From assembly GCA_947627805.1 (NCBI GenBank), contig CANQXB010000003.1, forward strand, positions 1 to 41,398: a stretch of 41,398 nt of DNA. The letters are read 5' to 3'. Each line of letters begins with the position of its first letter. Positions within the stretch are counted from its first letter, which is position 1. The stretch comes from an uncultured Bacilli bacterium (GTDB taxonomy: Bacteria > Bacillota_I > Bacilli_A > RF39 > UBA660). The notes under the pieces were generated by a model that did no database searches, had not been told where the DNA came from, and saw nothing but the letters and a program-made list of their open reading frames with translations. Of this stretch, positions 1 through 41,398 are shown in pieces. The position numbers were made by a program, and so were the translations under genes.

Positions 1-615
1 AATATTGATACTTTAAAAATGATTGAACTTATAAGAGGTTGCTTAAATGAATTTGGGGGTATTGATAAAAATGGTCTCAGAATTTTAGCGCGTAAAGATT
101 ATCAATTTAAAGCCGGAGCCTTGCCAACTTTAGTTTACAGGACTCAACCAGATTATCTAAAAAATCCTCTTGGTGATAATTCTAAAAGAGGAAGAATAAT
201 TGCTGTTTTTGAAAATACTTCTCCTTACGATTTTTTAAGACATAAATATCATAATGTTAAACCAACAGGAAGAGATTTAAAACTACTTGAACATTTAATC
301 ATTGATTTGGAACTACCTCCCGCCGTAGTTAATGTCTTAATCGATTATGTTTTAAGAAAAAATAATAATAAACTTACCGCAGCTTATGTGGAAACAATCG
401 CTTCGCAATGGAAAAGGGCTAATTTGAAAACCGCTAAAGAGGCCATGGAGTTTGCGGAAAAAGAACACCAAAGAAGTTTAAAGAAAGCTACATCAAGTAC
501 TAAAAATACCGAAGTTATGAAAACCCCAATTTGGTTTAATCAAAAAATTGAAGATGAAAGTTTGAGTACGGAAGAAGAAGCTGAATTAAAAGATTTATTG
601 AAGGAGTTTAATTAA
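1..615 (+). CDS. dnaB: Replication initiation/helicase loader DnaB (Bacillus-type), C-terminal part, truncated at window start
   Basis: Frame is open from position 1. DnaB_2-like motif LPPAVVNVLIDYVL...YVETIASQW...KTAKEAM, C-terminal PIW motif, directly upstream of dnaI. Confidence 0.85.
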   Translation, partial: NIDTLKMIELIRGCLNEFGGIDKNGLRILARKDYQFKAGALPTLVYRTQPDYLKNPLGDNSKRGRIIAVFENTSPYDFLRHKYHNVKPTGRDLKLLEHLIIDLELPPAVVNVLIDYVLRKNNNKLTAAYVETIASQWKRANLKTAKEAMEFAEKEHQRSLKKATSSTKNTEVMKTPIWFNQKIEDESLSTEEEAELKDLLKEFN

Positions 616-616
616 G

Positions 617-1504
617 ATGGAACTAAAGATTGATAAAAAAACTGTAACAAAAGCTCAAGAAAAAGAATATTTAAAGGCGATGCAAAATGAAGAGTTTAAG
701 GGTCTAGTTAAAAAAATAAAAATTAAAGAAGTTGATGTTCAAAAAAATGTTATGAAATTAAATGATTCTTTAGAGGAATTAAATAATTGTAAAAAATGTT
801 CTAGTCTTTATGAATGTCAAAATAAAGTTAAAGGCTATGTCTATTTTCCCATAGTTTCCGAAAGCAATTTAGCCTTTTCTTATATTCCTTGTAAATATGA
901 AAAGAAAGCCCAAAAGGATAGGAATAATAAAAATACTAGCGAAAAATTAATTGCTAGTGCTCATCTAAAAGATATTAAAATTACTAAAAATAGAACGGAA
1001 GTAATTAAATGGATTAAAAATTTTTATGATAATTATAATCCTAATGGTTTTAATAAAGGGCTTTATTTACATGGTAATTTTGGAACGGGTAAAACTTATT
1101 TAATCGCCGCTTTGTTAAACGAAATTAAAACTAAATATAAAGTTAGAGTAGAAATTGTCTATGTGCCTGAATTACTTCGCAAATTAAAAGAAAATTTAAA
1201 TAGTGTGGGTGATAGATTATATGAACTTGAAAATGTTGATATCTTACTTTTAGATGATATTGGCGCAGAAAAAGTAACCGAATGGGGTCGTGATGAAATA
1301 ATCGGCACTATTTTGCAAACGAGAATGAATAATGGAATGACAACTTTCTTTACATCTAATTTAAATATAGAAGAACTTACTCACACTATGAGTATTACAA
1401 AAGAAAAAGAAGATGCGGTTAAAGCTAAACGTATAATTGAAAGAATAAAATATTTAACGCAAGATATTGAACTTTTAGGAAATAATTATCGAGAAGAAAA
1501 ATAA
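617..1504 (+). CDS. dnaI: Primosomal helicase loader DnaI
   Basis: N-terminal Cys cluster (CKKC..C..C), Walker A GNFGTGKT, Walker B LLLDDIGAE, W.RDEI and TFFTSN motifs; follows dnaB. Confidence 0.92.
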   Translation: MELKIDKKTVTKAQEKEYLKAMQNEEFKGLVKKIKIKEVDVQKNVMKLNDSLEELNNCKKCSSLYECQNKVKGYVYFPIVSESNLAFSYIPCKYEKKAQKDRNNKNTSEKLIASAHLKDIKITKNRTEVIKWIKNFYDNYNPNGFNKGLYLHGNFGTGKTYLIAALLNEIKTKYKVRVEIVYVPELLRKLKENLNSVGDRLYELENVDILLLDDIGAEKVTEWGRDEIIGTILQTRMNNGMTTFFTSNLNIEELTHTMSITKEKEDAVKAKRIIERIKYLTQDIELLGNNYREEK

Positions 1505-1643
1505 AATGATGGGAATTGACCCATCATTTTTTTGAAGTGGATTTAATAAGTTTAATAATAAAAAAATAAAAAAAGGGTAGAATAAATTGAAGGTAGGTTT
1601 TGTCACTACGAAAGGATAAAAATTATGTATAAATCCACTTCGA
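1497..1643 (-). ncRNA. Candidate ~145-nt sRNA
   Basis: Extended -10 TGcTATAAT on - strand (1650-1658), 12-bp terminal pairing 1534-1545/1630-1641, ends at the shared terminator; no credible ORF. Confidence 0.45.
1503..1533. terminator. Intrinsic terminator after dnaI, probably bidirectional
   Basis: AAAATGATGGG-aattga-CCCATCATTTT hairpin with a T-run on + and a T-rich run on -. Confidence 0.85.
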
Positions 1644-1726
1644 GGATGTATTATAGCAGAAAGAATATGCAAAAATTGTCAAATTTAGTCGAAGATGTTA
1701 AATTTTTTTATTTTTTTCAAAATTTA

Positions 1727-1740
1727 TAAACAAAAGTTCG
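1727..1740. promoter_or_regulatory. LexA (Cheo/SOS) box-like site upstream of recA
   Basis: TAAAC-AAAA-GTTCG resembles the firmicute CGAAC-N4-GTTCG consensus; ends 8 bp before the recA -35. Confidence 0.6.
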
Positions 1741-1748
1741 ATTTTATA

Positions 1749-1777
1749 TTGACATTCCGAAAAATCTAAGGTAAAAT
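1749..1777 (+). promoter_or_regulatory. sigmaA promoter of recA
   Basis: TTGACA-17bp-TAAAAT; RBS AAGGAG before the ATG at 1807. Confidence 0.85.
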
Positions 1778-1806
1778 TTAATTATCAGAGAGTGTGAAGG
1801 AGAAAT

Positions 1807-2841
1807 ATGAAAGCAAAAGAAAAAGATACAAAAAATACAGATAAAGCTTTAGAGCAAGTTTTAAAAGATATTGAAAAACAATTTGGGGCTGGAGCTATTA
1901 TGAAATTAGGAGGCGATGAACATATTAAAATTGATGTTACATCAACGGGTTCCATTGCCTTAGATATTGCTTTAGGTGTTGGTGGTTTTCCTAAAGGGAG
2001 AATAATTGAAATATATGGCCCCGAGTCATCTGGTAAAACAACGATTGCTTTACAAGCCATTGCCGAAGCTCAAAAAGCGGGAGGAAGAGCGGCTTTTATT
2101 GATGCGGAACATGCCCTTGACCCTGTTTATGCTAAAGCTTTAGGAGTTGATATTAATGAACTTTTATTAAGTCAACCTGACACTGGGGAACAAGCCTTAG
2201 AAATTTGTGATGCTTTAGTTAAAAGTGAAGCTATTGATATAGTCGTTATAGATTCTGTGGCGGCTTTAGTTCCTCAAGCCGAAATTGATGGGGAAATGGG
2301 CGATAGCCATGTGGGTCTTCAAGCAAGACTTATGTCTCAAGCTCTAAGAAAGTTATCGGGAACTTTAAATAAAACCAATACAACCGCAATATTTATTAAC
2401 CAATTAAGAGAGAAAGTCGGTGTTTTATTTGGAAATCCAGAAACTACTCCGGGAGGTAGAGCTTTAAAATTCTATGCGACAGTAAGATTAGATATCAGAA
2501 GAGGCGAGCAAATTAAACAAGGAGACCAAGTAGTAGGAAACAGGACTAATATTAAAGTAGTTAAAAATAAAGTGGCTCCACCATTTAAAACAGCGGGAGT
2601 AGACATTATGTATGGTGAAGGAATTAGTCATGAAGGAGAACTTGTAGACATTGGTAGTGAAATTGGTATAATAGAAAAAAGTGGAGCATGGTATGCTTAT
2701 AAAGAAGAAAAAATTGGTCAAGGAAAAGAAAATGTTAAAATGTTTTTACGAGAAAATCCTGATATAGCTAAAGAAATTGAAGACAAAATTTATGAACATT
2801 ATGGTTTTACAAAACCCGAAGAAAAAGAAGATGAAGATTAA
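1807..2841 (+). CDS. recA: Recombinase RecA
   Basis: [51 protein letters not shown] motifs. Confidence 0.99.
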
Positions 2842-2852
2842 ATCTTCTTTTT
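2822..2852 (+). terminator. Terminator overlapping the recA stop codon
   Basis: AAAAAGAAGAT...ATCTTCTTTTT inverted repeat ending in a T-run. Confidence 0.6.
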
Positions 2853-2912
2853 AAAAAAATTTTTAAAATACTTTTGTTTGTATTATTAGTTGAAAAGGGA
2901 GGTTTGGAAAAA

Positions 2913-3770
2913 ATGAAACAAGATAAAATGTATTTAATAAACAAATTATTTAATAATGAGACAATTAGAACCATATGGGATAAAGAACAAGAAAAGTATT
3001 ATGTAAGTATTATAGATTTAGTTGGTGTTTTATCTGAAAGTGAAAGGCCAAGAAAATATTGGAGTGATTTAAAAAGTAAATTAAAACAAGAGGGAAATGA
3101 AGTGTCCGAAAAAATCGGACAGTTGAAATTAAAATCAAAAGATGGCAAATATCGTCTAACTGATGTTTGTGATATTGAGGAAATGTTTAGAATAATTGAG
3201 TCGATTCCTAGCAAAAATGCTGAGCCAATAAAGGAATGGTTAGCTAAACTTGGTCGCGAAAGAATTGATGAAGTATTTAATCCATCACTTGCCGCTCAAA
3301 GAGCAATAGATTTATATAGAGTAAAAGGCTATGATGAAAAATGGATTTCTAAAAGAATTCAAAGTATTCAAGATAGAAAAGAACTTACGGATGTTTGGAA
3401 AGAAAATGGCATAAATGAAGATAAAGAATATGCTATTCTAACTAATGAAATATATAAAGAATGGTCTGGTATGACAGCAAAAGAATATAAAGAATTTAAG
3501 GGACTTAGAAAAGAATCTTTAAGAGATAATATGGACAGTCTAGAAGTATCTTTAGCCGATATAAGTGAAGAAGTAACTAAAAGATTGGCTATGAAAGAAC
3601 GTCCTCAAGGGTTACAAGAAAATATTAAAGTAGCCCGCAAGGGAGGAAAAGTTGCTAAAAATACAAGAAATGAAATTGAAAATTTACTTGGAGAACCAGT
3701 GGTTACTAGTCAAAATAAACTAAATTATCATTATGTTACAAAACCCAAAGAAATAGAAAATAAAGGTTAA
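2913..3770 (+). CDS. BRO-N / antirepressor-like DNA-binding protein with DinD-like C-terminus
   Basis: LFNNETIRTIWD...YYVSIIDLVGVL...PRKYWSDLK and RIIESIPSKNAEPIKEWLA are typical of BRO-family proteins. Start moved to ATG 2913 behind RBS GGGAGG. Confidence 0.75.
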   Translation: MKQDKMYLINKLFNNETIRTIWDKEQEKYYVSIIDLVGVLSESERPRKYWSDLKSKLKQEGNEVSEKIGQLKLKSKDGKYRLTDVCDIEEMFRIIESIPSKNAEPIKEWLAKLGRERIDEVFNPSLAAQRAIDLYRVKGYDEKWISKRIQSIQDRKELTDVWKENGINEDKEYAILTNEIYKEWSGMTAKEYKEFKGLRKESLRDNMDSLEVSLADISEEVTKRLAMKERPQGLQENIKVARKGGKVAKNTRNEIENLLGEPVVTSQNKLNYHYVTKPKEIENKG

Positions 3771-3816
3771 AAATAAAATAAATTTAAATAATAACTATTT
3801 TATTAAACTTTTTACC

Positions 3817-3845
3817 TTGATAAAATACCCATTTAAGATTATAAT
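3817..3845 (+). promoter_or_regulatory. sigmaA promoter of rny
   Basis: TTGATA-17bp-TATAAT. Confidence 0.75.
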
Positions 3846-3923
3846 TAGATTATGGATAATTATAATTATATTTATTATATTTTATAAATTTTCTGTAAAA
3901 AAAATTAGAAATGGAGTGAGAGA

Positions 3924-5477
3924 ATGGATAATATAGCCGTTATCATCTTATTTCTATTTCTTGGAATTTTTATTGGAGCCTTATTAGTTTTTTTAGTTAA
4001 TCATTTCAAAGGGGTAAGTGCCGAAAGAAATGCTAATAAATTACTAGAAGATGCTAAAAAAGAGGCTGATAAACATAAGAGAGATTCTCTTTTAGAATTA
4101 AAAGAAGAATCATATAAATTAAAACAACAAACTAATGAAGAAATTAAAGAAAGAAAAAAGGAACTTAAAGAAAGTGAAGACCGCCTTATCAGTAGAGAAA
4201 ACAACTTAGATAAAAGAGAAGAAATGTTACAAAAGAAAGATATGGCTTTAGAAGAAAAAGAAAATAATTTGTTAGTTAGAGGACAAAGTTTACAAGAAAA
4301 AGAAGATAAGATGGACAAAATCCTAAAAGAAGAAGTACAAGAACTAGAAAAGATTTCTGGTTTAAGTAAGGAAAAAGCCCATGATTTAATTATGGCTAGA
4401 GTTGAATCAGATATGGCTTTAGAAATCTCTGAGTATATTAGAGATGAAGAAGAAAAAGCAAAAGTTACTGCTAATGACAAAGCAAAACAACTTATTGTTA
4501 ATAGCATGGAACGTTATGCTGATGATGTAGTAGGAGTACAAACTGTTTCTACTATTGATTTACCAAATGATGAAATGAAAGGAAGACTAATTGGAAGAGA
4601 AGGAAGAAATATAAGAACCTTTGAATCTGTAACTGGTGTTGATTTAATAATTGATGATACTCCAGAAGCGATTGTTATTTCTTCATTTGACCCTTTAAGA
4701 AGAGAGATTGCGAAACAAACAATTGAAACTTTAATTAAAGATGGTCGAATTCATCCAAGTAGAATTGAAGAAGTCTATGATAAGACTTGCAAAGATATTA
4801 ATAACAAGATTACGGAACTTGGTAATAAAGCAATTACGGATTTAGGTATTGCTAAAATGGATGTGGAACTAATTAATTTAGTTGGTAAACTTAATTTTAG
4901 AACTAGTTATGGTCAAAATGCTTTACAACATTCTATTGAAGTTGCTAACCTTTGTGGTTTAATGGCTTCCGAACTTGGAGAAAATATTACTCTTGCTAAA
5001 AGAGCTGGTTTACTTCATGATATAGGTAAAGCTATTGATTTTGAAGTTGAAGGAAGCCATGTGGAAATTGGTGAACAAATTGCTAAGAAATATCATGAAA
5101 ATGAAGTGGTAATTGATGCCATTACTTCCCATCATGGTGATAAAGACCCTAAATCAATTATTGCAGTTTTAGTTAGTGTTGCAGATACCTTATCTGCCGC
5201 TCGTCCTGGAGCACGAAATGATTCAGTGGAAAATTACATTAAACGTTTAGAGCAATTAGAGGAAATTGGTAACTCATTTGAAGGTGTTGAAAAAGCCTAT
5301 GCAATGCAAGCCGGAAGAGAAATCAGAGTTATGGTTAAGCCTGGAGAAATTGATGATACAAACAGTTATCGAATAGCGCGCGAAATGAAAGATAAAATTG
5401 AAGCGGAAATGCAATATCCAGGAACTATTAAAGTTACTGTAATAAGAGAAACAAGAGCACAAGAAGAGGCTAAATAA
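3924..5477 (+). CDS. rny: Ribonuclease Y
   Basis: N-terminal TM helix, coiled coil, KH motif DEMKGRLIGREGRNIR, HD motif GLLHDIGK, C-terminal YPGTIKVTVIRETRA. Confidence 0.98.
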   Translation: MDNIAVIILFLFLGIFIGALLVFLVNHFKGVSAERNANKLLEDAKKEADKHKRDSLLELKEESYKLKQQTNEEIKERKKELKESEDRLISRENNLDKREEMLQKKDMALEEKENNLLVRGQSLQEKEDKMDKILKEEVQELEKISGLSKEKAHDLIMARVESDMALEISEYIRDEEEKAKVTANDKAKQLIVNSMERYADDVVGVQTVSTIDLPNDEMKGRLIGREGRNIRTFESVTGVDLIIDDTPEAIVISSFDPLRREIAKQTIETLIKDGRIHPSRIEEVYDKTCKDINNKITELGNKAITDLGIAKMDVELINLVGKLNFRTSYGQNALQHSIEVANLCGLMASELGENITLAKRAGLLHDIGKAIDFEVEGSHVEIGEQIAKKYHENEVVIDAITSHHGDKDPKSIIAVLVSVADTLSAARPGARNDSVENYIKRLEQLEEIGNSFEGVEKAYAMQAGREIRVMVKPGEIDDTNSYRIAREMKDKIEAEMQYPGTIKVTVIRETRAQEEAK

Positions 5478-5516
5478 AGCTTCTTTTTTTATAATAAAAA
5501 AACCCTTAAAGGGTTT
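5464..5516. terminator. Convergent terminators of rny (+) and rnj (-)
   Basis: AAGAGGC/GCTTCTT stem plus T-run; AAACCC-ttaaa-GGGTTT preceded by an A-run. Confidence 0.65.
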
Positions 5517-7191
5517 AATCTTCTTTTTTGTTTACTTCCATAATAACAGGAAGGATTATGGGTCTTCTTCCAGTTAGTTCATTAATATATGGTAATAGTT
5601 CTAAAATAATTTGATTTTTTAAATCGGTATAATTATATAAAGATGTCTTTAAGAAATTATTAACAATTTCACTTATTTTATGTTCAATTTTAGTCATTAA
5701 TTCTTGATTTTCATTTACTAAAACGAATCCTCTGGCGGTAACATTAGGCTTAATTAAAAGTTTTCTTGTCAAAGTATTAATATTTAAGATAGTTATTAAA
5801 ATACCATCTTGACTCATTAATTTCCGGTCTTTAATAACCACACTTCCGACATCACCAACTCTAGAACCATCGACATAAACATCACCAGATGGAACTGTGC
5901 CACCTCTTGTAACAACTCCATTATTTAAAAGTAAAACATCACCATTACTACAAATGAAAGTATTTTCTTCTGGAATATCACACATTTTAGCAATATTAGC
6001 ATGTTGTTTTAACATTCTAAATTCGCCATGCATAGGCATAAAATATTTAGGTTTAATAATCCTTAGCATCCATTTTAATTCTTCTAATTTAGCATGTCCA
6101 GAAGTATGAATATCACTGAATTCTGAATTAGTAAATACTTTAACACCTTTTAAATATATTTTATTAATTATACGATTGATGCTTTCGGCATTACCAGGAA
6201 TAGGACTAGATGAGAAAATAACTAAATCATCAGGTAGGAGGGAAATTTGTTTATGAGTTCCATTAGCGATTCTTGATAAGGCCGCGAGTGGTTCACCTTG
6301 ACTTCCCGTACATAAAATACAAATTTCATTCCGTTTTAAACTTTTGGCCCCATTATTATCGATAAATATTGATTTATCTGAAATTAAATGGTTGTTTAAA
6401 GCTAGTTCAATAGAAGTTTCCATACTTCTTCCGAAAACAATTATTTTTCGATTATATTTTTTACAAGTTTCAACTATATGCTTAACTCGATAGATGTTGG
6501 AAGCAAAGGTTGCAATAATAACTCTTCCGACATGACGACCAATAATATCATTTAAAGTTTCATCAACAACCGATTCACTATTAGAAAAACCAGTGGAAAG
6601 AGCATTAGTGGAATCACTAAGTAAAAGAGTTACACCTTTTTTACCAAGTTCAGCCATTTTATGAATATCGGCCATTGGACCAATTGGAGTTAAGTCAAAT
6701 TTAAAATCGCCAGTTTCAAAGATAACTCCATTCGGAGTATGAACAACAATGGCAAAACTATCAGGAATAGAGTGAGTTGTATTAACAAACTCTATTTCAA
6801 AATGTTTAAATTTAACTACTAAATCTTTATTAATTATTTCTAAATTAGAATAATTAATACCTCTTTCATCTAATTTTTTAACAATTAAATCATTAGCAAT
6901 TTTGGGAGCATAAATAACCGGTATTTTAACTTGATTTAGTAAAAATGGAATGCCTCCAATATGGTCTTCATGACCGTGAGTTATAAATAAAGCCTTAATT
7001 TTATTTTCATTTTGTTTTAAGTAAGTTATGTCTTGAATAACATAATCAACTCCCAGTAAGCCTACTTCTGGAAACATAACCCCGGCATCAATAATGATTA
7101 ATTCATCATCATGGGTTATAACATACATGTTTTTTCCGACTTCACCAAGACCGCCTAAACTAACGAGCGAAGTCGCAATATTTTCTTTCAT
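5515..7191 (-). CDS. rnj: Ribonuclease J
   Basis: LGGLGEVGKN, THGHEDHIG, HSIPD, GDFK, GSQGEP, HTSGH, PMHGE beta-CASP metallo-beta-lactamase motifs. Confidence 0.97.
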   Translation of the reverse strand: MKENIATSLVSLGGLGEVGKNMYVITHDDELIIIDAGVMFPEVGLLGVDYVIQDITYLKQNENKIKALFITHGHEDHIGGIPFLLNQVKIPVIYAPKIANDLIVKKLDERGINYSNLEIINKDLVVKFKHFEIEFVNTTHSIPDSFAIVVHTPNGVIFETGDFKFDLTPIGPMADIHKMAELGKKGVTLLLSDSTNALSTGFSNSESVVDETLNDIIGRHVGRVIIATFASNIYRVKHIVETCKKYNRKIIVFGRSMETSIELALNNHLISDKSIFIDNNGAKSLKRNEICILCTGSQGEPLAALSRIANGTHKQISLLPDDLVIFSSSPIPGNAESINRIINKIYLKGVKVFTNSEFSDIHTSGHAKLEELKWMLRIIKPKYFMPMHGEFRMLKQHANIAKMCDIPEENTFICSNGDVLLLNNGVVTRGGTVPSGDVYVDGSRVGDVGSVVIKDRKLMSQDGILITILNINTLTRKLLIKPNVTARGFVLVNENQELMTKIEHKISEIVNNFLKTSLYNYTDLKNQIILELLPYINELTGRRPIILPVIMEVNKKED

Positions 7192-7236
7192 AATTTCCCT
7201 CTTTCTTAAAATAAAAAAGTTTTTTAACTGATATTA

Positions 7237-7265
7237 ATTATATCTTAATTTCTGAAAAATGTCTA
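7237..7265 (-). promoter_or_regulatory. sigmaA promoter of rnj
   Basis: TAGACA-17bp-TATAAT on the - strand. Confidence 0.75.
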
Positions 7266-7328
7266 CTATTTATGTAAAAAGAGTTTTAAATAATGTCAAA
7301 TTTTGATATGATTAAAGAGGTGATATTT

Positions 7329-8321
7329 ATGGGTTTATTTAATAAATTAAAAAACTTAGTAAGTAAAAAAGAAGAAGTTCAAGATAAAAAAGAACAAGAA
7401 GAAATAAAGAATTATGAGCAAGGATTAAAAAAGACGAGAGAAGAATTTGTTTCCAAATTAAATATTTTAGGAATTAAATATACTAAAGTATCGGAAGAAT
7501 ATTTTGAAGAATTAGAAAACATTTTAATTATGGCTGACATTGGGGTTAATACCGTCATGAAATTTATGGATAAATTAAGAGACCGCGTAAAACATGAAAA
7601 TATTAAAGATACTGCTTATTTAAAAGAAGTAATCGTGGATGAACTATTAGTAATATATGTGGAAGGTGAAAGTTTATCTGATAAAATTAAAATGAATGAA
7701 AATGGACCAACTGTTATTTTAATGGTGGGTGTAAATGGAGTGGGTAAAACCACCACGATTGCTAAACTGGCTCATAAATATGGAGAAGAAGGTAAAAAAG
7801 TTATGTTAATTGCTGGCGATACTTTTAGAGCGGGTGCCGTTAATCAATTAGAAATTTGGGCCAAAAGAACTAACTCTTTATTCTATGGTAAAGAGGGAAG
7901 TGATCCAGCAAGTGTTGTTTATGATGGTTTAGTGGAAGCTAAAGAAAAAAATGTTGATATTGTTTTAATTGATACGGCCGGAAGACTTCAAAATAAAGTT
8001 AATTTAATGAAAGAACTCGAAAAAATTAATAAAGTTATTAGTACCCATATTGAAGGGGCCCCTCAAGAAACATTACTCGTAATTGATGCGGCGACCGGTC
8101 AAAACGGCATTATGCAAGCTAAAGCTTTCAAGGAAATTACGAATATTACAGGAATCGTTTTAACGAAACTTGATGGAACTGCTAAAGGGGGAATCGTTTT
8201 AGCGATTAAAGAAGAAGTTAATTTACCAGTTAAATTTATTGGTTTAGGAGAAAAAATGACGGATTTAAAACCCTTTGATATTGAAAATTATATATATGGT
8301 TTATTTAAGGACATGGTTTAA
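7329..8321 (+). CDS. ftsY: SRP receptor FtsY
   Basis: GVNGVGKTTT, DTFRAGA, DTAGRLQN, TKLDGTAKGG. Start moved to ATG 7329 behind RBS GAGGTG. Confidence 0.97.
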   Translation: MGLFNKLKNLVSKKEEVQDKKEQEEIKNYEQGLKKTREEFVSKLNILGIKYTKVSEEYFEELENILIMADIGVNTVMKFMDKLRDRVKHENIKDTAYLKEVIVDELLVIYVEGESLSDKIKMNENGPTVILMVGVNGVGKTTTIAKLAHKYGEEGKKVMLIAGDTFRAGAVNQLEIWAKRTNSLFYGKEGSDPASVVYDGLVEAKEKNVDIVLIDTAGRLQNKVNLMKELEKINKVISTHIEGAPQETLLVIDAATGQNGIMQAKAFKEITNITGIVLTKLDGTAKGGIVLAIKEEVNLPVKFIGLGEKMTDLKPFDIENYIYGLFKDMV

Positions 8322-8623
8322 TGGAAAAGTTTTTATATTATAATGCTTTATATTTAATATATAAAGATTTACTAAATGATAATAATAAAGAAGTATTTGA
8401 TAATTACTATGGTAATGATATGACCATGCAAGAAATTGCGGATTTAAAGCATATATCGAAATCGCGAGTAGGAGTTATCATTAAAAATGTGGAAAGAAAA
8501 TTAGATAAATACGAAAGTGTTTTAAAAATATATGCTAAGAATGAAAAGTTAAATAATTTATTAAAATTGGATGATATTAATAAGATGAAAAAAGGTATTG
8601 AAGAAATACTAAAAGGAGAATAA
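8321..8623 (+). CDS. ylxM: YlxM family SRP-associated HTH protein
   Basis: About 100 aa, sigma70-r4-like HTH (YY.NDMTMQEIA...ISKSRV), conserved position between ftsY and ffh. Confidence 0.8.
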   Translation: MEKFLYYNALYLIYKDLLNDNNKEVFDNYYGNDMTMQEIADLKHISKSRVGVIIKNVERKLDKYESVLKIYAKNEKLNNLLKLDDINKMKKGIEEILKGE

Positions 8624-8625
8624 TT

Positions 8626-9933
8626 ATGTTTGAATATATGGGAGATAGATTAAGTAAAGCCATTAAAAATATTCGAGGTTTAGGCAAAATAACCGAAGAT
8701 AATATTAATGATGCAATGAAAGAAATTAGACTTGCCTTACTGGAAGCTGATGTTAACTATATGGTTGTTAAAGAATTTGTGGCCTCAGTTAAAGAAAAAG
8801 CTTTAGGAATGGAAGTTGAAAAAAGTTTAAAACCAGATGAAGTATTCATTAAAATAGTGAAAGATGAATTAGTGTCTTTACTTGGGGGAGATTATGTTCC
8901 TTTAGATACTAAAGAAAATTTTGAAGTAATTATGTTATGTGGTCTTCAAGGTAGTGGAAAAACTACAACAGCGGGAAAACTAGCCAATCTTTTAAGAAAA
9001 AAATATAATCGGAAACCTCTTTTGATTGCGGGTGATATCTATCGTCCGGCAGCCATAAAACAATTAGAAGATATAGCGACTTCTTTAAATATACCGGTTT
9101 TTAAAGAAGATAAGAAAAATGTTTTAGAAATTGTCAATGATGGAATAAGTTATGCTAAAGATAATAATTTAGATTATGTAATTGTAGATACAGCGGGACG
9201 TTTACAAATTGATGAAAAATTAATGGAAGAACTTAAAGAAATAGCTTCCAATGTTAAATTAAATGAAATAATTTTAGTTATTGATGCCATGATGGGCCAA
9301 GATGCTATTAATGTTATTACGGGATTTAATGATGCCTTAAATTTAACAGGTTGTATTTTAACCAAAATGGATGGTGATACTAAAGGGGGAGTAGCTCTTT
9401 CCTTAAGACATCTTACAAATGTCCCAATTAAATTTGTTGGGGATTCTGAAAAAATGGATGGTTTAAGTGAATTTTATCCTGAAAGAATGGCCGAAAGAAT
9501 TTTAGATATGGGTGATATTCTATCGATTGCGGAAAAGGTCGAAGGAATTGTCTCTGAAGAAGAAGCTTTAGAACAAGCAAAAAAAATGAAAACGGGAAGT
9601 TTTGACTTAGAAGATTTCTTAACAACTTTTAAGCAAATAAGAAAGTTAGGCCCTTTAGAAAACATTATTAAAATGCTTCCTCAAGCAAGAAGTATGGGTT
9701 TAAATAATATTTCGGTAGACCCTAAAGATATGGCTCACATTGAAGCTATCATTTTATCTATGACTCCGTACGAAAGAAGACATCCGGAAGTTTTAAAAGC
9801 GACCCGTAAACAAAGAATTGCTAAAGGAAGTGGCCGAAGTGTTGAAGAAGTAAATCGCCTTTTAAAACAATTTGAAATGATGAAAAGTATGATGAAAAAT
9901 ATTAGTAATGGTAAAATGAAAATGCCATTTTAA
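8626..9933 (+). CDS. ffh: Signal recognition particle protein Ffh
   Basis: LLEADVN, GLQGSGKTTT, DTAGRL, Met-rich M domain with RIAKGSG. Confidence 0.98.
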   Translation: MFEYMGDRLSKAIKNIRGLGKITEDNINDAMKEIRLALLEADVNYMVVKEFVASVKEKALGMEVEKSLKPDEVFIKIVKDELVSLLGGDYVPLDTKENFEVIMLCGLQGSGKTTTAGKLANLLRKKYNRKPLLIAGDIYRPAAIKQLEDIATSLNIPVFKEDKKNVLEIVNDGISYAKDNNLDYVIVDTAGRLQIDEKLMEELKEIASNVKLNEIILVIDAMMGQDAINVITGFNDALNLTGCILTKMDGDTKGGVALSLRHLTNVPIKFVGDSEKMDGLSEFYPERMAERILDMGDILSIAEKVEGIVSEEEALEQAKKMKTGSFDLEDFLTTFKQIRKLGPLENIIKMLPQARSMGLNNISVDPKDMAHIEAIILSMTPYERRHPEVLKATRKQRIAKGSGRSVEEVNRLLKQFEMMKSMMKNISNGKMKMPF

Positions 9934-9953
9934 ATAAAGAAAGTAGTTAAAAA

Positions 9954-12221
9954 ATGAAAGTAAAAGAAAAAAATAAATATCTTCCTTATCTTATCAATTC
10001 TTTAATTGTAATTGTAATTTTTTGTTTAATTTTATTATTAAGTAAAACATCTCCTTTTGGTGATGCTTTAGCTTTAGGTAAATCCGATGCTATTTATCAA
10101 TATAAACCAATGCTTTATAATTTTATTATGAAACTTAAAACGGGTACTTTATATCAGTTTAGTTTTAATAATGGGTTAGGTAATTCTTTCTTTTTTAATT
10201 TTGCTTATTATTTATCTAGTCCCCTAAATTTGGTAGCTATCTTTTTTAATAATCCTGATTTTATGTTTTTAAGTGTCATTTTAATTAAAATGAGCGTTAC
10301 CAGTTTATTTTGTACTTTTTATGCTAAAAGTAAAAATTGTTCTAATTTTACATCTTTGATAGTGACTATTTCTTATGCTTTTTGTAGTTGGTTAGTTGTT
10401 TATTATTACAATATTATGTGGTTAGATACCTTCATGATGTTTCCTTTATTTCAATATGGTTTAGAGAAGTTAATTGCTCAAAATAAACCCACCATTTTTA
10501 TTTTATCTTTAGCTTATATTTATGCCACTAATTTCTTATTAGCTTTTGCTGTTTTAATATATGGTCTAGTCTATTTTATAATTAAAAATTTCTTTTATGA
10601 CAAAAAAGAAATAAAGAAGAAATTAAAAACTTTTTTAATATTTATAGGTTCCTTTATTTTTAGTATTTTGTTAATTGCCTTTTATTTTTGTATTTTAATT
10701 GATGTTAAAAAACAAATGGGATTAGGTTTTTCTGATGCTAATGGTAATATGTATCTTGTTAGTACCATCGATTTTATTAAAAGTTTATTTTATGGTAATA
10801 ATATTTTAATGTTGGATTTTGCCGGGAATACTTTTCCTAATATTGCTGTTAATACTTTTATCTTTTTAAATGTTATTTATTATTTTTTAAATAGTAAAAT
10901 TTCCTCGCGTGATAAAGCTTTTACTTTTATAGGTATTTGTCTTGTTATCGTTTGTATTTTTTCCGTAAAAGTAGATTATATTATGAATTTTTTCCATAAT
11001 GTCGTGGGTTTAACATATCGTTATTCTTATATTTTCTCTTTTTTAGCAATTATGCTTTTTATAGAGAATGCTCAAAATTATGATAAAAAAGATTTTAAAA
11101 AAATGCTTCCTATTATTATAGCTTTATTATTAATCGTTTTATTATTAGGAACTAAGATGAATAAATTAATAGTAATTTTTAATGGGGTATCTTTATTATT
11201 TTGTTTATTTATCTTATTTTGTCAAAATGAAAAAGTTCTTAAATTATCTTTATCTTTTTTCGTAATAATTCAATCTTTATTAGTGGGTTATTTAACTATT
11301 CCTAATAAAGAAGAGAATAGTTATGAGAAATTGCCCAATAATTTTGAATCTAAACCTTTAAAATATCGTTTAACTACCATTGGGGAAAATGATTATTTAA
11401 ATAAAAATTTATATACTAATCAAGATGTTACTTATTCTTTTACTTCCATGACTTATAATGATACTTTAACACTAGTTAATAAATTAGGTTATTATGCGGG
11501 AAAAAATGGAATGTCTGGTAATATTCATAATGAATTATTTAATTTACTATTTAATGTTCAAAGTTCTAATAATTATTATTTAGAAAAAATATATACTGTT
11601 AATAAAAATATATTAGATATTAAATTTAGTGATAATGTAAAAAATAATACCGAAGATTTAATAAAGAAAATGACTGATGTTGAAAAAATATATGATAAAG
11701 TTATTTTAAAACCTACGGAAGAAGATGATAATTTCTATTATTTTCAAGTTGATGAAGAATATGCTTTATTAGAAGAGAAAGATAATGTAGAAGTTATTTC
11801 TAAAGGAAAAATAAAATTAAATAAGAATGCTTCTCAAGATAATTTAGTTATCTATAAATTAAATCAAGATAAGCTTAAAAAAATATATGAAATTCTTTCA
11901 ACTAAGCAAATTGCCTATACTTATTATAGGGATGATTTAATTGAAGGAAAAATTCAAGTTTCCGAAGACCAACTAATCTTTACTTCTATACCATATGATA
12001 CTAATTGGCATATAACTATTGATGGAAAAGAAGTACAACCGGTTAAATTATTAAATGCTTTAATTGGCATAGAAGTTGAACCGGGTAATCATACTTTAAA
12101 AATGGAATATCGTTTTGATTTAACAAAACCTCTTATTATTTCAATAGTATCTTTAACAACTTTGCTCGGAATTAATTTCTATACTATTAATAAAAAGAAA
12201 AAGAAAAAAGCTAAAAACTGA
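9954..12221 (+). CDS. YfhO-family polytopic membrane protein (GT-C-like, cell-wall polymer glycosylation)
   Basis: SD..YQY, GLG..F....AYYLSSPLN, NIMWLD motifs, many TM helices, C-terminal TSIPYD.NW...IDGK...GNH motif. Stop codon TGA is supplied by the IS end. Confidence 0.8.
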   Translation: MKVKEKNKYLPYLINSLIVIVIFCLILLLSKTSPFGDALALGKSDAIYQYKPMLYNFIMKLKTGTLYQFSFNNGLGNSFFFNFAYYLSSPLNLVAIFFNNPDFMFLSVILIKMSVTSLFCTFYAKSKNCSNFTSLIVTISYAFCSWLVVYYYNIMWLDTFMMFPLFQYGLEKLIAQNKPTIFILSLAYIYATNFLLAFAVLIYGLVYFIIKNFFYDKKEIKKKLKTFLIFIGSFIFSILLIAFYFCILIDVKKQMGLGFSDANGNMYLVSTIDFIKSLFYGNNILMLDFAGNTFPNIAVNTFIFLNVIYYFLNSKISSRDKAFTFIGICLVIVCIFSVKVDYIMNFFHNVVGLTYRYSYIFSFLAIMLFIENAQNYDKKDFKKMLPIIIALLLIVLLLGTKMNKLIVIFNGVSLLFCLFILFCQNEKVLKLSLSFFVIIQSLLVGYLTIPNKEENSYEKLPNNFESKPLKYRLTTIGENDYLNKNLYTNQDVTYSFTSMTYNDTLTLVNKLGYYAGKNGMSGNIHNELFNLLFNVQSSNNYYLEKIYTVNKNILDIKFSDNVKNNTEDLIKKMTDVEKIYDKVILKPTEEDDNFYYFQVDEEYALLEEKDNVEVISKGKIKLNKNASQDNLVIYKLNQDKLKKIYEILSTKQIAYTYYRDDLIEGKIQVSEDQLIFTSIPYDTNWHITIDGKEVQPVKLLNALIGIEVEPGNHTLKMEYRFDLTKPLIISIVSLTTLLGINFYTINKKKKKKAKN
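12208..12218 (+). repeat. Target-site duplication, left copy (11 bp)
   Basis: AAGCTAAAAAC, identical to 13912-13922 and abutting the left IR. Confidence 0.9.
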
Positions 12222-12311
12222 TTGAATTAAAAGGAAAGTTCCCAAAATAGTAAAAAAAATAAAATAAATGATTAAAGTCCCGAAAATAAATAAAAAAATT
12301 AATAAAAAAAC

Positions 12312-12340
12312 TTGAAAAAAACAAATAATTTTGTTAATCT
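12312..12340 (+). promoter_or_regulatory. Inward-facing sigmaA-like promoter in the IS left end
   Basis: TTGAAA-17bp-TAATCT with extended TG; same TGtTAATCT -10 as the hup promoter in this window. Confidence 0.6.
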
Positions 12341-12344
12341 ATAC

Positions 12345-12492
12345 ATGTCCAAAAGAAAATGGACATACTAAAAAGTGTACGTAGTAAAGTCTTTTTACGA
12401 CTAACTTCCCGTACAATAAAAGAGAAAAGATTAATAATTGGCTTATTTGTCAACGAAGAAGCGGAAGAAATAATCTTCTGCTTTTTCGTTGA
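12345..12492 (+). ncRNA. Candidate IS-encoded three-hairpin RNA, convergent with the transposase
   Basis: Stems 12345-51/12360-66, 12376-81/12410-15 and 19-bp 12450-68/12474-92. Two G-U pairs in the last stem work only on the + strand. Confidence 0.55.
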
Positions 12493-12500
12493 AATAATAA

Positions 12501-13697
12501 TTAAAGAATACTTTCAATATTTAACGATACATCATCCGGTTTAATATATCTATAATTAAGTTTTTTAATTAAATCAGGGTAGTATTTTAAAGTTTCTTCG
12601 TAAGGTGTCTTACCTTTTAAAATATCTCTAGGAATATTGTTAATTGTTTCTTCTAATTTTTGAATTTGTTTTTCAGTTACATTGTCTAAATCATAACCTT
12701 TGGGAAACACTCTTCTTATATATTCATGGTTTCTTTCAATATTACTTTTTTGCCAAGATGAGTATGGTTTGCAATAAAAGACATTGCAAGTTTTATTTCC
12801 TGTATTGTAATCTATTTCAATACATAAAGGGTCATAAAACTCTATTCCATTGTCAGTTAAGATGATTCTAAATATTTTAGAAAATAATTTAATCCCTAAT
12901 TTTTCTTTTAATTTATTTATTTCTTTATTTACACAAGCAATATTTTTCTTATCAAGTAATCTAATAAACATAAATTTAGTATTTTTAATAAGAATAGTTA
13001 ATAATACTTTATGACCTTTTTTCCCTTCAACTGTATCCATTTCGCAAATATTCATTTTAGGATGTTTAGAAATAAAATCTAAATAATCTTCATAAGTTCT
13101 TCCTTTAAGAAGAGATATTTTTCTTTTGTAATCATTATCATATTTTTTCTTTCTACTTTTGTATTTAACCTTTTTAGGTAAATCTATGTTAGATAAAGAC
13201 AAAACATTTAAATCGACATATTTGTAAAAAGTAGGTTTAGACATATATAAAATATCGGAATGATTAATATAGACTTGATTAATACTTTGTTTTTTGTTCT
13301 TTATTAAAGGAACAATAGATTTTTCAATTTCTTCAGCAACTTCAGGAGATATATCAACACCCTCACGAGAAGAAGATAAAACCTCTTCATAATGTTCTTG
13401 AGCCACTTTAGCATTGTAATAAACTTTAGCATTTAAACAATATTTTTTATTGGGACAAGGATTACATACATAAGGAGGTTTTTTAAGAGTTTTGCATTTG
13501 GAAATAGTATTTTGGATAATATTTTGGTCAAAATGATTTTTATCATATTTAACATATCTATTTCTTTTAATTTCTTTAGAGATAGTAGTACGGTCAGAAG
13601 AAACAGCTTTACCAATATAAGAAAAAGATTTATTTAAACTAATTAAATATTCAATATTATTACGTTGTTCTTTGCATAAATGTGAATAATTTGTCAT
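12501..13697 (-). CDS. IS30-family DDE transposase
   Basis: N-terminal HTH (YSHL..EQR..IE...TTISKEIKRN), Cys motif PPYVCN.C, catalytic EMDTVEG / LTDNGIEF / IERNH..IRR. Start moved to ATG 13697 behind RBS AAAGGAG. Confidence 0.95.
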   Translation of the reverse strand: MTNYSHLCKEQRNNIEYLISLNKSFSYIGKAVSSDRTTISKEIKRNRYVKYDKNHFDQNIIQNTISKCKTLKKPPYVCNPCPNKKYCLNAKVYYNAKVAQEHYEEVLSSSREGVDISPEVAEEIEKSIVPLIKNKKQSINQVYINHSDILYMSKPTFYKYVDLNVLSLSNIDLPKKVKYKSRKKKYDNDYKRKISLLKGRTYEDYLDFISKHPKMNICEMDTVEGKKGHKVLLTILIKNTKFMFIRLLDKKNIACVNKEINKLKEKLGIKLFSKIFRIILTDNGIEFYDPLCIEIDYNTGNKTCNVFYCKPYSSWQKSNIERNHEYIRRVFPKGYDLDNVTEKQIQKLEETINNIPRDILKGKTPYEETLKYYPDLIKKLNYRYIKPDDVSLNIESIL

Positions 13698-13720
13698 CAA
13701 AATGACTCCTTTCTTTAATA

Positions 13721-13773
13721 ATGACAAATAAACCAATGAGGTATATAATATACTTATAAAGGAAAATAATCAA
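13721..13773. promoter_or_regulatory. Overlapping divergent promoters in the IS right end
   Basis: - strand TTGATT(13768-73)-17bp-TATTAT(13745-50) facing the transposase; + strand ATGACA(13721-26)-17bp-TATAAT(13744-49) facing outward. Confidence 0.6.
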
Positions 13774-13880
13774 TAATCCTCGCCGGATGGGCCTTACTTT
13801 CTTTTACGAAAAAGAAAGATAAGCAAAGAAACCGGGGAATGATTATTTAAGTGTTTTAATGACTTATTGCTCATCTTTAA
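13756..13880 (+). ncRNA. Candidate IS-encoded multi-stem, pseudoknotted RNA
   Basis: Stems 13764-72/13840-48, TCC..CCGG/CCGG.GGA, CTTTCTTTT/AAAAGAAAG, and a crossing pairing GATGGGC(13786-92)/GCTCATC(13869-75). Confidence 0.55.
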
Positions 13881-13911
13881 AAATTTGGGAACTTCTAATT
13901 TTATTTAATCA

Positions 13912-13922
13912 AAGCTAAAAAC
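13912..13922 (+). repeat. Target-site duplication, right copy (11 bp)
   Basis: AAGCTAAAAAC followed by TAG, the apparent original stop codon of the YfhO-family gene. Confidence 0.9.
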
Positions 13923-13925
13923 TAG

Positions 13926-13954
13926 TTGACTTTAAAACTATTTGTGATTAAAAT
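13926..13954 (+). promoter_or_regulatory. sigmaA promoter of the 71-aa ORF
   Basis: TTGACT-17bp-TAAAAT. Confidence 0.75.
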
Positions 13955-13981
13955 ACATACTCACGCAAAGGAAGTGATATT

Positions 13982-14197
13982 GTGATAACAAATGAAGAAG
14001 CTGTTGCCTTTTTAATGTTATTTGGTCGTAGTGAAGCTAAAGCTAGAAAAATACTTGCTAGTCCTTCAGGAGTTAATTATAAAAGTATAATAGCTGAATT
14101 TATAAATAATGTTAGAATAAAAAAGAGCGACCCAACTTTAGACGTTTTAGCTTATTTACAAAATAATCCTCAAGAAGTAAAAAGAAAACCATTTTAA
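13982..14197 (+). CDS. Small hypothetical protein (71 aa)
   Basis: GTG start, RBS AAGGAAG, own promoter, host-like codon usage; no recognised motif. Confidence 0.7.
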   Translation: MITNEEAVAFLMLFGRSEAKARKILASPSGVNYKSIIAEFINNVRIKKSDPTLDVLAYLQNNPQEVKRKPF

Positions 14198-14223
14198 ACA
14201 AAAGAAAACCATTTTAAACAAAA
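14180..14223 (+). repeat. Perfect 20-bp tandem duplication
   Basis: AAAGAAAACCATTTTAAACA x2 (14181-14200, 14201-14220), spanning the stop codon. Confidence 0.95.
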
Positions 14224-14228
14224 TTAGG

Positions 14229-14257
14229 TTGCATAAAAAAGAAAGATATGGTATATT
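14229..14257 (+). promoter_or_regulatory. sigmaA promoter of secE-nusG
   Basis: TTGCAT-17bp-TATATT with extended TG. Confidence 0.7.
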
Positions 14258-14309
14258 ATTAATGAACACGAAAGTGTTTTTTAATTGAAAAAAATTTTAG
14301 GAGGTTAAA

Positions 14310-14576
14310 ATGGCTAAAGAAGTTAAAGCAAAAAAAGATGCAAAGGAAAAAGATGTCAAAAAAGTTAAGAAAGTAGATAAGAAGAAAAAAGAAACTAAAG
14401 TTAAAAAAGAAGGCTTATTTAAAGGTATCAAAAAAGAAATGAAACTTGTAAAATGGCCTAGTGCAAAAGAAATAGTTAAATATACAATAGCTACCATTAT
14501 TTTCTGTGTAGTTTTAGTAGCATTCTTTGAAGTTTTAAATTTAATACTAGCATTTATAAAGGGGTTGTTTAATTAA
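14310..14576 (+). CDS. secE: Preprotein translocase subunit SecE
   Basis: EMKLVKWPS motif plus one TM helix, directly upstream of nusG. Confidence 0.93.
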   Translation: MAKEVKAKKDAKEKDVKKVKKVDKKKKETKVKKEGLFKGIKKEMKLVKWPSAKEIVKYTIATIIFCVVLVAFFEVLNLILAFIKGLFN

Positions 14577-15109
14577 TGGAAAAAGAATGGTATGTTGTTA
14601 ATACTTATTCCGGACATGAAAGTAAAGTTAAAGAAAAACTAGAAGCTAAAATAGAATCCATGGGAATGCAAGACTATATTTTTCGTATTGTTATTCCCGA
14701 AACTAAAGAAGTAGAAGTTAAAGATGGTGTAAAAAAAGAAAAGATTAAAAAAATGTTTCCTGGTTATATTTTAGTCGAGATGATTATGTCTGATGAAGCT
14801 TGGTATATCGTGAGAAATACTCCAGGAGTTACGGGCTTTATTGGTTCAAGTGGTAAGGGTGCTAAACCAACTCCTTTACTTCCTCAAGAAATAGACCGTA
14901 TTTTAGTTAATATGGGCATGAGCCGCGTTAATGTTGAAGATGACCTTCATGTTGGAGATTCGGTAAGTATTGTTGATGGTCCATTTAAAGGTATGATGGG
15001 TAAAGTTGATAATATTGATACAGAAAATAATCGTCTTAATATTATTATTGATTTATTTGGTCAAGAAACTAGTGTTGATGTTGAATTATTCCAAGTTAGT
15101 AAAAATTAA
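14576..15109 (+). CDS. nusG: Transcription elongation factor NusG
   Basis: WYVVNTYSGHE, FPGYILVEM, VRNTPGVTGF, KOW motif IVDGPFKG. Confidence 0.98.
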   Translation: MEKEWYVVNTYSGHESKVKEKLEAKIESMGMQDYIFRIVIPETKEVEVKDGVKKEKIKKMFPGYILVEMIMSDEAWYIVRNTPGVTGFIGSSGKGAKPTPLLPQEIDRILVNMGMSRVNVEDDLHVGDSVSIVDGPFKGMMGKVDNIDTENNRLNIIIDLFGQETSVDVELFQVSKN

Positions 15110-15125
15110 TTTACTAACTTTTTTT
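15093..15125 (+). terminator. Terminator after nusG
   Basis: AAGTTAGTAAA/TTTACTAACTT stem plus T-run. Confidence 0.75.
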
Positions 15126-15180
15126 ATTTTAGTTCGTTATTTTTTCCTTTTCTTAAAATACAATTTATTAGGGTGTTTTT

Positions 15181-15873
15181 ATGTTTTTAAATTTAATAAA
15201 TATGGTAAAAAATATGTTATTTTTTACAGGGAGTTATGGCAATAATGTTTTTCCGCCCCCTTTATCTAGTGAAGAAGAAGAAAAATATGTGGATTTAATG
15301 CTTAAAGGAGATAAGGAGGCTAGATGTAAATTAATTGAGCATAATCTTCGCTTAGTAGCCCATATCGTGAAAAAGTTTGATAGTAAAAGTAGTGATACAG
15401 ATGATTTAATAAGTATTGGGACAATTGGGTTAATTAAAGGAATAGATACTTATAAGAAAACTCCCAAAGTAAAAATTACCACTTATGCTGCTAGGTGTAT
15501 TCAAAATGAAATCTTAATGTATTATCGGAGTAATAAGAAAAATCAATTTACGGTTTCTTTAAATGATTCCATTGGTTATGATAAAGAAGGTAATGAAATT
15601 AATTTAGTGGAACTTTTAGAAGATAAAAATGAAGATATCATTGATACTATTTTAATTAAAGATAATATTGCTTTATTAAAAAAATATTTAGGAAAATTAC
15701 AAAAAAGAGAAAGAGAAATAATTATTAAAAGATATGGTCTTAATAATGAAAAAGAATTAACGCAAAAAGAAATTGCCGAAACTTTAGGTATATCAAGGAG
15801 TTATGTATCGAGGATTGAAAAAAGAGCTTTAACTAAAATATTAAGAGAATTTATTAAAAATAAAAATAATTGA
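15181..15873 (+). CDS. sigK: Sporulation sigma factor pro-SigK, uninterrupted
   Basis: Pro-peptide followed by SYGNNVFPPPLS, LIEHNLRLVAHIVKK, DLISIGTIGLIK, TYAARCIQNEILM, ISRSYVSRIEKRAL. Confidence 0.93.
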   Translation: MFLNLINMVKNMLFFTGSYGNNVFPPPLSSEEEEKYVDLMLKGDKEARCKLIEHNLRLVAHIVKKFDSKSSDTDDLISIGTIGLIKGIDTYKKTPKVKITTYAARCIQNEILMYYRSNKKNQFTVSLNDSIGYDKEGNEINLVELLEDKNEDIIDTILIKDNIALLKKYLGKLQKREREIIIKRYGLNNEKELTQKEIAETLGISRSYVSRIEKRALTKILREFIKNKNN

Positions 15874-15927
15874 AATTACTAATGCAAAAAATCGGACTTT
15901 TAGTTATAATATATTTAGGTGGTAGTT

Positions 15928-18486
15928 TTGAAAAAGGTAGTCTTAGTCGATGGTAACAATTTATTATTTCGTTCTTATTATGCTACAGCTTATACTGGTT
16001 CCATTATGCGTAATAGTAAAGGATTTCCTACTAATGCTTTATATGGCTTTGTGGGAATGATTAATAAAATTATTACAGAAGAAGAGCCAGAATATATGGT
16101 TGTGGCTTTTGATATTGGGAAAAATTTTCGGAAAGAGAAATATGATTTTTATAAAGAAGGGCGAAGTGAAACTCCTGAAGATTTAAAATTGCAAATGCCA
16201 ATAGCGAGAAAAATTTTAGATGCTATGGGTATTAAATATGCAGAACTTTGTCCATATGAAGCAGATGATATAATTGGAACAATTGCCAAATTGGCAGAAA
16301 AAGACCCCAATTTTTATACTTTAATTGTCTCTTCTGATAAAGATTTATTACAACTTATTAGTTTTGAAACGGAAATAAAATTATTAAAACAAACCGGTTT
16401 TATTCGGTATAATGAAGAATCTTTTAAAGCTGATTATGGTATTGACCCAATTAAAATAATCGATTTAAAAAGTTTAATGGGTGATGCTTCCGATAATATT
16501 CCTGGTGTTAAGGGAATTGGTGAAAAAACGGCCTTAAAATTATTACAAGAATATGGTTCTTTAGATGGTATTTATGAAAATATTGATAAGATTACTGGTA
16601 AGACCCAAGAAAAATTATTAGTGGATAAAGAAAATGCTTATATGAGTTATGAACTGGCAACAATTTATAGGGAAGTACCCCTTTCTGTTAATTTTAATGA
16701 TTATAAATATAATGGTCCTAATTTAGATAGTTTAAAGAGTGTTTATGAAGAATTAGAATTTTATTCTATGCTTAAAAATATGCCGCAAAAAAAGCCTCTT
16801 CAAAAAGAAAATAAATATTTAAAGGTTAAAAGTCTTGAGGAAATTAAATTAGAAGATGAAGTGGCCTTCTATTTAGAAGTAAGTAATCTTAATTATCATA
16901 TTGGTGATATTATAGCTTTAAGTATTACAGATAAAAATAATACTTATTATGTTCCGGATTACTTAGTTCAAGATGCTTTAAAATTATTAAAAGGTAAAAA
17001 AGTTTTAACTTATGATTTAAAGAAAGCTTTAGTTAAAAGTAAATTAGATATTCCTTGTGAGTTTGATTTAATGATTGCCTCTTATTTAGTAGACCTTCCT
17101 TCTAGCGAAGATATGGCCAAACTCATGTTAAGTTTTAACGAGAATATTCCTTCTTATGAAGAACTATTTAAAAATAAATTTAATGATTTAGAAAATATTA
17201 TAACTTTAAAAAGTAAATTTATTTTTGAATATAGTCCCAAAATAGAGGAAATGGTTAAGAGTGATGCTCAAGATAAAATTTTTAAAGATATTGAAATGCC
17301 TTTAATCAAAGTGTTAGCTGATATGGAAAATACAGGCTTTAAATTTGAAACGGAAGCCCTAGAGGCCATGAAGGAAGAAATTGTTAAAAAAATTGAATAT
17401 GTTAGTAATGATATATATGATTTATCGGGAGAAGTTTTTAATATTTCTAGTCCTATGCAACTAGGTAATATTTTATTTGAAAAATTAGCCATTGGTAAAA
17501 GTAAAAAACTTACGAGAGGTGGTTATAAAACGGATGTTAAAACATTACAAAAATATATAGATAAACATCCGATAATTCCTAAAGTTTTTGAATATCGAAA
17601 TTTAACTAAACTCTTAAATACTTATATTGAAGGTTTACCTAAATTTGTTTTAAGTGATGGTAAAATTCATACTATTTTTAATCAAACATTAACAAGAACA
17701 GGAAGACTTTCTTCCATGGAACCTAATTTACAAAATATTCCAACTAGAGATGAATATGGTAAAAAAATTAGAATTGCTTTTGTACCAACTAAAGATTTAA
17801 TTTTAAGTGCGGATTATTCGCAAATTGAACTTCGGATTTTAGCTCATATTTCTAATTGTAAAGAATTAATCGAAGCCTTTAAAAATGATGAAGATATTCA
17901 TACCAAAGTAGCGGCTGATATACATGGCATAAAGGAAAGTGAAGTTACTAAAGAAATGCGGAGTATGGCCAAAGCCGTAATTTTTGGAATTGTTTATGGT
18001 ATTAGTGGTTTTGGTTTAGGAGAAAATTTAAATATTTCTCCTAAAGATGCTTATGCTTTTATTGAAAAATACTATGAACTTTACCCAGGAGTTAAAAACT
18101 ATATGGATGAAATTGTTAAATATGCTTATCAAAATGGTTATGTTAAAACGATGTTTGGAAGAATGCGCAAAATTGAGGAACTTAAAGATAGCAATTATCA
18201 TACCAAAGCTATGGGAGAAAGAATGGCTTTAAATACCCCAATTCAAGGAACTAGTGCCGATATTATGAAAATGGCCATGATTAAAGTTTATGAAAAAATT
18301 AAAGAAAATAATTTAGAAAGTAAACTTATTTTACAAGTTCATGATGAAATAATTATTGATGCTAAAAAAGAAGAAGTTCCTAAATTAAAAGAAATATTAA
18401 AAGATGCCATGGAAAATGTAGTTAATTTAAGTGTTCCTTTAAAAATTGATATTAATACGGGAGTTAATTGGTATGATGCTAAATAG
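15928..18486 (+). CDS. polA: DNA polymerase I
   Basis: 5'-3' exonuclease motifs LVDGNN, YEADD, GDASDN; polymerase motifs DYSQIELR, K...FGIVYG, QVHDE. TTG 15928 fits RBS AGGTGG better than GTG 15919. Confidence 0.98.
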   Translation: MKKVVLVDGNNLLFRSYYATAYTGSIMRNSKGFPTNALYGFVGMINKIITEEEPEYMVVAFDIGKNFRKEKYDFYKEGRSETPEDLKLQMPIARKILDAMGIKYAELCPYEADDIIGTIAKLAEKDPNFYTLIVSSDKDLLQLISFETEIKLLKQTGFIRYNEESFKADYGIDPIKIIDLKSLMGDASDNIPGVKGIGEKTALKLLQEYGSLDGIYENIDKITGKTQEKLLVDKENAYMSYELATIYREVPLSVNFNDYKYNGPNLDSLKSVYEELEFYSMLKNMPQKKPLQKENKYLKVKSLEEIKLEDEVAFYLEVSNLNYHIGDIIALSITDKNNTYYVPDYLVQDALKLLKGKKVLTYDLKKALVKSKLDIPCEFDLMIASYLVDLPSSEDMAKLMLSFNENIPSYEELFKNKFNDLENIITLKSKFIFEYSPKIEEMVKSDAQDKIFKDIEMPLIKVLADMENTGFKFETEALEAMKEEIVKKIEYVSNDIYDLSGEVFNISSPMQLGNILFEKLAIGKSKKLTRGGYKTDVKTLQKYIDKHPIIPKVFEYRNLTKLLNTYIEGLPKFVLSDGKIHTIFNQTLTRTGRLSSMEPNLQNIPTRDEYGKKIRIAFVPTKDLILSADYSQIELRILAHISNCKELIEAFKNDEDIHTKVAADIHGIKESEVTKEMRSMAKAVIFGIVYGISGFGLGENLNISPKDAYAFIEKYYELYPGVKNYMDEIVKYAYQNGYVKTMFGRMRKIEELKDSNYHTKAMGERMALNTPIQGTSADIMKMAMIKVYEKIKENNLESKLILQVHDEIIIDAKKEEVPKLKEILKDAMENVVNLSVPLKIDINTGVNWYDAK

Positions 18487-18511
18487 ATTGGTTTTAAAAC
18501 TAATCTTTTTT
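18485..18511 (+). terminator. Terminator after polA
   Basis: AGATTGGTT/AACTAATCT stem plus T-run. Confidence 0.6.
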
Positions 18512-18551
18512 AATAACTTTTTTCGTGATAAAATATTATTAGGTGATAATA

Positions 18552-19376
18552 ATGCCCGAGATAGCAGAAGTAGAAACAGTTAGAAATGTTTTAAAAGAAA
18601 AAATTTTACATAAAAAGATAAAGAATGTAAATATTTTATATTCTAAAATTATTGAAAGTGATTTAGATGAATTTAAAAATGCTTTAATAGGTAATGAATT
18701 TGAAGATATTTTGCGAAAAGGAAAATGGTTAATATTTGCTCTTAAAGCTCATTATTTATTAAGTCATTTAAGAATGGAAGGTAAATATTTTATTAAAGAT
18801 AGTAAGGAAGAAATAGTTAAACATGAGCATATAATTATTTCATTTGCTGATGGAACGGATTTAAGATATCATGATACGAGAAAATTTGGCCGCATGAAAC
18901 TTATAAAAAAAGAAGATTTAGATAAGACAATTGAGATTACTAAACAAGGAAAAGAACCTTTAGATAAAGAGCTAACAAGTGCTTATTTACTTTCTAAATT
19001 TAAAGGGAAAAAATTACCGATTAAAACGGTTTTACTGGACCAAGAAATTATCAGTGGTTTAGGAAATATTTATGCTAATGAAGTTTTATTTGCTTCTAGG
19101 ATTAATCCTTCCAAAAAAGCTTCTTTAATTACGAAAGAGGAGTGTGAAAAGATAATTGCTTCCTCTAAAAAAATTGTGGAAAAAGCCATTTTAATGGGAG
19201 GAACAACCATTAAAAGTTATACTTCTTCTTTGGGAGTAACCGGTCATTATCAAGATTATTTATGTGTTCATAAAAGAGAAGGACTTCCTTGTCCTGTTTG
19301 TGGTAGTCCCATAAAAAAAATAAAAATTGGGGGAAGAAGTACATATTATTGTGAAAAGTGTCAAAAAGATAGGTGA
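18552..19376 (+). CDS. mutM: Formamidopyrimidine-DNA glycosylase Fpg/MutM
   Basis: N-terminal MPE (catalytic Pro2 fixes the start at 18552), HLRMEG, GLGNIYANE, zinc finger CPVC...CEKC. Confidence 0.97.
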   Translation: MPEIAEVETVRNVLKEKILHKKIKNVNILYSKIIESDLDEFKNALIGNEFEDILRKGKWLIFALKAHYLLSHLRMEGKYFIKDSKEEIVKHEHIIISFADGTDLRYHDTRKFGRMKLIKKEDLDKTIEITKQGKEPLDKELTSAYLLSKFKGKKLPIKTVLLDQEIISGLGNIYANEVLFASRINPSKKASLITKEECEKIIASSKKIVEKAILMGGTTIKSYTSSLGVTGHYQDYLCVHKREGLPCPVCGSPIKKIKIGGRSTYYCEKCQKDR

Positions 19377-20461
19377 TTTTATTGGATAAAATAATTAAAA
19401 ATGTTTTAAAAGTAATTATTGATGCGGGTTTTGAAGCTTATGTAGTTGGGGGTTATACCAGAGACTATTTATTAGGCATTAAATCTAATGATATTGATAT
19501 ATGCACTAATGCTTTACCAAAAGAGCTTCATAAGTTATTTCCGGTAAATAATAATTCTAATGATTATGGTGGTTTTAATTTAAAAATTAAAAATTATAAT
19601 ATCGATATAACAACATATCGTAAAGAAATAAAATATGAAGGAAGAAAACCCACTGAAATAGTCTATTTAAATGATTTAGAAAGTGATTTAAAAAGAAGAG
19701 ATTTTACGATTAATGCGGTTTGTTTAGATTATAATGAAAAAATAATTGATTATTTAGATGGCATTTCCGATATAACTAATCATAAAATCAAAATGATTGG
19801 GAATTGTGAGGCCAAAATTAAAGAAGACCCTTTAAGAATTTTAAGGGCCATTCGTTTTGCCAGTGTTTTAAACTTTGAATTAGATAGTCTTTTAGAAAAA
19901 GAAATAGAAGAAAATTATCAATTAATTTTAACATTATCAAATATTAGAATTAAAGAAGAAATAACTAAAATATTATTAAATAAAAATTATCAAAAAGGTC
20001 TTAATCTTCTTAGAAAATTTCATATTTTAGAGATTCTTAATATTAATTATGATGAGATAAATTATGTCAATGATATAGGAGGAATGTGGGCTCAATTAGA
20101 TTTTTCATTCAACTCTTCATTTACAAAGCAAGAAATAAGAAATATAATAAACATTAGAAACATTTTAGAAAAAGGTGAAATTACTAATCAAATTTTATAT
20201 GAATATGGTTTATATACTTCTCTAGTGGCTGCTGAAATTTTAAATATTAATAAAAATGAAGTTAATGAATTATATGAGAAATTAGATTTAAAAACAGAAA
20301 GAGATTTAGATATTTCTTCGGAAGATATTATGAATGTTTTAAAGATAAAACCTTCTAAAGAATTAAAAGAGATTAAAGAAAAATTAATTACTTTAATTTT
20401 AGAAGGAAAGTTAGAAAATCAAAAAAATTCTTTAATTAATTATTTAAAAGGAAAAGAGTGA
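19373..20461 (+). CDS. cca: Class II CCA tRNA nucleotidyltransferase
   Basis: VGG..RD, DIDI, RRDFTINA, EDPLRILRA motifs; start may be TTG 19382. Confidence 0.88.
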   Translation: MILLDKIIKNVLKVIIDAGFEAYVVGGYTRDYLLGIKSNDIDICTNALPKELHKLFPVNNNSNDYGGFNLKIKNYNIDITTYRKEIKYEGRKPTEIVYLNDLESDLKRRDFTINAVCLDYNEKIIDYLDGISDITNHKIKMIGNCEAKIKEDPLRILRAIRFASVLNFELDSLLEKEIEENYQLILTLSNIRIKEEITKILLNKNYQKGLNLLRKFHILEILNINYDEINYVNDIGGMWAQLDFSFNSSFTKQEIRNIINIRNILEKGEITNQILYEYGLYTSLVAAEILNINKNEVNELYEKLDLKTERDLDISSEDIMNVLKIKPSKELKEIKEKLITLILEGKLENQKNSLINYLKGKE

Positions 20462-21102
20462 AATCAAAAATGAGTAATAATAAAAAATTTGTAGTTGAAG
20501 CTAATTTTATTGAAAATGCTGTCCGCTTAAATTTATCATTAAGTGAATTTTTATTATTACTTTATTTTGAAAATGATGATGAAGGGGTTTTTGACTTAGA
20601 AAAAATTAGTCATAAATTAAAAGTTGATAAAAATATTATTATGGAAGCTTTTAATAATTTAATAAGTAAAAAATTAATTGATTTAAAGAATGAAAAAGAT
20701 TTAACAGGAAAAATAATTGATAAAGTATCTTTAAATAGTTTTTATGAAAAATTAAAAGAAAAACAAAAAAAGGAAGAAAAAGATAAATTACAAGAAGATA
20801 TTTTTTCAAAATTTGAAAGGGAATTTGGTCGTCCTTTATCAGGAACGGAATTTGAAATTATTAAAGCATGGATTTCTAAAATGTATAGTGAAGAACTTAT
20901 TTTAAAAGCTTTAGAAGAAGCCGTTTATAATGGTGCAACAAGTATAAGATATATTGATACGATACTTTATGAATGGCATAAAAAAGGCTTTAAAACTAAA
21001 GAAGATGTGGAAAATTATTTTCAAAATAGATATGAAAATAAAAAATTAGAAGAAACAAATATATTAGAGTATAATTGGTTAGAAGATAATGAAGATAAGT
21101 AG
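20458..21102 (+). CDS. dnaD: Primosomal protein DnaD
   Basis: FEREFGRPLS..E, ALEEAV, RYID.IL.EW, C-terminal YNWLE; adjacent to nth as in Bacillus. Confidence 0.9.
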   Translation: MKSKMSNNKKFVVEANFIENAVRLNLSLSEFLLLLYFENDDEGVFDLEKISHKLKVDKNIIMEAFNNLISKKLIDLKNEKDLTGKIIDKVSLNSFYEKLKEKQKKEEKDKLQEDIFSKFEREFGRPLSGTEFEIIKAWISKMYSEELILKALEEAVYNGATSIRYIDTILYEWHKKGFKTKEDVENYFQNRYENKKLEETNILEYNWLEDNEDK

Positions 21103-21709
21103 TGAAGAAATAATTAAAAATTTAGATATTTTAATTCCTAATCCTAAGTGTGAATTAAATTACACTAAAGATTATGAACTTTTAATTGCCACCATTTTAT
21201 CAGCTCAAACAACTGATAAAAGAGTAAATATGGTGACAGAAGATTTATTTAAATATAGTTTAGAAGAATTAGCTAATTTAGACTTAAAGAAATTAGAAAA
21301 TATTATTAAACCTATTGGTACTTATACTAGAAAAGCTGTTTATGTAAAAGAAGTTGCCATAAGACTTTTAAGGGAACAAAACGGAATAGTTCCTAATAAT
21401 AGAAGTTATTTAGAAAGTTTACCAGGGGTGGGAAGAAAAGTGGCTAATGTTGTTCTTTCTAATCTTTTTGATGAACCAGCCATTGCGGTAGATACTCATG
21501 TTGAAAGAGTTTCCAAAAGATTAGGATTAGCTAAAGAAAATGATAATGTTTTAACTGTTGAAAAGAAATTAATGAAAATATTTCCTAAAGATAAATGGAG
21601 TAGATTACATCATCAATTAGTCTTATTTGGTAGATATACTTGTAAAAGTATTAAGCCCAATTGTTCTGAATGTCCTTTCTGTAATAATTGTAAATTTTTT
21701 CAAAAGTAA
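21089..21709 (+). CDS. nth: Endonuclease III
   Basis: ILSAQTTD, HhH LPGVGRKVAN, AVDTHV, 4Fe-4S motif C-x6-C-x2-C-x5-C. Confidence 0.96.
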   Translation: MKISSEEIIKNLDILIPNPKCELNYTKDYELLIATILSAQTTDKRVNMVTEDLFKYSLEELANLDLKKLENIIKPIGTYTRKAVYVKEVAIRLLREQNGIVPNNRSYLESLPGVGRKVANVVLSNLFDEPAIAVDTHVERVSKRLGLAKENDNVLTVEKKLMKIFPKDKWSRLHHQLVLFGRYTCKSIKPNCSECPFCNNCKFFQK

Positions 21710-21710
21710 T

Positions 21711-21741
21711 ATTGTAAATCTGTTACAATTTGTATTAAAAT
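21711..21741 (+). promoter_or_regulatory. Palindromic operator overlapping the putative promoter of the XRE gene
   Basis: ATTGTAA-N5-TTACAAT over TTGTAA-18bp-TAAAAT. Confidence 0.5.
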
Positions 21742-21756
21742 TAAATTGTGGTGTTT

Positions 21757-22887
21757 ATGATAGATAGTAAATTTGGAAATGTAATTAGTAGTTTAAGGAA
21801 AGAAATGGGGTTGACTCAAAAAGATTTAGCGGACAAATTAGGAATAACTGATAAAGCAATATCCAGATGGGAAACAGGTAAAAGTTATCCAACTTTAGAA
21901 ATGACATATCAAATTAGTAAATTTTTTAATGTTCCTTTTAACGATTTAATGACTGCAAGAGTTAGCGACGATGATGAAAATGATGTAGTAGCCAGTATTA
22001 TTAAAGAATTTAATAAAATGAATAAAAAGAAAACTAGAATATTAAAGATAGCTTTAATAATATCTTTAGTTGTGGCTTTAATAGTAATTGGTGTTTTAAT
22101 ATTTAGTAGTACTTATAATAAATTTAAAGTTTATAATGTTAATATTGAAAATGAAGATTTAAATAGTATTAATGGAACTTATATTGAAACTAATATAAAA
22201 GATACTTTAAATTTAGGGAGTATTTTCTTAAAAAATTATACTTTAAAAGAAAATGATACCATATCTGCTGATATTTATTATGTGGAAAATGATAAAGAGT
22301 ATATTTTACAATCTTTTAATACTTTAAATAATCTTTATTTTAATAGTTATTCTAGTTATATTAAAATCAATAATTTAAGTGATTATTTTGATAAGTTATA
22401 TTTAAGAATAAAAATAATTAATTCTAATAATGAAGTAAAAAAATATAAAGCCAAATTTATTTTTACGGAAGATTTTTCTAATAACAAACTTTATAAAAAT
22501 GAAGAAACCTATATCGATAATGAATATAAACTAATTGATTTAACAGAAGAAGAAATTGTTGATATTTTGATTAAAAATGATTTTGAAAAAATTACTTCAG
22601 TTATGTATACTAAAACAATTAATAAATATAAAGTAGCTTATTTTGTCGACTCTAATAATCTTAAAATTACATATACTGATAATAATTTAAAATATGATTA
22701 TACTTATAGTTTAGAAAACGATATTTTAAAAGTTATTATTAAAGATGAAAATAGTACAGAGATAGAAAATTATCAATATAATAATGCCAATGGTAAAATT
22801 GTTGAATGTATTGCTGGTAAATGTAATAACTATAAAGATATAATGATTTTAATAGATAAATATTTCTTAAATTTATTGGAAAAATAA
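21757..22887 (+). CDS. XRE-family HTH protein with one TM helix and a large extracytoplasmic domain
   Basis: LRKEMGLTQKDLADKLGITDKAISRWETGKSYP, TM IALIISLVVALIVIGVLIF, about 255-aa Asn/Tyr-rich C-terminus. Start ATG 21757 or GTG 21748. Confidence 0.85.
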   Translation: MIDSKFGNVISSLRKEMGLTQKDLADKLGITDKAISRWETGKSYPTLEMTYQISKFFNVPFNDLMTARVSDDDENDVVASIIKEFNKMNKKKTRILKIALIISLVVALIVIGVLIFSSTYNKFKVYNVNIENEDLNSINGTYIETNIKDTLNLGSIFLKNYTLKENDTISADIYYVENDKEYILQSFNTLNNLYFNSYSSYIKINNLSDYFDKLYLRIKIINSNNEVKKYKAKFIFTEDFSNNKLYKNEETYIDNEYKLIDLTEEEIVDILIKNDFEKITSVMYTKTINKYKVAYFVDSNNLKITYTDNNLKYDYTYSLENDILKVIIKDENSTEIENYQYNNANGKIVECIAGKCNNYKDIMILIDKYFLNLLEK

Positions 22888-22929
22888 AAATTCTCGTTTT
22901 GATAGATATTCCTTTCTCGCAAATATAGG

Positions 22930-22958
22930 TTGTCAAAATTCGCCAAAAATTTTAAAAT
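22930..22958 (+). promoter_or_regulatory. sigmaA-like promoter of the secreted protein gene
   Basis: TTGTCA-17bp-TAAAAT; RBS AAGGAG/AAGGGA downstream. Confidence 0.65.
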
Positions 22959-22984
22959 GAAAGTGGAAAGGAGATAAAAGGGAT

Positions 22985-23827
22985 TTGAAGAACATAAGGT
23001 TTATATTTTTTGCTTTAGTTAGTCTACTTGTTATTTTACCATTATATACACATGCGGAAAATATTACTAACCAAAATGGTGTAGTTATGACAGAAGAAGA
23101 ATACAATAACTTTTTAAAAATTTATACCGAACCATATATAATGACTATGACCCAAGAAAAATATGAAAAAGCTAAAGAATATGATTATTCTAATGTCAAA
23201 ACTGAAACCATATATGTTGAAACTAAATATAATCCGCATTTAGGAATATCATCTGATAAAATTATTAGTAAAGAAGAATACGACAATATTAAACCAGGAT
23301 TAAAACCCAATCTTAGTGATAATGGGGCATATGAAGAAACAACAGCTAAGACATTTTCATTAAGTTTAGTTGGTAGTACTACTTGGAACACAATTATAGC
23401 TACCGCAACTTGGAAAAGCATTCCTTCCACAAGGTCTTTCGATGTCATCGGCTTTAGAGGTTATGATTTTAGATTTAGTGAAGGTTCTCAAAGTGGTACC
23501 CAAGTATACAAAGAAAATGGCACATATAAATATATTAATTATGGATATAATGGTACTAATATTAAAAAATTCGACAATGGTTATGGTATTTCAATGAATA
23601 TTGTTAATAATACAATTTCTTATTTGCAAACAACTACGGAATGTGATGTTACTCCAACAAGTGCCCATCCAACAATATATGCATCATATCAACATGCTGT
23701 AAAAGATATAAGTTTAAGTCAATCACAAAATTATAGTCTTGGACCAGGTCTAGGCAATGTATTTGTTTATCCAAGTAATATAGTTCAATATCTTGATGGA
23801 ATGCAAGGCTTATACTTACAATATTAG
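22985..23827 (+). CDS. Secreted hypothetical protein
   Basis: TTG start; Sec signal peptide ending THA-E; beta-rich Thr/Gly/Tyr C-terminal half; no anchor seen. Confidence 0.85.
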   Translation: MKNIRFIFFALVSLLVILPLYTHAENITNQNGVVMTEEEYNNFLKIYTEPYIMTMTQEKYEKAKEYDYSNVKTETIYVETKYNPHLGISSDKIISKEEYDNIKPGLKPNLSDNGAYEETTAKTFSLSLVGSTTWNTIIATATWKSIPSTRSFDVIGFRGYDFRFSEGSQSGTQVYKENGTYKYINYGYNGTNIKKFDNGYGISMNIVNNTISYLQTTTECDVTPTSAHPTIYASYQHAVKDISLSQSQNYSLGPGLGNVFVYPSNIVQYLDGMQGLYLQY

Positions 23828-23900
23828 TTTCATAATAGGTTAGACTGCGGAAAGTAAAAAATTAAAAATTATTTCTCAGGTCGTTTTTATTAAATTTCTG

Positions 23901-24058
23901 GCGATGTTATTGGTTTTTGCAATATCGCTTAAATAAAAATTAGCAAAAGCCAAAAAATACATAGGAAACATAGACATAGCAAGAAATCTGCTATTCGACA
24001 TTTACTATTTGTATGTGACACGGGCGTGAATATAAATAATATTCGTGTCCGTTTTTTT
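23901..24058 (+). ncRNA. Candidate structured RNA: H-type pseudoknot, long irregular hairpin, terminator
   Basis: S1 23901-08/23921-28; S2 23910-20/23943-53; hairpin 23957-68/24001-14 enclosing 23976-81/23989-94. G-U pairs are consistent with the + strand. Confidence 0.55.
24020..24058 (+). terminator. Strong intrinsic terminator upstream of spoIVA
   Basis: 14-bp stem ACGGGCGTGAATAT/ATATTCGTGTCCGT (3 G-U pairs) plus T-run. Confidence 0.85.
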
Positions 24059-24086
24059 GCATAAAGTTATTTTTTTCACATAGCAT
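24059..24086 (+). promoter_or_regulatory. sigmaE-type promoter of spoIVA
   Basis: gcATA at 24059-63 and CATAGCAT at 24079-86 fit the ATA-N16-18-cATAcaNT consensus; spoIVA is sigmaE-dependent in Bacillus. Confidence 0.65.
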
Positions 24087-24109
24087 TAAGTAGATAAAGG
24101 AGAGAAGTT

Positions 24110-25588
24110 ATGGAAAAAGAAAATATAATATCTTCGATTGCCAAAAGAGGAAATGGGGAAATATATTTAGGAGTAGTTGGAGCTGTAAGAACTGGTAAAT
24201 CAACTTTTATTAAAAGATTTATTGAAAACTTAGTGGTTCCTAATATTACGGATGATTTTGATAAAAAGAAATGTTTAGATGAAATTCCTCAAAGTGCTGA
24301 AGGTAAAACAATAATGACTACTGAACCTAAATTTGTACCTTCTAATGGGGCCAATATTAAAGTTGATAATTTTGAAACCAGTATTAAACTAGTTGATTGT
24401 GTTGGTTATGTTATTCCGGAAGCCAATGGTTATGAAGATGAAGATGGTAATCCAAGAATGGTTAAAACCCCTTGGTTTCCTGATGCCATTCCTTTTGTTG
24501 AGGCTGCCGAAGTTGGAACCGAAAAAGTTATAAAAGACCATTCGACAATTGGAATAGTTGTAACAACTGATGGTTCTTTTGGAGAAATCAAAAGAGAAAA
24601 CTATATCGAGGCTGAAGAAAAAATAGTAGGAGAATTAAAAGAAATTGGTAAACCTTTTATTGTGGTTTTAAATTCCTCTCATCCTACAAACACCGAAACA
24701 GTTGAACTTTCGCGTTCTTTAAGTGATTCTTATGATGTTCCTGTTATGCCTATTAATGTGGAAGCAATGAACGAAAAAGAAATAATGAGTATTTTAAAAG
24801 AAGCCTTATATGAATTCCCAGTTTTAGATATTTTAGTTAATATGCCTGAATGGGTTCATGTTTTACCAAACAATAATGAAATAAAGAGTCATTATTTAGA
24901 CAAGATTAAAGAAAGTGTTATCAGTGTTTCTAAAGTTAAAGATATTGATTATATAACGAGCCATTTTGAAGATAGTGAATATATCTCTAAAGCCTATATA
25001 AGTGAACTTGATACTGCTAGTGGAACGGTAACGATAAACTTAGAAAGTCCTAATGAATTATATAATGCCACTTTAAAAAATTTAATGGGCGAAAGTGCCA
25101 TGACAAAAGCGGGACTTTTAAAAATCTTTGCTACTTATAAAGAAAATGCAGAAGAAACTAATCTTTTAAAAGGAGCCATTAGACAAGCTAAAACAACGGG
25201 TTATGGAATTGTTTATCCAACTTTAAAAGATATGAAATTAGAAACTCCAGAAATTGTTAAACAAGGAAGTCGTTATGGCGTAAAATTAAAAGCAGTGGCT
25301 TCAAGTATTCATTTACTTAAAGTTGATGTTGAAAGTACTTTTGAACCAATTATCGGTAGTGAAGTCCAAAGTAAAGAACTAATTGATTATCTAATGAAAG
25401 ATTATGAAACTGATCCAAGTAATATTTGGAAAAGTGAAATCTTTGGTCGTAGTTTAGAGGCCATAGTGGGTGAAGGTATTCAAGCTAAACTAAATATGAT
25501 GCCTGAAAATACCCGTTTTAAACTTTCCAATACTGTTACGAAGATAGTTAATAAGGGTTCAAATAACTTAATTGCGATTGTTTTATAA
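24110..25588 (+). CDS. spoIVA: Stage IV sporulation protein A (spore coat morphogenetic ATPase)
   Basis: IYLGVVGAVRTGKSTFIKRF, MTTEPKFVP, DCVGY, RMVKTPW, IVVTTDGS; 492 aa; followed by hup as in Bacillus. Confidence 0.97.
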   Translation: MEKENIISSIAKRGNGEIYLGVVGAVRTGKSTFIKRFIENLVVPNITDDFDKKKCLDEIPQSAEGKTIMTTEPKFVPSNGANIKVDNFETSIKLVDCVGYVIPEANGYEDEDGNPRMVKTPWFPDAIPFVEAAEVGTEKVIKDHSTIGIVVTTDGSFGEIKRENYIEAEEKIVGELKEIGKPFIVVLNSSHPTNTETVELSRSLSDSYDVPVMPINVEAMNEKEIMSILKEALYEFPVLDILVNMPEWVHVLPNNNEIKSHYLDKIKESVISVSKVKDIDYITSHFEDSEYISKAYISELDTASGTVTINLESPNELYNATLKNLMGESAMTKAGLLKIFATYKENAEETNLLKGAIRQAKTTGYGIVYPTLKDMKLETPEIVKQGSRYGVKLKAVASSIHLLKVDVESTFEPIIGSEVQSKELIDYLMKDYETDPSNIWKSEIFGRSLEAIVGEGIQAKLNMMPENTRFKLSNTVTKIVNKGSNNLIAIVL

Positions 25589-25622
25589 CCAATTAATGTC
25601 AAAAATAAGTTAATATAAGAGG

Positions 25623-25648
25623 AAAATTGCGATTATATCGCAATTTTT
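25623..25648 (+). terminator. Terminator after spoIVA
   Basis: AAAATTGCGAT-tat-ATCGCAATTTT plus Ts. Confidence 0.85.
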
Positions 25649-25660
25649 TAATATTTTTTA

Positions 25661-25689
25661 TTGATTTTAAGCCTATTTTTTGTTAATCT
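25661..25689 (+). promoter_or_regulatory. sigmaA promoter of hup
   Basis: TTGATT-17bp-TAATCT with extended TG. Confidence 0.7.
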
Positions 25690-25757
25690 TAATATGTGAG
25701 GACAATACGTCCGAAGCAAAAGATAATGTTTAAACGAAAAATGAGGAGGTAAGAAAC

Positions 25758-26030
25758 ATGTCTAAACAAGAATTAGTAGAAATTGTTGCTGAAAAAGCAG
25801 AACTTTCAAAAGCTGCTGCTGCTAGAGCAGTAGATGCTGTATTTGAAGGTGTTACTACTGGACTTAAAAAGGAAGGAAAAGTTACTTTAGTTGGTTTTGG
25901 TACTTTTAGTGCTAAAAGAAGAGCTGCTAGAGAAGGTATTAACCCTCTAACTAAAGAACCTTTAAAAATTCCTGCAAAGACAGTTGCTTCATTTAAAGCA
26001 GGAAGCAAATTAAAAGATGCTTTAAACTAA
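25758..26030 (+). CDS. hup: DNA-binding protein HU
   Basis: MSKQELV...VTLVGFGTF...R.AREGINP.T...IPAK...FKAG..LKDA. Confidence 0.98.
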   Translation: MSKQELVEIVAEKAELSKAAAARAVDAVFEGVTTGLKKEGKVTLVGFGTFSAKRRAAREGINPLTKEPLKIPAKTVASFKAGSKLKDALN

Positions 26031-26050
26031 TAAGTAAAAATTTAGTAAAT

Positions 26051-26078
26051 AAAAGGTTAGCAAATGCTAATCTTTTTT
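26051..26078 (+). terminator. Terminator after hup
   Basis: AAAAGGTTAGC-aaat-GCTAATCTTTT plus Ts. Confidence 0.75.
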
Positions 26079-26120
26079 GTTTTTAGGATTGTTTTGGGTT
26101 ATAATATAAATGTGATAGTT

Positions 26121-27143
26121 ATGAAAAATAAAAGAATAATAATTTTAATTGTTAGTTTACTTTTAATGATAATACCATTTTTTCTAAATATATTTACGAT
26201 ATTTAAATTAATATCTTTAATAATAGGTATTATTCTTTTTGATGTTTATTTTATAATAGGTAAAAAAATGAATTTATTTTGGATTATTTATTTACCTATT
26301 TTATTATTAGTATTTACTTATAGTTTAGATTATATGAAAACTTATATTTTAGATGTAAGTCCTATTTATATTTTAGAAAATAAAATTAATAATAAAGTAT
26401 CTATTTATAATAGTTTATTTTATCGTATTTATAAATGTGAAGATAAATACATATTTGATAATGAATATAAAATGAATTTTGCTTGTGATACTAAAGCAAT
26501 TGATAATCTAGATATTAATACCCTTTTAGCGGTACCTAATACCACTTATAAAAAATATAAACATGATTTTATTAAAGTAACGGGTAAAATAAGTAAAATA
26601 GTTGGTAAAAGTAAATTAGAAATGCAAAGTTATATACAAGAATCAAAAGATATAAATGGTTATGTTAAATTTAATGAAGGAAGTAAATTAATAATTTATC
26701 TTAATGAAGAAGAACTGCAAAGTTATAAAATATATGATTATATAACTGTGGTTGGTCTTTTAGATAATTTTAATAAAAAAGATGAAGAATTAACTTTAAT
26801 TAATCCCAAAGTTGAAAAAAATGATTTATATAATAATTTTACTTTAGAGGTAATTGAAAGTAAAAATTGTGAACATGATTTAAAAGAATATACTGATAAA
26901 TTTTATACTTTATGTTTAGATAATGTCTATGTTAATTATGAGGTTGATAAATATGAATTAGCTTATGTGTTAAAAGATGGTAAAATTACGATGGCTGATT
27001 TAATTAAAGATGCCAGTGTTAAAAATGAAAATAATTATCATTTATATGAATTAGAAAAATTTAATATATTAAGTTGCCAAAATGATAAAAATATCTTAAT
27101 GAACAAAGATTTAGAAGGGGATTATTCTTTATGTGAAGAATAG
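26121..27143 (+). CDS. Hypothetical membrane protein (3 N-terminal TM helices, possible OB-fold extracellular domain)
   Basis: Hydrophobic N-terminus; KKYK...IKVTGKISKI resembles OB-fold lipoprotein motifs. The upstream in-frame start lies inside the hup terminator, so ATG 26121 is preferred. Confidence 0.75.
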   Translation: MKNKRIIILIVSLLLMIIPFFLNIFTIFKLISLIIGIILFDVYFIIGKKMNLFWIIYLPILLLVFTYSLDYMKTYILDVSPIYILENKINNKVSIYNSLFYRIYKCEDKYIFDNEYKMNFACDTKAIDNLDINTLLAVPNTTYKKYKHDFIKVTGKISKIVGKSKLEMQSYIQESKDINGYVKFNEGSKLIIYLNEEELQSYKIYDYITVVGLLDNFNKKDEELTLINPKVEKNDLYNNFTLEVIESKNCEHDLKEYTDKFYTLCLDNVYVNYEVDKYELAYVLKDGKITMADLIKDASVKNENNYHLYELEKFNILSCQNDKNILMNKDLEGDYSLCEE

Positions 27144-27162
27144 TCTTTTTTTTTAAAATTAG

Positions 27163-27190
27163 TTGACAAAAATAAAATAAACTTTATAAT
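27163..27190 (+). promoter_or_regulatory. Consensus sigmaA promoter
   Basis: TTGACA-16bp-TATAAT. Confidence 0.8.
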
Positions 27191-27214
27191 ATTTTCCAAG
27201 TAAGGAAGAAGATT

Positions 27215-27910
27215 ATGGAAAAAATTAGTGAAGTTATAAAAAATATTCGTAATTATCAAGATTGTAAAGTAATTATAAAAAATGAAGAATCTTTAAAAAT
27301 TTCGATAATTAATTTTGAAGAATATGAAGGTTATTTAAATATTTATACCGAAAAGTATCAATTTAATAAAAAAGGAAATTTAGTTAATTCAAAAAAGATG
27401 TTCCAATATTCTAATAATCCTGAAGTTTTAGCTAAATTAAATTTATCTGAAGAGTATGTTTTATATCGTTTAATATCTATTGTTGCTTATTTAGTTTCTA
27501 ATTCCCTTTTAAATAAAGATAATATGGCAGTAAAAGCTAAAGAAAAAGAACAATCTGTAAATGGTTATAGAAATGCTAATAATATTTTAAATTATATTAG
27601 TAATATGAGTCATCTTACTAATCAAGATATGACCGAAATTGTTGATATGGATGTTAATGCTTTGGCGGAATTTTTAAGAGAAAAAGCCCAAATTGATTAT
27701 CCTTTTATGGAAAGTTTATACCCTGCCTTACGAACTGAAGAAATAATGACCTCAATTAAAATGAATTTAGATGTTATTAAAAGTATTGAGCAAAGAATTG
27801 AGCATCCTCTAAGTAGAAAAGATCGAGAAGTAGCTATCATGGAATGGAAAGAACTTAGTTATGATGAAAATATCATTGAATTAGTTCCTACTAGAATGTT
27901 TCAAAAATAA
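27215..27910 (+). CDS. Hypothetical cytoplasmic protein
   Basis: 231-aa ORF with RBS AAGGAAG, own promoter and terminator; no recognised motif. Confidence 0.8.
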   Translation: MEKISEVIKNIRNYQDCKVIIKNEESLKISIINFEEYEGYLNIYTEKYQFNKKGNLVNSKKMFQYSNNPEVLAKLNLSEEYVLYRLISIVAYLVSNSLLNKDNMAVKAKEKEQSVNGYRNANNILNYISNMSHLTNQDMTEIVDMDVNALAEFLREKAQIDYPFMESLYPALRTEEIMTSIKMNLDVIKSIEQRIEHPLSRKDREVAIMEWKELSYDENIIELVPTRMFQK

Positions 27911-27938
27911 AGCCTCATTAATTAAATGAGACTTTTTT
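27909..27938. terminator. Terminator between convergent genes, probably bidirectional
   Basis: AAAGCCTCATT...AATGAGACTTT imperfect stem flanked by A and T runs. Confidence 0.6.
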
Positions 27939-28738
27939 TATCTAAACCATATGAGAATAAAGGCCGCTAAAGCTAAACAATAAATTGAAAAATGCCATAA
28001 CTTACCTTTTTTAACAATATTACTAAGCCAAAGATAAGAAAAATAAGTAACAATTAAAGAAGCTATAAATCCCCCTAAGTAAGGAAGTAATAAGGAAGTA
28101 GAGGTTCCTATTAAATCTGGAACTTTAAGAAGCATTGTTCCTAAACTAACAGGGAAATATAACATAAAAGTATATTTTAAAGCTTCTTCTCTTTTTAATT
28201 TACAAAGAAGACAAGCAACTAAAACCGTACCACTTCTACTAATTCCCGGAATAATGGTAATCATTTGAAATAAACCAATGATAATAGCATCTTTAAAAGT
28301 AATATCTTCTTTTTCTCCTTTTATATTTCTTACTATATAAAGCATTAAAGCAGTAAATAAGAAAGCCATGGCTAAAATTTTTAAAGAAGTAAAATGAGTT
28401 TCTAAATAGTCATTTAAAAGAATACCAGCAATACCTACTGGTATAGTACTAATAATCATTTTAATAACATATAAGAAGCCATTTTTATAAGTATTTCTTT
28501 TAGAAGAATAAAAAATATACCCAAAAAAATCTTTAATAAGTTTGATAATATCTTTACGAAAAATAAAAAGGATGGCTAAGAAAGAAGCAAAATTAGAAAT
28601 TATTTCAAAATTAAAAGTATTAAACATTTCGGTATTAAATAAATTTTTAAATAAAAAAATATGACCACTTGAAGATATTGGTAAAGGTTCAGTTAAACCT
28701 TGAATAATTCCTAAAATTAAATATTTTATGTAATTCAT
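27938..28738 (-). CDS. uppP: Undecaprenyl-diphosphate phosphatase
   Basis: LGIIQGLTEPLPISSSGH and PGISRSG.T BacA motifs; ATG 28738 follows RBS AGGTGA. Confidence 0.96.
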   Translation of the reverse strand: MNYIKYLILGIIQGLTEPLPISSSGHIFLFKNLFNTEMFNTFNFEIISNFASFLAILFIFRKDIIKLIKDFFGYIFYSSKRNTYKNGFLYVIKMIISTIPVGIAGILLNDYLETHFTSLKILAMAFLFTALMLYIVRNIKGEKEDITFKDAIIIGLFQMITIIPGISRSGTVLVACLLCKLKREEALKYTFMLYFPVSLGTMLLKVPDLIGTSTSLLLPYLGGFIASLIVTYFSYLWLSNIVKKGKLWHFSIYCLALAAFILIWFR

Positions 28739-28798
28739 TTTTATCACCTAGTATAATTATATAATATTTTTTTAAATTTATAAATAAAATTAAGTAGG

Positions 28799-29008
28799 AT
28801 GTTTTATGGTATTTTATTACTAATTTCCTTTATTTTAATGGTAATTGGTTTATTTTTTATAATTGTTTATGTAAACTTACTAGTTCTTGGGTATAGTTTT
28901 TTCGAATTTGTTTATTTTATTATTAGAAGTATTTATCCACTGGGGTTTTTTATTGGAAGTATTATGATGACTCTGATACTTTATAAAATTAGAAAGGGCA
29001 AAAAATAA
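28799..29008 (+). CDS. Small membrane protein (69 aa)
   Basis: Two hydrophobic segments and a basic tail; stop abuts the next start. Confidence 0.65.
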   Translation: MFYGILLLISFILMVIGLFFIIVYVNLLVLGYSFFEFVYFIIRSIYPLGFFIGSIMMTLILYKIRKGKK

Positions 29009-29641
29009 ATGGATTATTACTATGATATTTTATTAAATTTTCAAGATGTTTATTGTATGTTTTATGAATGGGATGAAAATGATTATTTAGAATATATTAA
29101 AAAAATTCCTTTATATCATGTTGATAGTAAAACTTTTAATGATTTTTATTTAAATAAAGTTAAAGTTTCTTTAGAATTTTTAAAAGAGATTTTAAATAAA
29201 ACCAAGTTAAAACAAAATAATTCTTTAAAATATGCTTGTATTATAAGTGATGGGAAAAATAGTTTAGGAGTAGAATTTAACGATGAGGGAATTTTACAAT
29301 ATAAGAGTAGTTTAATTTTAGATGATGAACTTAATATCAATGAATTTATGTTTAATATTAGTATTAGTAATATTACTTATGAAGTTCTTAGTAAAGATGT
29401 TAGCTCTAAATATACTAGACAAGAAGAAAAAGTTAAAAATTTAATTAGAGTAGAAATAAAAGATATTTATGCTAAAAAAAATTATAGTAAACTTAAATAT
29501 ATTTATTTAGAATGGTTTAGAGAACTAAAATGTGATTATGAAAAAATGTATCAAGAAATGTTAGATAAATTAGAAGGGGATTTAACGGAAAGAGAATATA
29601 CAATATATGAATTAATTAAACTATCATATAATAACGTATAA
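29009..29641 (+). CDS. DUF3603/YjbA-like protein
   Basis: YYYDILLNF...FYEW...D.LEYIKKIPL and KSSL..DDE recall the DUF3603 family; recognised from memory only. Confidence 0.6.
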   Translation: MDYYYDILLNFQDVYCMFYEWDENDYLEYIKKIPLYHVDSKTFNDFYLNKVKVSLEFLKEILNKTKLKQNNSLKYACIISDGKNSLGVEFNDEGILQYKSSLILDDELNINEFMFNISISNITYEVLSKDVSSKYTRQEEKVKNLIRVEIKDIYAKKNYSKLKYIYLEWFRELKCDYEKMYQEMLDKLEGDLTEREYTIYELIKLSYNNV

Positions 29642-29674
29642 AAAAGAGAAATAAAACCATATTAAAATTAGGAT

Positions 29675-30223
29675 GTGAGTTTTTTGAAAAAATTATTTTC
29701 TTTAATTTTAATAGGTTTATTATTATGTGGATGTGGTAAAAATACTGCTAAAGATGCTGTATTAAATTATTTAAAAAAATATAAAACTTTAAATAGTGAA
29801 GTTTTATTAGATTTAGAAAGAGTTATTGAAAAGGAAAACTTAGATGATGATAAAAAAGCGAAGTATCGTGATATTTTAAAAAAACAATATAAAGATTTAA
29901 ACTTTGAAGTAGTAGAAGAAGAATATGATAATGATTTAACTTATGTAACCGTAAAAATTGAAGTTTATGATTTAAAGAAAGCTCAAGATGATGCCTATAT
30001 TTATATGGAAAATCATAGTGAGGAATTTAAAGATAAAGATGGTAATATTGATGAAGAAAAATATTTGGATTTTAAATTAGATAAAATGAAAGATACTACT
30101 TTAAGAAGAGAATATGAAATTGTTTTTACGGTTACTAAAGAAGATAAAGAATATATAGTAGAACAACCAACTGAAACGGATTTATTAAAGATTCATGGTG
30201 TTTATAACTATGAGTTATCATAA
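29675..30223 (+). CDS. Putative lipoprotein
   Basis: Signal peptide with lipobox LCGC; acidic/basic soluble domain. Confidence 0.75.
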   Translation: MSFLKKLFSLILIGLLLCGCGKNTAKDAVLNYLKKYKTLNSEVLLDLERVIEKENLDDDKKAKYRDILKKQYKDLNFEVVEEEYDNDLTYVTVKIEVYDLKKAQDDAYIYMENHSEEFKDKDGNIDEEKYLDFKLDKMKDTTLRREYEIVFTVTKEDKEYIVEQPTETDLLKIHGVYNYELS

Positions 30224-30252
30224 ATATTTTAATAAAATTAAAAGGCCCAATT

Positions 30253-30639
30253 TTATTTGGAGCCTTTTCTTTTGGGATTATTTTTAACATAAGAGACATT
30301 AGATTTATAATTTCTTTTAACATTTTTTTTGCTTTGGGTTTTATTTGGTCTTTTTTTATTATTTTTATTCTTATTATTCTTTTTTGGTATAACTTTAGTT
30401 GTAGTTGGACCTTTAGTTTTAGTAATTGTTTTTTTGGTATTCGTTTTTTTAGTTTTTAAAGGAGTTTTTTTCTTTATATTAGTTTTAATTTTTTTAATCT
30501 TTTCTTCTATTTCTTTATTGGGTTTATCTAAATCAAAATATTTTTCAGCAAAAATAAAGATAAAAGCAATTAAACAAACGAAATAAACTAATATGACAAC
30601 AATAAAAAATATATCAATGGGGTCAAATGTTTTATTCAT
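30253..30639 (-). CDS. Single-TM protein with Lys/Thr/Asn-rich basic tail
   Basis: N-terminal TM then low-complexity K-rich tail; ATG 30639 follows RBS AAAGGCGG. Confidence 0.65.
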   Translation of the reverse strand: MNKTFDPIDIFFIVVILVYFVCLIAFIFIFAEKYFDLDKPNKEIEEKIKKIKTNIKKKTPLKTKKTNTKKTITKTKGPTTTKVIPKKNNKNKNNKKRPNKTQSKKNVKRNYKSNVSYVKNNPKRKGSK

Positions 30640-30793
30640 CCCAATTCCGCCTTTCGCCATTATTATAATATATGTTTTGTAAAATTAATAGATGGAAAAT
30701 GTCAAATATAGGACTATTTTTTACACAATTTTGTACAAGATATGCTAAAAGTAGGGAAAATATGATAAAATTAAATAAGAAGGTAGGCATAAT

Positions 30794-32509
30794 ATGCGAA
30801 GTAGGTATTTTAAAATATTAATATTTATTTTTTTATTCATAATTAATATGAATATTTATTATGCTGATGTTTACAGAGGTAAAATAACGGGTACGGGAGT
30901 TAATTTAAGAAGTGGCCCCGGAACTAAATATAGTACCGTTAAAACTTTAAGTAAAAATAGTGAATATACTTTAACGAGCAATAAATTATATAGTGATGAG
31001 GGCGGCTGCTCTAAAGGTTGGTATCAACTTTATTATGAGGGTAGTGCCACGGGTTATGTTTGTGCTAGTTATGTTTCTGTTTCCACTTTAGTTTATAACG
31101 AAAATGCTACGACTAGTTGTGAAGTGAATATGCAGAATGCGGGATTTCCTTCCACTTATTGGCCAGGACTTTGTAAAATGCAAGCGGACCATCCTAGTTG
31201 GCAATTTAAAGCGATTCAAACAGGACTTGATTGGGTAACGGCCGTAAATAAAGAAAGTGTTTGTGGTGAAAGTTATATTTCTAGTAGTGACCCTAGTAAT
31301 GTGGATTCAACTTGTCATAATCCTTATTCTAAAACTTGGTACCCAGCTTCTAGTAGTGCGGTTGCCTATTATATGGACCCAAGGAATTGGTTATCTGATA
31401 GTTATGTTTTCCAATTTGAATATTTAAAATATGATAATGATTTATCTTCATCTTATGCATCGGCAGCTTCGGATTTAATTGACCATTCCGAATTTTATAA
31501 ATATCATTTAGCTAAAGGAACTAATTTAGGCAATGTAATGAATGATGTTGGTAAAGAATTAAATGTAAGTCCTGTTCATATTGCTTCAAGAGTATTGCAA
31601 GAATTAGGAGCTAAAGATTCTTTATATAATTTATATAGTGGTGTTTACCCAGGTTATGAAGGCTACTATAATTTCTATAACTTTGGGGTAAATGATAGTT
31701 GTGCAACTTCTAAAGGGACTACTGTTTGCGGTTTAACTTATGCTAAAGAACATAATTGGTATGGTCTTAATGAAGCTATAAAAGGCGGAGCTAGTCAAAT
31801 TGCTAATAATTATATTGCCAAAGGACAATATACGATTTATTTACAAAAATTTAATGTGGTACCAACCGAAAGTAATAAACTTTATGGCCATCAATATATG
31901 ACTAATATTAATTCCCCATCAGAAGAATCAAAATCATCATATAAAACGTATAATAATGCCGGTCTTATAAATAGTCCATTTGTTTTCTATATTCCTGTTT
32001 ATAATAATATGGACAATTCTAATTATAATTCCAGTAATGGAGCCGTTGATAGCAATGAATTAACAGACCCATCAAAGTTAGCGGTAAGCACTATCGTTAC
32101 AAGTAGTGGTTATCATTATTCAGGAGGTAATATTTCGGGAATAAAAGCGGGAACTTCCATTGGAGAATTTAAAGGAACTATTGAAAGTATTGCGGGAAGT
32201 AATACCGTAACTGTTAAAAATGCCAGTGGTAATTTAGTAACAGATGGTAATATTGGCACTGGTTATAAAATAACCGTTCAAAATGCTAATACTAATGAAA
32301 CCTTAACCGCGATTGTTAAAGGTGATACTTCTGGAGATGGCGTTATTAATGCTCTAGATTTATTACAAGTTCAAAAGAGTTTATTAGGAACTTATAATTT
32401 AAGTGGTGTTTATGATAATGCTGGTGATACCTCTGGAGATGGTGTTATTAATGCTTTAGATTTATTACAAGTTCAAAGAAGTATTTTAGGAACATATACA
32501 ATTAATTAG
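30794..32509 (+). CDS. Secreted SH3b + glucosaminidase-like cell-wall hydrolase + type I dockerin
   Basis: Signal peptide; SH3b VNLRSGPGTKY; AYYMDPRNWL, ASRVLQE.G, YYNFYNFG, TIYLQKFNV, HQYMTN motifs; duplicated GDTSGDGVINALDLLQVQ dockerin repeats. Confidence 0.8.
   Translation: MRSRYFKILIFIFLFIINMNIYYADVYRGKITGTGVNLRSGPGTKYSTVKTLSKNSEYTLTSNKLYSDEGGCSKGWYQLYYEGSATGYVCASYVSVSTLVYNENATTSCEVNMQNAGFPSTYWPGLCKMQADHPSWQFKAIQTGLDWVTAVNKESVCGESYISSSDPSNVDSTCHNPYSKTWYPASSSAVAYYMDPRNWLSDSYVFQFEYLKYDNDLSSSYASAASDLIDHSEFYKYHLAKGTNLGNVMNDVGKELNVSPVHIASRVLQELGAKDSLYNLYSGVYPGYEGYYNFYNFGVNDSCATSKGTTVCGLTYAKEHNWYGLNEAIKGGASQIANNYIAKGQYTIYLQKFNVVPTESNKLYGHQYMTNINSPSEESKSSYKTYNNAGLINSPFVFYIPVYNNMDNSNYNSSNGAVDSNELTDPSKLAVSTIVTSSGYHYSGGNISGIKAGTSIGEFKGTIESIAGSNTVTVKNASGNLVTDGNIGTGYKITVQNANTNETLTAIVKGDTSGDGVINALDLLQVQKSLLGTYNLSGVYDNAGDTSGDGVINALDLLQVQRSILGTYTIN
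32321..32498 (+). repeat. Intragenic ~76-bp direct repeat encoding the two dockerin Ca-binding loop-helix units
   Basis: 32321-32396 and 32423-32498, period 102 bp, mostly synonymous differences. Confidence 0.9.
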
Positions 32510-32517
32510 GAGGATTT

Positions 32518-34050
32518 ATGAAGAAATTAAAATTATTAATATTTACACTTTTAAGTTTAACCATCCTACCAAGTTTAATTTATGCTGCCAGTGGGACAGT
32601 AACTATAAGTGGTACTAATACAGTTGTTGTCGGAAATAAAGTAACGGTAACTGTCAATTTATCAAGTAGTGTAGCCATTGGTAGTTGGGAAATGCAAATT
32701 GGTTATGATAAAAAATATTTGCAACTAACTAGTACTAATGCAGAAGGTAATGGTGTTAAAATGGCTAATTCTTCGGCAACTGGTGTTAAAAGTAAAAAAT
32801 ATACCTTTACTTTTAAAGCTTTAAAAACTGGTTCAACTAAGATTTCTGTTGATATGTATGATGCTTATGCTTATCAAGATTTTAGTGAATTATCTTTAAG
32901 TGCCAGTGGTAAAACCATTAATATTATTACTCAAGAAGAATTAGAAGCTAGTTATTCTAAAGATAATGATTTAAAAGAGTTAAGTGTGGAAGGCTTTGAA
33001 ATAACTCCCGCCTTTAGTAAAGATAATTTAAATTATAAAGTAGTTGTCCCAGAAGGAACAACAAGCATTAATGTGATAGCTACTCCTAATGATAGTAAAT
33101 CTTCTGTAACCGGCGCGGGAACAGTTGATGTATCAGAAGGCGCTAATACGGTAAATATTGTGGTAAGAGCAGAGAATGGTAGTGAAAAAACTTATACCTT
33201 AGTAGCGGAAGTAATTGATGAGCATCCCATAAATGTCAGTGTTGGTAAAGAAAATTATACAGTTATTAAAATAAGAGAAAATTATACTTGTCCTGAGCTA
33301 TTTATGGACAGTGAATTAGAAATAGATGGTTTTAAAATACCAAGTTGTAATAATGAAAAATTAGGTTATGATTTAGTAGGACTTAAAAAAGAAGATGGAA
33401 CAGTTGAAAGTTTTATTTATCAAAATGGTAAATATACTAAATATAATGAGGTAACGGGAACTTCTTTAAAAATTGTTATTTTAGATTATGATGGTACTTT
33501 ACCAGGTCTTTCAAAATCTTCTTCTATGATTGCTGGTAAAACTTATGCGGCTTTAAATTATAAAGATAATTCTAAATTTTATGTTGTTTATGGTATGAAT
33601 GTAGCAACTGGTGAAAAAAATTTCTATTTATATGATACCATAAATGATACTTTAACATTATATGATGATGCGCAAGTTCAAGATTTAATGAAAACTAATC
33701 ATATTTACATGTATATAATTATTGCTTTCGGAGTGGCTTTACTTCTTTCCTTTATTTGTATAATTAGAATGAGTAAAAAGAAAAAAATAGTTAAAGAAGA
33801 TAAAAAAGATAAAAAAGAAATTCCTAAAGAAGATAATTTAATTAAAGAAAAAACACCAAAAGAAGTAAAAGATAAGAAGAAAACTAAAGAAGTAAAAAAA
33901 GAAGAATCAAAGAAAGAAGAGAATAAAAAAGAAGAAGTTAAAGATAAAAATGCGATTGAAGAAATAAATGATAATGAAGATGATGAAACAGAAACTTATT
34001 ATTTATTTGAAAGTGACCGTAAAAAGGCTCATAAGAAAAAACAAAATTAA
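32518..34050 (+). CDS. Membrane-anchored cohesin-like + cadherin-like beta-sandwich protein
   Basis: Signal peptide; V.VG..VTVTV...I.YD...LQL...FTFKA.K.G cohesin-like pattern; S.DN.LK.L.V.G....P.F...V.AENG..KTY cadherin-like repeat; C-terminal TM and K/E-rich cytoplasmic tail. Confidence 0.75.
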   Translation: MKKLKLLIFTLLSLTILPSLIYAASGTVTISGTNTVVVGNKVTVTVNLSSSVAIGSWEMQIGYDKKYLQLTSTNAEGNGVKMANSSATGVKSKKYTFTFKALKTGSTKISVDMYDAYAYQDFSELSLSASGKTINIITQEELEASYSKDNDLKELSVEGFEITPAFSKDNLNYKVVVPEGTTSINVIATPNDSKSSVTGAGTVDVSEGANTVNIVVRAENGSEKTYTLVAEVIDEHPINVSVGKENYTVIKIRENYTCPELFMDSELEIDGFKIPSCNNEKLGYDLVGLKKEDGTVESFIYQNGKYTKYNEVTGTSLKIVILDYDGTLPGLSKSSSMIAGKTYAALNYKDNSKFYVVYGMNVATGEKNFYLYDTINDTLTLYDDAQVQDLMKTNHIYMYIIIAFGVALLLSFICIIRMSKKKKIVKEDKKDKKEIPKEDNLIKEKTPKEVKDKKKTKEVKKEESKKEENKKEEVKDKNAIEEINDNEDDETETYYLFESDRKKAHKKKQN

Positions 34051-34062
34051 TTTATAATGTTA

Positions 34063-34089
34063 AAAAGGTGAGAGAAATCTCATTTTTTT
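34063..34089 (+). terminator. Terminator after the two-gene dockerin/cohesin operon
   Basis: AAAAGGTGAGA-gaaa-TCTCATTTTTTT. Confidence 0.75.
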
Positions 34090-34192
34090 AAAATTTTAAA
34101 AAAATAAATTTGCAAACTAAGAGAAGTTAACTGGTTAATTTAAGTAGTGAATGAATTAATAAAATTTTAAAAATAATAAATATCCCTATAAA

Positions 34193-34221
34193 TTGCAATT
34201 TAATTGATAATAATATATAAT
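34193..34221 (+). promoter_or_regulatory. sigmaA promoter of the polysaccharide operon
   Basis: TTGCAA-17bp-TATAAT. Confidence 0.75.
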
Positions 34222-34238
34222 GGAAATAGGTGGTTTTA

Positions 34239-35294
34239 ATGAATTTGATTGTAAATGGTCATAACATTTTTGAAATATTAATTGTCACTTTTTTAACCAG
34301 TTTAGTTTTAGTACCTATTACAATGAAACTTGCCCACCATGTAGGAGCAATGGATGTACCTAATGAAAGAAAAATTCATAAAGTGCCAATTCCAAGACTT
34401 GGAGGACTCGCCATTTTTGGTTCTTTTCTTTTAGGTTATATTTTATATGGTGAAGTAACAACTCAAATGTTATCTATTTTAATTGGTTCATTTTTAATTG
34501 TTTTAGTTGGAATATTTGATGATATTAAATCTATTAGAGCTTTATATAAATTTATAGTGCAATTAATCGCGGCGATTATTGTAGTTGTTTATGGTAAAAT
34601 ATATTTTACAGAAATAACTTTTTTAGGATTAAAATTAGAGTTTAGTTTATATGTGAGTTATTTTTTATCGATATTCTTTATTTTAGCTATTTCTAATGCC
34701 ATTAATTTTATTGATGGCATGGATGGTTTATCTAGTGGTATAAGTTCAATCTATTTTTTAACTATTGCCATTATTGCTCTTTTACTTAATAGATTAGATG
34801 GTTTAGATATTATTTTATCAATTATTATGTTAGGTTCTACTTTAGGTTTTTTAGTCTTTAACTTTCCTCCAGCCAAGACCTTTGTGGGTGATAATGGTAG
34901 TGTTTTCTTAGGATTTATTATTTCCGTAATTGCTTTACTTGGTTATAAAGTAGCCACTCTTACTTCTTTAGTTATTCCCATAACTATTTTAGCTATTCCT
35001 GTCTTTGATACTGTCTTTGCCATTTTAAGAAGACTTATTAAACATAAAAATATTGCGACAGCCGATAAAGAACACTTTCATCATCAACTTTTAAAAATGA
35101 AATTTACCCCTAGAGTAAGTATAATTATTATTTATTTAATTAATATTATGTTTGCAGTAATATCTATTTTATATGTTATTGGCGACTCTAAAGATGTCAT
35201 TATTTTATATTTAGTGGCGGCCCTTTTAGTTTTATTTGTTGTTTTAAAAACTGATATTTTATATGACCATAAAAAGAAGAAAAAGGTAAAATGA
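34239..35294 (+). CDS. tagO: UDP-GlcNAc:undecaprenyl-phosphate GlcNAc-1-P transferase (TagO/WecA)
   Basis: DVPNERKIH..P.PRLGG, GIFDD, NAINFIDGMDGL, FNFPPAK.FVGD.G, D..HFHH; start ATG 34239 behind RBS AGGTGG. Confidence 0.9.
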   Translation: MNLIVNGHNIFEILIVTFLTSLVLVPITMKLAHHVGAMDVPNERKIHKVPIPRLGGLAIFGSFLLGYILYGEVTTQMLSILIGSFLIVLVGIFDDIKSIRALYKFIVQLIAAIIVVVYGKIYFTEITFLGLKLEFSLYVSYFLSIFFILAISNAINFIDGMDGLSSGISSIYFLTIAIIALLLNRLDGLDIILSIIMLGSTLGFLVFNFPPAKTFVGDNGSVFLGFIISVIALLGYKVATLTSLVIPITILAIPVFDTVFAILRRLIKHKNIATADKEHFHHQLLKMKFTPRVSIIIIYLINIMFAVISILYVIGDSKDVIILYLVAALLVLFVVLKTDILYDHKKKKKVK

Positions 35295-35302
35295 GGTAAT
35301 TT

Positions 35303-37501
35303 ATGCAAAATTTAAAAAAATTATTTTCTCAAGAAATGTTAATTAATTATGTCTTTATTTTTTATATTTTATCAATCATTTTAGATTTGCATTTATTTTA
35401 TAATAGTATATCTACTTTAATAAGAGTGGTAATTATTACAATTTTATTTTTAATAATCTTCATTTTTTATAGTAATAAAAAAGAAAAGAGGCTATTAATT
35501 GCTTATTTTTTAGCTTTAAGTGTTTATATTATTATGCACTTAATCAATGTAAATAATTTTAAAGTTAGTTTTATTACGCATTACAGTAATTTAGATGAAC
35601 TATTATATTTTTGGAAAATGTTAATGAATGTTTTTCTTATTTTTATAGTTTATAAATTAAATATTAATAAAGATAAGTTTTATAAATTAATTACTTTAGC
35701 GGCCTTTTTAATTTCTAGTAGTATTGTCATTAGTAATTTATTTAAAATAGGTTATACTTCTTATGATTTTATAAGACCTAAGTATAGTATTTTTAACTGG
35801 TTTCAATTTAAAAATATTTCTTTTGTAACGGCTTCCACTAAAGGATATTTTCATTTAACTAATCAAATTTCCGCTATTTTAATTTTATATTTACCTATTT
35901 TATTTATTTATTTAAAAGAAAAAATTACTTTTAGTAAAGTTATTACAATAATCTTAGTTTTAACATCTCTTTTTATGTTAGGAACAAGAGTATCTAATTA
36001 TTCACCATTTATTATTTTGTTAATTACCTTTATTGCTACTTTAATAGTTTCTCTTTTAAATCGTCAATTTTCGAAAGGCTTTATGCTTTTATTAGTTTTA
36101 TTTGGTCTATATTCTTATACTTTATATAGTAATTCACCCCTTTTAAGTCGTAATCTTTATTATGATACTTTATTTAAAGAAAAAGAATTAAGTAAAGATA
36201 GTAAAGAATACCAAGAACTAGCCAGTAAAAAATTAAGTGATTTAAGCAATGAAGAATTACATACTTATTTAGGTTATTTTAATATTGATGAAGATTTTTA
36301 TAATACTTATTATCCTTTAGAAAAAGACCGTTTATTTTATGAAAATTATTTAAGTTTAAATACTTTAAAAATAAATGATACTAGATTTTTAGAAAAAAAA
36401 GTTATTGAAAGAGTTAAAGAATTAAATGATAATAAATTAGATACCTATTTGGGAATCGGCTATGACAGAGTTATTAATATTTTTAATATTGAATCTGATT
36501 ATGTTATGCAATATTATGCTTTAGGAATTATAGGGGTAATCCTTTTACTCGGAGTTAACATTGTTCTCATCTTATATATGGGCTTTAAAATGTTATTTAA
36601 TTTAAAAAAATATTTTACTTTGGAAAATATTTTACTTTTATTTAGTATTAGTTATTATCTTTTAGCATCCTTTTTTACCGGGAATATTTTAAATGCTATT
36701 AGTACCATTATTCCGGTGTCTTTGGTAATAGGGTTTGCTTTAAGTAATTTAAAAAAAGAAAAGTTAGAAGATAATGAATATTATTTAGGCTTTAAAACAA
36801 GCACTAAAAGTAAAGAAGAAATTTTAGATAAGATTTTTAAAAGTTCAAAACAAAATATCATTTATAATATTAATCCTTTAATTATTATGAATTTTTTCCA
36901 TAATGAAAAAGTAAAAGAAGAAATTAATAAAAGTGAATATAACATTCCTGATGGTAGTGGTATTGTTTTAGCCTCAATGCTTACCAGTCATAATATTAAA
37001 AAAACTATTCCAGGTGTGGAATTTATGGAAGATATCTGTAAAAAAAGTATGCAAAATAACTATAAAATTTATTTATATGGTAGTAAGGAAGAAAGTGTTA
37101 AAAAAACAAAAGAAGTTTTAGAAAAAAAATATAAAAAAATTCAAATAGTTGGGTGTCTTAATGGTTATAATAAAGATAAGAAGAAAGATGCTAAGAAGAT
37201 AGCCTCAAGTAAATGCGATATTCTCTTTGTCGCTTTAGGTAGTCCAAGCCAAGAAGAATTTATTATAGAGAATAAAGAATTATTTAAAGATATTAAAATT
37301 ATTATGCCAGTAGGAGGTTCTTTTGATGCTTTAAGTGGTAATGTTAAAAGAGCTCCGAAGATATTCCAAAAGTTAAAAATAGAGTGGTTATATCGCATGA
37401 TTAAAGAGCCTAAAAGAATTAAAAATTTATTTTCTTTAATTAAGTTTGGTTTTCTAGTATTATTAGGTAATTTTTGGTATAATAGAAAAGTAATGAAATA
37501 G
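35303..37501 (+). CDS. O-antigen ligase/polymerase-like membrane domain fused to WecB/TagA/CpsF glycosyltransferase
   Basis: About 480-aa polytopic domain (G.F...NQISA, LGTRV, LGIGY...IESD) then NP, IPDGSGIV, PGVEFM, LFVALGSPSQE, VGGSFD..SG.VKRAP, EWLYRM..EP.R. Confidence 0.85.
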   Translation: MQNLKKLFSQEMLINYVFIFYILSIILDLHLFYNSISTLIRVVIITILFLIIFIFYSNKKEKRLLIAYFLALSVYIIMHLINVNNFKVSFITHYSNLDELLYFWKMLMNVFLIFIVYKLNINKDKFYKLITLAAFLISSSIVISNLFKIGYTSYDFIRPKYSIFNWFQFKNISFVTASTKGYFHLTNQISAILILYLPILFIYLKEKITFSKVITIILVLTSLFMLGTRVSNYSPFIILLITFIATLIVSLLNRQFSKGFMLLLVLFGLYSYTLYSNSPLLSRNLYYDTLFKEKELSKDSKEYQELASKKLSDLSNEELHTYLGYFNIDEDFYNTYYPLEKDRLFYENYLSLNTLKINDTRFLEKKVIERVKELNDNKLDTYLGIGYDRVINIFNIESDYVMQYYALGIIGVILLLGVNIVLILYMGFKMLFNLKKYFTLENILLLFSISYYLLASFFTGNILNAISTIIPVSLVIGFALSNLKKEKLEDNEYYLGFKTSTKSKEEILDKIFKSSKQNIIYNINPLIIMNFFHNEKVKEEINKSEYNIPDGSGIVLASMLTSHNIKKTIPGVEFMEDICKKSMQNNYKIYLYGSKEESVKKTKEVLEKKYKKIQIVGCLNGYNKDKKKDAKKIASSKCDILFVALGSPSQEEFIIENKELFKDIKIIMPVGGSFDALSGNVKRAPKIFQKLKIEWLYRMIKEPKRIKNLFSLIKFGFLVLLGNFWYNRKVMK

Positions 37502-37508
37502 GTGAGTT

Positions 37509-38291
37509 ATGAAAAATATCATTTATAGTTTAAAAAAATATAAGTTTTTACTTTATGAACTCGTTTCTAGAGACTTTAAAGTTAAATACAAAAGAAGTGT
37601 TTTAGGGGTATTATGGAGTTTGCTTTACCCCGTTTTAACAATGTGTGTTATGGCTTTAGTATTTTCTAATATGTTTAGAGTTAGTATGCCAGGAGTAAAT
37701 TATTTAGTTTATTTAATGAGTGGTCTTATTATCTTTAACTACTTTAGTGAAGCTTCAAATTTAGCTATGAGTAGTGTCGTAGGTAATTTCTCCTTAATTA
37801 ATAAAGTTTATATTCCAAAATATATATTTCCTTTATCTAAATGTATCTTTGTCGGAATTAACTTTCTTTTAACTTTAATTCCTTTATATGCCATTATTCT
37901 TCTTACGGGAACCGGTCTTAATATTTATCATTTATTATTACCATTTGCTTATCTTTGCTTGTTCTTTTTTACCGTTGGTATAGGTTTTATTTTATCGACT
38001 ATTGCCGTTTTCCTTAGAGATATGTTCTATATATATGGGGTAATGCTTACGTTATGGATGTATGTAACCCCAATTATGTATGACTTTGCAATGATTCCAG
38101 CCTCATTCCAACCAATATTTAAATTAAATCCTTTATATTGGATAATCTATTTTGTAAGAGATATTATTTTATATAATCAAATTCCTCCTTTAAATGTTTG
38201 GATTTATTGTGCGGTTTTTGCTCTAGGATTTTTAGGAATAGGAATGTTTGTCTTTAAAAAATATCAAGACAAATTTATCTATTATGTGTGA
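37509..38291 (+). CDS. Polysaccharide ABC transporter permease (Wzm/TagG/RgpC-like)
   Basis: LVSRDFKVKYKRSVLG.LWSLL.P, TPIMY, LNPL motifs. Confidence 0.92.
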   Translation: MKNIIYSLKKYKFLLYELVSRDFKVKYKRSVLGVLWSLLYPVLTMCVMALVFSNMFRVSMPGVNYLVYLMSGLIIFNYFSEASNLAMSSVVGNFSLINKVYIPKYIFPLSKCIFVGINFLLTLIPLYAIILLTGTGLNIYHLLLPFAYLCLFFFTVGIGFILSTIAVFLRDMFYIYGVMLTLWMYVTPIMYDFAMIPASFQPIFKLNPLYWIIYFVRDIILYNQIPPLNVWIYCAVFALGFLGIGMFVFKKYQDKFIYYV

Positions 38292-38298
38292 GGTTATT

Positions 38299-39066
38299 AT
38301 GAATAAAGATAATATGGTTGAAGTAAAAGATGTTTCGATGCGTTTTAATTTAGGAATTGACAAAGGATTTTCTTTAAAGCAAGGCTTTGTTAATTTATTC
38401 GACCCAAAAATGCGCAAGAAACATAAAGAAGATAAAAAGAAAAATGAATTTTGGGCTTTAAAAGATGTTAGTTTTACCGTTAAAAAAGGCGAAGTTATTG
38501 GCTTTATTGGCAGTAATGGGGCTGGTAAATCAACACTTTTAAAAGTAGTAGCGGGGGTTATGAAACCTACTAAGGGTAAAGTAAATGCTTATGGTAATAT
38601 TTGTCCCATGATTGAACTTGGAGCAGGCTTTGATATGGATTTAACGGCTCGGGAAAACATCTATTTAAATGGGGCCGTTATGGGTTATTCTAAAGATTTT
38701 TTAGATTCTAAATTTAAAGAAATAGTCGAATTTTCCGAACTGGAAGATTTCTTAGATGTACCGGTTAAGAATTTTTCTTCTGGTATGATTGCCCGTCTTG
38801 CTTTTAGTATTGCCACGATTGTGGACCCGGAAATTTTAATTGTCGATGAAATATTATCAGTTGGTGATATTGCTTTTCAAGCGAAAAGTGAAGCGAAAAT
38901 GCTTAGTATGATTACCGGTGGAACCACCGTTTTATATGTATCTCATTCGACTGAATCCATTAAAAAATTATGTGATAAAGTAGTTTGGATTGAACATGGT
39001 GAAATTCAAGATATTGGGGGAAAAGAAGTGTGTGATAAATATATAAAGGCGATGAAAGGAAATTAA
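38299..39066 (+). CDS. Polysaccharide ABC transporter ATPase (Wzt/TagH/RgpD-like), no C-terminal carbohydrate-binding domain
   Basis: FWALKDVSF, GSNGAGKST, FSSGMIARLAF, ILIVDE; start ATG 38299 behind RBS GAGG. Confidence 0.93.
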   Translation: MNKDNMVEVKDVSMRFNLGIDKGFSLKQGFVNLFDPKMRKKHKEDKKKNEFWALKDVSFTVKKGEVIGFIGSNGAGKSTLLKVVAGVMKPTKGKVNAYGNICPMIELGAGFDMDLTARENIYLNGAVMGYSKDFLDSKFKEIVEFSELEDFLDVPVKNFSSGMIARLAFSIATIVDPEILIVDEILSVGDIAFQAKSEAKMLSMITGGTTVLYVSHSTESIKKLCDKVVWIEHGEIQDIGGKEVCDKYIKAMKGN

Positions 39067-39069
39067 ATT

Positions 39070-40149
39070 TTGAAGAAAGTAGTATTTTTTAGTAAAAATT
39101 TAAATATTGGTGGCATGGAAAAAGCTTTAGTAAATTTATTAAATGCTTTAAGCGAATATTATGAAGTAACTTTAGTTTTAGAAGAAAAAACAGGTATTTT
39201 ACTAAAAAGTTTAGCTAAAGATATTCAAGTTTTAGAGTACCAACTTTCCAAGAATAAGATTGCCTTTTTAAGAAAAATAATTAATATGGGTAAAAGAATA
39301 GTTTGGAGTTTAAAGTACTATCATAAATTTGCTTTTGCATGTAATTATGCTACTTATTCTTACATTGGTTCAAGACTTGCTCAAATATCATCTTTAAATA
39401 GTGCTTTATATATTCATAGTAATTATTATGGTTATTTTAAAGAGAATAAAGAAGACTATCAAAATTTCTTTAATAATCACCATTTAAATAAATTTAAACA
39501 TTTAATCTTTGTTTCTAAAGAAAGCAAAGAAGCATTTACAAAAATATACCCAGAATATCAAGATAAATGTGTTATTATTAATAATATTGTGGATTACAAA
39601 AATATTTTAAAAGACTCTTTAGAAAAAGTTAATTTTAAATTTAAAAGAAATGATAAGAATTTTCTTTTTTTAGGAAGACTCGATAATAGTTCTAAAAATT
39701 TTCCTTTATTATTAAATTCCTTTAATGAAGCTCTAAAAAAAGATAAATCTTTAAAACTTTTTATCATTGGAAGTGGACCTGATAAGAAAAATATTGTAAA
39801 ATATATAAAAGAAAAAGCATTAGAAGAAAATATTTTTTTACTGGGGGAAAAGAAAAATCCTTACCCTTATTTAAAAAGAAGTGATGTTTTAATTATGACT
39901 TCTTTTTATGAAGGATTTCCTGTTGTCTTTTTAGAGGCTTTAGTTTTAAATAAGCCTATTATGACCACGGTTATTATGCAAGATAATTATCTTAATATGC
40001 AAAATTATGCAACTTTGTTAGAAAAGAATGAAAAAGATATTGCAAAGAAAATATTAGATTTTAAAAAAGAAAATAAAAAATATTTAATTGATTTTAAGGA
40101 GTATAATTTAAAAATCATTGAAGAAATAAAAAAGTTAGTTGAGGTGTAG
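39070..40149 (+). CDS. GT4-family (GT-B) glycosyltransferase
   Basis: GGMEK N-terminus, LGRL, IGSGP, NPYPY, S.YEGFP.V.LEA (EX7E). Confidence 0.9.
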   Translation: MKKVVFFSKNLNIGGMEKALVNLLNALSEYYEVTLVLEEKTGILLKSLAKDIQVLEYQLSKNKIAFLRKIINMGKRIVWSLKYYHKFAFACNYATYSYIGSRLAQISSLNSALYIHSNYYGYFKENKEDYQNFFNNHHLNKFKHLIFVSKESKEAFTKIYPEYQDKCVIINNIVDYKNILKDSLEKVNFKFKRNDKNFLFLGRLDNSSKNFPLLLNSFNEALKKDKSLKLFIIGSGPDKKNIVKYIKEKALEENIFLLGEKKNPYPYLKRSDVLIMTSFYEGFPVVFLEALVLNKPIMTTVIMQDNYLNMQNYATLLEKNEKDIAKKILDFKKENKKYLIDFKEYNLKIIEEIKKLVEV

Positions 40150-40150
40150 T

Positions 40151-41398
40151 ATGGAAAAATATATTCATTATTGTTGGTTTGGGGGTAAACCTTTACCAAA
40201 ATTAGCGAAAAAATGCCTTAAAAGTTGGCAAAAGTATTTACCCGATTATAAAATAATTGAATGGAATGAAAATAATTTTGATGTCAATATGACGAAGTTT
40301 TCTAAGGGAGCTTATGAAGAGAAGAAATGGGCTTTTGTTAGTGATGTAGCTAGAATTTATGCTTTAAAAAATTATGGAGGCATTTATTTTGATACCGATA
40401 TGATGTTAACAAAAGATGTGCACTTCTTAGAAGAAGATGAGTTATTTGCGGGTTGGGAATCCGAGTTCTATGTCGCTGTTGGTGTTTTAGGAGCTTCCCA
40501 TAAAGAAAATAAATTAATAAATAAATTATGGGATTTTTATTTAAATACGGAATTTGATTCAGGAATGATGTCTTCGGTATCTATTCCTGTTTTGTTAACC
40601 AATTTATTGAAAAGTGAATATAAATTACTTCCTGCTCATGAAGTTAATCAAGAATTAAAAGATGGAATAAAAATCTATGCTAAAGATTATTTTTATCCCA
40701 TTAGTTGTGATGATAGTCCTAATACTTTTACGGCTAATACTTGTATGATTCACTATTATGTGGCCAGTTGGGTGGAAAGTAGTGCCAAAAGAAGATTAAA
40801 ATTTCAAATTAAGTTTGGCAAAAAATGGGGTAATCTGATTTTAGATTTTTTAATCGGTTGCAAAAAAGTTCTAAAAAGCATTTTAAAAGTTATTTTATAC
40901 CCTTTAGTTTTAATTAGAAGAAAACATTGGAAAGATACCTTGTATGAAATTAAGAAAAAAGAATTTTTAGAAGAGGCTAAAAAGGTTAAAAATAATCAGA
41001 ATATTGTTTTTTATAATAAATATTGGTTAGGTACTAAAAATGCGGCTTTAGAATTATTTGAAAATGCAGTTGGTATTGAAGAAATAGAAGATGAAAGAAT
41101 TAGTGATGATATTGTGAGTTATATAAGTGAGAAAAAAATTCCTTTAGTTATCTTTAGTGCTTTTGCCATTGGTTGGGATGATTTAATTATTAAAATTAAA
41201 GAAAATTGTCCCAAAGTGAAGATTAAAATTATTTGGCATGGAAGTAATGCCATGAATTCAGAAGAATATGATTGGGAAAGTTTTAAAACCATTTTTGATT
41301 TATTAAATAAAAATATTTTAGCAAGTATTGCTTTTGTTAAAAAAAGTATGTATGAATTTTATAAAGAAAAAGGTTATAATGTGGAATTCTTACTTAAT
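40151..41398 (+). CDS. GT32-type DXD glycosyltransferase fused to a second GT-B-like domain, truncated at window end (absent from the ORF track)
   Basis: Hand translation: MEKYIHYCWFGG...SW....PDY.IIEWNE...WAFVSDVAR...GGIYFDTD...FYP...HYY.ASW; frame stays open for 416 codons to the edge, with a later IIWHGS motif. Confidence 0.88.
   Translation, partial: MEKYIHYCWFGGKPLPKLAKKCLKSWQKYLPDYKIIEWNENNFDVNMTKFSKGAYEEKKWAFVSDVARIYALKNYGGIYFDTDMMLTKDVHFLEEDELFAGWESEFYVAVGVLGASHKENKLINKLWDFYLNTEFDSGMMSSVSIPVLLTNLLKSEYKLLPAHEVNQELKDGIKIYAKDYFYPISCDDSPNTFTANTCMIHYYVASWVESSAKRRLKFQIKFGKKWGNLILDFLIGCKKVLKSILKVILYPLVLIRRKHWKDTLYEIKKKEFLEEAKKVKNNQNIVFYNKYWLGTKNAALELFENAVGIEEIEDERISDDIVSYISEKKIPLVIFSAFAIGWDDLIIKIKENCPKVKIKIIWHGSNAMNSEEYDWESFKTIFDLLNKNILASIAFVKKSMYEFYKEKGYNVEFLLN

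Follow-up and report, generated by a model that had tools for sequence, protein, structure and literature searches.

An IS30-family element from a gut Bacilli bacterium with predicted antisense transcription and insertion sites next to host promoters

Results

An intact IS30-family element flanked by a 13-bp duplication

The window, by which we mean the whole stretch of 41,398 nt that was analysed (contig CANQXB010000003.1 of assembly GCA_947627805.1, from an uncultured Bacilli bacterium), contains an intact IS30-family element of 1691 bp at 12220..13910, with the transposase on the minus strand. The transposase gene (tnp, 12501..13697) encodes a protein of 398 aa that matched NCBIfam IS30 with 117.5 bits (E 8e-34; the cut-off is 80 bits) and Pfam HTH_38 (E 8e-9). 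In a comparison with eight homologs, residues D221, D282 and E321 and the cysteines C68, C78, C81 and C87 were found to be invariant, the D221, D282 and E321 residues being kept down to 32% identity. These results bear out an earlier note on this DNA, which had recognized an IS30-family element with a PPYVCN.C motif (present in the transposase as PPYVCNxC) and about 500 bp of non-coding DNA, counted here as 281 + 213 = 494 bp; the length of 1693 bp given there is corrected to 1691 bp. The GC enrichment that had been claimed for the ends is a mild rise, to 0.31 at 12340-12459 and 0.36 at 13780-13859, compared to 0.14-0.25 nearby.

The terminal inverted repeats are imperfect (75% complementary over 12219-12254 and 13876-13911). 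The left repeat (12220..12254) has the core AAGTTCCC, and a second, direct copy of this core region lies at 12274-12307. The right repeat (13876..13910) has the core GGGAACTTC and contains a TAAAAT on the transposase strand, 8-13 nt from the tip. The element is flanked by a 13-bp target duplication, AAAGCTAAAAACT, at 12207-12219 and 13911-13923, instead of the 11 bp proposed before, and the duplications around four sister copies, all in one complete genome, are likewise about 13 bp long. The TGA stop codon of an upstream 755-aa ORF consists of the last T of the left duplication and the first GA of the element.

Relatives of the element are 1.7-1.9 kb long with 13-bp target duplications. A small ORF2 of relatives matched no Pfam family and, by eye, its product looks acidic and not hydrophobic. 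Judged by its sequence, the element is intact and belongs to a distinct subgroup of the IS30 family in small-genome gut Bacilli, and the conservation of the non-coding ends agrees with the earlier proposal of such a subgroup.

The left end: a predicted small RNA convergent with tnp

A conserved non-coding unit adjoins the transposase gene in 18 distinct related elements, the transposases of which are 50-77% identical. Its parts are a plus-strand promoter of the extended -10 type, a variable hairpin on the 5′ side, a second hairpin that shows covariation (H2) and a plus-strand terminator (H5). In the window, the predicted promoter is TTGAAA-17-TG-T-TAATCT (12312..12340, plus strand). The -10 was consistently positioned in all 18 relatives and TG-extended in 13, and its positions T10, A11 and T15 were invariant in 15/15 sequences. 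The predicted transcript, sRNA-A, would be about 146 nt long (12347..12492, plus strand, both ends being predictions) and convergent with tnp. It would contain the 5′ hairpin H1 (12345-12366), an AAAAAG run (12370-12375), H2 (12376-12415), the motif TGGCTTATTTGTCA (12439-12452) and H5, a predicted intrinsic terminator (12451..12491) located 9 nt from the tnp stop codon. Read on the transposase strand, H2 is also a predicted terminator of the tnp mRNA (12370..12415, minus strand), a hairpin followed by C and UUUUU; the corresponding AAAAA on the plus strand is invariant.

The left end folded on the plus strand at -46.9 kcal/mol (z -7.1 relative to shuffled sequences), and over the whole left unit the plus strand was the more stable in 11/15 sequences. 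For H2, 82.8% of cells were paired compared to 75.0% in shuffles (0/500 as high) and 22-49% in slid controls, with two-sided changes at 7/10 pairs (5/500 shuffles); for H2, H4 and H5 jointly, the values were 84.7% compared to 80.5% (0/500) and 38-52%, with double changes at 12/30 pairs (2/500), although these shuffle controls overstate significance because the sequences are related. RNAalifold gave only a weak consensus (-5.99 kcal/mol) on the raw alignment. The structure of the left end shows compensatory changes.

The two hairpins differ in their strand preference. The summed energies of H5 over 15 sequences were -276 kcal/mol on the plus strand versus -186 on the minus strand, and G-U pairs numbered 29 versus 9 (18 sequences). 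The outer stem of H2 shows 10 cells that pair on the minus strand only and one on the plus strand only, whereas the inner stem has the reverse bias (11 on plus only, 5 on minus only), and therefore H2 may work on both strands or the stem alignment may be imperfect. As a whole, H2 forms the better hairpin when read on the transposase strand, where the U-run follows it. Structures opposite the transposase had been claimed for both ends; the claim stood for the left end as a whole and was not confirmed for the right (see below), and strand-specific G-U counts assign one part of the left structure, H2, as well as several cassettes of the right end, to the strand of the transposase. We infer that the left unit specifies an sRNA of about 146 nt that is transcribed towards tnp and is antisense to the 3′UTR of the tnp mRNA.

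A different reading of the conserved non-coding blocks, which we regard as rather unlikely, is that they are DNA sites and not RNA genes: the transposase would bind additionally to the copies of the inverted-repeat core in H2 and at 12274-12307, tnp would be flanked by an operator pair made up of TGGCTTATTTGTCA and its inverted counterpart, and the hairpins would act simply as terminators insulating tnp. The internal loop of H2 does repeat the inverted-repeat core (AACTTCCCG, 12403-12411) and tracks its variants (TGCCC in L120 and the G036 copy, CTCCC in L099), each end has further sub-terminal core copies, and the 14-nt motif forms an inverted pair around tnp in which both places change together (A to G in L119-L121). 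Thus, the core copy in H2, and likewise the motif at 12439-12452 with its partner at 13722-13735, could be DNA sites for the transposase and not RNA features. However, a DNA site has no use for a TAnnnT -10 that is invariant and preceded by a TG extension, for the strand-specific G-U pairs of the H5 terminator or for changes that keep the stem, such as GTACG/CGTAC to ACACG/CGTGT, ATTCG/CGAAT or GTATG/CATAC. Furthermore, the core covariation is broken in L117, which has ATTCCC in H2, GTTCCC in the right repeat and TGCCC in the left sites. The DNA-site and RNA readings are compatible with each other.

The right end: predicted overlapping divergent promoters and an exchangeable cassette

At the other end of tnp, the best-scoring of all promoter-like sites in the region is a predicted outward promoter, P-out (ATGACA-17-TATAAT, 13721..13749, plus strand, 11/12 matches). 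Its -35 falls within TGACAAATAAACCA (13722-13735), the inverted copy of the motif at 12439-12452. The predicted transposase promoter, P_tnp (TTGATT-17-TATTAT, 13745..13773, minus strand), has its -10 region in common with P-out. The P-out -35, 17-nt spacer and TATNNT -10 were kept in 12/13 distinct elements, making this the best-conserved promoter in the element; P_tnp had 8-10 of 12 matches, and the -10 was common to both promoters in 13/13. All promoters of the element, like the transcript starts and ends, are predicted from DNA so rich in AT that hexamers resembling promoters are common: 13 were found in the region, compared to 13.4 expected. The claim of a sigmaA-like promoter opposite the transposase at both ends is upheld at this level, as predicted sites with positions conserved in relatives.

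Beyond the promoters lies cassette M1 (13773..13847), which forms a long hairpin with imperfect pairing around the core CTTTCTTTT-ACGA-AAAAGAAAG (13797-13818). Seven genomes of the genus also contain M1, either by itself or next to an M2 module in tandem, and right-end cassettes of at least three unrelated types replace one another within the subgroup. The right end folded no better than shuffled sequences (z -0.96). A single compensatory change was seen in M1, CTTA/TAAG to ATTA/TAAT, in 2/7.

It is also conceivable, but in our view unlikely, that the cassette acts on the transposase strand, as a terminator, insulator or structured leader of read-in transcripts that come in by way of the right repeat or of a circle junction. 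In that case, the main role of P-out would be to restore host-gene transcription, and the outward RNA would have no function. All five type-3 cassettes folded better on that strand (-47 to -57 versus -35 to -45 kcal/mol), and in the relatives that have them the outward RNA may therefore not be selected. Type-3 and L112-type cassettes together are 5-16 kcal/mol more stable there, with 7-14 G-U pairs compared to 2-5 (6/6), and the outer CCAG/CCGG helix of M1 in L013 and L015 pairs on the transposase strand only. Relatives also have an inward -10-like TAAAAT or TATAGT 7-14 nt inside the right tip, and at 7/8 loci with enough flank the genes beyond the right end are host genes that point the same way as P-out. 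In contrast, the window's own M1 folds alike both ways (-25.6 versus -25.9 kcal/mol), type-2 cassettes are mixed (better on the transposase strand in 2/3), no terminator-like site was called on either strand of the region, and the conservation of P-out exceeds that of any other promoter in the element.

Two copies in one genome

A second copy of the element in the same genome has a transposase with 62% protein identity and nearly identical non-coding blocks: about 98% DNA identity over 80-120 nt, compared to about 73% for the genes. The element ends are therefore more conserved than the transposase protein, as judged from these alignments. Recent recombination or gene conversion, in place of selection, would produce such blocks, and the presence of M1 in elements with transposases just 26-40% identical shows that modules move between elements. 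Nevertheless, we consider this explanation very improbable: 18 distinct sequences, which come from many genomes, retain the left unit and show compensatory changes in it, P-out is kept in nearly all elements compared, and module exchange accounts for where a cassette is found but not for its maintenance.

Insertion at the upstream edge of predicted host promoters

In all 15 right flanks, the -10 of the best promoter starts at a distance of 38-41 nt from the end of the element, compared to 10.4% of random windows of this genome with a promoter at that distance; seven left flanks followed no such rule. All 15 insertions thus have a predicted host promoter downstream at a constant spacing, the insertion point being about 15 nt upstream of the -35, and all are in a single orientation. 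In the window, this host promoter is TTGACT-17-TAAAAT (13926..13954, plus strand, 16 nt from the element end), and it is present without the element in three related genomes. The -35 and -10 sequences differ among targets. The common feature of the targets is a predicted host promoter at a fixed distance, and the target signal appears to be a sigma-A-type promoter.

The earlier note had suggested that the transposase might work with element-encoded RNAs. As guides or cofactors, such RNAs would select the target or donor DNA through base pairing, in the manner of the IS110/IS1111 bridge/seek RNA and the IS200/605 omega RNA. There are structured, promoter-driven RNA candidates in both ends, the core copy in the H2 internal loop might base-pair at the element ends with their opposite strand, and the target choice is unusually precise. 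However, four identical element copies in one genome, and hence four identical RNAs, have four different 13-bp duplications. The targets share a promoter with varying -35 and -10, to which no variable loop corresponds; the sole covarying RNA motif follows the element's own inverted-repeat core and not the target. In addition, the right-end cassette is exchangeable, and the transposase is of the DDE type and has an HTH of its own, TnpB, IscB and an IS110-type recombinase being absent. We therefore find a guide function hardly credible.

Discussion

We consider that these observations as a whole are best explained by an antisense-RNA-controlled, promoter-homing IS30 element, and put the probability of this model at roughly 0.55. 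Regulation of the transposase by element-encoded antisense RNA, which had been raised before, is the best reading of the sequence data. The sRNA of the left unit would end at H5, and the transposase mRNA would pass H5 and stop at H2, so that the two transcripts would overlap by about 120 nt. In this 3′-overlapping antisense pair, the sRNA would act in cis as an antisense RNA against the 3′UTR of tnp and would reduce the stability of the transposase mRNA. At the right end, P-out would compete with the weaker P_tnp for the shared -10, its RNA would be antisense to any transcript arriving from outside or from a circle junction, and its transcription would read through the structured cassette and on into the host gene. 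If this is true, the features of the element together would hold transposition low and make insertion nearly harmless. We rate the target rule, insertion at the upstream edge of a host promoter, as undescribed, whereas antisense RNA control of IS elements is already known.

Safe-site targeting is exemplified by Ty3 and Ty1, which insert near Pol III promoters, and by Tn7 at attTn7. As here, integration is at a fixed place beside a gene control region and spares coding sequence in a dense genome; the enzymes and hosts differ, and the signal here appears to be a sigma-A-type promoter. The 3′-overlapping cis-antisense arrangement is the layout of Firmicutes type I toxin-antitoxin pairs such as bsrG/SR4 and txpA/RatA, in which convergent genes each have a terminator beyond that of the other and 3′ ends complementary over about 100-120 nt. 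The predicted arrangement here is similar, except that the mRNA encodes a transposase instead of a toxin.

In IS10/Tn10, the strong internal promoter pOUT faces away from the transposase gene, lies beside a weak transposase promoter and makes a structured RNA. This RNA is named RNA-OUT (PMC4555090). RNA-OUT overlaps the start of the transposase mRNA. In contrast, the P-out and P_tnp transcripts would not overlap because the two promoters share a -10 and diverge.

Canonical IS30 is about 1.2 kb long with 2-3-bp duplications, prefers sites resembling its own ends and has an antisense RNA inside the transposase gene. The DDE transposase with an N-terminal HTH, the single long ORF and the terminal inverted repeats of IS30 of E. 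coli are also found here. However, the present element is 1.69 kb long with a 13-bp duplication, its candidate antisense RNA overlaps the 3′UTR, and its further features are the predicted back-to-back promoters, a cassette that can be exchanged and a target linked to promoters. The view that IS30 elements have no such RNAs needs qualification, as PMC8450116 cites an antisense RNA that inhibits IS30.

The same paper describes ISPpu9 (IS110 family) of Pseudomonas putida, in which two sRNAs of about 180 nt, Asr9 and Ssr9, flank the transposase gene (PMC8450116). Asr9 is antisense to the structured 5′UTR and activates, and Ssr9, from the sense strand, sponges Asr9. ISPpu9 differs in its transposase family and in targeting REP sequences, and its RNAs were shown by experiment, whereas those here are predicted. 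Furthermore, the left RNA here would be antisense to the 3′UTR, and the right RNA would not overlap the predicted tnp mRNA.

The long duplications that had been noted for mollicute IS30 members are confirmed for IS1630 of Mycoplasma fermentans, four copies of which have duplications of 16, 23, 25 and 26 bp (PMC3317919); the passages on this element report no end RNAs. IS1630 is likewise of the IS30 type in a small, low-GC genome; at 1178-1384 bp it is shorter than the element described here, which differs also in its fixed duplication of 13 bp and in its predicted target, the upstream edge of a promoter.

Architecture and Family Membership of the Element

The element occupies positions 12220-13910 (1691 bp in the window) and is bounded by imperfect terminal inverted repeats with 36-nt arms that are 75% complementary. 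An exact 13-bp direct repeat, AAAGCTAAAAACT, was found on both sides of it (12207-12219 and 13911-13923). The sole long ORF of the element (12501-13697, minus strand, 398 aa) matched the NCBIfam profile NF033563 (transpos_IS30) with 117.5 bits relative to a cut-off of 80 (E 8e-34), and residues 4-46 at the N terminus matched Pfam HTH_38; the transposase gave no match to the Pfam rve domain, and a PDB sequence search with the element protein gave no match. When this transposase was aligned with seven homologs, the most distant of them 32% identical, no change was seen in D221, D282 or E321, nor in four cysteines that surround the PPYVCNxC motif, and the transposase gene (tnp) looks intact. With this profile match, the HTH and DDE residues, the inverted repeats and the target duplication, the element is an IS30 family insertion sequence.

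Members of the IS30 family are typically compact (about 1.0-1.25 kb) and make a 2-3-bp duplication, features that are usual and not strictly defining; the window element departs from them in both size and duplication length. An IS30-type element with long duplications (16-26 bp), IS1630, is described in PMC3317919. The left end contributes 281 bp of non-coding DNA and the right end 213 bp, and the GC content of the two structured stretches is mildly raised (0.31 and 0.36, compared to 0.14-0.25 nearby). The description of the element in the earlier note was accurate in general, except that it gave the duplication as 11 bp instead of 13 bp.

A second, diverged copy is present on contig C13 of the same genome, a 62%-complete assembly of 1.16 Mb. 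The transposases of the two copies are 62% identical, whereas about 85 nt downstream and about 125 nt upstream of tnp are nearly identical; therefore, the ends are more conserved than the protein. Relatives, defined as elements with transposases 50-77% identical, were collected from metagenome contigs and species-representative genomes. A pattern search of 301 genomes of the family to which another carrier belongs yielded three further true left ends, the other matches being chance-like, and a search of nine carrier genomes for extra left units found no additional copies. The complete 1.34-Mb chromosome of one host contains four identical copies of its element, with duplications of similar length (about 13 bp).

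A Conserved Structured Unit at the Left End

The arrangement of the left end was shared by all 18 distinct sequences. On the + strand, opposite tnp, a promoter is followed by hairpin H1, whose sequence varies, and then by an AAAAA(G) run that is invariant. Hairpin H2 comes next, separated by a variable spacer from the motif TGGCTTATTTGYCA, and the last part is hairpin H5, which is long, ends in a U-run and lies directly after the stop of tnp or of a small second ORF. The promoters and the transcript starts and ends considered here are predictions in AT-rich DNA. The -10 of the left promoter was at a consistent place in 18/18 sequences, 13 of which had a TG extension, and its T, A and T positions (TAnnnT) were invariant in the 15 aligned sequences.

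RNAalifold gave a weak consensus on the raw MAFFT alignment; the helices were then named by hand, and pairs were counted. It was found that 82.8% of the H2 cells were paired, compared to 75.0% in shuffles (0/500 as high, a control that overstates significance because of kinship among the 15-18 related sequences in the alignments), and that slid controls were 22-49% paired. Seven of the ten H2 pairs had changed on both sides, as illustrated in the outer stem by GTACG/CGTAC, ACACG/CGTGT, ATTCG/CGAAT and GTATG/CATAC. For H2, H4 and H5 jointly, pairing was 84.7% relative to 80.5% in shuffles (0/500, with the same reservation), and 12 of 30 pairs had changes on both sides. Even allowing for kinship, both the slid controls and the double changes give a clear result.

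A search of Rfam with the window region, at E up to 10, gave no match near the gathering score, and a search with 17 related loci gave nothing within the elements, the credible matches being to flanking tRNA and partial tmRNA outside them. The element provides a candidate RNA family not represented in Rfam. The alternative that the left end encodes a small protein (a 61-aa ORF at 12359-12544) was rejected, because the C13 copy has no ATG there.

Strand Preference and a Predicted Antisense RNA

The summed energy of H5 over 15 sequences was -276 kcal/mol on the + strand compared to -186 kcal/mol on the minus strand, and over 18 sequences there were 29 G-U pairs on the + strand and 9 on the minus strand. 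From these folds, H5 is the predicted terminator of a + strand RNA. In the outer stem of H2, by comparison, 10 cells pair on the minus strand only (C-A on +, U-G on -) as opposed to 1 on the + strand only, and on the minus strand this stem is followed by a C and an invariant U-run, so that it would look like a terminator of the tnp mRNA. The inner stem of H2 has the opposite bias (11 vs 5), and therefore the strand evidence for H2 is mixed.

The two predicted terminators face each other, each being placed beyond the other. The putative sRNA would be about 146 nt in length (approximately 12347-12492), and, provided that the tnp mRNA ends at H2, near 12370, the two transcripts would overlap by about 120 nt. 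The sRNA would then act as a cis-antisense RNA to the tnp 3'UTR. Promoters on the strand opposite tnp are kept among relatives, in 18/18 cases at the left end and in 12/13 at the right end.

Antisense RNA control of a transposase is textbook knowledge for IS10. In PMC8450116, antisense control is cited for the transposases of IS10, IS30 and IS200, and ISPpu9, of the IS110 family, is reported to have two flanking sRNAs, its authors knowing of no other two-sRNA case. The present candidate would extend this theme to the IS30 family, here with a predicted 3'UTR antisense RNA and promoters that share a -10 region. In gut metatranscriptomes, IS30-family transposase genes are enriched for antisense transcription (PMC4555090). 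Our literature search found no IS30 subgroup with end-encoded RNAs or promoter-linked insertion. We would file the element, as judged from its sequence, as an IS30 family member of atypical size and duplication that probably belongs to the known kind of IS with antisense RNA control, plus an added target rule for which we found no description.

Promoters and Exchangeable Cassettes at the Right End

The best promoter-like site of the region, P-out (ATGACA-17-TATAAT, 13721-13749, + strand), points outward, and its -35 falls inside a motif at 13722-13735; the 17-nt spacer was kept in each of the 12 distinct elements that retain P-out. The predicted tnp promoter, P_tnp (TTGATT-17-TATTAT, 13773-13745, minus strand), is weaker and shares the -10 region of P-out in 13/13 elements. 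Because the two promoters diverge, their transcripts do not overlap; the shared -10 region suggests that RNA polymerase can occupy only one of them at once.

The cassette between P-out and the right repeat varies among relatives, and we distinguished a structured module M1 (window, C13 and genome G008), M1 plus a second module M2, an unrelated type with two hairpins, and a large type rich in GC. M1 was likewise found beside transposases that are only 26-40% identical, and also without any transposase. It had been proposed in the earlier note that the right-end structure lies on the strand opposite the transposase. This was not borne out: the two strands of the window M1 fold alike, and the large type and the cassette type of locus L112 are clearly more stable when folded on the transposase strand. 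Among M1 copies, one compensatory change was seen. The fold of the whole right end was no better than that of shuffles. The right-end structure is real but exchangeable.

In most relatives, tnp is followed by ORF2, which encodes 57-85 aa, looks acidic and has an ATG that overlaps the transposase stop (TAATG); it was found at L112:2709-2882 and L121:2714-2938 and in L113, L099, L117-L123 and L101. The window and C13 copies lack it, and no Pfam family was found for it. A type I toxin-antitoxin reading was rejected because ORF2 is by eye acidic rather than hydrophobic, has no family and is absent in the window copy.

Repeated Motifs Inside the Element

The internal loop of H2 carries the inverted-repeat core (AAGTTCCCG and variants) as a further copy. 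Rare variants of this core, namely TGCCC (L120 and the copy in genome G036) and CTCCC (L099), are present both in the loop and in the inverted repeat; L117 is an exception to this agreement. Similarly, the 14-nt motif before H5 is an inverted copy of the 13722-13735 motif, which lies just upstream of the transposase ribosome-binding site. In L119-L121, an A-to-G change is present in both copies, and at positions that differ between them, T in the leader copy corresponds to C in the 3' copy. The core copy in the H2 loop and the 14-nt motif pair could be explained in two ways: the transposase may bind them as DNA, or the 5' leader of the tnp mRNA may pair with its 3'UTR.

The Guide RNA Question

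The earlier note also raised RNA-guided targeting of the bridge/seek type, with loops that track the target. In the complete genome, each of the four identical copies has a different duplication; therefore, no loop specifies the target, which disfavours this idea. The element contains no IS110-type recombinase, its only long ORF being the IS30 DDE transposase, and no TnpB or IscB gene, the hallmark of IS200/605 omega/reRNA, was found among its ORFs.

Insertion at a Fixed Distance Upstream of Host Promoters

The right flanks were evaluated for 15 of about 21 right ends seen, each with at least 75 nt of flank; those left out were at contig ends (C13, L118, L119, L120 and L122), truncated (L121) or missing the right end (L100). 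In 15/15 flanks, the best sigma-70-like promoter points away from the element, with the -35 starting at 15-18 nt and the -10 at 38-41 nt from the element end, and 13 of the 15 promoters scored at least 11. As a control, 19,950 windows of 75 nt were drawn at random from this genome; the best -10 lay at 38-41 nt in 10.4% of them, and did so with a score of at least 11 in 0.2%. Seven left flanks, in both directions, showed no promoter-distance rule.

The promoter beside the window element (TTGACT-17-TAAAAT, 13926-13954) is also found in three related genomes that lack the element, and it is therefore the host's. The 13-bp duplication ends 2-3 nt upstream of the -35, and tnp always points away from the host gene. 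The left tip of the element, GA-TTGAAT, resembles NN-TTGACA, and IS30 prefers sites that resemble its own ends; site finding through such a preference is one possibility, and recognition of bound RNA polymerase is another.

A more far-reaching reading is that of a promoter-homing transposon. Its transpososome would recognise sigma-A promoters or RNA polymerase bound to them and would make cuts spaced by 13 bp on the upstream border of the -35. The left sRNA, with the inverted-repeat core in its loop, would imitate the end of the element and bind the transposase, serving it as a decoy or a loader. We consider this combination improbable, at roughly one chance in ten. If it were true, RNA would control a DDE transposase at the level of the protein, and the enzyme would be directed to regions where transcription starts. 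Insertion at a fixed distance and in a fixed orientation before host promoters is in itself a bacterial parallel to the safe-site targeting of yeast Ty elements, and it would explain the persistence of an IS in gene-dense, 1.2-Mb genomes. If the promoter itself is the signal, insertion sites could be predicted by a simple rule, and the element would help to show how promoter DNA is read by a DDE enzyme.

The promoter and small gene at 13926-14197 (from comparison of window positions 9954-12221 and 13926-14200 with L154-L156) follow ffh in three related genomes. In this genome, a gene for a yfhO-like membrane protein precedes them instead, which indicates a rearrangement at or near the insertion point. 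An exact empty site was sought in the closest genomes and rejected as not clean, since the host promoter is kept but ffh lies upstream in place of the yfhO-like gene. The left flank of L115, one of the sister copies, shows that the 3' half of the upstream gene's terminator was duplicated along with its U-run; the insertion therefore took place in the narrow interval that separates a terminator from the promoter after it.

Other Structured and Mobile Pieces in the Genus

In other IS30-like elements of the same genus (transposases 41-46% identical), a different block of about 115 nt is conserved and folds into a single long hairpin (CATTGATCAATAGGCAGG ... CCTATTGTCAATG); it lies downstream of tnp in L065 and L077 and upstream in L082. 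Its occurrence on either side of the gene suggests that structured non-coding cargo is common in the IS30-like elements of this genus.

An M2-like module (GGCGGCA CTTTCTT..AAGAAAG TG AAAAGAA) followed by a strong terminator was found at G000:C19:1525-1550 (L061, this genome) and G036:C10:25602-25627 (L052), in a conserved chromosomal intergenic region without a transposase; no Rfam, tRNA or tmRNA match was found at or beside it. Repeats such as GGAAAAGTAAAAGCAAC are present at two contig ends of this genome (G000:C13:14700-14773 and G000:C39:7800-7873), one of them directly adjoining the C13 copy of the IS, and arrays of TTCTCAAAGTAAATGCAA surround M1+M2 in other genomes (L013-L015). These repeats and arrays resemble the multi-site termini of a different mobile element that was not assembled. 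At L040 (G034:C10), an M1+M2 cassette is found within positions 9568-10486 together with an ORF of 89 aa and an IS30-like ORF shortened to 218 aa, which retains the HTH and part of the catalytic region, and this stretch is near replication origin genes (dnaA ... rsmG, then parA/parB).

Follow-up and report, generated by a model that had tools for sequence, protein, structure and literature searches.

A conserved, probably transcribed RNA facing the transposase mRNA trailer in a promoter-targeting subgroup of IS30-family insertion sequences

Why does an insertion sequence keep, at its non-coding end, an inward-facing promoter followed by a series of hairpins? We addressed this question in a 41,398-nucleotide stretch of DNA from an uncultured Bacilli bacterium (contig CANQXB010000003.1; hereafter the window), where an earlier note made from the letters alone had proposed a discrete RNA next to an IS transposase gene. 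The host assembly is 1.16 Mb long with 27% GC, and the nearest named relatives are for the most part uncultured Bacilli. Relatives of the element were collected by genome and metagenome scans, plus two plasmids; a search of viral contigs with a single query returned no relative.

The region belongs to an IS30-family insertion sequence delimited by terminal inverted repeats and a direct repeat:

12220 to 13910, no strand assigned: IS30-family insertion sequence, 1,691 bp
12207 to 12219, + strand: left copy of the 13-bp target duplication
13911 to 13923, + strand: right copy of the 13-bp target duplication
12501 to 13697, - strand: IS30 transposase gene, 398 aa from an ATG with a ribosome-binding site (NF033563, PF13936)

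The inverted repeats (12219-12254 and 13876-13911) span 36 nt, are imperfect and 75% complementary, and the 13-bp duplication is a direct repeat identical at 13/13 positions. The gene product scores 117.5 bits against the curated IS30 model NF033563 (cut-off 80), and its N-terminal HTH accounts for the PF13936 match. A four-cysteine motif is conserved and the D221-D282-E321 triad is intact, with D221, D282, E321 and R328 invariant in 87 sequences. The predicted structure (pLDDT 90) has an integrase-type fold for which the Foldseek matches listed include retroviral DDE integrases and IstA; searching the PDB by transposase sequence gave no match. Classical IS30 members make short target duplications of 2-3 bp, with longer ones in some mollicute members. 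Since comparison of target flanks across the examined elements gives duplications of 12-14 bp, the window element is a member of the IS30 family by its protein and of a distinct subgroup rather than of the classical short-duplication type.

The source genome (G000) holds a second member on contig C13, with 61% protein identity and a near-identical stretch of about 88 nt in the RNA region, and the scan of contigs C13 and C67 also returned a distant IS30-type gene (29%). An assembly artefact is not needed to account for the near-identical C13 segment, as the features described below recur in unrelated genomes, including a complete chromosome. Elsewhere, two members (L090 and L103, G608 contig C2) stand in tandem with a single 13-14 bp duplication between them, one copy having inserted directly against the left end of the other.

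The candidate RNA lies between the left end of the element and the end of the transposase gene, in a region with the following features:

12312 to 12340, + strand: predicted inward-facing small-RNA promoter, called on TAnnnT conservation and spacing
12346 to 12490, + strand: predicted small RNA, about 145 nt long, facing the 3' trailer of the transposase mRNA in antisense, called on comparative evidence
12345 to 12366, + strand: hairpin P1 at the 5' end of the RNA, variable in sequence and weak in many homologues
12370 to 12415, no strand assigned: A run and hairpin P2, which on the - strand form a stem followed by a U run
12399 to 12411, + strand: M3, an internal copy of the end motif and a likely transposase-binding site
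12450 to 12492, + strand: hairpin P4 with an internal U run, the predicted small-RNA terminator
12235 to 12244, 12274 to 12282, 13861 to 13873 and 13886 to 13894: further copies of the end motif

Most of the structure that the earlier note had described is present: TTGAAA (12312-12317) and TG-t-TAATCT (12332-12340) across a 17-nt spacer, a 7-bp hairpin (12345-12366) with the loop that it gave, a TGTACG/CGTACA stem (12376-12381/12410-12415), and a 19-bp stem (12450-12492) that includes two G-U pairs when read as + strand RNA. The inner pairing that it saw in the middle hairpin also exists, in a shifted register: the minimum-energy fold contains AGT/ACT plus AGTC/GACT, not TAGT/ACTA. Folding of the region beats 200/200 shuffles on both strands, with z scores of -9.2 (+) and -6.6 (-). 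The -10 of the small-RNA promoter in the window matches the consensus at only 3/6 positions and a consensus scan of the window listed neither this promoter nor any terminator, so that the promoter call rests on conservation. We placed the ends of the predicted RNA by this promoter and by the U run at 12482-12486, which puts it, in the window, wholly beyond the transposase stop codon with no overlap with the initiation region or the coding sequence. The Rfam search that the note had suggested assigned the region to no family (Rfam 15, best E 0.28, 8/8 matches below the gathering score). A 61-aa ORF on the + strand was considered as a small protein and rejected as unconserved, an ORF of at least 40 aa being found in only 5/24 close elements, with unrelated lengths. 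Many close members (L031-L033, L037-L045, L059-L061, L063, L087, L091 and L002) have an additional ORF of 53-82 aa located after the transposase stop codon and before P4, and by sequence these ORFs fall into two types or more; the window element is without it.

Is this arrangement conserved? In the close relatives (26 distinct elements, protein identity about 50-100%), the features follow one another as a -10, P1, a CA followed by an A run, P2, an A/T-rich linker, a motif of 14-16 nt and P4, and the same order is found at 31-45% protein identity. An inward -10 at near-fixed spacing and a covarying middle hairpin persist in homologues with a protein identity as low as about 30%, and many of them also keep the terminal hairpin. 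TAnnnT is invariant in 26/26 aligned close homologues, and a promoter of this form occurs in 55/58 scored elements. When distances of 30-62 nt were allowed, the -10 of the best promoter ended 34-36 nt before P2 in 43/58 elements; three more elements were left out for want of an anchor, and some of the 58 rows are mis-anchored, that of the window included, for which a separate tabulation gives a spacing of 34. The separately tabulated spacings and the A-run count (53/53) are fixed by the choice of anchor and carry no evidential weight. In the most distant set, a strict promoter-plus-linker pattern matches only 18/43 elements. In the close elements, the named pairs of P2 and the motif are 83.5% standard and 8/14 of them change on both sides, as do 5/6 of the outer pairs of P2; this covariation lies above 500/500 shuffles, a test inflated by kinship, and above slid controls (23-40% paired). 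Pairing of the A run with the U-rich loop of P2 into a pseudoknot was rejected, own pairs beating non-cognate ones in only 13/24, 6/12 and 2/15 cases.

The two strands are not equivalent. P4 is more stable on the + strand in 45/58 elements and on the - strand in 12/58; P2 shows the opposite tendency (- in 36/58, + in 19/58), and P1 is more stable on + in 31/58 and on - in 18/58. Within the outer P2 stem, 20 cells are wobbles on the - strand (A-C on the + strand) against five G-U cells on the + strand. Because the wobbles of the last hairpin favor the + strand and those of the middle stem the - strand, two convergent transcripts are likely, a + strand RNA of about 145 nt that would stop at P4 and a transposase mRNA that would stop at P2, the two overlapping by about 120 nt; P2 and the U run on the - strand are likely to be the terminator of the transposase mRNA. 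The earlier note had offered a + strand RNA and a transposase terminator as alternatives, and both are probably true, given the outer middle stem that wobbles on the - strand ahead of a U run. Its proposal of a discrete + strand RNA, for which we estimate about 140-145 nt, gains from the conserved -10 at near-fixed spacing, the greater stability of the last hairpin on the + strand and the covariation. One could still read P4 and P2, each of them terminator-like on one strand, as hairpins that insulate the element without any regulatory RNA, but this would leave the conserved -10, and the copy of the transposase leader described next, unaccounted for, and we hold it to be highly improbable. A natural deletion in one relative (L071) fuses the terminal end motif to M3, so that the small-RNA promoter is lost along with P1 and half of P2 whereas Y (defined below) is kept, which makes it a ready-made null allele.

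The earlier reader had missed a further feature of the RNA, which links it to the other end of the transposase mRNA:

13745 to 13773, - strand: predicted transposase promoter, TTGATT-17-TATTAT, its -10 conserved just before X
13722 to 13737, - strand: X, the first 16 nt or so of the transposase mRNA and the switch strand, just after the transposase -10
12437 to 12452, + strand: Y, a same-sense copy of the transposase leader that covaries with X

X falls downstream of the transposase -10 and ahead of the ribosome-binding site, so that it takes up roughly positions +1 to +16 of the mRNA, and X and Y are identical at 15/16 positions. Since Y copies X in the same sense, the trailer of the mRNA carries the complement of its own leader. 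We tabulated this copy in 59 closer elements, setting aside those with no match (four), with an indel in Y (two) or with no leader (one). A member on a Clostridium beijerinckii plasmid (L114) also has the leader copy. Among the 60 full-length elements of 82 distant loci, it scored above the best of 20 shuffles in 43, against 3/60 for the other strand, and the remaining 17/60 had no copy above shuffles; in 38/43 the leader complement starts 6-28 nt past the stop codon. The sequences of X and Y are unrelated between lineages, yet they change together. Differences between X and Y in 40 distant pairs comprise 12 that are wobble-compatible for pairing between X and the trailer, 2 of the reverse type and 6 transversions. 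In the 59 closer elements the figures are 40, 2 and 3, many of them inherited together and reducible to about five or six independent events within the core; all of these counts overstate independence, the elements being related. A joint A/G change in X and Y has occurred on at least four occasions across a quick tree, as taken from the drawing of the tree rather than from computed change counts.

Such behavior fits pairing rather than protein recognition, because the sequences are unrelated from element to element. Covariation driven by the protein was rejected, since no transposase column separates the A and G groups (21 sequences only). We also rejected Y as a self-hairpin: unguided RNAalifold on the close clade returns one small helix only, which is this hairpin, yet Y is non-palindromic in other clades.

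A different kind of copy came from the short matches that the earlier note had discounted as chance in AT-rich DNA. This judgment holds for the matches to the target region; that to the IS end is not chance, 12399-12411 (M3) being a copy of the end motif. M3 matches the ends of its own clade better than those of other clades, and prefers the ends of its own element to those of clade mates in 13/24, 6/8 and 4/15 cases. It follows the ends by clade and not by element, the behavior expected of a DNA-binding site. All of X, Y and M3 might be protein-binding sites, an operator and auxiliary sites for the transposase, with the inward promoter halting transposase transcription at P2 through RNA polymerase occupancy or collision and the RNA being incidental. 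M3 tracking the end motif by clade, the location of X where operators sit, a near-fixed promoter-to-U-run distance that fits a steric effect and the weakness of P1 in many homologues would all agree with this. We nonetheless consider it unlikely, given X and Y sequences that are unrelated across elements, differences between them that are biased to G-U-compatible types, the lack of any protein column that follows the A/G switch, and a covariation of X with codons that is described below.

Other parts of the right end of the element are more fluid. A long hairpin between the transposase promoter and the right end (13765-13847) is nearly identical in elements with divergent transposases (G000 contig C13; L012 and L068), and other members have unrelated hairpins in its place; one such type stands upstream of the gene in L005, L030, L031 and L089 and downstream of it in L003 and L020. 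These hairpins look like mobile miniature cargo. A near-consensus outward promoter (13721-13749, + strand, 11/12) shares sequence with both X and the transposase promoter and is oriented so that it would transcribe the cargo hairpin toward the host promoter; its -10 is poor in several homologues.

What could a leader copy in the trailer do? X has a second potential partner close to the start of translation:

13706 to 13713, - strand: transposase ribosome-binding site
13687 to 13699, - strand: Z, the start codon and first codons, local partner of X

In 80/96 elements, the pairing of X with the initiation region of the same element is stronger than its mean pairing with those of other elements (top decile in 43/96), and the other 16/96 show no preferential pairing with Z. 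This pairing is always weaker than that between X and the trailer. In 21 rows of the close clade, a C in the leader goes with a second codon GCA (four rows) and a U with ACA (12 rows).

We propose that the + strand RNA is an antisense RNA which covers the 3' trailer of the transposase mRNA and represses its translation, the trailer itself being an activator through its pairing with the leader; we would give this reading a probability of about 0.55. In a nascent or truncated mRNA, X would fold onto the start-codon region and enclose the ribosome-binding site, keeping translation off. Once transcription has read through P4 to the P2/U-run terminator, the trailer of the full-length mRNA would capture X over 12-16 bp and free the start, turning translation on. 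By pairing with about 120 nt of the trailer, the + strand RNA would restore the off fold, to which it may add RNase III cleavage or transcriptional interference, and binding of the transposase at M3 might provide feedback. This proposal starts from what is visible in the compared sequences, namely the element itself, the leader copy, the concerted change of X and Y, the complementarity of X to the start region and the conserved position of the promoter; from these we infer that both RNAs are made and what the sign of each step of the switch is. A pairing of leader and trailer over such a distance is plausible in Bacillota because transcription and translation are uncoupled in B. subtilis (PMC7821165). 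The near-fixed spacing from the -10 to P2 and the conserved CA-then-A-run motif do not follow from simple antisense action and count against the proposal.

Modeled folds of the transposase mRNA predict the off, on and off-again states. For the window mRNA, the unpaired probability of the start region is 0.42 at full length, against 0.03 when the trailer is left off and 0.02 when it is blocked, with X paired to the trailer at a probability of about 0.99; part of the start codon stays under a residual hairpin in this mRNA, and a 600-nt nascent form takes a different fold in which this probability is 0.15. The helix between X and the trailer is part of the minimum-energy fold of 12/16 distant mRNAs and missing from the other 4/16. 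Over 96 elements, the cost of opening a ribosome footprint falls from 9.1 to 7.6 kcal/mol with the element's own trailer, as compared with 8.8 with non-cognate ones. The own trailer lowers it by more than 1 kcal/mol in 53/96 elements and raises it in 18/96, and non-cognate trailers lower it in 17/96. The opening effect of the trailer in these models is thus modest and non-uniform, and equilibrium folds of 1.4-kb RNAs leave ribosomes and kinetics aside.

The same pairings could also work with the other sign, the helix of leader and trailer shutting down or destabilizing the finished mRNA, or shielding its 5' end, and the antisense RNA relieving or tuning this effect. Only 2-15 nt separate the end of the helix from the ribosome-binding site, and the helix, stacked on the complement of P4, could be a substrate for RNase III; the elements in which the trailer raises the opening cost would fit as well. 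Helices of this kind repress in icaR and protect in hbs (PMC7821165; PMC5737220), and a shut-off after transcription would be expected to yield a cis-preferential transposase. The mean predicted effect of the trailer is nevertheless one of opening, and the covariation of X with the start-codon region would be left unexplained, which makes this a possible but distinctly less probable reading.

The location of the RNA at the end of an insertion sequence raises a further question, whether it selects the target. The element of the window sits upstream of a host promoter:

13926 to 13954, + strand: host promoter of sigma-A type, TTGACT-17-TAAAAT, with the element inserted upstream

We chose 22 right flanks from the close clade, all with host flank, leaving out three that abut other elements or are rearranged. 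Oriented insertion upstream of a sigma-A promoter was noted for the window element and for L012, L031-L036, L041, L043, L063-L065, L068, L087, L089, L091 and L100-L103. A sigma-A-type promoter with its -35 starting 16-19 bp from the end of the element is found in 21/22 of them, and promoters are placed in this way at 298 of 20,000 random genome positions (1.5%). In more distant clades the -35 often lies at about 36-38 or 46-47 bp, a helical phasing. The right flanks of L020, L095, L097 and L005 contain target promoters of one clade with a long G run in the spacer. In the window, the targeted promoter precedes a 71-aa ORF (13982-14197, + strand) with no Pfam match, upstream of secE, and the left duplication overlaps the last codons of yfhO, the stop codon of which is now formed at the junction.

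The guide role that the earlier note had implied finds no support here. The longest match between RNA and target is 8.35 nt for own targets and 8.39 nt for those of others (11/20 elements), and a target-guide RNA was rejected. Identical RNA segments are found at unrelated duplications (L033-L036; L065 and L100-L102). Because identical RNAs sit at unrelated targets and 21/22 insertions lie just upstream of sigma-A promoters, the comparison of these sequences indicates that the small RNA does not guide targeting; the feature common to the targets is their position relative to a promoter.

The RNA could serve the transposase in another way, as a bound cofactor with a P1-P2 scaffold, in which Y or the trailer complement, or the copy of the end motif, pairs with promoter-proximal or end DNA of the element itself for autorepression, self-avoidance or synapsis. 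This would accommodate a geometry and a CA/A-run motif that are kept over deep divergence, a segment that varies freely and in every case has a matching DNA site within the element, and a four-cysteine module in the transposase with no assigned role. Pairing of Y with the template strand at X, however, gives C-A mismatches where pairing of X with the trailer gives wobbles, M3 matches its own element no better than clade mates (see above), the pseudoknot is without support, and the fold matches listed are to DDE integrases and IstA. We rate such a cofactor as quite improbable; were it real, this would be the first RNA-programmed DDE/IS30 transposase, with an RNA that recognizes, represses or synapses the element's own ends while the transposase targets host sigma-A promoters.

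Among RNAs that guide are IS110 bridge RNAs or seekRNAs and TnpB omega RNAs; bridge and omega RNAs are named in a recent preprint (bioRxiv 10.64898/2026.10.21.760802). The predicted RNA of the window element resembles them as a structured RNA encoded by an insertion sequence, at the non-coding end and with a variable segment. In contrast to them, it does not covary with targets, its variable segment matches the element's own leader, and its partner is an IS30 DDE transposase and not an IS110 recombinase.

Returning to antisense control with an activating trailer, the reading that we prefer, a comparable case within the family is RNA-C of IS30 (Arini 1997), which is described as antisense to the transposase gene, inhibiting its expression and acting only in cis (PMC11601373). 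Both would thus be IS30-family antisense RNAs that inhibit transposase expression away from the start codon, whereas the window RNA lies beyond the stop codon and faces a trailer complementary to the leader of the mRNA. With RNA-OUT, art200 and RNA-C as a group, it shares a promoter of its own (predicted here) opposite the transposase mRNA and differs in overlapping neither the initiation region nor the coding sequence. In ISPpu9, of the IS110 family, the ribosome-binding site is buried in a structured transposase leader and becomes accessible through an RNA complementary to that leader, which a second RNA, encoded downstream of the gene, counteracts (Asr9/Ssr9; PMC8450116). By our model the logic here would be alike, one RNA opening the transposase leader and a downstream RNA counteracting, but the activator of ISPpu9 is a separate upstream sRNA, as opposed to the mRNA's own 3' trailer with a cis antisense RNA as the counteracting partner, and the transposase chemistry is different, that of the window element being DDE.

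Pairing between the two ends of one mRNA is itself known in Bacillota. In S. aureus icaR, 5'-3' UTR pairing hits the ribosome-binding site and represses (PMC7821165), and in B. subtilis hbs a 14-bp pairing blocks RNase Y (PMC7821165; PMC5737220). These long-range helices are of similar length to that proposed here, while the trailer of the window mRNA would take the inhibitory strand and not the binding site, in a pairing kept with changing sequence across a large family. The 5'-3' UTR pairings reviewed in the cited text repress or stabilize rather than activate (PMC7821165). The type I toxin system aapA3/IsoA3 of H. pylori combines co-transcriptional hairpins that hide the Shine-Dalgarno sequence with an antisense RNA (PMC6733600). 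A start hidden during transcription together with an antisense RNA is thus a shared trait, whereas the product in the window is a transposase and no small hydrophobic toxin is encoded in the element. As to the targets, TnGBS/p-MULT 3 and ISKra4-group elements insert in an oriented manner 15-17 bp upstream of the -35 of sigma-A promoters, and a contact with RNA polymerase has been proposed (PMC3942029). The close clade resembles them in its oriented insertion upstream of promoters; there the transposases are Mutator-like, and here they are of IS30 type with 12-14-bp duplications.

The open literature listings and abstracts searched held no description of the RNA module, and the main text of the 2026 preprint does not mention IS30. 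Taken together, our comparisons point to a real and conserved RNA region, likely transcribed, in a promoter-targeting IS30 subgroup, which would represent a new form of antisense control of transposition. If the proposed switch is true, a widespread IS30 subgroup, present in cultured as well as uncultured Bacillota, makes translation of its transposase depend on a complete mRNA, the two ends of which meet across 1.2-1.4 kb, with an antisense RNA as the brake. This would be an activating 5'-3' mRNA switch, the bacterial examples in the papers cited here being ones that repress or stabilize. Since X, Y and Z diverge into sequences without resemblance, every element would own a private, orthogonal regulator, and the family would amount to a natural library from which to study and engineer mRNA switches that act over long distances, in hosts where transcription and translation are uncoupled. 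Mutator-like transposases have been described as inserting in an oriented manner upstream of sigma-A promoters; insertion of this kind is now seen in an unrelated DDE family, where it offers a testable case of convergent targeting directed by RNA polymerase.

What the first reader, a model, noticed from the sequence alone, without database searches (positions are those of the whole stretch)
13721..13925. Right-end IS RNA candidate: outward promoter, multi-stem fold with pseudoknot, no terminator before the IR
Seen: ATGACA-17-TATAAT points outward and its -10 overlaps the transposase -10, so the two promoters could exclude each other. The transcript can fold into a 9-bp outer stem, a CCGG stem, a CTTTCTTTT/AAAAGAAAG hairpin followed by a second AAAGAAA (alternative pairing or triplex potential), and a crossing 7-bp pairing GAUGGGC/GCUCAUC whose G-U pair favours the + strand. 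No U-tract terminator precedes the IR. Inference: the RNA may run through the element end into flanking DNA, the arrangement by which TnpB reRNAs obtain guides, or simply drive neighbouring genes.
Basis: partly seen in the sequence, partly recalled or inferred. Interest (0 to 1): 0.75.

Follow-up and report, generated by a model that had tools for sequence, protein, structure and literature searches.

The report
Portable triplex-type hairpin cassette in IS30
The stretch is the untranslated, transposase-proximal end of an IS30-type jumping gene, and it carries an optional, widely shared hairpin cassette whose three strands vary together as a triple helix would require, so it is not a guide RNA.

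Summary
Window 12220-13910 is an IS30-family insertion sequence: 33-nt inverted ends, a 13-bp target duplication, transposase on the minus strand. The finding covers its transposase-proximal untranslated end.

The promoter-like hexamers and the long hairpin are real, and no terminator-like site lies before the inverted repeat.

Comparison supports a ~58-nt module instead:
- P1, a small covarying hairpin (13776-13788).
- P2, a long pyrimidine/purine hairpin (13793-13823).
- A purine tail (13824-13833) that mirrors the P2 3' arm. The A-run lengths match in 48 of 52 distinct hairpins.

This is the signature of an intrastrand triplex motif, a known but unexplained kind of bacterial repeat (BoxC/TMECO). 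Three things are new here. This family is A/T-rich. It sits in the untranslated ends of IS30, ISNCY, IS110 and IS481-like elements, always on the strand opposite the transposase. It is optional: a 91%-identical IS30 relative lacks it.

The TnpB-like guide reading fails, because there is no TnpB and the module points inward in other elements. My best guess (0.33) is a triple-helix RNA structure on the transposase-sense strand that protects transcript ends. A DNA-level triplex and a plus-strand small RNA remain live rivals. No RNA data were available.

The parts
12220..13910 (-). IS30-family insertion sequence (1691 bp). The transposase gene is on the - strand.
   Evidence: NCBIfam NF033563 (IS30 family transposase), E 8.3e-34, 117.5 bits against a cut-off of 80. 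Pfam HTH_38. Inverted ends and target duplication.
12207..12219 (.). Left copy of the 13-bp target-site duplication AAAGCTAAAAACT. The yfhO stop codon TGA (12219-12221) is made of its last base plus the first two IS bases.
   Evidence: Direct repeats D3/D16. Exact strings. ORF 9954..12221 matches YfhO.
13911..13923 (.). Right copy of the target-site duplication AAAGCTAAAAACT. It is followed by TAG, which is in frame with the duplicated codons.
12220..12250 (.). Terminal inverted repeat distal to the transposase start (GATTGAATTAAAAGGAAAGTTCCCAAAATAG). A second copy of its core lies at 12274-12290.
   Evidence: Inverted pair I2 and direct repeat D1..
13878..13910 (.). Terminal inverted repeat proximal to the transposase start. 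Its reverse complement reads GATTAAATAAAATTAGAAGTTCCCAAATTTTTA.
12501..13697 (-). Transposase coding sequence (398 aa plus stop).
13720..13739 (-). Conserved leader element. It reads AATGACAAATAAACCAATGA on the + strand and TCATTGGTTTATTTGTCATT on the - strand. The - strand ATTTGTCAT is complementary to the start-codon region ATGACAAAT (13697-13689), with the GGAG ribosome-binding site in the loop. It also matches, in inverted orientation, a segment at 12435-12452.
   Evidence: The same element, with up to one mismatch, is present in IS30 relatives without the module (L204, L207, L212/L214).
13745..13773 (-). Promoter-like site facing the transposase gene: TTGATT (13773-13768), 17 nt, TATTAT (13750-13745).
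   Evidence: 9 of 12 positions. An equivalent TTGATA-16-TAATAT sits at the same place in L040, read.
13721..13749 (+). Its -10 shares 5 bp with the transposase-side -10.
   Evidence: 11 of 12 positions. Not independently conserved: in L040 the corresponding hexamers and spacing are poorer. No transcript data.
13776..13788 (.). P1: small hairpin ATCC-tcgcc-GGAT, followed by GGGC (13789-13792).
   Evidence: A P1-like hairpin is found in 34 of 57 distinct module copies, against 360 of 2850 (12.6%) shuffled flanks. There are 22 different stem pairs.
13793..13823 (.). P2: long hairpin. The pyrimidine 5' arm is CTTAC-TTTCTTTT, the loop ACGA, and the purine 3' arm AAAAGAAA-G(A)TAAG. The lower 4-5 bp vary by compensating changes.
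   Evidence: Lower-stem pairs seen: GTACC/GGTAC, GCGAC/GTCGC, CCAC/GTGG, TTAC/GTAA, GTTAC/GTAAC, TTTCC/GGAAA and others.
13824..13833 (.). Mirror tail C-AAAGAAA-CC. It is a third strand candidate: class II purine motif on the + strand, and, as GGUUUCUUUG 5' of the hairpin, class IV pyrimidine motif on the - strand.
   Evidence: The A-run in the tail equals the A-run in the P2 3' arm in 48 of 52 distinct hairpins (2/2 x10, 3/3 x19, 4/4 x19). In non-hairpin hits to the same pattern the two are equal in 18 of 54. Class definitions are from PMC4666352, section 3.
12377..12456 (.). Second ultra-conserved untranslated block, downstream of the transposase stop codon. It holds an inverted-repeat-core-like CTTCCCG and the segment TTGGCTTATTTGTCA, which is complementary, on the transposase strand, to the leader element.
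   Evidence: 95-100% identical to the diverged second copy (L002), against 28-95% (mostly 50-85%) per 40-column window across the coding sequence. Partly kept in L040.

Best explanation
WHAT IT IS
The finding is the transposase-proximal untranslated end of an IS30-family element. It holds two things.
- The transposase promoter and leader, including a conserved segment that can pair with the start codon.
- An optional, portable ~58-nt cassette of P1, P2 and a mirror tail. Its core is an A/T-rich intrastrand triplex motif: a pyrimidine arm, a purine arm, and a second purine tract that mirrors the first.

HOW I THINK IT WORKS
The cassette acts in RNA of the transposase-sense (- strand) transcript. 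There it reads U-rich strand, 5-6-bp lower stem, U-rich arm, loop, A-rich arm. It can fold into a hairpin clamped by a major-groove U.A-U / C+.G-C triple helix (class IV), followed by the small P1 hairpin.

Such an unusually stable knot would act as an end-protecting or road-blocking structure for transposase transcripts.
- In the ISNCY, IS110 and some IS30 elements it lies 9-16 nt after the transposase stop codon, as a 3' untranslated region.
- In this IS30 arrangement it lies between the inverted repeat and the transposase promoter. It would then be transcribed only from outside the element or from a promoter formed when the two ends are joined.

It is not a guide RNA.

SHOWN
- The anatomy.
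- The three-strand covariation.
- The portability.
- The fixed orientation relative to the transposase gene.

INFERRED
- That a triple helix actually forms.
- That RNA rather than DNA is the active form.
- Which strand acts.
- The end-protection role.
For: CONSERVATION
- The block 13721-13840 is 98-100% identical to a second IS30 copy in the same genome. Across the coding sequence, 40-column windows run 28-95% (mostly 50-85%), and overall DNA identity is 73%.
- It is also more conserved than the coding sequence across genomes: window versus L046, 92% against 75%; window versus L040, 84% against 75%.

THREE-STRAND COVARIATION
- Tail and arm run lengths agree in 48 of 52 distinct hairpins, across three length classes. 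The 4 exceptions are single substitutions. In non-hairpin hits to the same pattern they agree in 18 of 54.
- A differently built second hairpin in L059 (arm G-AAA-G-AAAA-G, tail C-AAAA-G-AAA-G) is mirrored over both halves.
- Ordinary alternative Watson-Crick pairing of the tail with the 5' arm does not predict this pattern (my reasoning).

RNA CHEMISTRY AND GEOMETRY
- PMC4666352 (section 3) states that pyrimidine-type intrastrand triplexes form in RNA and purine-motif ones do not. That points to the - strand if RNA is the active form.
- The link between third strand and lower stem is 0-1 nt and the lower stem is 4-6 bp. This fits the known rule, recalled, that 1-2 nt can cross the deep groove over 6-7 bp as in pseudoknot loop 1. 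That works for a 5'-flanking strand (- strand) and not for a 3'-flanking one.
- Two populous lineages (L044-type and the GTTCA... class) carry an A.C mismatch on the + strand. It is a G.U pair on the - strand and alternates with A-U.

ORIENTATION AND POSITION
- The neighbouring genes match IS30 (L042, L092), ISNCY (L012, L054, L115), IS110 (L063, L085) and, below the curated cut-off, IS481 (L047). In all 8 of 8 the gene is on the strand opposite the module's + form.
- The transposase stop codon lies 9-16 nt from the tail in 8 of 11 measured elements: L063, L150, L115, L092, L012, L051, L151, L042. The other three are L085 at 45 nt, L054 at 60 nt and L047 at 78 nt. At 9-16 nt there is no room for a separate terminator, so those mRNAs must run into the module.

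PORTABILITY
- L204 has a transposase 91% identical over 184 aa to that of L002, with the same leader and inverted repeat. About 23 nt of unrelated A/T-rich DNA stands in place of the 62-nt module.
Against: - In this very element the module lies upstream of the predicted transposase promoter. The ordinary transposase mRNA would not contain it. The junction-promoter idea is recalled knowledge about IS30-type circles and dimers, and I did not test it here.
- G.U pairs that favour the + strand also occur: P1 of L053 and L060, P2 of L042 and L115, and the loop GUC with downstream GGC in several copies.
- Outside insertion sequences the module shows no fixed orientation to neighbouring genes. In L050 and in G000:C19 (L075) the + form lies between a + strand gene and an apparent intrinsic terminator, a hairpin plus U-run read by eye.
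- Terminator-like hairpins follow the + form in L132, L151 and L040, as a small-RNA gene would have.
- For the related BoxC/TMECO motif, the literature found neither promoter nor terminator activity and no orientation bias, and treats it as a DNA structure (PMC4666352, sections 3, 18, 20).
- The length classes may trace to few independent events, so the covariation counts copies rather than events.
- No RNA data could be obtained.
Confidence: 0.33

Rival explanations
1. DNA-level intrastrand triplex / hairpin repeat of the BoxC-TMECO kind. The cassette is a small dispersed, perhaps itself mobile, DNA element. It folds when the DNA is single-stranded or supercoiled: class II purine-motif triplex on the + strand, class IV on the - strand. 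It may stall polymerases or promote rearrangement. Insertion sequences merely carry it, or exploit it during replicative copy-out.
For: - It has the same block order (pyrimidine, loop, purine, loop, mirror purine) as the published motif. That motif forms a DNA triplex in vitro and is a dispersed intergenic repeat, sometimes in inverted tandem pairs (PMC4666352, sections 3, 12, 16, 18).
- Here, inverted pairs occur in the Nitrospirota loci L041 and L059.
- Multi-copy dispersed versions occur in Arcobacter-type genomes and in one group of environmental contigs.
- An identical 40-nt core sits in a Nitrospirota contig (L041) and a Clostridia contig (L050) with unrelated flanks.
- Near-identical IS30 copies differ by presence or absence of the module.
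- Outside insertion sequences there is no orientation bias.
- Using the lower-stem 3' strand as the second loop (5-7 nt) solves the steric problem for the + strand.
Against: - The lower stem and P1 covary as base-paired helices, with G.U-type pairs. A triplex that uses the lower stem as a loop does not need this.
- A pure DNA structure does not explain the fixed orientation relative to four transposase families, nor the 9-16-nt spacing from stop codons.
- TMECO itself was reported as not associated with mobile elements (PMC4666352, section 18).
- Arms of 7-9 triads are short for stable H-DNA (recalled).
Confidence: 0.27
2. Plus-strand small RNA or outward leader, the non-guide half of the reader's idea. 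ATGACA-17-TATAAT fires outward. The transcript starts near 13756, folds into P1 and P2 with an A-rich tail, and has no terminator in this copy. It either acts as a small regulatory RNA or reads out through the inverted repeat into the next gene.
For: - This is the best promoter-like match in the region (11 of 12 positions).
- The module begins about 20 nt after the predicted start.
- Terminator-like hairpins follow the + form in L132, L151 and L040, and U-runs follow tandem modules in L047, L054 and L057.
- The downstream host gene is co-oriented in 4 of 4 readable elements of this arrangement.
- The upstream host gene is co-oriented with the module in 11 of 14 elements with the module at the transposase 3' end.
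- Some G.U pairs favour the + strand.
- ISPpu9 shows that an insertion sequence can carry small RNA genes on both sides of its transposase gene (PMC8450116, abstract).
Against: - The -10 is confounded with the transposase -10, and the site is not kept in L040.
- Promoter-like sites are no more frequent here than in shuffles.
- The + strand fold is not unusual (z -1.16).
- The mirror covariation has no explanation in a + strand RNA, because the purine motif is reported not to form in RNA (PMC4666352, section 3).
- The predicted outward start lies upstream of the predicted transposase start, so the RNA would not be antisense to the transposase mRNA in this arrangement.
- The next gene has its own TTGACT-17-TAAAAT site at 13926-13954.
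- No RNA data.
Confidence: 0.22
3. TnpB/IscB-style guide RNA (reRNA, omega RNA). The RNA scaffold ends at the element boundary and its 3' end, read from flanking DNA, serves as a guide.
For: - Only the geometry in this one copy: an outward-facing structured region with no terminator-like site before the end.
Against: - There is no tnpB or iscB gene. The single gene is an IS30-family DDE transposase.
- The element has terminal inverted repeats and a 13-bp duplication, unlike IS200/IS605-type ends.
- No Rfam omega-RNA-type family matches.
- About 45 nt of non-conserved sequence plus the inverted repeat separate the module from the flank.
- In other elements the module points inward.
- L040 has a terminator-like hairpin before the inverted repeat.
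- The module is dispensable.
Confidence: 0.02
4. Nothing special. It is an ordinary A/T-rich hairpin, a leftover or weak terminator, and the mirror tail is a by-product of low-complexity sequence and shared ancestry.
For: - The host genome is A/T-rich.
- The core identity across phyla was imposed by my search patterns.
- The length classes could stem from few events.
- A generic mirror-versus-direct score was often tied: 32 ties, 18 mirror and 6 direct among 56 arm/tail combinations.
Against: - The search pattern did not link tail and arm lengths, yet they agree in 48 of 52 hairpins against 18 of 54 controls.
- The pattern also turns up in G+C-rich genomes, between housekeeping genes.
- The block is more conserved than the coding sequence.
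- There is no U-tract after the hairpin.
Confidence: 0.08

Closest known systems
Intrastrand triplex motifs of bacteria (PIT elements, BoxC, TMECO; Hoyne et al. 2000 as cited in, and Holder et al. 2015 = PMC4666352)
   Same: - The three consecutive blocks on one strand are the same: pyrimidine arm, loop, purine arm, loop, a second purine tract mirroring the first. This is class II on one strand and class IV on the other.
- Both are conserved, dispersed and mostly intergenic.
- Both sometimes occur as inverted tandem pairs.
- Neither has an established function.
   Different: - TMECO is G/C-rich (CCCTCNCCC... GGGNGAGGG N3 GGGNGAGGG) with a 3-nt second loop. This family is A/T-rich.
- Here a covarying 4-5-bp lower stem lies between the purine arm and the tail. 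In the gut Bacilli versions there is also an extra hairpin, P1.
- TMECO was reported as not associated with transposons, phages or plasmids and as having no strand bias. This family sits inside four insertion-sequence families in a fixed orientation.
ENE-type RNA triple helices behind transposase genes of plant and fungal transposons, and in viral and long non-coding RNAs (PMC13541005, passages only)
   Same: - A U.A-U major-groove triple helix placed just after a transposable element's gene.
- It is proposed to protect the transcript's end from exonucleases. This is what I think the module works like.
   Different: - An ENE is a U-rich internal loop that clamps a 3' poly(A) or A-rich tail. 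Here the purine strand is an arm of the hairpin itself and the third strand is a 5' flanking U-rich tract. No poly(A) is involved.
- This is a bacterial host.
- Membership is not claimed.
ISPpu9 (IS110 family) with small RNAs Asr9 and Ssr9 on either side of tnp, and a structured 5' untranslated region (PMC8450116, abstract and passages)
   Same: - Conserved untranslated blocks lie on both sides of the transposase gene, with mutual complementarity.
- The leader can hide the ribosome-binding site.
   Different: - It is a different insertion-sequence family and shares no sequence likeness.
- The small RNAs there were shown by Northern blot. Here no transcript is known.
- The triplex-type cassette has no counterpart there.
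RNA-OUT of IS10 and the antisense RNA of E. coli IS30 (recalled; cited in PMC8450116 discussion)
   Same: Transposase control from a promoter on the strand opposite to the transposase gene, within the element.
   Different: Those RNAs overlap the transposase mRNA. Here the predicted outward start lies upstream of the predicted transposase start, so no overlap is expected in this arrangement.
TnpB/IscB omega RNA (reRNA) of IS200/IS605-type elements
   Same: A structured RNA candidate near an element end that faces outward.
   Different: - There is no TnpB or IscB gene.
- The element is a DDE insertion sequence with inverted repeats and a target duplication.
- The module is variable in position and orientation, and it is optional.

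Membership tests
IS30 family insertion sequence | DDE transposase matching the IS30 family model, with an N-terminal helix-turn-helix | tested here: met
   NF033563, E 8.3e-34, 117.5 bits (cut-off 80), profile positions 11-266 of 267. Pfam HTH_38, E 8.4e-09.
IS30 family insertion sequence | Terminal inverted repeats and a flanking target-site duplication | tested here: met
   About 31-33-nt inverted ends, both starting GATT. A 13-bp direct repeat AAAGCTAAAAACT on both sides. By my recollection IS30 members usually make 2-3-bp duplications, so 13 bp is long. No empty site was found in 10 same-genus genomes.
TnpB/IscB guide RNA (omega RNA, reRNA) | A tnpB or iscB nuclease gene whose 3' end overlaps the RNA scaffold | tested here: not met
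   The only long ORF in 12220-13910 is the IS30 transposase.
TnpB/IscB guide RNA (omega RNA, reRNA) | IS200/IS605/IS607-type ends (subterminal hairpins, no inverted repeats, no duplication), with the RNA's 3' end crossing the right end | tested here: not met
   Inverted repeats and a duplication are present. No Rfam match of that type at E up to 10. The 3' end of any RNA is not testable here.
Intrastrand triplex motif (PIT/TM; classes II and IV) | Three consecutive blocks on one strand: a pyrimidine block, its Watson-Crick purine partner, and a third block that mirrors the purine block. The published search used stems of 6-15 nt with at most one mismatch. | tested here: met
   Blocks are CTTTCTTTT / AAAAGAAAG / (C)AAAGAAA(C), giving 7 matched triads in register. 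Register agreement in 48 of 52 distinct hairpins. Criteria from PMC4666352, section 15.
Intrastrand triplex motif (PIT/TM; classes II and IV) | Loops of 1-6 nt between the blocks | tested here: inconclusive
   Loop 1 is 4 nt. The stretch between the second and third block is 5-7 nt but is itself paired with the 5' lower stem.
Intrastrand triplex motif (PIT/TM; classes II and IV) | Physical triplex formation (CD, NMR, melting, footprint) | not testable with these tools
   No experiment was possible. The fold tools model secondary structure only.
ENE-type RNA stability element | A U-rich internal loop in a stem that clamps a downstream A-rich or poly(A) 3' end | tested here: not met
   P2 has no internal U-rich loop. 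The purine strand is the hairpin's own arm.
Intrinsic (Rho-independent) terminator | A G+C-rich hairpin immediately followed by a U-tract | tested here: not met
   0 terminator-like sites in 12100-14100. P2 is followed by CAAAGAAACC on the + strand and preceded by the U-rich tract on the - strand.
Any described RNA family (Rfam 15) | A covariance-model match at or near the family's gathering score | tested here: not met
   Window 12000-14400 at E up to 10: 9 weak matches, all far below gathering score. 17 related loci at gathering score: only 2 tRNAs, both elsewhere.
Cis-antisense transposase control RNA (IS10 RNA-OUT type) | A transcript overlapping the transposase mRNA's 5' end on the other strand | tested here: inconclusive
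   From the hexamers, the predicted outward start (~13756) and transposase start (~13738) would not overlap (my reading). Real starts are unknown.

The most novel reading that the evidence does not exclude
A self-contained U.A-U / C+.G-C RNA triple-helix cassette is traded as a module among at least four unrelated bacterial insertion-sequence families and also occurs in dispersed repeats of several phyla. It caps the ends of transposase transcripts. That would make it a bacterial counterpart of the ENE elements of eukaryotic transposons, and would give the long-unexplained intrastrand triplex repeats of bacteria (BoxC/TMECO kind) a first function.
Probability: 0.22. Interest if true: 0.85.

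Novelty: new variant of a known kind. Interest (0 to 1): 0.62.

Why it matters
Intrastrand triplex repeats have been known in bacterial genomes since 2000 without a function, and were reported as unconnected to mobile DNA.

This is an A/T-rich family of the same architecture with several unusual properties:
- Its three strands change length together.
- It is more conserved than the transposase gene beside it.
- It is present or absent between near-identical elements.
- It has been taken up, always in the same orientation, by IS30, ISNCY, IS110 and IS481-like elements.

That makes the old question directly testable. Natural with/without pairs exist, such as L002 and L204. The length classes (2, 3 or 4 adenines) suggest compensatory triple-mutant experiments.

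If the RNA reading holds, this would be, as far as my searches show, the first bacterial triple helix outside riboswitches and introns, and a new layer of transposase control.

It also corrects the tempting 'guide RNA at an IS end' reading for DDE-type elements.

Tried and rejected
EXPRESSION
- The look-up of sequencing runs on window 12200-14300 listed 8 DNA runs and no RNA holder. Read laying was therefore not used, and nothing can be said on expression.

DATABASE SEARCHES THAT FOUND NOTHING
- Rfam at E up to 10 on the region, and at gathering score on 17 related loci: nothing relevant.
- blastn of the 83-nt module against the plasmid and phage collections: no match. The low-complexity filter may hide it.
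- The earlier-findings index, by sequence and by genome: nothing relevant.

EMPTY-SITE SEARCH
- I searched 10 same-genus genomes with the right flank. Only the distal 100 nt matched, so no empty site was found.

COVARIANCE MODEL R1
- The model found the module in few genomes: 12 of 151 in the family at E<=0.01 and 9 of 151 in the order at E<=0.001. Seven genomes, G000 included, had matches of 49 bits or more. 0 of 7 same-genus genomes matched.
- The weak hits L066-L070, L077 and L078 lie in coding-looking sequence, and I treated them as false.
- The model's alignment A2 misplaces P1 in copies with 5-nt loops, so I counted pairs with my own scripts instead of the count of structure pairs.

TESTS THAT WERE NOT DECISIVE
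- A generic mirror-versus-direct score was noisy: 18 mirror, 6 direct, 32 ties among 56 combinations. It included reverse-strand and unrelated hairpins.
- The terminator scan on both strands around 32 gut-type copies was not decisive.
- Counting wobble pairs to choose the strand gave mixed signals.

IDEAS CONSIDERED AND DROPPED
- Guanidine-II (mini-ykkC) riboswitch: the ACGR loop is not kept, since ATGA, TCGA, ATGG and ATA also occur.
- boxA/boxB antitermination signals.
- attC sites or IS200/IS605-type ends.
- A protein-binding palindrome, which is excluded by mirror rather than dyad symmetry.

FAILED CALLS
- Searches were corrected. Searches were not repeated.
Full report
WHAT THE REGION IS

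Window 12220-13910 is an insertion sequence.
- Its single long ORF (13697->12501, - strand, 398 aa) matches the IS30-family transposase model: NF033563, E 8.3e-34, 117.5 bits against a cut-off of 80. It has the HTH_38 N-terminus.
- Both ends start GATT and share a ...GAAGTTCCCAAA core as inverted repeats of about 31-33 nt.
- A 13-bp direct repeat AAAGCTAAAAACT flanks the element at 12207-12219 and 13911-13923.
- The element sits exactly on the stop codon of a yfhO-like gene (9954..12221). The present TGA is built from one duplicated base plus two IS bases. On the far side the duplicated codons run into TAG.

CHECKING THE OBSERVATION

The hexamers ATGACA-17-TATAAT exist. They are the best promoter-like match in 12100-14100 (11 of 12 positions). 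Such matches are no commoner there than in shuffles: 13 found against 14.7 +/- 3.4 expected. The -10 overlaps the - strand site TTGATT-17-TATTAT that faces the transposase gene. No terminator-like site was found (0). The 145-nt + strand fold is unremarkable (z -1.16), while the - strand scores z -3.06.

The '-35' ATGACA lies in a conserved leader element (13720-13739). On the transposase strand it reads ...ATTTGTCAT. That is complementary to the start-codon region ATGACAAAT, with the GGAG ribosome-binding site in the loop. This is the classic arrangement for hiding a transposase start (recalled from IS10/IS50).

TWO ULTRA-CONSERVED UNTRANSLATED BLOCKS

The same genome holds a second, diverged IS30 copy (G000:C13, locus L002), 73% identical in DNA overall. 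A sliding comparison shows two blocks that stand out from the rest of the element:
- 12377-12456 is 95-100% identical.
- 13721-13840 is 98-100% identical.
- Across the transposase coding sequence, 40-column windows run 28-95%, mostly 50-85%.

The right-hand block is also more conserved than the coding sequence across genomes: window versus L046, 92% against 75%; window versus L040, 84% against 75%.

I collected relatives in four ways.
- A BLAST of family genomes.
- A pattern scan of one genome per species, giving 25 loci.
- A covariance model, R1.

Comparison supports three parts:
- P1 (13776-13788), ATCC-tcgcc-GGAT.
- P2 (13793-13823).
- A purine tail, C-AAAGAAA-CC (13824-13833).

P1-like hairpins occur in 34 of 57 distinct module copies, against 360 of 2850 (12.6%) shuffled flanks. 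There are 22 different stem pairs, for example GCAC/GTGC, GACC/GGTC, GCCC/GGGC, GTCT/AGAC and TTGCC/GGCAA. P1 is confined to the gut-Bacilli type.

The lower 4-5 bp of P2 change by compensation: GTACC/GGTAC, GCGAC/GTCGC, CCAC/GTGG, GTTAC/GTAAC, TTTCC/GGAAA.

- The outer stem is invariant in close relatives and absent in L040.
- The CCGG stem clashes with P1 and is not compensated (CCAG on the 3' side, with CCGG kept on the 5' side).
- The pseudoknot partners change so as to break pairs: GATAGGC with TCCCATT in L002 and with TCCCATC in L046.

THE MIRROR TAIL

The tail is not a repeat of the P2 3' arm. It is its mirror image, and it keeps register.

I took 106 distinct sites matching TTTTAYGAAAAAGAA-N4-10-AAGAAAYC from all loci held. 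This pattern does not tie the two run lengths together. Of these, 52 have a hairpin of at least 11 pairs.
- In the 52 hairpins, the A-run between the two G of the arm equals the A-run before the G of the tail in 48 (2/2 ten times, 3/3 nineteen times, 4/4 nineteen times).
- The four exceptions are single substitutions (L115, L174, L083, L039).
- In the 54 non-hairpin sites, mostly gene starts ATGAAAAAG..., the runs are equal in 18.

A differently built neighbour hairpin in L059 (arm G-AAA-G-AAAA-G, tail C-AAAA-G-AAA-G) is mirrored over both halves. A cruder generic score gave 18 mirror, 6 direct and 32 ties among 56 combinations.

Alternative Watson-Crick pairing of the tail with the 5' arm would predict a direct repeat, so it does not explain this. 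A third strand of a triple helix does: antiparallel to the purine arm on the + strand, or parallel to it as a U-rich strand on the - strand.

A caveat applies. Copies are not events, and the three length classes may rest on few changes. Each class does occur on several lower-stem and P1 backgrounds.

THIS ARCHITECTURE IS A KNOWN KIND

My first literature search gave reviews of RNA triple helices. In the passages I read of PMC13541005, bacterial cases are riboswitches and a group II intron. ENE elements 'behind the transposase gene' are from plant and fungal transposons.

A second search found PMC4666352. I read its abstract, section 3 part 1, sections 15 and 16, and passages of sections 12 and 18-20. 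Bacteria carry conserved 'intrastrand triplex motifs', also called PIT elements, BoxC or TMECO. They have exactly this block order: pyrimidine, loop, purine, loop, mirror purine. By that paper's definitions, our + strand is class II (purine motif) and our - strand is class IV (pyrimidine motif). The paper states that pyrimidine-type intrastrand triplexes also form in RNA, while purine-motif ones do not.

TMECO is described as follows:
- It is G/C-rich.
- It forms a DNA triplex in vitro.
- It is intergenic with no strand bias.
- It sometimes occurs in inverted tandem pairs.
- It showed no promoter or terminator activity.
- It 'was not found associated with' transposons, phages or plasmids.

No Rfam family matches our module.

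WHAT IS DIFFERENT HERE

A modular cassette on insertion sequences:
- The gene next to the module matches IS30 (L042, L092), ISNCY (L012, L054, L115), IS110 (L063, L085) or, below the curated cut-off, IS481 (L047). In all 8 of 8 tested it is on the strand opposite the module's + form.
- In those elements the module lies at the transposase 3' end and points inward. The stop codon is 9-16 nt from the tail in 8 of 11 measured. The others are at 45, 60 and 78 nt.
- In the window type (window, L002, L038, L046, L040) it lies at the 5' end and points outward.
- In a circle or head-to-tail dimer of the element both positions amount to 'between stop and start' (my inference).

The cassette is optional:
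- L204 has a transposase 91% identical to that of L002 over 184 aa, with the same leader and inverted repeat. About 23 nt of unrelated A/T-rich DNA replaces the 62 nt from CCTCGCCGG to CCGGGGA.
- The leaders of L207 and L212/L214 also lack it.

Its distribution is sporadic:
- 12 of 151 family genomes at E<=0.01. Seven genomes, G000 included, had matches of 49 bits or more.
- 9 of 151 in the order sample.
- 0 of 7 same-genus genomes.

The core (P2 plus tail, without P1) also turns up outside insertion sequences, by record title:
- Arcobacter and Halarcobacter.
- Nitrospirota, as inverted pairs between thyX-like and panB-like genes (named from N-terminal sequence, recalled) and between two other co-directional genes.
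- Spirochaetes, Zetaproteobacteria and Clostridia.
- A multi-copy repeat in environmental contigs.

There it has no fixed orientation to neighbours. My patterns imposed the core's identity. But L041 and L050, from different phyla, share an identical 40-mer with unrelated flanks.

WHICH STRAND, AND RNA OR DNA

For the transposase-sense (- strand) RNA:
- The RNA chemistry just cited.
- The 0-1-nt link between the third strand and a 5-6-bp lower stem. This matches the recalled rule for pseudoknot loop 1 crossing the deep groove, and works only for a 5'-flanking strand.
- A.C mismatches on the + strand are G.U pairs on the - strand in two populous lineages, and alternate with A-U.
- The fixed orientation relative to the transposase gene.
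- The tight spacing after stop codons, which leaves no room for another terminator.

For the + strand:
- The good promoter-like site.
- Terminator-like hairpins after the tail in L132, L151 and L040, and U-runs after tandem modules.
- G.U pairs in P1 of L053 and L060 and in P2 of L042 and L115.
- + oriented copies between a gene and an apparent terminator, read by eye, in L050 and in this genome's contig C19.
- Co-orientation with flanking host genes: 4 of 4 downstream genes in the window type, and 11 of 14 upstream genes in the 3'-end types.

For DNA:
- The published precedent, the dispersed and inverted-pair copies, and the presence/absence polymorphism.

No RNA run holds the sequence, so expression is untested.

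VERDICT

There is no TnpB. The element is a DDE type with inverted repeats. The module's position and direction vary, and it is dispensable.

My ranking:
- 0.33: an RNA triple-helix 'knot' on the transposase-sense transcript that protects or blocks transcript ends.
- 0.27: a DNA-level intrastrand triplex repeat.
- 0.22: a + strand small RNA or outward leader.
- 0.08: an ordinary hairpin with a coincidental tail.
- 0.02: a guide RNA.

It is a new, A/T-rich, IS-borne variant of a known but unexplained kind. It comes with natural with/without pairs and built-in compensatory classes, which make that old puzzle testable.

SOURCES NOT SEEN
- The supplements of PMC4666352 (its motif tables) were not opened. 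They might list A/T-rich motifs like this one.
- Hoyne et al. 2000 and the RNA-triplex papers are cited only through PMC4666352.
- Knowledge of IS30 circles and junction promoters, of 5'-end stabilisers in Bacillota, and of pseudoknot loop geometry is recalled, not looked up.

Noticed in passing
window 12377-12456: A second untranslated block, downstream of the transposase stop codon. It is 95-100% identical to the diverged copy L002 and partly kept in L040. It contains an inverted-repeat-core-like CTTCCCG and a small AGTC...GACT hairpin.
   Followed up: partly
window 12436-12450 versus 13723-13737: The 3' untranslated TTGGCTTATTTGTCA and the leader TGACAAATAAACCAA are inverted copies. On the transposase strand the 5' leader could pair with the 3' untranslated region over about 15 bp. 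Differences in the window, L002 and L040 give G.U pairs on that strand (A.C on the other). The same leader segment can instead pair with the start codon. This could be a 5'-3' switch for transposase translation.
   Followed up: partly
window 12450-12492: A 19-bp imperfect hairpin lies right after the transposase stop codon, with no U-tract on either strand. L002 has a hairpin of different sequence at the same place (1585-1622), so the structure is kept by compensating changes.
   Followed up: no
window 12308-12345: A + strand promoter-like TTGAAA-17-TAATCT points inward, antisense to the transposase 3' end. A TTGAAA stands at the same place in L002. It was not listed by the scan.
   Followed up: no
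The insertion rebuilt the yfhO stop codon (TGA instead of the original TAG).
   Followed up: partly
window 14180-14219: A perfect tandem duplication of 20 bp (AAAAGAAAACCATTTTAAAC twice) spans the stop codon of the 71-aa ORF 13982..14197.
   Followed up: no
L075 (G000:C19) 1414-1560: The same genome holds a degenerate tandem pair of the module outside any insertion sequence. It lies between the end of a + strand ORF and an A/T-rich hairpin followed by a U-run, read by eye. Its second unit breaks the mirror rule by one A.
   Followed up: partly
L041 3001-3040 and L050 (reverse strand) around 3001-3040: An identical 40-nt core (GTACC...GGTACCCAAAGAAAACG) occurs in a Nitrospirota contig and a Clostridia contig with unrelated flanks. 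This hints at transfer of the mini-element itself.
   Followed up: no
L083, L084, L088, L100, L110, L141, L145, L155, L158 and others: One environmental lineage carries many copies of a repeat of at least 100 nt, built around a 4-adenine version of the module (GTTCATTTTCTTTT ACGA AAAAGAAAACGAAC CAAAAGAAATC). It has conserved G+C-rich flanks. Several copies come from the same sample.
   Followed up: no
L204 (G019:C5) about 900-1500: The module-less IS30 relative seems to have an interrupted transposase gene. The longest ORF found was 184 aa, 91% identical to the C-terminal part of the L002 protein.
   Followed up: no
L063, L085 (IS110-family elements): In IS110-family (RNA-guided) elements the module lies 10-45 nt past the transposase stop codon on the opposite strand. 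Its relation to the bridge RNA of these elements was not examined.
   Followed up: no

Follow-up and report, generated by a model that had tools for sequence, protein, structure and literature searches.

End-to-end pairing of an mRNA has been named for RNAIII, icaR and hbs, and 3'-UTRs of this kind are described as usually unconserved between species (PMC7821165). The 3'-UTR of S. aureus icaR is reported to pair with its own Shine-Dalgarno (SD) region over about 40 nt, blocking initiation and creating an RNase III substrate (PMC3868564), and this pairing is reportedly not conserved even in S. epidermidis (PMC7821165). Full-length aapA and hok mRNAs are silenced by a far-downstream anti-SD sequence that pairs with the 5' end (PMC6733600, PMC8594479), and for aapA it is 3' trimming that removes the lock and activates the message (PMC6733600). 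B. subtilis hbs carries a 14-bp pairing between its 5'- and 3'-UTRs that modulates RNase Y cleavage (PMC5737220). OppZ and CarZ are autoregulatory 3'-UTR-derived sRNAs that exert negative feedback on their parent transcript (PMC7398697), and RydC, an sRNA with a pseudoknot of its own, base-pairs at a translation start (PMC4152358). Viral xrRNAs are folded RNAs reported to halt exoribonucleases, bacterial RNase J1 included (PMC5760640).

The locus described here resembles icaR in that a 3'-UTR segment is complementary to the gene's own initiation region, and in both cases the pairing could act in cis or in trans. Unlike icaR, which relies on a UCCCC anti-SD motif, the present pairing often leaves the SD core looped out and keeps the start codon as its best-kept target; it also coevolves across a genus and is abutted by a pseudoknot. 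With aapA and hok it shares a long-distance 5'-3' interaction hiding the ribosome-binding site (RBS), predicted here from folding and coevolution. Those systems have an antisense antitoxin, whereas here we found no conserved antisense sigma-A promoter (no minus-strand site was common to more than 7 of 30 loci), and only here does a knot lie between the lock and the 3' end. As in hbs, the two UTRs of a monocistronic Bacilli mRNA would pair over a long distance; in hbs, unlike here, the pairing lies in the leader and controls RNase Y cleavage, not the start codon. OppZ, CarZ and RydC act in trans and have no sequence match with the element. OppZ and CarZ reportedly depend on RNase E and Hfq. The xrRNAs block 5'-to-3' decay through a ring-like fold; a nuclease block is a candidate role for the present knot. 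The size does not fit a type I toxin mRNA, as these are described as 150-400 nt long and encoding toxins of 20-60 aa (PMC8594479), against 280 aa and about 1.1 kb here.

The window, the whole 41,398-nt stretch of DNA that we analyzed, belongs, as contig C3, to a genome of 1.16 Mb and 62% completeness. Its element, lying between a secreted-protein gene and spoIVA (Table 1), is a real RNA element of one genus, composed of an anti-start segment, an H-type knot, a variable hairpin, an RGAC motif and a terminator. It is undescribed: in the literature on RF39, spoIVA intergenic regions and structured RNAs we found no description of it, or of same-mRNA pairing combined with a pseudoknot.

Table 1. 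Positions of the element and of the features around it in the window.
Feature	Position	Strand	Remarks
hthTM gene	21748..22887	+	XRE-type HTH, predicted transmembrane and extracellular domains; Pfam HTH_3 at residues 15-67
Operator-like repeats (TTCTCR half-sites)	22891..22919	+	5' of the secreted-gene -35; conserved across the genus by sequence comparison
Secreted-gene promoter, sigma-A type	22930..22958	+	TTGTCA-17-TAAAAT, 10/12 consensus matches
Target of the anti-start segment	22965..23008	+	Predicted mRNA 5' end, Shine-Dalgarno (GGAAAGGAG), spacer, UUG start at 22985, first codons
Secreted-protein gene	22985..23827	+	280 aa, signal-peptide-like N-terminus
Anti-start segment	23859..23899	+	Complementary to the secreted gene's own 5' end, RBS and start codon
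P1 and the loop holding the P2 5' strand (23910-23920)	23900..23929	+	
Loop L3 (23930-23942) and P2 3' strand (23943-23953)	23930..23953	+	
Variable hairpin region P3	23957..24014	+	Internal loops; unconserved in sequence or shape
GAC motif ahead of the terminator	24016..24019	+	TGAC in the window, RGAC in the majority of relatives
Intrinsic terminator, predicted 3' end of the secreted-gene mRNA	24020..24058	+	14-pair stem 24020-24052, then U tract
spoIVA promoter, sigma-E-like, beyond the element	24059..24086	+	GCATAAA ... CATAGCAT
spoIVA	24110-25588		

The secreted gene has a conserved sigma-A promoter that scores 9.1 on average over 30 loci, against 6.9 for coding background, with a predicted +1 near 22963-22965. 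Since no terminator was found between its stop codon and the knot, the element is predicted to be the 3' UTR of this gene. The one RNA run found, X1, contains only divergent relatives and gives no cover of 23844-24111. The terminator itself was detected in 25 of 30 loci by a terminator finder, and RGAC precedes it in 21 of those 25, where about 10% would be expected by chance. The original prediction had left three options, namely a new sRNA, a 3'-UTR element of the secreted-protein mRNA and an aptamer-plus-terminator attenuator of spoIVA, and had proposed asking which gene the element follows. It follows the secreted gene, behind which it stays in loci where spoIVA is detached by an intervening gene or long spacer, replaced or absent (L106, L119, L104, L113 and L079); in L058, L067 and L068, the stretch immediately before spoIVA showed no such element. 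The 3'-UTR option therefore fits best and the attenuator reading fails; spoIVA moreover has a conserved promoter of its own downstream of the terminator, which we take to be sigma-E-like from its consensus and whose -10 box reads CATAGCAT or CATATCAT in all 20 loci compared. This promoter is highly conserved, and its -35 starts directly after the terminator U tract. In L106 itself (G014, L106:4706-5846), spoIVA stops at roughly codon 130, with a further ORF behind it. Homologues of the secreted gene outside the genus, five of them also adjoining spoIVA, are without the element.

The pseudoknot that had been predicted from the window's letters could be located in full. Its 8-bp first stem is present with one additional G-U pair, as P1 (GGCGATGTT, 23900-23908, pairing with AATATCGCT, 23921-23929), and the 11-nt loop pairs across the A-rich linker L3 in an H-type layout, as P2 (TTGGTTTTTGC, 23910-23920, with GCAAAAGCCAA, 23943-23953; 11 pairs, one of them U-G). 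The predicted long hairpin with an internal loop (P3) and the 14-bp terminator follow; neither the sequence nor the shape of P3 is kept between species. L1 is 1 nt long, and on steric grounds all 11 P2 pairs are probably incompatible with a complete P1. The plus-strand fold is better than chance (z -2.99, 0 of 200 shuffles), and the minus-strand fold is no better than shuffles (z -0.88). A pseudoknot finder gave the knot a score of 44, reached by none of 500 dinucleotide shuffles; among 4,648 tiles from contigs C1-C6, two others score 45, so that the single sequence is unusual and not unique, and it is conservation that decides. An ORF of 10 codons inside the knot was dismissed by eye as not conserved, and kinship with an IS30 hairpin cassette at 13721-13925 was dismissed, also by eye, for want of resemblance.

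Conservation was assessed in 39 loci of close relatives, comprising 38 loci from genomes in or close to the genus, the window's own included, and one metagenome contig. A knot occurs at the homologous position behind the secreted gene in 34 of them, being the finder's best knot in 31 and placed by hand in three (L006, L053 and L059); five (L018, L052, L060, L061 and L062) have no clear knot. Both P1 and P2 covary, as the original prediction would require of crossing stems. In an unfitted MAFFT alignment of 29 loci, 15 of 18 knot pairs show two-sided changes, with 65 covariation cells against 33 in shuffles (none of 500 as high), and slid registers give lower covariation scores than the true one. 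Only 72% of cells pair in this alignment, partly because registers slip in it. Without alignment, in 25 dereplicated loci, P2 strands bind their own partner at -8.4 kcal/mol and those of other loci at -4.0, and P1 strands at -10.7 and -3.9, against -2.8 and -2.6 for a control; the knot segments had been picked for pairing, which favours own partners in this comparison. Sister-pair contrasts likewise favour the own partner (P2 10/11, P1 7/8). Given the shuffles, the constant position and the covariation of both stems, the pseudoknot is real. Its P2 core has the genus consensus UUCUUG/CAAGAA, and L3 ranges from 6 to 36 nt across loci. Several relatives (L006, L005, L013, L014, L015 and L020) share a short UAGGC(A) word that turns up in the anti-start segment, L3 and the terminator loop, and in L006 it forms the loop of a hairpin inserted in L3.

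No known RNA family accounts for the element. It had been said to match no recognisable riboswitch or housekeeping RNA, and Rfam 15 at gathering scores indeed gave no match, ribozymes included, either for the window or for the loci of 12 relatives; a permissive search gave only three matches, at the chance level of E 1-6. A displaced housekeeping RNA can be discarded, as tmRNA, RNase P and SRP RNA score over their cut-offs elsewhere in all five genomes searched, and a 6S-like match, under its cut-off, lies elsewhere in two of the five. Separately, we noted a second, short tmRNA gene of 240 nt (L275, G000:C1:75120-75359, minus strand; 49.8 bits against an Rfam cut-off of 47), among neighbouring genes that look unlike host housekeeping genes. 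It contains a single perfect pseudoknot and a tag-like frame whose last residues are FAMAA; the ordinary 353-nt tmRNA of the same genome lies on C68, and ARAGORN found neither. As for distribution, our two covariance models of the element, R1 and R2, are weak: R1 detects a single copy per genome in 18 of 42 genus genomes, and none in 149 other family genomes drawn. Because R1 also misses a known carrier (G181), the element is beyond the genus not found rather than absent. Pattern scans of viral contigs gave chance matches only (in one scan, 80 of 120 stretches were scored). The supplementary files searched of PMC8040213 gave no match to spoIVA terms, and that catalogue could hold the motif.

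Just 5' of the knot, about 40 nt of the element are complementary to the start of its own gene, about 900 nt upstream, and the minimum-free-energy fold of the predicted 1,096-nt transcript pairs these two stretches with each other (Table 1). The 3' end of this anti-start segment (UUUC) abuts P1. It was overlooked in the original prediction although it lies within the stretch singled out there, and it is probably the working part of the element.

The segment has changed together with the start that it faces. Duplex energies average -14.5 kcal/mol with the own start and -11.7 with those of other species (permutation p 2e-4, n=21), and five other segment-target combinations, the spoIVA start included, gave no own-partner signal. 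Fourteen sister pairs were tried, four of them from poorly resolved parts of the tree; three were uninformative and the own start was favoured in 9 of the remaining 11 (Wilcoxon p 0.003), while control contrasts of the start with the downstream linker and of a mid-gene stretch with the segment were both null. Limited to the spacer and codons, the contrast weakens (8/11, sign p 0.11, Wilcoxon 0.027). In a ranking of 898 start-like sites from this genome, the own start takes 2nd place. Set against 250 background sites, it reaches the top 5% in 24 of 30 knot loci (the others being L065, L079, L101, L105, L106 and L119) and in 3 of the 5 genus loci without a clear knot. Among distant homologues, only L047 passes this threshold, 1 of 31 loci scored; 36 rows were scored and four had no start found, and with L121 and the repeated loci (L023/L123 and L035/L128) removed about 31-33 distinct loci are left.

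In all 29 loci for which a UUG start was located, both of its U's are base-paired. Duplexes folded species by species take in the GGAAA at the predicted 5' end as well as the spacer, start codon and first codons, with the SD core GGAG often in an internal loop. The mismatches are of a sort tolerated by RNA: in a DNA-scored alignment of 23 loci, whose rows are non-independent, U-G exceeds A-C within one mutation class (73/355 vs 39/533), and G-U exceeds C-A (130/226 vs 20/58). Complementarity reaches z >=2 on the transcribed side in 18 of 23 loci and on the promoter side in none, ending at the predicted +1. When whole transcripts were folded without constraint, for the first 16 eligible loci, the start and segment paired at a mean probability of at least 0.6 in 12, and the other four were without this duplex. 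These four and the six knot loci with weak segments indicate that a knot may be present where the anti-start segment is weak. Three other loci (L096, L098 and L114) have a strong segment and a remodelled or degenerate knot, with a longer helix after the segment in L096 and L098. Dinucleotide shuffles of the spacer separate only 20 of 35 loci at z <= -2, because purine-rich starts pair readily with U-rich tails. Duplex energies favour the plus over the minus strand in 35 of 35 loci, a comparison confounded by base composition on which we do not rely.

We propose, with a probability of roughly 0.6, that the element works from the 3' UTR to lock its own mRNA's ribosome-binding site and start codon, by which the finished message would not be translated. 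At the level of sequence, four parts of this proposal are established: the complementarity itself, the coevolution of the segment with the start region, the covarying H-type knot and the terminator. A single transcript would run from the sigma-A promoter to the terminator, and the first ~40 bases of its tail would fold onto the mRNA 5' end, covering the RBS and start codon. Ribosomes could then load only until the tail is made, which would limit the protein obtained per transcript, and the paired message might be stored or cut by RNase III. In the window transcript, the ribosome footprint is predicted to cost 18.0 kcal/mol to open with the tail and 4.9 without it.

The part played by the knot is harder to assign, and we suggest that it probably shields or organises the lock. 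It lies between the lock and the 3' end, and in aapA it is trimming that removes the lock, so the simplest role for the knot would be to stall trimming and keep the lock in place. More speculatively, the knot may stack on the 5'-3' duplex, and it may stall 3'-to-5' exonucleases such as PNPase just before the anti-start segment; 3' trimming would then not free the lock, unlike in hok and aapA. All five genomes tested carry genes for PNPase and RNase Y and two for RNase J, and four of the five have RNase III. Within the window, RNase Y and RNase J genes lie convergently at 3924-5477 (+) and 5515-7191 (-). It is rather unlikely that the 3' pseudoknot goes further and acts as a control unit, either a nuclease roadblock or a sensor of a ligand or protein, deciding whether the adjacent 40-nt segment locks the start. 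If it did, the element would be a 3'-end switch reversing the logic of hok and aapA.

The complementarity results all fit pairing in trans as well as in cis, and the best-surviving rival, which we consider unlikely, is that the tail is released by RNase Y or separately transcribed and represses new transcripts of its parent gene in negative feedback, as a trans-acting sRNA with a 5' seed and a knot core, following OppZ and CarZ in its logic and RydC in its shape. The compact covarying knot and terminator resemble a stable RNA, the genome encodes RNase Y, no more than one target genome-wide ranks above the own start, and the authors of the icaR study also left cis and trans action unsettled (PMC3868564). 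Separate transcription is nevertheless disfavoured, and with it the original option of a new, independent sRNA, by the lack of a conserved internal sigma-A promoter in the element (7.4, against 6.9 for background and 9.1 for the true promoter). Sigma-54 was not found in five genomes, which also removes a sigma-54 promoter reading of the upstream motif, that motif being the anti-start segment itself. The segment, too, begins 0-40 nt past the stop codon in most loci, and RNase J1 is present, to which a single-stranded 5' seed would be exposed.

It is less probable again that the duplex and knot mainly protect the mRNA, the paired 5' end against RNase J and RNase Y and the knot against 3' exonucleases, giving a long-lived message whose translation is little affected. 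Pairing from the predicted first nucleotides onward and the often unpaired SD core would suit such a role, for which the effect of 5'/3' pairing on RNase Y cleavage in hbs is a precedent (PMC5737220). The best-kept pairs, however, fall on the start codon and spacer, and the footprint is predicted to be about 13 kcal/mol harder to open.

A riboswitch acting from the 3' end, in which the knot would bind a ligand or protein and toggle the anti-start segment, appears improbable. The near-fixed distance between segment and knot (22-32 nt from UUUC to the P1 3' strand in 20 of 27 loci) and the sequence conservation of the P2 core and RGAC would suit such a switch, but the 29-row knot alignment has no invariant column. 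Nor did we detect coevolving alternative pairings or partners for RGAC, P3 or the terminator, with none of ten segment pairs significant at 5-7 informative pairs each; alternative pairing of knot and terminator was favoured in 4 of 7 contrasts (p 0.11), with self weaker than cross. That the element is a decaying, functionless inverted duplication of DNA, as its confinement to one genus among those searched might suggest, or the spoIVA attenuator, as its place upstream of spoIVA in most loci might, is a reading of negligible probability, largely refuted by the wobble excess within one mutation class, the end of complementarity at the predicted +1, the tracking of later start-region changes by the segment and the linkage to the secreted gene.

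What the proposed 3'-UTR lock would control is a protein with no Pfam or NCBIfam family match. Its structure model is an Ig-like beta-sandwich (pLDDT 82) whose best match is a pilin backbone domain (VIA Z 10.1, rmsd 2.7, 124 aligned), and the protein is predicted to resemble adhesin and pilin domains at middling Z. A likeness to pore-forming toxins was also tried, and Foldseek TM-scores near 0.2 show nothing. The secreted gene has a match in 47 of 301 genomes. The hthTM gene adjoins it in nearly all loci long enough to tell, and the operator-like repeats are conserved genus-wide, with a different repeat in distant paralogous loci; hthTM is likely the regulator of the secreted gene, as far as this arrangement indicates. 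Complex prediction for the hthTM outer domain with the secreted protein scored 0.00. The module of the two genes (21748-23827) occurs across the family in several paralogous loci, and it is possibly an unnamed one-component signalling system. A brake at the 3' end would plausibly suit an induced, exported protein.

The reach of these findings is limited to one genus of uncultured gut bacteria and to a protein without an assigned function. Control through pairing between an mRNA's own two ends has been demonstrated for few bacterial messages. The pairing described here is a long one; it has coevolved with the start site in about 30 species, and a covarying pseudoknot adjoins it. The knot is a candidate for a cellular nuclease-blocking knot, and the natural compensatory variants of the genus may offer a way to ask whether completed Bacilli transcripts shut off their own translation.
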